17,112 nt of DNA, taken from positions 1 through 17,112 of the forward strand of contig JBEKGO010000041.1 in the NCBI GenBank assembly GCA_050012755.1, read 5' to 3'. Below the pieces are notes generated by a model. That model was not told where the DNA came from. It ran no database searches and saw nothing but the letters and a program-made list of their open reading frames with translations. Positions 1-17,112 of the stretch are shown piece after piece. Every line of letters starts with the position of its first letter. Within the stretch, counting starts at the first letter, position 1. The translations under genes and the position numbers were made by a program. Source of the stretch: Candidatus Bathyarchaeia archaeon (GTDB lineage: Archaea; Thermoproteota; Bathyarchaeia; Bathyarchaeales; Bathycorpusculaceae).

Positions 1-2
1 AC

Positions 3-2567
3 CAAAACAGAAGCAGAACCCGTAATCGACGCAGTCACCGTATCCGTCGCAGTCAAAGTCTGAGAACCCGCAGTCTTCAACGTAACACTGAAAGAACCCA
101 CACCATTCGTGAGACCAGCGTTAGCAGGCAAAACCGCCTGAACATCCGAAGAAGAAAAGTGAACCATACCCGCGTAACCCGTAACCACGTTACCATACAG
201 ATCCTCCGCCGTCACCAAAACAGTGACAGAACTACCAGCAGTAACAGTTGTCGGAGAAGCAAGAACGCTAAAATGAGTAACGCTACTAGAACTTATCGTA
301 ACCGTAGTAGTCGCAGAGGTCACACCAGCAGAAGATGCAGTCAAAGTCGGAGAGCCCGCAACCGTGTCACTATAGTAGAAACTCGCAGTGCTTGATCCAC
401 ATGCGATAGATACAGACGTAATCTGGTTACTACCAGCGGAATCACTGAAGAACTTGCCGCCAGCAGAAGTAGAAGACAAACTCACAGTAGCACCGGAAGT
501 AACAGGGTTACCGTATTGATCTTGCAGCTGAACAGTAATTACGTTGGAAACTTGACCTGCATACAAAGATTGACCCGCACCATCGGTAAAAACCAACTTA
601 TAGGCCGTGGCAGAATTCACAAGGACAGTAGCATAACCCGTTATCGAAGACGTCATAGTATCAGTAGCAGTAATAACCCGATAACCATCAGTCTCTAGCG
701 TAACACTGAAAGAACCCACGCCATTGGTCAAACCAGAATCAGCAGGCAATATAGCTTGAGCATCACATGAAGTAAAATGAACCGTACCAGCATAATTTGT
801 GACTGTATTCCCATATTGATCCTTGGCTGTTACCGTAATACTGAATGCTTTACCCGCAATCGCGGAATCTGGAGCAGCAACAACAAAATAAGTGGCACCG
901 GCGGCATTAACTTGGATTCCAACCTGAGAGCCACTAACCGAACCACTCGTTGCAGAGATTGATTGGGTGCCTGAAGTTTTCAAAGTAACACTGAAAGATC
1001 CAACACCATTTGTTAGAGAGCCAGGTGGAGGTAACGTTGCTGCCAAATCGCTTGAAGTAATTGTCACTGTACCTGAGAACGCAGTGGCCACGTTGCCATA
1101 TTGGTCTTTAGCTGTCACTGTTACCGAATGAGCTGCACCTGCAATAGTAGGACTCGGAAACCCAGAAACCACAAAACTCGTAGCACTTGCGGCATTTACC
1201 GTTAAGCTGGCTGATGCAGATGTATAGCCAGTGGCAGATGCAACTAATGAAAAAAGCCCAGCGGCAGTACTCTTGAAATAGAAACTTGAAGTGCTGCTTG
1301 AACCAGAACTTATCGTTCGTTGATTATTCGAAATTAGAGTTGTGCCGCCTGAATTTGAATACCATACGCCGCTGGGAGACAAAGTAACCGTAACGCCTCC
1401 ACTTCGGGCATTCACAGGATTACCATATTGATCTTGCAACTGAACGGTAATTCCTCCGGAAGTAACACCAGCAGTTAAAGAAGAAGGCACACCTACAAAT
1501 GCCAACTTGGCAGCTCCAGCCGCATTCACTGTAATTCCAGACTGAGAGCCAGTGATAGTTGACGTCACGGTGTCAGTAGCAGTAATTGACTGAGACCCAA
1601 CAGTTTCCAAAGTAACACTGAAACTCTTGGAGCCAGCATCACCAGAAACAAAGGTGTAATCAACAGGCAGAACAGCCTGACTATCACTTGAAGTAAAGTG
1701 AACCGTACCAATGTAACCTGTGGCGACATTGCCATTTGCATCTTTAGCTGTCACCGTTACAGAATGAGCTGCACCAGCAATAGTAGGACTCGGAAACCCA
1801 GAAACTACAAAATTCACAGCAGGAGCCAGATTAACAGTTAATGATACTGTTGAACTCGTTGATCCTGAATAGTGACAATCTCCGCTGTAAACAGCTTGGA
1901 ATTTGTAAACTCCGACATTTGATAACGTGTAGGATTTGGAGGTAGCAGAACCTGAGGACAAAGTTCGTGTATCAAAAGTATTCCAGGTGCTTGAACCAGG
2001 AATTTCAACTTGGAACTGTACACTTCCAGTTGCCTCTGATGGAGAAATCGTTGCTGTAGCTGTTAAGGAAGCTCCTGCAATTTGAGGGCTAGTTTTAGAC
2101 AGAGTTAAACTTGTCATTGAACTTATAACGCAGTTTGCTGAGTCTACGGCGTCTGAAGAACCGTCTGATCCTGGAGGTTGAGAGTGGTAAAGTCTCACTG
2201 TTATAGAATAGGTTCCTGGCTGAGCGTAGGTGTGTGAATTAGATGTCCAAGTTCCTGAGAAATCATTGTCATCTTGAGTAAAGTGGACCGTTGAGGTCAC
2301 ATCTTTTGTTCCATCGCCCCAAACAACTTCAACTTGATATTGAGAAAGTTGTCCTTCGAAATTTTGACCGCTTGCGGAACCTGTTAAGGTAATGGGATTA
2401 AAGAAGGGTCCATTCCAGGGTGATAATCCATTTATGGTGGATATTTCAATGTCGTATGATTTGCCACATGCTTTTGCTACTCCGGCAAATCCACCTATGG
2501 CTGAGATGGATGATATTGTTATTAATGTAATTAGAAATAAGACTAATGCCTTATTGACATTTTTCAT
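3..2567 (-). CDS. Large secreted/cell-surface protein, C-terminus beyond the window (>855 aa): signal peptide, PKD-like domain, Ig-like domain, then tandem Ig-like 'D-x-Y-G-N' repeats
   Basis: Manual translation from ATG 2567: MKNVNKALVLFLITLITISSISAIGGFAGVAKA (signal peptide), then VVWGDG...HTYAQPGTYSITV (PKD-like), then YKFQAVYSGD (Ig-like), then repeats such as FVVSGFPSPTIAGAAHSVTVTAKDQYGNV and ITVQLQDQYGNPV. Frame is open to the window edge. AGAAGGAGAAGG SD-like sequence upstream. Absent from the ORF track because there is no stop in the window. Confidence 0.9.
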   Translation of the reverse strand, partial: MKNVNKALVLFLITLITISSISAIGGFAGVAKACGKSYDIEISTINGLSPWNGPFFNPITLTGSASGQNFEGQLSQYQVEVVWGDGTKDVTSTVHFTQDDNDFSGTWTSNSHTYAQPGTYSITVRLYHSQPPGSDGSSDAVDSANCVISSMTSLTLSKTSPQIAGASLTATATISPSEATGSVQFQVEIPGSSTWNTFDTRTLSSGSATSKSYTLSNVGVYKFQAVYSGDCHYSGSTSSTVSLTVNLAPAVNFVVSGFPSPTIAGAAHSVTVTAKDANGNVATGYIGTVHFTSSDSQAVLPVDYTFVSGDAGSKSFSVTLETVGSQSITATDTVTSTITGSQSGITVNAAGAAKLAFVGVPSSLTAGVTSGGITVQLQDQYGNPVNARSGGVTVTLSPSGVWYSNSGGTTLISNNQRTISSGSSSTSSFYFKSTAAGLFSLVASATGYTSASASLTVNAASATSFVVSGFPSPTIAGAAHSVTVTAKDQYGNVATAFSGTVTITSSDLAATLPPPGSLTNGVGSFSVTLKTSGTQSISATSGSVSGSQVGIQVNAAGATYFVVAAPDSAIAGKAFSITVTAKDQYGNTVTNYAGTVHFTSCDAQAILPADSGLTNGVGSFSVTLETDGYRVITATDTMTSSITGYATVLVNSATAYKLVFTDGAGQSLYAGQVSNVITVQLQDQYGNPVTSGATVSLSSTSAGGKFFSDSAGSNQITSVSIACGSSTASFYYSDTVAGSPTLTASSAGVTSATTTVTISSSSVTHFSVLASPTTVTAGSSVTVLVTAEDLYGNVVTGYAGMVHFSSSDVQAVLPANAGLTNGVGSFSVTLKTAGSQTLTATDTVTASITGSASVL
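1105..1812. repeat. Intragenic direct repeat, 72 bp (1105-1176 vs 1741-1812)
   Basis: 68/72 identical by hand alignment; the 4 differences are synonymous and both copies encode FVVSGFPSPTIAGAAHSVTVTAKD. Confidence 0.9.
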
Positions 2568-2890
2568 TTTAACGCCTTCTCCTTCTAAATTTTATGTCTA
2601 ATTTTCGTTAGTTTAACGCGCTCAAGAATTCATATAAGCCTTATTACGATTACCGCAATATTCGGAATAATAAACTATCAATACATACGAAATAAGGAGG
2701 CTGACGAAATTAAAAAACTTTTTTAGATTTAAAACGTGTTCTGTTGGTGCATGATTGGATGATGATTTTGAATCAAGATTATGTATTAAGTATTGTGTAT
2801 TAAATGTTTATATACAAGACACAGCATATTTTACTACAACATTAAGTCCAAAAAACTTAGCGCAAAACGGATTAACAGATTAAAGGAAGA

Positions 2891-3463
2891 ATGAAGGAAA
2901 AAATTATGCCGAAACTAACCGTCTTCGAAAAAAATGAAGCGGCAAGTCAAACGGAATCGGATTATTCAAACCAAAAGACCAATGAAAATTCATCGGAAAC
3001 AACTTCGATAACCGTCAATAAACCGGGCTTGATAGATATAGGAAGCTTTGATTCCGAGAAAACTAAAAAAGCAGATAATAAAGGGAGTAAAATAGACGTG
3101 CTATCTAATATTTCTGCGCAAAGAAAGTTTGATGACTACTTAATTGAATCAATTGATGAAGCATTAACCTCACTAGGAGCGCCAGTGAAAAACACCGTGT
3201 ATTTTCAGTTAGAGAATAACTTTAATATCCCAAAAAATGAAATCCCACAACAAATCGATGAATTCACCGATATCATGCATAAGATCTTCGGTCTAGGTGC
3301 TAGCCGACTTGAGATTAAATTTATGAAAAATCTTTATTCGAAAATACAGGTCAACATTAAAAGACCCGAATACGAATGGCCCCTGTCTAAATGGATAGTA
3401 GATGACATATCCTTCACAGCATATGTCCATGATATGCGCGAAAATTATTGTAACCCGCGATAA
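2891..3463 (+). CDS. Hypothetical protein with low-complexity N-terminus and NitrOD5/DUF3227-like helical domain
   Basis: ESIDEALTSLGAPVKNTVYFQLENNFNIPKNEIPQQIDEFTDIMHKIFGLGASRLEIKFMKNLYSKI resembles the archaeal DUF3227/NitrOD5 pattern; AGGAAG upstream; next to a receiver gene. Confidence 0.65.
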   Translation: MKEKIMPKLTVFEKNEAASQTESDYSNQKTNENSSETTSITVNKPGLIDIGSFDSEKTKKADNKGSKIDVLSNISAQRKFDDYLIESIDEALTSLGAPVKNTVYFQLENNFNIPKNEIPQQIDEFTDIMHKIFGLGASRLEIKFMKNLYSKIQVNIKRPEYEWPLSKWIVDDISFTAYVHDMRENYCNPR

Positions 3464-3539
3464 AATGCAGATATTTGAGAAAGTTGTGGTAATTGAAAAT
3501 AATAAAGTCAGACTTGCAAAATTGACGAGGTGAATAAGC

Positions 3540-3983
3540 TTGGAAAAAAATGCGAGAATCATAATCGTTGATGACGATGAAAATATAAGGAAAACCATGA
3601 AAGCTATACTTGAGGACGAAGGATACGTTGTTGATTTGGCGACTACAGGAAATGAAGCCATCGAAATGACCCAGGAAACAACCTACAACATTGCGCTCTT
3701 AGATATTCGATTACCCGACATGGAAGGCGTGGAATTGCTCAAATTAATCAAAGATAATGTTCCCAAGACACGAAAAATAATGGTAACAGGCTACCCGTCA
3801 ATGCAAAACGCAATCTCAGCACTAAACAAGAATGCCGACGCATATCTAGTTAAGCCTGTTGACATTGAGAAACTACTCAATATGGTAAAAGAGCAACTAC
3901 GATTACAGGAAGAAGAAAAGAATTTCAGTGAACAAAAAGTAGCCGAATTCATTGAAACAAGAGTCAAAGAAATTACTGTATAA
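3540..3983 (+). CDS. Single-domain response regulator (REC) with short C-terminal helix
   Basis: IIIVDDDENI acidic pocket, LLDIRLPDMEG phospho-Asp, MVTGY Thr, YLVKP Lys; TTG start preceded by GAGGTGA SD. Confidence 0.95.
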   Translation: MEKNARIIIVDDDENIRKTMKAILEDEGYVVDLATTGNEAIEMTQETTYNIALLDIRLPDMEGVELLKLIKDNVPKTRKIMVTGYPSMQNAISALNKNADAYLVKPVDIEKLLNMVKEQLRLQEEEKNFSEQKVAEFIETRVKEITV

Positions 3984-4002
3984 GCCTCGGGCAAATAAGC
4001 CT

Positions 4003-4025
4003 AAAAAAGAAAAATTTTCTTTTTT
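4003..4025. terminator. A/T-rich inverted repeat between convergent genes, probable bidirectional oligo-T terminator
   Basis: AAAAAAGAAAA-A-TTTTCTTTTTT gives U-tracts on both strands between the REC gene and vapC. Confidence 0.5.
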
Positions 4026-4093
4026 CCTATTTTTGTGCTAAAAAACTAACATGTTTTTAGAGTTATTCGAATTGTTGTGTGGCGCTGGAGTCT

Positions 4094-4531
4094 TCAAATC
4101 TGAGAAGACTTTTGGCTTGGATATTCAACGAGACCGTAGTATTTTGTGCCTTCAAGTTTTTTTGCAAGTTTCTCGTCAAGAGTCAGCAGTTGCGTGTTTA
4201 GCTTCTTCGCAAGTGACAAGAAAGCAGCATCGTAGACAGTTATATCAAGTTCCAAAGCAATGGCGATCGCGCCAGCAATGATCTCAGAAAAATCATGAAT
4301 TGCGAAGAGATTCATCAGTTCCATGGCTTGTGTGAAAGCTCTTGCTACATCATTTGCGTCAAACTGGTCAGATTCTTTGCATTTTATTGCATTTGCAACT
4401 TCGTAATAGTTTAAGTCCAGACCATGGATATCATCATACTTTGATAGTTTCTTGGAAGACCAGTCAGAGAACAATTCCGGTGTGACCATGGCAGCAATCA
4501 CAGATGAATCAACGACAACCTCAGTGGGCAT
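4094..4531 (-). CDS. vapC: PIN-domain toxin, VapC family
   Basis: VVDSSVI, YEVANAI, ITVYDAAFLSLA, LLTLDEKL motifs; overlaps upstream antitoxin. Confidence 0.92.
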   Translation of the reverse strand: MPTEVVVDSSVIAAMVTPELFSDWSSKKLSKYDDIHGLDLNYYEVANAIKCKESDQFDANDVARAFTQAMELMNLFAIHDFSEIIAGAIAIALELDITVYDAAFLSLAKKLNTQLLTLDEKLAKKLEGTKYYGLVEYPSQKSSQI

Positions 4532-4754
4532 GATCGCGGCTCTCCCTGATTATGTCTGCTGACGAAACGGTCACTCCAATCTTCTTACTGAGCTCGTTCC
4601 TAAACTTGTCAACCTCTCTCATCGCTTTCTTCATTTTCTTCCTTTTCACCATTTTTTCAAGGCATGTCCGGACTTCATCTGCATAATCTAAGTTTAACTC
4701 TTGAAGTTCTTCTTTGAGCTTCTTTGATACTCTGACCGCAATTACATCGCTCAT
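4521..4754 (-). CDS. vapB: VapB-type antitoxin (ribbon-helix-helix-like)
   Basis: MSDVIAVRVSKKLKEEL N-terminus and SSADIIRESRD C-terminus typical of archaeal VapB; 11-nt overlap with vapC. Confidence 0.88.
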   Translation of the reverse strand: MSDVIAVRVSKKLKEELQELNLDYADEVRTCLEKMVKRKKMKKAMREVDKFRNELSKKIGVTVSSADIIRESRDHAH

Positions 4755-4757
4755 GAA

Positions 4758-4809
4758 TAAACAATTTGTAAACAGAATATTTAAACGCTATGTTAACAAT
4801 ATGTAAACA
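4758..4809 (-). promoter_or_regulatory. Leaderless promoter with repeated TGT(A/T)AACA boxes, probable VapB operator
   Basis: TAAACA 4758, TGTAAACA 4767, TGTTAACA 4791, TGTAAACA 4802 surround TTTAAATA (minus strand, about 25-30 nt before ATG 4754). Confidence 0.55.
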
Positions 4810-4898
4810 AATATCAAAAAATCACATTTACACCTCAAAAGAAAAATACTTCCAAAGTTTCTTATAGAGCATATTCTCTTTAGAAAAATGGTGGTTGC

Positions 4899-5186
4899 AT
4901 GGCTCAGGAACAAATTAAGTATAAGCAGATTTCCGTTAAGCTTGTTGGCAGCAACGTTGTTAATTTCCGATTAGAAGATGGAACTTTATTAAAAATTTTC
5001 GTGGAAGTAACAAGAGCAGGTGTTGCTGTTGATAGAAAAGGTCCTGATGGCATGCCCATATACAACTTAAACATCAATACTAGACCTGAGCTGGAAACCA
5101 AGGACAGGATATACTTTGCTCCTCCACCGCAGGTTCCAACTCAAAGCGCAACCGACAAAAAAGCCGAAAAAGCCTATACAAGTTAA
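4899..5186 (+). CDS. Small hypothetical protein
   Basis: 95 aa, GGTGG SD, beta-rich core FRLEDGTLLKIFVEV...GPDGMPIY; function not recognised. Confidence 0.75.
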   Translation: MAQEQIKYKQISVKLVGSNVVNFRLEDGTLLKIFVEVTRAGVAVDRKGPDGMPIYNLNINTRPELETKDRIYFAPPPQVPTQSATDKKAEKAYTS

Positions 5187-5247
5187 TCGTTGAGTCCCGA
5201 GAAAAAATTGCGGCGCAAGAAAATCTGTTTTTAGAAAAAACCTTCTA

Positions 5248-5658
5248 TTATTTTAGCCAGGTTCTGAAAACTGTTGCTCCGAAGGATATGAAGCCGGTAA
5301 ATAGTAGGGCGAAGGCTAGAACGAGGTTTGTTAATGTGTTTGCCGCCGGATTTTGATTTAAGTATATGGTAACGGCGAAGAACATGTAAAATGAGGTAAA
5401 TATCGTCGCAAGTTGTAGCCAAAAAAGCATTTTTTTTCCCAAGTTACTTTTTGGTTGGAAATTGTATGATTTTTGAATTTGGATAATTTTTATGGCTGTG
5501 AAGATGTTTAGTATCGAAGCTACGATTAGTAACCAAAAGAGATTACCATTGATTAAGTATGGTTCGAAAACTTTCTGATTGCCTGCGTAAATTCCTGCTA
5601 GGAACCCAATTGCGTAAATTATGCATAAAAATGAATTTAAGATTAGTGCTACACTCAA
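5248..5658 (-). CDS. Four-helix membrane protein; possibly the frameshifted C-terminal domain of the upstream TackOD1-like gene
   Basis: Four hydrophobic segments. The only start is TTG 5658 with no clear SD, but the frame is open upstream to 5844, overlapping the end of 5757..6968. Confidence 0.7.
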   Translation of the reverse strand: MSVALILNSFLCIIYAIGFLAGIYAGNQKVFEPYLINGNLFWLLIVASILNIFTAIKIIQIQKSYNFQPKSNLGKKMLFWLQLATIFTSFYMFFAVTIYLNQNPAANTLTNLVLAFALLFTGFISFGATVFRTWLK

Positions 5659-5756
5659 TGGTTTCGTTCCATATGTTTTTAGCGTTTCCCAATCTATGGA
5701 TGGCTTAGTTTCTTTTTTTATTAGGTCATAGATTGGTGAGGGTTTTGATTGGTCTG

Positions 5757-6968
5757 TTAGGTTATGTTCTTTTTTTTTAATCCTCGAAATTTGCCGAAGA
5801 AGGATGTATTTTCTTGTTTGTTTTCCGGTTGTTGATTTTCGGATTCATTGATTGTTTTTTGGTTTATTTGGTTTATTCTATTTTCAATTTCTTTTTTGAT
5901 TTTGTCTATTGCTTCTGCTTGTTCGGTTGATCCTTCAATTAGTAGGATGTTGTTGCCTTCGGCTATTTTCTTTGCTGTATCACTTAGTCCTGGTATTGCG
6001 ACGAATATGGGGATGTCAACTTTTACTTCTGATATTTTGTAAAGGTACAGTATTAGGGGGGATGATTGAACTTCGGATTCGCTTACTGCATGATCTAGCG
6101 CTATAACGATTTCTTGTCCGTTGACTTGTTTTTTTGCAATAAGACTAAAGTGATGTTGCATTTTGCTCTTTTGCCCAATAGTCAATCCAGGCATCTCTAT
6201 GTCAAAGCCTAGCTCAGCTACAAGTGTTCGGATGTCTTCTAGACTTGCGACGTTTTGCCTTATTTCCTTCTTTTTTGTCAAGTTTAATGAGAATTTGGGT
6301 ATTTCTGTTACTTTCGCGTCTTTTATTGCGAAGCTTTTGTTGCAGTTGCGGCAGACTAGGTCAAATTCTGGATTTTCAAATTTCTCACCGCATTCCTGGC
6401 ATATGTACCAACGCCCCATGTTTCTATATTGACCTTCGAGAAGGGGTTCTCCGCATTTTGGACAACGATTATTTATGTATTTGTCTTTTTGATCGATATA
6501 TCCGCATGGAATATGTTCGGTTAAGCTTGTTTTTTCAACGTTGTGGCTTTTGCATTTGGGACATCGATTATGCAGTGTTAAAACTGTTGACTGACAATTT
6601 GGGCACGATGAAATTGAATCAAAAAAGTTTTTTTGCAAAATATTTAGTTGCGCAAGATTTTCTAAAAGATCTCTCGGTATTGTTTCTGCTTCGTTTTTAC
6701 TTGAAAGCCTGTTGGTTATTTGGTAAACATATCCTGAATTTGGAGCGTAGATGGGGACTATTTCTTCTTTATCTCCATCTTGGAGTAGTTTCCGTAGGAG
6801 GTCGCGTGCCTTGGGTTCGATATATGCCTCTCGTCTTTGCAGATCCATTTTGTCTTCCATATCCAAAGCTTTGATTGTATCTTTGTTTTTGTCTGAAGTG
6901 GTGTTTTCTTTTGGCTGCCGCTCAACCGTTCTTTTCGGATCATTTTTTTCTTCTTGATTTCTCTTCAT
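5757..6968 (-). CDS. TackOD1-like multi-zinc-ribbon protein with C-terminal degenerate restriction-endonuclease-like domain
   Basis: IVPIYAPNSGYVY then LENLAQLNILQK and six metal-ligand pairs (CPNC, CPKC, HIPC, CPKC, CQEC, CRNC); later GQKSKMQHHFSLIAKK resembles the G-x-SG-x-x-H-x-FD motif of archaeal Mrr-like domains. Confidence 0.8.
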   Translation of the reverse strand: MKRNQEEKNDPKRTVERQPKENTTSDKNKDTIKALDMEDKMDLQRREAYIEPKARDLLRKLLQDGDKEEIVPIYAPNSGYVYQITNRLSSKNEAETIPRDLLENLAQLNILQKNFFDSISSCPNCQSTVLTLHNRCPKCKSHNVEKTSLTEHIPCGYIDQKDKYINNRCPKCGEPLLEGQYRNMGRWYICQECGEKFENPEFDLVCRNCNKSFAIKDAKVTEIPKFSLNLTKKKEIRQNVASLEDIRTLVAELGFDIEMPGLTIGQKSKMQHHFSLIAKKQVNGQEIVIALDHAVSESEVQSSPLILYLYKISEVKVDIPIFVAIPGLSDTAKKIAEGNNILLIEGSTEQAEAIDKIKKEIENRINQINQKTINESENQQPENKQENTSFFGKFRGLKKKNIT

Positions 6969-7025
6969 GATCTGGCGACTTCCTTCTCTCGGATAGGTTT
7001 CTCATTTATATTTATATTGTTTTGT

Positions 7026-7850
7026 TTAATGTAGAAACAGATAGAATGCTATTCCTGAAGTAATGGCTAAAATAGCTACGTGTTTTAGTCCGTCAGTAAA
7101 TGAATCTTCATTGATTTTTCCTGCGATTAAACCGCCGAAGACTGCTTCTAATAAAGAGGCGTGTAGAAATAATCGTCTTGATGCTGCCTGTGTTATTATT
7201 GGTTTAATAAATGATGTAGTTGTTCCTGTGTGGCTTAGGGGAGCGAACATCATGTTTGATATTATTATGACTATGAATAAGAACATGAATACTGAGAAGT
7301 AGAATATTAGAACGTAGGGTTGTGTTTGTTGTCTTCTTTTTTGAGTCCAAGAGTTGACGCTTTCTAGGTATTTTGCGGTGGAGTCAAAGATGTCTGATAG
7401 GTCTCCTCCGTGTTTTCCGGCTTCATTTATCAGGATAGTTGCTTTTTTGATTAACGGTATGTCCACTCTGTCACTTAGTTCCATTAGGGCTGCATCGAAG
7501 TTCATGCCCCAGCTCATGTGTGCTACTAGTAGTTTTAGTTCATGTGTTAGTGGGCCATATTGTCGGTTGGATGCGTGCTCTAGAGCTACTTGTAGAGGGA
7601 TTCCTGTTCTTGAGGCGGTAGCTAAGTCTCTTAGAAAGTCGGGGGTTGCTTTTTCAATTTTGGCTTTCCATCTATTGTGTATCATGCTTGCGATGCTGGG
7701 AGGAATCACACCTATTGCTAGAGCTATCACCATCATATAGTCTAATGTTGGGGATGTTATGTAGAAAAATAGCGTCGGAACGAAGAAGATTATTGCTGCT
7801 ACTACAGAAATGTATGTTATTCTTTTTATTGTTTTTTTGGTTAGTATCAT
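7026..7850 (-). CDS. Type IV pilus/T2SS F-family membrane platform protein (TadC-like)
   Basis: IEKATPDFLRDLATASRTGIPLQVALE, MSWGMNFDAAL, GKHGGDLSDIF, GLIAGKI; multiple TM helices. Confidence 0.93.
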   Translation of the reverse strand: MILTKKTIKRITYISVVAAIIFFVPTLFFYITSPTLDYMMVIALAIGVIPPSIASMIHNRWKAKIEKATPDFLRDLATASRTGIPLQVALEHASNRQYGPLTHELKLLVAHMSWGMNFDAALMELSDRVDIPLIKKATILINEAGKHGGDLSDIFDSTAKYLESVNSWTQKRRQQTQPYVLIFYFSVFMFLFIVIIISNMMFAPLSHTGTTTSFIKPIITQAASRRLFLHASLLEAVFGGLIAGKINEDSFTDGLKHVAILAITSGIAFYLFLH

Positions 7851-7857
7851 TTAGCTC

Positions 7858-8739
7858 TCACTTTTCGAAAGTTGACATTATAACCATCATTATTGCGCCC
7901 ATTATTGGGATTCCAAGGTAAGTCAATAGGTAAAGTATCAGTGACATGCTTATGCCACCTACGTTGCCGCTGCCTATCATGCCTAATGTAACAAAAAGAA
8001 CGATGAAAAGTAATGGGGCTGCGACTAACATCATGATGTAGATTTCTGCCATCGCTGATAGTGATTCAAGCATCATGTCAAGTTTGCCCATTCGGTCTTT
8101 GGTTACTGTTTCAGTTGTGATTTTTAGATATTCTGTTGGGTTTCCTCCTGTTCTGACTGTTGCTACGTAGCCTTGTAGAATTTCGCTGAGTTGATCATTG
8201 GGTGTCAGCTTGGCGTTGTCAACGATTGAAGTCATGAGGTCATTGCCAAAGACTTCTATGTCTCTTATGATGTTGCTAAATTCCATACGCACTTCTTTGA
8301 GAGTATCAATTTTGGCCATTGACTCGAAAATGAGACTGGGAGGAACATTTGAACTTGAAAGAAGAGTAAGAAAGTTGGTTATGTAAGGCAAGTTTTTGTT
8401 TATGGGTCCGTTTCTGTTGCTTGCTTTCATGCCTGGATAAATGTACATTACTAAAAATGTCACCATTGCTGCTGATACTGCAATAACTAAAGTAAATGCG
8501 AAGTTCATTGTTGACAGGATTGGAACACGAGTTAAGAGTGGCAAGAGGATAAACGATAGGGGGATTGCTGCCGCAAAAACAATTATTGAGATTAACACCA
8601 TAAAGGCGATGTAGGCTTTGAATGCTATCAGTACCCCGCCTTTTTTGAGTTGAATATGGATCTCTTGAAACTGGGGGTATACCTTCTCTAATTTCTTGTT
8701 AAGCAGATTGTATGCTGTTGTCCAGGGTTCAAATTTCAT
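7858..8739 (-). CDS. Type IV pilus/T2SS F-family membrane platform protein (TadC/FlaJ-like)
   Basis: INKNLPYITNFLTLLSSSNVPP, IIRDIEVFGND, VRTGGNPTEYL, LSAMAEIY; ATG overlaps the ATPase stop (TAATG). Confidence 0.93.
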   Translation of the reverse strand: MKFEPWTTAYNLLNKKLEKVYPQFQEIHIQLKKGGVLIAFKAYIAFMVLISIIVFAAAIPLSFILLPLLTRVPILSTMNFAFTLVIAVSAAMVTFLVMYIYPGMKASNRNGPINKNLPYITNFLTLLSSSNVPPSLIFESMAKIDTLKEVRMEFSNIIRDIEVFGNDLMTSIVDNAKLTPNDQLSEILQGYVATVRTGGNPTEYLKITTETVTKDRMGKLDMMLESLSAMAEIYIMMLVAAPLLFIVLFVTLGMIGSGNVGGISMSLILYLLTYLGIPIMGAIMMVIMSTFEK

Positions 8740-10406
8740 TAGGAGCTCACTTTTGCTTTACGGTATATCAGTTGTGGGTCTGAGAAGTAGTCTAACACCA
8801 TTTTGGAAACGTCTTCGTAGGAGCGTATGTGTTTCTTGACCATGTACTCAAGGATTGTTTGTCTCATTTGGAGCTCTTGATCTATTTCTTCTGGAGAGTA
8901 TCCCCATTGTGTTGCGATTCTATCTAATAATGGGCTTCTTCCTACCCTAACGTAGATGTCTTTTTCGACGTCCCATTTGAATATGTCTTGGATTTTGAAG
9001 TCGTTTTTTTCTCTATCCCAACCGACCATTTCTGATACGCTTATGGTTCTTCTTAAGGAGACGTTGTTAACGACTAGTCTTCGTACGATTGAGATGGCGT
9101 TTAGGTTTTCTACTTGCGTAGGTGGAATGTTCATAGGTTTTGTTGTTAGTCTGTGAAGTACACCCTGTACATGTTCTGCGTGTATGGTTGTTAAGCCTAA
9201 GTGTCCGGTTGCCATAGCTTGGAATAGGGCGTAGGCTTCTTCGCCTCTGATTTCGCCTACGATGATGAAGTCGGGTCTTTGTCTTAGGGCAGCTCGGAGT
9301 AAGTCGAACATGCTGATGCTGCCAATTCCGGATTCGCCCACTGCACCTGCACCTGTACCTAAGCCTTGCCTTGTGACCATCATTTCCCAGTTTTGATGGG
9401 GTAAACGGATTTCTTGTGTGTCTTCTATGCTCACTATTTTTAGGGTTGGTCTAATGAATAGGCTGATGGCGTTGAGCATAGAGGTTTTTCCTCCGCCGAT
9501 GTCGCCGCCGATCATGACTGAGTGTCTGTTTTCTATTAAGAACCAGTAATACGCAGCGATTTCGGGTGACAGAGCCTTATACACTATTAAATCAGTGATG
9601 GTGAGAGGAGTTTTTTTGAATTTTCTAATGGTGAAGGTGCTGCCTTTAGGTGTTACCTCTGTTCCATAGGTTACTTGGGCTCGACTTCCATCAGATAATG
9701 TTCCGTCAAGGATTGGTTGCGCGATGGAGATGTGCCTGCCGCAGAGGTAGGCAAGTTTGAACACAAAGCTTTCTAGTTCCTGGTGAGTGTTGAATACTAC
9801 GTTTGAGGGTATTGATTCATATTTTCGGTGCCAAACAAACACTGGCGAGTTAATGCCATCACAAGAGACATCTTCAATATTTTCGTCTCTCATTATACCA
9901 TCTATTTTTCCAAAACCCAAGAAATCTCGAGTAATATAGTACTGATACTTACCGAGTGTGTTGGCATCCATATTTATGCGATATTTTATTGCTGTTTCCA
10001 AAATTTTGTATTTTAAGAAGTCTTCTGCTTCCGATTCATTTTTGAAACTTTTTGTGTTAATTGAAAGTTCATCCCAGAGAATACTTTTTAGCTCAGTTAA
10101 CAGTTGCCCATCCAATTCTGTTATCGTTGGCTCTAGAAGCGAATATTTTACCTCGTTTTTTTCGTCTTCAACAATTGCCGCATATGAAAAGGGAAGCAAA
10201 AGAGGATAATGCTCTTTGAAAGTTTCTGGAACCACAGATCCTCCCGCAGCATCTGTGTGATTTTCCACCGCAGGACCAGGTGTATTTTCATTTATAACTG
10301 AGGCATTTTCTGCTGGTGACTGTGATTGCTTGGATTTTTTTTCGCGTTTCCATATCTTCAATCTAGCTACCACATCATTAATTTCATAAGAGTCAATATA
10401 AACCAT
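8739..10406 (-). CDS. Type II/IV secretion system ATPase (FlaI/TadA/VirB11 family); true start may be GTG 10373
   Basis: Walker A GDIGGGKTS, SIEDTQEI Asp box, LRQRPDFIIVGEIRGEEA Walker B, MATGH...TTIHA His box. TTTATA at 10397-10402 lies 24 nt upstream of GTG 10373, which fits a leaderless start. Confidence 0.96.
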   Translation of the reverse strand: MVYIDSYEINDVVARLKIWKREKKSKQSQSPAENASVINENTPGPAVENHTDAAGGSVVPETFKEHYPLLLPFSYAAIVEDEKNEVKYSLLEPTITELDGQLLTELKSILWDELSINTKSFKNESEAEDFLKYKILETAIKYRINMDANTLGKYQYYITRDFLGFGKIDGIMRDENIEDVSCDGINSPVFVWHRKYESIPSNVVFNTHQELESFVFKLAYLCGRHISIAQPILDGTLSDGSRAQVTYGTEVTPKGSTFTIRKFKKTPLTITDLIVYKALSPEIAAYYWFLIENRHSVMIGGDIGGGKTSMLNAISLFIRPTLKIVSIEDTQEIRLPHQNWEMMVTRQGLGTGAGAVGESGIGSISMFDLLRAALRQRPDFIIVGEIRGEEAYALFQAMATGHLGLTTIHAEHVQGVLHRLTTKPMNIPPTQVENLNAISIVRRLVVNNVSLRRTISVSEMVGWDREKNDFKIQDIFKWDVEKDIYVRVGRSPLLDRIATQWGYSPEEIDQELQMRQTILEYMVKKHIRSYEDVSKMVLDYFSDPQLIYRKAKVSS

Positions 10407-10667
10407 GTTAACTTCAAATTCACTATTAGTGAGGGTGACTCTTGATTTGATCCACCTTCATGGAAAGATGACTGAAACATCCAAAGCACCGTCAAGCACG
10501 CGGCAGTTGACTGGGACGAAACTGAGATCTGGCAGTGCTGTTTTGAAGAAATCTGCAATTTTAGGGGGGCTAGACAAGATTGGTTTGAAGAATGCTCAAA
10601 TTGGGGAAAGGACTCAAGCGCTGGCAAGTCTTCTTCTTGTTTCCACTAAAAATCGCGAGCCGCGACT

Positions 10668-11078
10668 TCACTCAATTGGGATTCGCTTTATTTCTTTGAT
10701 TTGGTCGAAGTCTTCGTCGTCGCTGATGACTGATTTTGATCTCTTCTCAAGGGCAGAAGCCAAATGAATTGAGTCACGTGGATCCAATTTGTATTTGTCC
10801 ATTAATCTTTGCGCGTTGGCTATGACGTTTTCGTCTACTGGTACAAACTGCAAGTTTGGGAACCCTAGTAGTTTTCGGCCTTGACTTATTCCTTCATTTC
10901 TGCCCATTGTTCTGTTGACGACCCACACGACTTCATCCCAAGTTAACGTTGAAGTATAGGCTGATAGTTTTCCGTTCTCTACGCTAAGCAGAATCTCTTT
11001 GGCTTTTTTGGCCTTAGGTTGAGCCTCTACTGAATAAATTACGGGGTAGATAAAAACGTTTGAGTCAAGGTAGGGCAT
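10668..11078 (-). CDS. vapC: PIN-domain toxin, VapC family
   Basis: YLDSNVFIY, TWDEVVW, PRDSIHLASAL, ISDDEDFD. Confidence 0.93.
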   Translation of the reverse strand: MPYLDSNVFIYPVIYSVEAQPKAKKAKEILLSVENGKLSAYTSTLTWDEVVWVVNRTMGRNEGISQGRKLLGFPNLQFVPVDENVIANAQRLMDKYKLDPRDSIHLASALEKRSKSVISDDEDFDQIKEIKRIPIE

Positions 11079-11316
11079 GTCTTTGACCGACCTCTGCGGT
11101 TATGATTTTTTTTGTGTTTATGGGTTTTTTCAGTTTTGGAGCACTAGTAGAGCTGTAATATTCAGTGTAGTTACCTTCGATTTTGGGTTTGCTTATCACT
11201 ATTTCATTCTCGCGTACTTCAAGAGTCACATCGACACCCGGTTTTATTCCAATGGAGTCACGCATCCGCTTAGGAATTACAACTTGCCCTTTTGGCCCAA
11301 CGCTTTTTGTAGGCAT
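11065..11316 (-). CDS. AbrB/MazE/SpoVT-family antitoxin
   Basis: VGPKGQVVIPKRMRDSIGIKPGVDV signature; ATG 11316 preferred over TTG 11328; overlaps vapC. Confidence 0.92.
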   Translation of the reverse strand: MPTKSVGPKGQVVIPKRMRDSIGIKPGVDVTLEVRENEIVISKPKIEGNYTEYYSSTSAPKLKKPINTKKIITAEVGQRHALP

Positions 11317-11495
11317 AACTAACACCAATCAGCATAATTATCCAACCTACATTTATATTTTCTTACTATATGGTTATACATTTCAAGCAATATTGTCTCC
11401 GTACTAAGACATAAAAACAAGAAGTCATCTCTCACGATCCACCACTTAGCTTGACTATTATTGTCGGGGCCTAAAACTGTTAAAAAGTGAACGAA

Positions 11496-11723
11496 ATGGA
11501 CAGTTTAAAGATGCTTGGCAGTCAACGTGAGAACTTGAATACGTTTCAGTGGATTAGCCATACCTCAAATCGCGGTCCAACTACAAACTGAGACTACAAA
11601 GCAAGTTAACACATCGTTTGGAACGACCACCGCGGCAAAATCGCCCAAAGTTGCACAGAAGTACAACTGAGAAAACAACTTTCCGACATAACAAATTGTT
11701 CACACATCAAAACAAGATTGAAG
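11496..11723 (+). pseudogene. Decayed paralog of the HTH gene at 15772..16032
   Basis: Stitched translation MDSLKMLGSQR..IRFSGLAIPQIAVQLQT.DYKAS*HIVWNDHRGKIAQSCTEVQLRKQLSDITNCSHIKTRLK aligns with MDSSKMFAHQHWALKLRCMRLPIPQIAAQPTDEGYNTSQHTVWKDFHSKIAQDYSEELLRKPLADKTNYPDIKTRLK; needs about three 1-nt gaps and has one in-frame TAA. Confidence 0.8.
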
Positions 11724-11932
11724 CTTTGGGATGATACCTCTGTGCAAAATTCCCAAATTCAGGGTTTTGAGAGGTGTTTCTGAGGTGACTACTATCCACG
11801 GGAACTGGGACCTTTTTTTGTATTAGCTGCTTTGAAAGGGTGAAGCCAGTCTTTCTCTGGGCGGATTTTTGGGTTTGAACCAGCAGTTAAGTCCATGTTT
11901 CAAAAATCTTAAGACCCAGTACGAAAATGGAA

Positions 11933-12343
11933 TTATTCTTTTATGAATATGACATTGTCTAATTCTTTAAAATGCAAGTCACCAGTAACTACTTTTCCTT
12001 TTTTGGATCGGGCTAAGCATAGAACAATGGAGTCTGCGAGCCCCCAACTCTTTTCTTTCTTTTTCATTTCTACGTCAATTTTGCCGGCTTCTATTGCCAT
12101 CTCAAAATCCAAGTTAACTATTTGACTTTTGGCTCTTATGAATTCTAGGCGTTCTGTTCTTCCTTGTGGGGTCTCATTTCCAAGTTCAATTTCCTTTGTT
12201 AGTTTTCGGCTTATTTCCGAAACGACTATTGTTGGAGTTGTCGAATCTTGGCTTTCTATGTATTTTTTGGCAATCTCTCCAGATTTGGATGCTCTAAAAT
12301 ACTCTATCCACGCATAAGAATCGATTACATATTTAGAGCTCAT
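11933..12343 (-). CDS. vapC: PIN-domain toxin, VapC family
   Basis: YVIDSYAWIEYF, IVVSEI, WGLADSIVL, VVTGDLHF; ATG 12343 overlaps antitoxin end. Confidence 0.93.
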   Translation of the reverse strand: MSSKYVIDSYAWIEYFRASKSGEIAKKYIESQDSTTPTIVVSEISRKLTKEIELGNETPQGRTERLEFIRAKSQIVNLDFEMAIEAGKIDVEMKKKEKSWGLADSIVLCLARSKKGKVVTGDLHFKELDNVIFIKE

Positions 12344-12533
12344 GGAATTCCGCTTCATCTTTCTTTGAAAAAGGTTTTAGCTTGCGGTTTGACCCAAACA
12401 TTGAGCAGGGAATTTTGTTTCTTTCAATAATGAGTGTTTTAATGACTTCGTCGTGGCTGCGGGCTTTTGTTTCTTTTTTGATTAGGTTCAGCATTTGTAA
12501 GGTTTTTTCGTCTACCTGAACTGTTGTTGGCAT
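12333..12533 (-). CDS. vapB: VapB-type antitoxin (RHH-like)
   Basis: MPTTVQVDEKTLQMLNLIKKETKARSHDEVIKTLI, SMFGS; directly upstream of and overlapping vapC. Confidence 0.88.
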   Translation of the reverse strand: MPTTVQVDEKTLQMLNLIKKETKARSHDEVIKTLIIERNKIPCSMFGSNRKLKPFSKKDEAEFHEL

Positions 12534-12547
12534 AATTGTCGCTAACT

Positions 12548-12566
12548 ACTATAACTATAACTATAA
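12548..12566. promoter_or_regulatory. (ACTATA)x3 tandem repeat in the vapB promoter, probable operator
   Basis: ACTATAACTATAACTATAA lies between the TATA-like sequence (about 12562-12571) and ATG 12533. Confidence 0.5.
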
Positions 12567-12765
12567 ATATAAGAATTTCTCCCAAAATTATTCAGACATA
12601 TTGGGTGAAAGGCATTACTAGACTGTGGAGGTAGTTTATTTTTTGGGCTCTTGTGAAAAACTCTTTGGTTTTGCAAGTTTTCCATGTTGCTTTGGGCTGC
12701 TTTTTTCTTTACAAATTCAGGTCTGAGACGCAAGAAACTTTTTAGCCTGCAAAGCGTTTGTTTTT

Positions 12766-13161
12766 CTACCAGGTCTCAAGCTTTAAGCTTTTGATTCTGC
12801 TAAAGTGCGATGTGTTGCGTGTAACGAGGGTCAAGTCGTTTTCGAGGGCTATCGCGGCTATCATGACGTCTCTGTAGTCACTGGGTTTACCTTTTGCCCC
12901 AAGTTTGGCAGATATTTCTGCAGCTCTTTTTGAAGAAGAAGAATCTAAAGGAATTACGTTTAGCCTATCAAGCAGCCGGAGGGCTTCTTTCAGATTCTCG
13001 CTTTGCATTTTAGATTTGTATGCGCCGAAGAAAATTTCAAACGTGTTAATGGCGGTAGTGGCGGCTCCTTTTGGTTCTTCATCAATTCCTATGACTTTGC
13101 TGTATGCGTCTTTTTTGCCTCGTAGAATAGCGATGAGTAGATCAGTGTCAAGGCAATTTAT
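12766..13161 (-). CDS. vapC: Full-length VapC PIN toxin (131 aa) starting at ATA; the ORF track shows only the last 80 aa
   Basis: In-frame upstream of ATG 13008: ATA-N-C-L-D-T-D-L-L-I-A-I-L-R-G...TTAINTFEIFFGAYKSK, then DYRDVMIAAIAL, LVTRNTSHF. AGGAGAG at 13170-13176 precedes ATA 13161; in-frame stop at 13180-13182. Confidence 0.85.
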   Translation of the reverse strand: MNCLDTDLLIAILRGKKDAYSKVIGIDEEPKGAATTAINTFEIFFGAYKSKMQSENLKEALRLLDRLNVIPLDSSSSKRAAEISAKLGAKGKPSDYRDVMIAAIALENDLTLVTRNTSHFSRIKSLKLETW

Positions 13162-13381
13162 TGGATATTCTCTCCTGAGTCATACGCCACCCCTCAGATA
13201 GTTCACTGTGAATAGCTGCTTCTTCTTCATCTGACATCTTCCAAGCGCCAAAACAGTCTGCTATCTTATTTGATTTTTTTGTGATCCGTAGAATTGTCTC
13301 TGTGAAGCTTTCCTTGTTTTTCTTTTCTCTGAGTAAGGCCTCGTATGCTTTTTCTGTTATTGAAATAGTTTTAGTTGCCAT
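13148..13381 (-). CDS. vapB: VapB-family antitoxin (DUF217-like)
   Basis: MATKTISITEKAYEALLREKKNKESFTETILRI...FGAWKMSDEE; ATG 13381 preferred. Confidence 0.9.
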   Translation of the reverse strand: MATKTISITEKAYEALLREKKNKESFTETILRITKKSNKIADCFGAWKMSDEEEAAIHSELSEGWRMTQERISNKLP

Positions 13382-13387
13382 ATTATA

Positions 13388-13405
13388 TGTATGTGTACAC
13401 ATACA
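13388..13405. promoter_or_regulatory. Perfect 18-bp palindrome, probable VapB operator
   Basis: TGTATGTGT/ACACATACA, 6 nt upstream of ATG 13381. Confidence 0.65.
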
Positions 13406-13705
13406 CAGATAAGCATTTCCTGGGAGTGAAGATTACAAGACAAAAACAAGGGAACTGGTAGCCATACAAAAAAGATGGTCATATGTCATCTTTGAGAATG
13501 ACTGAATTTTGCAGCGGAATAATGGCGTTTGACTCTTTGAGATGGCAATCAATGAGTTATGAAACAGACTGGAGCTTTGTTTGCGACGTTTTAAGTTTTA
13601 AATTCTTCGCTTGAGATTGATGTCTGGTCCGAAACAAAACAGTGTTTTCATGTGGATAAAGTTTAATATGTATGTTTTCTTTACTTTTTCTACTAGGTGT
13701 AAATA

Positions 13706-13960
13706 TTGAGTGAAGCTAAAGCCATTAAAGTCAGCAAGGAAACATATGCCAAACTATGCGAAGTCGCCGGTGAATTACAAGTCAAGTTGAGGCGGCCAGT
13801 GTCAATAGAGGAAGCAATAAAAGATCTGATAAAAAGAAAAGAAAAAGGAAGAAAGATCTCTGATTTGGCAGGCTCTTGGAACATAACTGACGCAGAATTC
13901 AAAGAAATAAAAACCTCAATTGATGAGTCGTGGAAAAAATGGAACCCAACAGAACAATAA
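13706..13960 (+). CDS. vapB: VapB-type antitoxin
   Basis: KAIKVSKETYAKL, VSIEEAIKDLI, ISDLAGSW; TTG start with AGGTG SD; overlaps vapC. Confidence 0.85.
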   Translation: MSEAKAIKVSKETYAKLCEVAGELQVKLRRPVSIEEAIKDLIKRKEKGRKISDLAGSWNITDAEFKEIKTSIDESWKKWNPTEQ

Positions 13961-14346
13961 TTGATACAGACATACTAACAGACTTTTTAAGAAACAAAAA
14001 GGAAGACGTTACATTCATAACTCAACTTGAAGAGAAAAAAACGCTTCTATCCACTACGGCAATTAATGCTTTTGAGTTATATTACGGTGCATATAAATCC
14101 AGACAATCCATTCAAACCCTACAAGCCACAAAGAAACTGCTTGAAAGATTAGTTCTCTTGCCCCTAACCCCACGATCAGCTCAAAGGGCAGGTCATATTT
14201 ACGCAGAACTTGAATTGGATGGGCACTCAATAGGGCTCAGAGACACCTTCATAGCAGCTATAGCCCTCACAAGAAGCTGTAGCGTAGCAACCCGAAACAT
14301 TGAACACTTCAAGAAAGTCAAAGGCTTAACTGTAATAACCACTTAA
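13939..14346 (+). CDS. vapC: PIN-domain toxin, VapC family
   Basis: IIDTDILTDFLR, TTAINAFELYYGAYKS, LRDTFIAAIAL, ATRNIEHF; ATG 13939 preferred over GTG 13930. Confidence 0.93.
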   Translation: MEPNRTIIDTDILTDFLRNKKEDVTFITQLEEKKTLLSTTAINAFELYYGAYKSRQSIQTLQATKKLLERLVLLPLTPRSAQRAGHIYAELELDGHSIGLRDTFIAAIALTRSCSVATRNIEHFKKVKGLTVITT

Positions 14347-14432
14347 TGCGAGATATGATTCAAGTTTTCGTCTGCTATGTTTCTTAGGAATTTGTGGACT
14401 CTATGATGAGCTATGATGCTGTACTTAGGCAC
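14343..14432 (-). pseudogene. Truncated RelE/ParE-like toxin (29 aa N-terminal stub)
   Basis: GTG overlapping the antitoxin stop gives MPKYSIIAHHRVHKFLRNIADENLNHISH*, matching the first strand and helix of RelE-type toxins; ends at the TTAA shared with the convergent vapC stop. Confidence 0.6.
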
Positions 14433-14637
14433 CTTTGAGTTCCTCAAGTGTTACGCGTTTTCCACGTTTCATCTCTTGGATAGCCTCTTCAATTTCTTTA
14501 GCTTCTTTTTTGCTGACTGTAGCTTCGGGAAGGTTTTTAATTATGACTTCTTCAACTGCGTTTTCAATAAGGATTAGTCTGTCGTTAACTTTTTTGACTT
14601 CCTGGAAGATCATTTCGAGTGTAACAGGAGTGCTCAC
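14425..14637 (-). CDS. RelB-like antitoxin
   Basis: SKKEAKEIEEAIQEMKRGKRVTLEEL C-terminus typical of archaeal RelE-partner antitoxins; GTG 14637 has GAGGA upstream. Confidence 0.75.
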   Translation of the reverse strand: MSTPVTLEMIFQEVKKVNDRLILIENAVEEVIIKNLPEATVSKKEAKEIEEAIQEMKRGKRVTLEELKGA

Positions 14638-14815
14638 GCTATTCCTCAATATGACTATGAGTTTAAGGGATTAATATGTCTTAACTCGAGATAAAAACGG
14701 CTAAACCGTCCAAGCTTTATTTCGTTGACTAAAAATTCAACCATACCTACCAATGTTGAGACCCCTTACTTATGTAGCCAAAAGGTCAGCACTCTTATTT
14801 TCAATGGATACGAGA

Positions 14816-15085
14816 TTACGTGGGTTCAAGCGTACCGTGCGGTGCATTATCATGACGATGAATAAGCCCTCTTACATGTCGCTGCTCCCAGTGATAAGAA
14901 TACTTTCCAGAAGTTGATAGCCAAACATCAACAAAACTCTCATCCAATAAGAAAATTCGAAGCCTCTCAACAGTGCCTGACGAAGTAAACCGAAGTTGAA
15001 CATCAACTGCTATATCAGAAAAATCTGCAAGAACAACTTCAACAACGCAATTAAATTGCTCTTCCAAACTTGAACGGCTATTCAT
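14816..15085 (-). CDS. DUF6516/TumE-like putative toxin, probably C-terminally truncated
   Basis: LRIFLLDESFVDVW, KYSYHWE, HRHDNAPH motifs; ends 6 residues after DNAPH and lacks the downstream FP-x-H-x-H segment usual in this family. Confidence 0.7.
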   Translation of the reverse strand: MNSRSSLEEQFNCVVEVVLADFSDIAVDVQLRFTSSGTVERLRIFLLDESFVDVWLSTSGKYSYHWEQRHVRGLIHRHDNAPHGTLEPT

Positions 15086-15376
15086 GTTTAAGTGCCACTA
15101 ACTCTTTTCGAATCTTCTTGGCACGCTCTTCAAGATTCTCCAAGATAATCAAGTCTTCCCACGCCGGATGTTCTGCAATGCTGCCTTTTTCAATTTTCTT
15201 CTCCAGTTCTATTGCACTTTTAACCTCATGTCGAGTTTTTATTTCATGGATTTCAGCAAAACAAATCCTTAACTGTGCTTCAAGCAATCCCTCTAATCCC
15301 TTTTTTACAAGTTCTTTTGGTGAAACACCCAAAACCTTGGAAACTCTCTCTCAAGGATTGCAGCATTTTCAGCCAT
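15078..15376 (-). pseudogene. Cognate antitoxin of the DUF6516-like gene, frameshifted by one extra GA unit
   Basis: ATG 15376 reads MAENAAILER then shifts in GAGAGAGAG (15344-15352); removing 2 nt gives MAENAAILERVSKVLGVSPKELVKKGL...EHPAWEDLIILENL. Confidence 0.7.
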
Positions 15377-15469
15377 ACTAATACAACTTAACGATTATAT
15401 GCCAGGTGACCCTATAACTCTTTCTTTAACTCGAATAAAGCGTCAAACAATCAAAGAGTTACTGTAGCT

Positions 15470-15556
15470 TTGTTTTGTTTTATGTCGGTTATTTTTTGCT
15501 ACCGCGCTGCTTCTCAGTATGCCTAAATCAAACCTTGTGGTCGCTCTCAAACCATA
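15470..15556 (-). pseudogene. Probable C-terminal fragment of an HK97-fold phage major capsid protein
   Basis: YGLRATTRFDLGILRSSAVAK, then ITDIKQ after a 1-nt shift in an A6 run; resembles from memory the terminal strands of archaeal tailed-virus capsid proteins. Not confirmed by search. Confidence 0.45.
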
Positions 15557-15771
15557 TGTAACAAACTTCGGATCGCTCCGATATTCGGTATACCTGCGAT
15601 ACGATTATAATCCATAAACAACAACCATCTTCCCAAACTCAACATACCAAAAAAAGGTTAGTCTCTACTTAAACAAGATATTTTAATTTATTGAATGCGA
15701 GGTAGCGATGTCTTTTGGGCTTAGAGCGCAACTATTACTCAGATGGGCAAAACTGCAAAAAAATTAAAGAA

Positions 15772-16032
15772 ATGGATAGTTCAAAGATGTTTGCCCACCA
15801 ACACTGGGCACTTAAACTGCGTTGCATGAGGTTACCCATACCGCAAATCGCCGCCCAGCCAACAGACGAAGGCTATAACACAAGTCAACATACAGTATGG
15901 AAAGACTTCCACAGCAAAATTGCCCAAGACTACTCCGAAGAGCTCCTGCGAAAACCACTTGCAGACAAAACAAACTACCCAGACATCAAAACACGGTTAA
16001 AAAGCGAGGCGCGTTTTGAGGTGGAACAGTGA
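15772..16032 (+). CDS. Putative HTH protein, possibly degenerate and virus-derived (terminase small subunit-like)
   Basis: ALKLRCMRLPIPQIAAQPTDEGYNTSQHTVWKDF has HTH spacing; ATG 15772 chosen because the paralog at 11496 also begins MDS-x-KM. Confidence 0.5.
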   Translation: MDSSKMFAHQHWALKLRCMRLPIPQIAAQPTDEGYNTSQHTVWKDFHSKIAQDYSEELLRKPLADKTNYPDIKTRLKSEARFEVEQ

Positions 16033-16162
16033 ATGGCGCATCGAAGAATGCCACTAAGTGTTATCGGCGATCCTGTGAATGTGCTGTATAGTTTTTGAGG
16101 CTGCGAAGCCTGAACCACCTGCAGAGTTCACGACCATCAATGTCTAAAAGACTGCCGGGTTG

Positions 16163-17110
16163 TTAACCAGTCCTCGTTATGCTGATTCCAACTATTCCTA
16201 CATAAGAGGAACTGGTTGAGCTAACGGTGGCTGCATTGGTCGTTTGGTGTCCTATCGCGCTCCAGTTGCTGGAATCTTTAACGTCTATCGTGGTTGTGGA
16301 GAGACTTATTGTCCCGGATCCGATGGATCCGCCGAATATGTAGTAGTTAGCGCCTGCGGTTAGTGTCAGCGTTTCTGATGTTGACGATCCGCTTGAACTC
16401 AGACTGTTGTGGACGTAGCTGTAGGTGCCGGGCGCGAAGACATAGACCGCAATCGAGATGCCGGTGCTAGAAGAGGGGGCTTGGCAACTGACAGTGTACG
16501 TGTTTATGGCCTGAGCGGTGTTCACGGCGATGTAATCTGAGTACTGGTTAGAATAGCTTATCCCTTCCTGCTGTGTGAAACCCGAGGGCCAAGTGGGAGC
16601 ACTTGTGAGTTGATAATCCCCGCTGGTTACGACGATGACTACGAACGAGTTCGCTTGTGTCACGCTGTATTGAAGCGAGGTTGAGGCGGCCACCACCGAT
16701 TTGGTGGTTATCGTTGGCTGTGTAAACACTGGAGTAACAGTGAATGTGGCGGTTGGAGAGTTTGTGCCGTCGGTGGCTTGGACCGTGTGGCTCCCGATTG
16801 CGGACGATGGAACAGTGAAGGTTGCGCTGAATGCACCAGTTGGGCTGGTGGTGATTGTGGCCGGTGAGGTCGTTTGTGCTGTTCCGTCGTAGGTTATGGT
16901 TATGGTTGAGGAACCTGCAAAACCCGTTCCTGACACAGTAACCGTTGAACCCACATTACCACTCGCCGGGTTAAGTGTAATGGATGAGGTAACCGTGAAA
17001 GACGCAGTAGGACTATTCGTACCATCAGTCAAAGTAACCGTCTTACTACCACTCGAAGAAGCAGGAACAGTAAACGTCGCAGACAAACCACCATTAGCAT
17101 CCGTAGTCGA
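16163..17110 (-). CDS. C-terminal part of a Ser/Thr-rich surface protein with IPT/TIG-like repeats and a unique terminal beta domain (5' partial)
   Basis: Frame is open to the right edge (STTDANGGLSATFTVP...); repeat SITLNPASGNVGSTVTVSGTGFAGSSTITITYDG...FSATFTVP...TDGTNSPTATFTV; no C-terminal TM helix. Confidence 0.88.
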   Translation of the reverse strand, partial: STTDANGGLSATFTVPASSSGSKTVTLTDGTNSPTASFTVTSSITLNPASGNVGSTVTVSGTGFAGSSTITITYDGTAQTTSPATITTSPTGAFSATFTVPSSAIGSHTVQATDGTNSPTATFTVTPVFTQPTITTKSVVAASTSLQYSVTQANSFVVIVVTSGDYQLTSAPTWPSGFTQQEGISYSNQYSDYIAVNTAQAINTYTVSCQAPSSSTGISIAVYVFAPGTYSYVHNSLSSSGSSTSETLTLTAGANYYIFGGSIGSGTISLSTTTIDVKDSSNWSAIGHQTTNAATVSSTSSSYVGIVGISITRTG

Positions 17111-17112
17111 AG

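Follow-up and report, generated by a model that had tools for sequence, protein, structure and literature searches.

In Escherichia coli, the tau and gamma products of dnaX arise at the heptamer A_AAA_AAG, which is accompanied by an upstream Shine-Dalgarno-like element and a downstream hairpin in an organism that carries no tRNA-Lys(CUU). In Thermus thermophilus, dnaX instead relies on transcriptional slippage on an A9 run. In many bacterial genomes, selection against slippage becomes visible once runs reach 9A/9T, and such runs are also exploited for expression (Baranov et al. 2005, PMC1088944). Recoding has been described only very rarely in Archaea; according to a 2021 review, the only reported cellular -1 programmed frameshift is that of the alpha-L-fucosidase gene fucA1 of Saccharolobus solfataricus, the one proven case that it lists (PMC8211752). 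In addition, the Mg-chelatase genes of Methanocaldococcus and Methanococcus contain a conserved A_AAA_AAR in an ORF overlap, which was predicted to be a shift site (PMC5009743). Here, we addressed a locus from a Bathyarchaeia genome of peat (G000; 2.41 Mb, 41.6% GC), in which an A9 run stands at the junction of a gene for a TackOD1 protein and a transmembrane (TM) ORF in the -1 frame; searches of the published literature on TackOD1, and on Bathyarchaeota together with frameshifting, found no description of this locus.

The following features were recognized in the window, the whole stretch of 17,112 nt that was analyzed.

8739..10406, minus strand: type IV pilus-type ATPase (T2SSE/PilB-like), 555 aa, which opens the same-strand cluster (Pfam T2SSE, 2.2e-31)
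7858..8739, minus strand: T2SSF-family membrane platform protein, 293 aa (Pfam T2SSF, 6.2e-12)
7026..7850, minus strand: second T2SSF-family membrane platform protein, 274 aa (Pfam T2SSF, 2.5e-19)
5757..6968, minus strand: TackOD1 protein, 403 aa, the 0-frame product (ORF and Pfam TackOD1)
5770..5778, minus strand: A9 homopolymer (T9 on the plus strand), proposed slip site; 0-frame codons TTA AAA AAA AAG
5659..5769, minus strand: 37-codon hydrophilic linker, readable in the -1 frame only, without a start codon
5248..5658, minus strand: 4-TM ORF, 136 aa from TTG 5658, stop at 5248-5250, -1 relative to the TackOD1 gene
5202..5240, minus strand: two T6 runs just past the stop of the TM ORF, read directly from the sequence

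The TackOD1 ORF ends with GGA TTA AAA AAA AAG AAC ATA ACC TAA on the minus strand. Within TTA AAA AAA AAG, the heptamers A_AAA_AAG and A_AAA_AAA are each in 0-frame phase, and the stop (5757-5759) is reached three codons beyond the run. From stop to stop, the -1 frame stays open between 5844 and 5248 (198 codons) and continues after Lys-Lys-Lys with EHNLTDQSKPSPIYDLIKKETKPSIDWETLKTYGTKP, the 37 codons of the linker, and then with the hydrophobic ORF, the earliest ATG, GTG, or TTG in this frame being the TTG at 5658. The A9 run with A_AAA_AAG in phase, the stop three codons later, the open 37-codon linker, and the 4-TM ORF with its TTG had been claimed in the original prediction and were found again on re-reading, and the lengths of 403 aa and about 573 aa given there for the two putative products were recovered by recomputation (403; 400 + 173 = 573 aa). 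Inspection of the sequence showed no T run from the TackOD1 stop up to the TM ORF; the two T6 runs after the TM ORF could serve as an archaeal oligo-T terminator. Rfam gave no match in the window, and a bacterial-type promoter and terminator scan of 5100-7100, a type of scan ill-suited to archaea, returned nothing exceeding shuffled sequences.

The TackOD1 gene belongs to an archaeal type IV pilus locus, being immediately preceded on its strand by the T2SSE gene and the two T2SSF genes; the synteny of the second T2SSF gene is kept in G022, G075, and other relatives (homologous ORFs upstream in L003-L006 and L062/L064). Its product matched Pfam TackOD1 (PF18551, arCOG06883) with 100.1 bits against a cut-off of 32 over residues 54-228, and consists of a disordered N-terminus, the Zn-ribbon-rich TackOD1 domain (about 54-228), an alpha/beta domain (about 255-350), and a long helix followed by the tail SFFGKFRGLKKKNIT (predicted model, pLDDT 75.9). 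TackOD1 proteins are described as having 11 conserved Cys in five CXXC motifs and one HXXC (PMC5847659); correspondingly, 11 Cys and H152 were invariant in an alignment of 26 sequences (A4), namely C122/C125, C136/C139, H152/C155, C169/C172, C190/C193, and C206/C209. Foldseek matched the alpha/beta domain to AF1548 (1.9e-5), Cdn1, EndoMS, MspJI, and Can2, with TM-scores of only 0.17-0.45. Among PD-(D/E)xK-type residues, D292 was nearly invariant and K311 invariant in the same alignment, and E309 sits in the consensus SEVKVD, yet is absent from the columns listed as at least 90% conserved. The modeled fold may be described as PD-(D/E)xK-like and nuclease-like, with a putative activity. A PDB profile search with the alignment gave just weak Zn-ribbon matches (best E = 0.006).

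The A9 run is real. Logan contigs of three of the four runs (X1, X3, and X6) spanned 5770-5778 as A9 with no gaps, X1 being a possible source sample and X3 and X6 independent of the source sample; the contig of the fourth run (X4) ended at 5761. With nine A's inside coding sequence, the run has the length associated with transcriptional slippage (about 9 or more A/T). The 2.41-Mb genome holds 35 A/T runs of at least 9, and in an ORF-context scan two of the 35 fell where one ORF gives way to another in a different frame of the same strand. Besides the A9 described here, this applied to C19:5232-5240, which was rejected as a slip site because it is intergenic, with a thermosome gene on one side and, on the other, an rpoK-like gene that begins with an ATG of its own. 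From base composition, the chance of an open 37-codon linker was estimated at about 0.1, so that the open linker in G000 is on its own weak evidence; the weight of the case therefore lies in conservation in other species.

In two other species (G075 and G022), an A9 run is likewise followed by a stop three codons later, with the TM ORF in the -1 frame. Thus, the ortholog comparison on which the original prediction had made its reading depend came out in favor of a conserved overlap and A-run, and a recent one-nucleotide deletion, which it had named as an alternative, fails as a one-off event because these species share the A9, the stop, and the -1 TM ORF. The -1 frame is shut by TAA immediately before the run in G022 and five codons before it in G075. 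A_AAA_AAG is in phase in G000 and G075, and G022 reads AAA AAA AAA G, with A_AAA_AAA in phase; the first A of the run occupies codon position 3 in G000 and G075 but position 1 in G022, and the run is A9 in all three. Across these three species, the run length, rather than the codon phase, appears to be the conserved feature. The TM ORF of G075 has no ATG, GTG, or TTG until about residue 121, in TM3, and gene callers therefore cut it to 121 aa (P0028); that of G000 is called with 136 aa (P0003). Since gene callers truncate the TM ORF in this way or miss it, the membrane-anchored architecture would be invisible in current databases.

By a Kyte-Doolittle scan, the G000 TM ORF has four TM segments. 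Having lost about 67 aa (TM3-TM4) in frame, it represents a shortened member of a 6-TM family that is restricted to Bathyarchaeia and has no Pfam model: a Pfam search with the TM domain and its paralogues returned no family above the cut-off, and an ESM Atlas search with the TM domain returned Bathyarchaeota hypothetical-protein clusters only. The TM ORF is under purifying selection, with dN/dS of 0.11-0.28 at dS of 0.5-1.6 (0.16-0.28 for G000 versus its relatives), and the constraint is significant in the sister pair G000-G075, which share A9 in the same phase (p = 7e-7). The linker, which in the -1 frame of G000 includes EHNLTDQSKPSPIYDLIKK, has the motif NLT.QS ... (I/L)(D/N)W(E/Q).LKT in common with relatives. 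Its dN/dS was 0.18-0.37 among G075, G022, and G002 (Fisher p 0.0026, 0.00035, and 0.043), whereas constraint was not significant in pairs including G000 (dN/dS 0.5-0.7; p 0.15-0.3).

Among 28 orthologue 3' ends, the run was A9 in 3, A8 in 5, A7 in 6, A6 in 11, and A4 and below in 3. A9 occurred in exactly the three with both ORFs intact and in none of the 25 others; in the A8 relatives, the TM ORF lies in +1, and part of these copies have decayed. In a FastTree phylogeny, tails of the A8 and A9 types are intermixed among close relatives, and the poly-A tract is evolutionarily unstable. KKKN[TVIL]T* tails recurred in five further 90%-identity clusters (P0030, P0031, P0033, P0034, and P0035). 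Importantly, a natural in-frame fusion was found in P0131, a metagenomic protein of 629 aa with the junction ..FLGLKKKGDSQTSQPPNWQP.., which is a single protein on a single contig and known from its protein sequence. It shares 62% identity with the TackOD1 part and 55% with the G075 -1 ORF (E = 2e-82), and was the sole in-frame fusion among the 120 TackOD1 relatives listed. Searches with the TM part yielded 20 matches among representatives, all of at most 243 aa, and none among longer proteins; these searches were false negatives for fusions, because the search with the TackOD1 part recovered P0131. The two patterns of a metagenome scan with another alignment (A2) cannot match P0026 or P0131. 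Taken together, the relatives of the locus appear to capture a fusion gene at several stages: joined in frame, with the halves in different frames across a slippery tract, restarted as a gene of its own, and decayed.

Thus, we proposed, at even chances, that slippage on the A9 run of a former fusion gene yields a soluble form of 403 aa and a membrane-anchored form of 573 aa. The ancestral single gene would have encoded a pilus-associated TackOD1 protein fused to a membrane domain of six TM segments, with a Lys-Lys-Lys stretch encoded by poly-A probably linking the two parts. With the tract at A9, standard decoding stops three codons later, and it would produce the 403-aa soluble form with a basic amphipathic tail, leaving the membrane domain in -1; slippage would restore the frame in a fraction of the molecules and thereby give the 573-aa membrane-anchored isoform. 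The likeliest route would be the addition of one A by RNA polymerase, giving an A10 mRNA, and unstimulated -1 slippage of tRNA-Lys on A_AAA_AAA/G could contribute. That the archaeal RNA polymerase slips on A9 is our assumption from bacterial work, and we infer the occurrence of slippage, its level, the proportion of the two forms, and maintenance by selection from sequence comparison. We counted in favor of slippage the reality of the A9, the layout in G075 and G022, the startless ORF of G075, the dN/dS values, the restriction of A9 to intact ORFs, the constant run length despite differing phase, P0131, the KKKNxT* tails, and the bacterial record of 9A/9T runs; against it, we counted the unstable tract, the decayed TM ORFs, the lack of significant constraint on the G000 linker, the TTG at 5658, the relatives with ATG, the TM ORF of G002 beside a dead TackOD1 part, the loss of TM3-TM4 in G000, and the fact that P0131 is a lone case.

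The reading that competes most seriously with slippage is gene fission, in which a tract-length mutation split the fusion, the TM ORF is now independent and starts at TTG 5658 to give 136 aa, and the A9 and linker are relics with no selected function. It is a serious rival because in some relatives the TM ORF begins with an ATG of its own: in P0023, which is the closest TM relative and 80% identical, this ATG lies four codons before TM1, and the TM proteins P0005 and P0006 likewise have one just before TM1. Fission would also account for G002, which kept the TM ORF with a GTG six codons before TM1 although its TackOD1 part is a pseudogene, and for a family of stand-alone TM paralogues (225-245 aa) that begin about 10 aa before TM1, and it agrees with a G000 linker that is not significantly constrained and with tract lengths that differ among close relatives. 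However, an independent TM ORF is difficult to reconcile with G075, where the ORF is conserved yet has no start before TM3. Moreover, where G000 has TTG 5658, G075 has the Leu codon CTG and G022 has CTA, which leaves no conserved start; the linker shows constraint in comparisons between G075, G022, and G002; and pure A9 is kept in all three species with both ORFs intact. We therefore consider fission unlikely, though the strongest of the alternatives.

Less probable still is classical programmed -1 ribosomal frameshifting of the dnaX kind at A_AAA_AAG as the main route to the fused protein, which the original prediction had placed foremost. The layout itself stood: a slippery heptamer of the form X_XXY_YYZ lies in 0-frame phase, and the site and the -1 ORF are conserved in G000, G075, and G022. 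The predicted A_AAA_AAR of archaeal Mg-chelatase genes (PMC5009743) and the A_AAA_AAT shift site of S. solfataricus fucA1 (PMC8211752) offer precedents. The classical mechanism itself fared worse. A stimulatory hairpin or pseudoknot, which would lie 5-9 nt past the run, is absent; the 70 nt that follow had minimum free energies of 0, -0.3, and -3.3 kcal/mol (z 0.57, 0.69, and -0.63), no better than shuffled sequences, and an alignment fold downstream of the run predicted no pairs. In addition, a tRNA-Lys(CUU) is encoded in the genome, so that AAG has a cognate reader. Because the RNA structure is missing and this tRNA is present, homopolymer slippage, most likely by RNA polymerase, was favored over a stimulated -1 frameshift. 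The A8 relatives would also need a +1 rather than a -1 shift, and run length is constant across species whereas phase is not.

A switch at the DNA level, in which A9, A10, and A8 alternate within populations and turn the membrane anchor on or off, seems very unlikely. The tract does differ between close lineages, and in-frame (P0131), -1 (A9), and +1 (A8) states all exist. However, the contigs of three runs were all A9 with no listed indel, a weak argument as contigs drop rare variants, and the frame is joined in just the one relative named above. Over the P0131 match, the 332 family genomes (21 matches with E <= 1e-150, in 19 genomes) held no fused-length open frame of about 630 aa; the exception listed, a 568-aa open frame in G127, belongs to a gene that ends at TGA after 403 aa.

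Equally improbable is that the TM ORF is a recently disabled remnant or the A9 an error for A10: decayed copies in three lineages (MG65, at L065/L066, G047, and G103), the missing TM3-TM4, and a branch dN/dS of about 0.4 in G000 versus about 0.2 in G075 (a rough three-taxon estimate) would fit a remnant, but purifying selection has acted on G000 and G075 since their shared A9 ancestor, the internal deletion is in frame and removed an even number of helices, and the assembly error that the original prediction had allowed for is ruled out by the ungapped A9 in X1, X3, and X6.

Returning to slippage, we tentatively extend it to a recoding switch kept by selection in Bathyarchaeia, in which poly-A at a domain junction would let RNA polymerase, or the ribosome, split one pilus-associated, nuclease-like Zn-ribbon protein into peripheral and integral-membrane forms, and evolutionary changes in tract length (A8, A9, in-frame) would retune their ratio; we consider this extension possible, but somewhat doubtful. 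If true, Archaea other than Sulfolobales and methanogens would have a phylogenetically conserved recoding site in a cellular gene, possibly the first example of an archaeal RNA polymerase whose slippage on a transcript is functional. Shared by several uncultured species of Bathyarchaeia, such a site would offer a second, comparative handle on archaeal recoding, and the locus would raise the question of whether slippage by archaeal RNA polymerase serves gene expression.

Compared with E. coli dnaX, the G000 site has the same heptamer and two putative products differing at the C-terminus; however, it has no hairpin, the CUU isoacceptor is present, and the shifted product would be longer, whereas that of dnaX is shorter. 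The bacterial 9A/9T slippage cases (PMC1088944) resemble it in the nine A's inside coding sequence, in needing no RNA structure, and in the alternative C-terminus supplied by the shifted frame; they are mostly IS transposases, whereas the G000 locus is archaeal. With the archaeal Mg-chelatase genes (PMC5009743), it shares a conserved poly-A shift site predicted by comparative genomics in an archaeal cellular gene, although the gene family and phylum differ, the tract of the G000 type varies (A8, A9, and in-frame), and its downstream part also occurs stand-alone. The likeness to fucA1 (PMC8211752) includes two overlapping ORFs of an archaeal cellular gene at an A-rich heptamer (A_AAA_AAT in fucA1) and full-length relatives with a one-A difference in tract length. 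However, a putative stem-loop and rare codons lie beside the fucA1 site and none were seen at the G000 site, and the fucA1 shift was shown in vitro and in vivo, whereas that of G000 is predicted from sequence. The fucA1 shift restores one enzyme, whereas the 0-frame product of G000 is a complete conserved protein, to which slippage would add an anchor.

The genes of interest form a single same-strand cluster, all on the minus strand, in a genome of 2.41 Mb (65 contigs, 41.6% GC), and the sequencing runs containing the window are peat and wetland metagenomes; close protein relatives are listed at NCBI as 'Candidatus Bathyarchaeia archaeon'. The features of the cluster are as follows:

8739-10406, minus strand: T2SSE/PilB-type ATPase (Pfam)
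7858-8739, minus strand: T2SSF platform protein (Pfam)
7026-7850, minus strand: second T2SSF platform protein (Pfam)
5757-6968, minus strand: TackOD1 protein, 403 aa (Pfam PF18551, 100.1 bits against a cut-off of 32)
5770-5778, minus strand: A run of nine bases (read in the sequence)
5659-5769, minus strand: hydrophilic linker of 37 codons, after KKK in the -1 frame (read in the sequence)

The TackOD1 gene ends with GGA TTA AAA AAA AAG AAC ATA ACC TAA, and the -1 frame is free of stops from 5844 down to a stop codon at 5248-5250. The linker is followed by a hydrophobic ORF (the TM ORF) with four TM helices in a hydropathy scan, and the earliest ATG, GTG, or TTG in the -1 frame is a TTG at 5658. 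A one-base shift in the A9 run would give a product of 400 + 173 = 573 aa. Re-reading of the sequence bore out the whole anatomy of the original prediction, that is, the A9 run and its phase, the stop, the open -1 linker, and the four-TM ORF with its TTG. Either side of the pilus cluster, PIN-domain ORFs at 4094-4531 and 10668-11078 (Pfam, 7.4e-11 and 4.3e-21) are preceded by small overlapping ORFs at 4521-4754 and 11065-11328, respectively (all minus strand), and look like VapBC-type toxin-antitoxin pairs. A partial ORF of 855 aa at 3-2567 (minus strand), which runs off the window, contains bacterial Ig-like repeats (Big_1 in six stretches, Big_3_5, and Invasin_D3) and probably encodes a surface or adhesin-like protein.

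A TackOD1 orthologue was detected at E <= 1e-60 in 31 of 120 genus genomes. We compared the 3' ends from 27 genomes and the metagenome lineage MG65 (contig L065), leaving out G002, G069, G086, and G094 (fragmentary or broken matches) and the second copies in G103, G117, and G125; in the G115 row the gene is broken and the tail is not a true one. The run was A9 in three rows, A8 in five, A7 in six, A6 in 11, and A4 or shorter in three. The A9 rows, namely the window's own genome (G000) and the relatives G075 and G022, are precisely the ones in which the -1 frame downstream contains an intact TM ORF; thus, of the arrangements that the original prediction had envisaged for orthologous loci (fused, split, or independent), both relatives showed the split one, with the A9 run kept. 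The junction reads GTA AAA AAA AAG AAC CTA ACC TAA in G075 and TCT AAA AAA AAA GAA CCA ACC TAA in G022, where the run length is the same and the codon phase is different, owing to compensating indels on the two sides of the run. A TAA directly before the run closes the -1 frame in G022, and in G075 this frame closes five codons ahead of the run. G117 and G125 each contain two full-length TackOD1 orthologues on different contigs, 60-70% identical to the query.

One of the best 120 of 384 matches to the TackOD1 protein was P0131, a protein of 629 aa. Its N-terminal 400 residues showed 62% identity to the TackOD1 protein, residues 402-629 showed 55% identity to the G075 -1 ORF (E = 2e-82), and the two parts meet at ..FLGLKKKGDSQTSQPPNWQP..; therefore, at least one relative encodes the fused architecture in an ordinary gene, represented by a single protein, known from its protein sequence, on a single 4390-base contig. 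Searches with the TM part missed P0131, and thus their negatives on fusions are untrustworthy. An A10 transcript of the window would read ..GLKKKEHNLT.., which parallels ..GLKKKGDSQT.. in P0131, and a fused TackOD1-TM product is biologically credible. Another protein, P0026 (255 aa), begins VGSKKKERLLTLQD...; its TM frame passes through the Lys stretch and matches the frame that encodes the TackOD1 tail in G022-like genes. This protein may represent either another in-frame fusion, truncated by the contig end, or a GTG-started gene.

Among the four genomes carrying the TM ORF, its dN/dS was 0.11-0.28 at dS of 0.5-1.6 (Nei-Gojobori). The TackOD1 tree groups G000 and G075 as sisters (support 99/95); the phase of A9 is identical in the two, and their TM ORFs showed an excess of synonymous changes (p = 7e-7), indicating that the TM ORF was kept while out of frame. 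The conserved G075 TM ORF has no ATG, GTG, or TTG before approximately residue 121, within TM3, and appears in protein databases only as a truncated 121-aa call (P0028). In addition, the TTG Leu codon of the window is replaced by CTG in G075 and by CTA in G022; therefore, no start codon is conserved. These features argue against the alternative of gene fission, in which a former fusion is splitting and the TM protein starts from the TTG; we consider it a serious but less likely rival. In favor of fission, TM proteins of relatives start on their own: P0023, the closest TM relative of the window (80% identical), has an ATG four codons ahead of TM1, P0005 and P0006 have their own ATG, and in G002, where the TackOD1 part is a pseudogene, the TM ORF is intact and has a GTG six codons ahead of TM1. 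The linker counts both ways: it is constrained among G075, G022, and G002 (dN/dS 0.18-0.37; p = 0.0026, 0.00035, and 0.043), which speaks against fission, and not significantly so in pairs including G000 (dN/dS 0.52-0.72; p 0.15-0.3), which speaks for it.

A programmed reading is complicated by the instability of the tract. MG65 (contigs L065 and L066) has A8 (GGA AAA AAA AGA ACA TAA), which places the TM ORF in +1, and its TM ORF is disrupted by an in-frame stop and by three or more frameshifts; only remnants of the TM ORF are left in G047 and G103, which are also A8. The A8-type KKRT* tails occur in at least ten 90%-identity clusters and interleave with A9-type KKKNxT* tails on a FastTree phylogeny. 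P0038 (A8-type tail) and P0024 (intact 208-aa TM ORF) are each listed on a 4078-base contig; thus, there is probably an A8 genotype whose TM ORF is intact. Stand-alone paralogous proteins of 225-245 aa, starting about 10 residues before TM1, are widespread among the family genomes (17 of 332 at E <= 1e-15, query P0004). The window TM ORF is without about 67 residues (TM3-TM4) of G075, G022, and G002, owing to an in-frame loss at about 5457, between TM2 and TM3, that is common to P0023; in P0004 this region has been shortened by a different internal deletion, and hence the loss was probably independent.

Concerning the mechanism, the 70 nt 3' of the run are rich in A and C and lack structure in G000, G075, and G022 (MFE 0, -0.3, and -3.3 kcal/mol, no better than shuffles), and an alignment fold predicted no pairs. 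AAG is a 'hungry' codon in E. coli; G000 encodes both tRNA-Lys(UUU) and tRNA-Lys(CUU), and thus AAG is not hungry here. The feature constant across the three A9 species is the run length, not the codon phase, and A8 lineages would require the opposite shift. Taken together, these results led us to favor slippage on the homopolymer itself. RNA polymerase slipping on the run could add or remove bases, and an A10 mRNA would join the TackOD1 frame to the TM ORF; tRNA-Lys slipping by -1 on A_AAA_AAA without stimulation would yield the same protein, and sequence alone cannot separate it from the A10 route. Nine is the A/T run length at which selection against runs in coding sequences shows in a large share of bacterial genomes, as reported in PMC1088944. 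We judged the chances evenly balanced that slippage at the A9 run is maintained by selection; estimated beside this, a mainly ribosomal route appears quite improbable. Thus, of the -1 frameshift originally predicted, the fused product is upheld as credible by P0131 and the conserved layout, and the classical stimulated type is disfavored by the lack of structure and the presence of the CUU tRNA.

An artefact and a one-off deletion are both excluded as sources of the A9 layout, since the run is A9 in contigs (not raw reads) from three sequencing runs, X1, X3, and X6, where the original prediction had left A9 or A10 to be decided, and since G075 and G022 keep the layout. Each of these Logan contigs covers 5770-5778 with zero mismatch and zero gap; X1 is possibly the source sample, the X4 contig stops at 5761 and is uninformative on the run, and Logan contigs lose rare variants, so that minor A8 or A10 alleles could go unseen. 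The G000 genome has 35 A/T runs of at least nine bases (4190, 1417, 239, 33, 1, and 1 runs of lengths 6, 7, 8, 9, 10, and 11), 10 of which fall within or next to a long open frame on one strand in an ORF-context scan: one inside the frame, four near its 3' end, three near its 5' end, and two at two-frame junctions. The other junction run (A9, C19:5232-5240) was rejected as a slip site; it is intergenic, separating the end of a thermosome-like gene (..GGMGGGMGE*) from an rpoK-like gene with its own ATG. A T9 run at C45:8392-8400 is the sole such run well inside a long open frame, a putative gene.

The 0-frame protein ends in SFFxKLxGxKK(K/R), a motif kept across orthologues that looks like a putative basic amphipathic membrane-binding tail, possibly resembling that of the MinD type. 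The slip site lies directly after this tail; thus, the alternative product would no longer contact the membrane reversibly and would instead be anchored there permanently by several passes, beside the pilus platform. P0043 (431 aa) contains the tail motif twice (..FFGRFKGPKK...LFGKFGQVKKKNIIAHNN), and P0047 reads beyond the usual stop (..KKKNITQRNNQNHP); judging from their sequences, both are further variants of the same junction. In the AlphaFold model (pLDDT 75.9), an alpha/beta domain at about residues 255-350 (window 5907-6206, minus strand) had its best Foldseek matches to PD-(D/E)xK nucleases, AF1548 (1.9e-5) and then Cdn1, EndoMS, MspJI, and Can2, a resemblance that is only a lead because TM-scores are low (0.17-0.45). 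In its D292...E309-V-K311 pattern, D292 is nearly invariant and K311 invariant. Such a predicted nuclease-like domain in a pilus locus could indicate DNA handling.

TackOD1 proteins correspond to arCOG06883 in thaumarchaeal pilus loci, where PMC5847659 gives their function as unknown, and our literature search found no paper describing the window locus. Conserved A_AAA_AAR sites were predicted in methanogen Mg-chelatase genes according to a 2016 review (PMC5009743). The sole cellular -1 frameshift that a 2021 review reports in Archaea is that of S. solfataricus fucA1 at A_AAA_AAT, where the tract of full-length relatives differs by a single A (PMC8211752). The window locus stands in the same relation to P0131, and as a candidate for poly-A tract recoding it involves a new gene family and also a new class of archaea.
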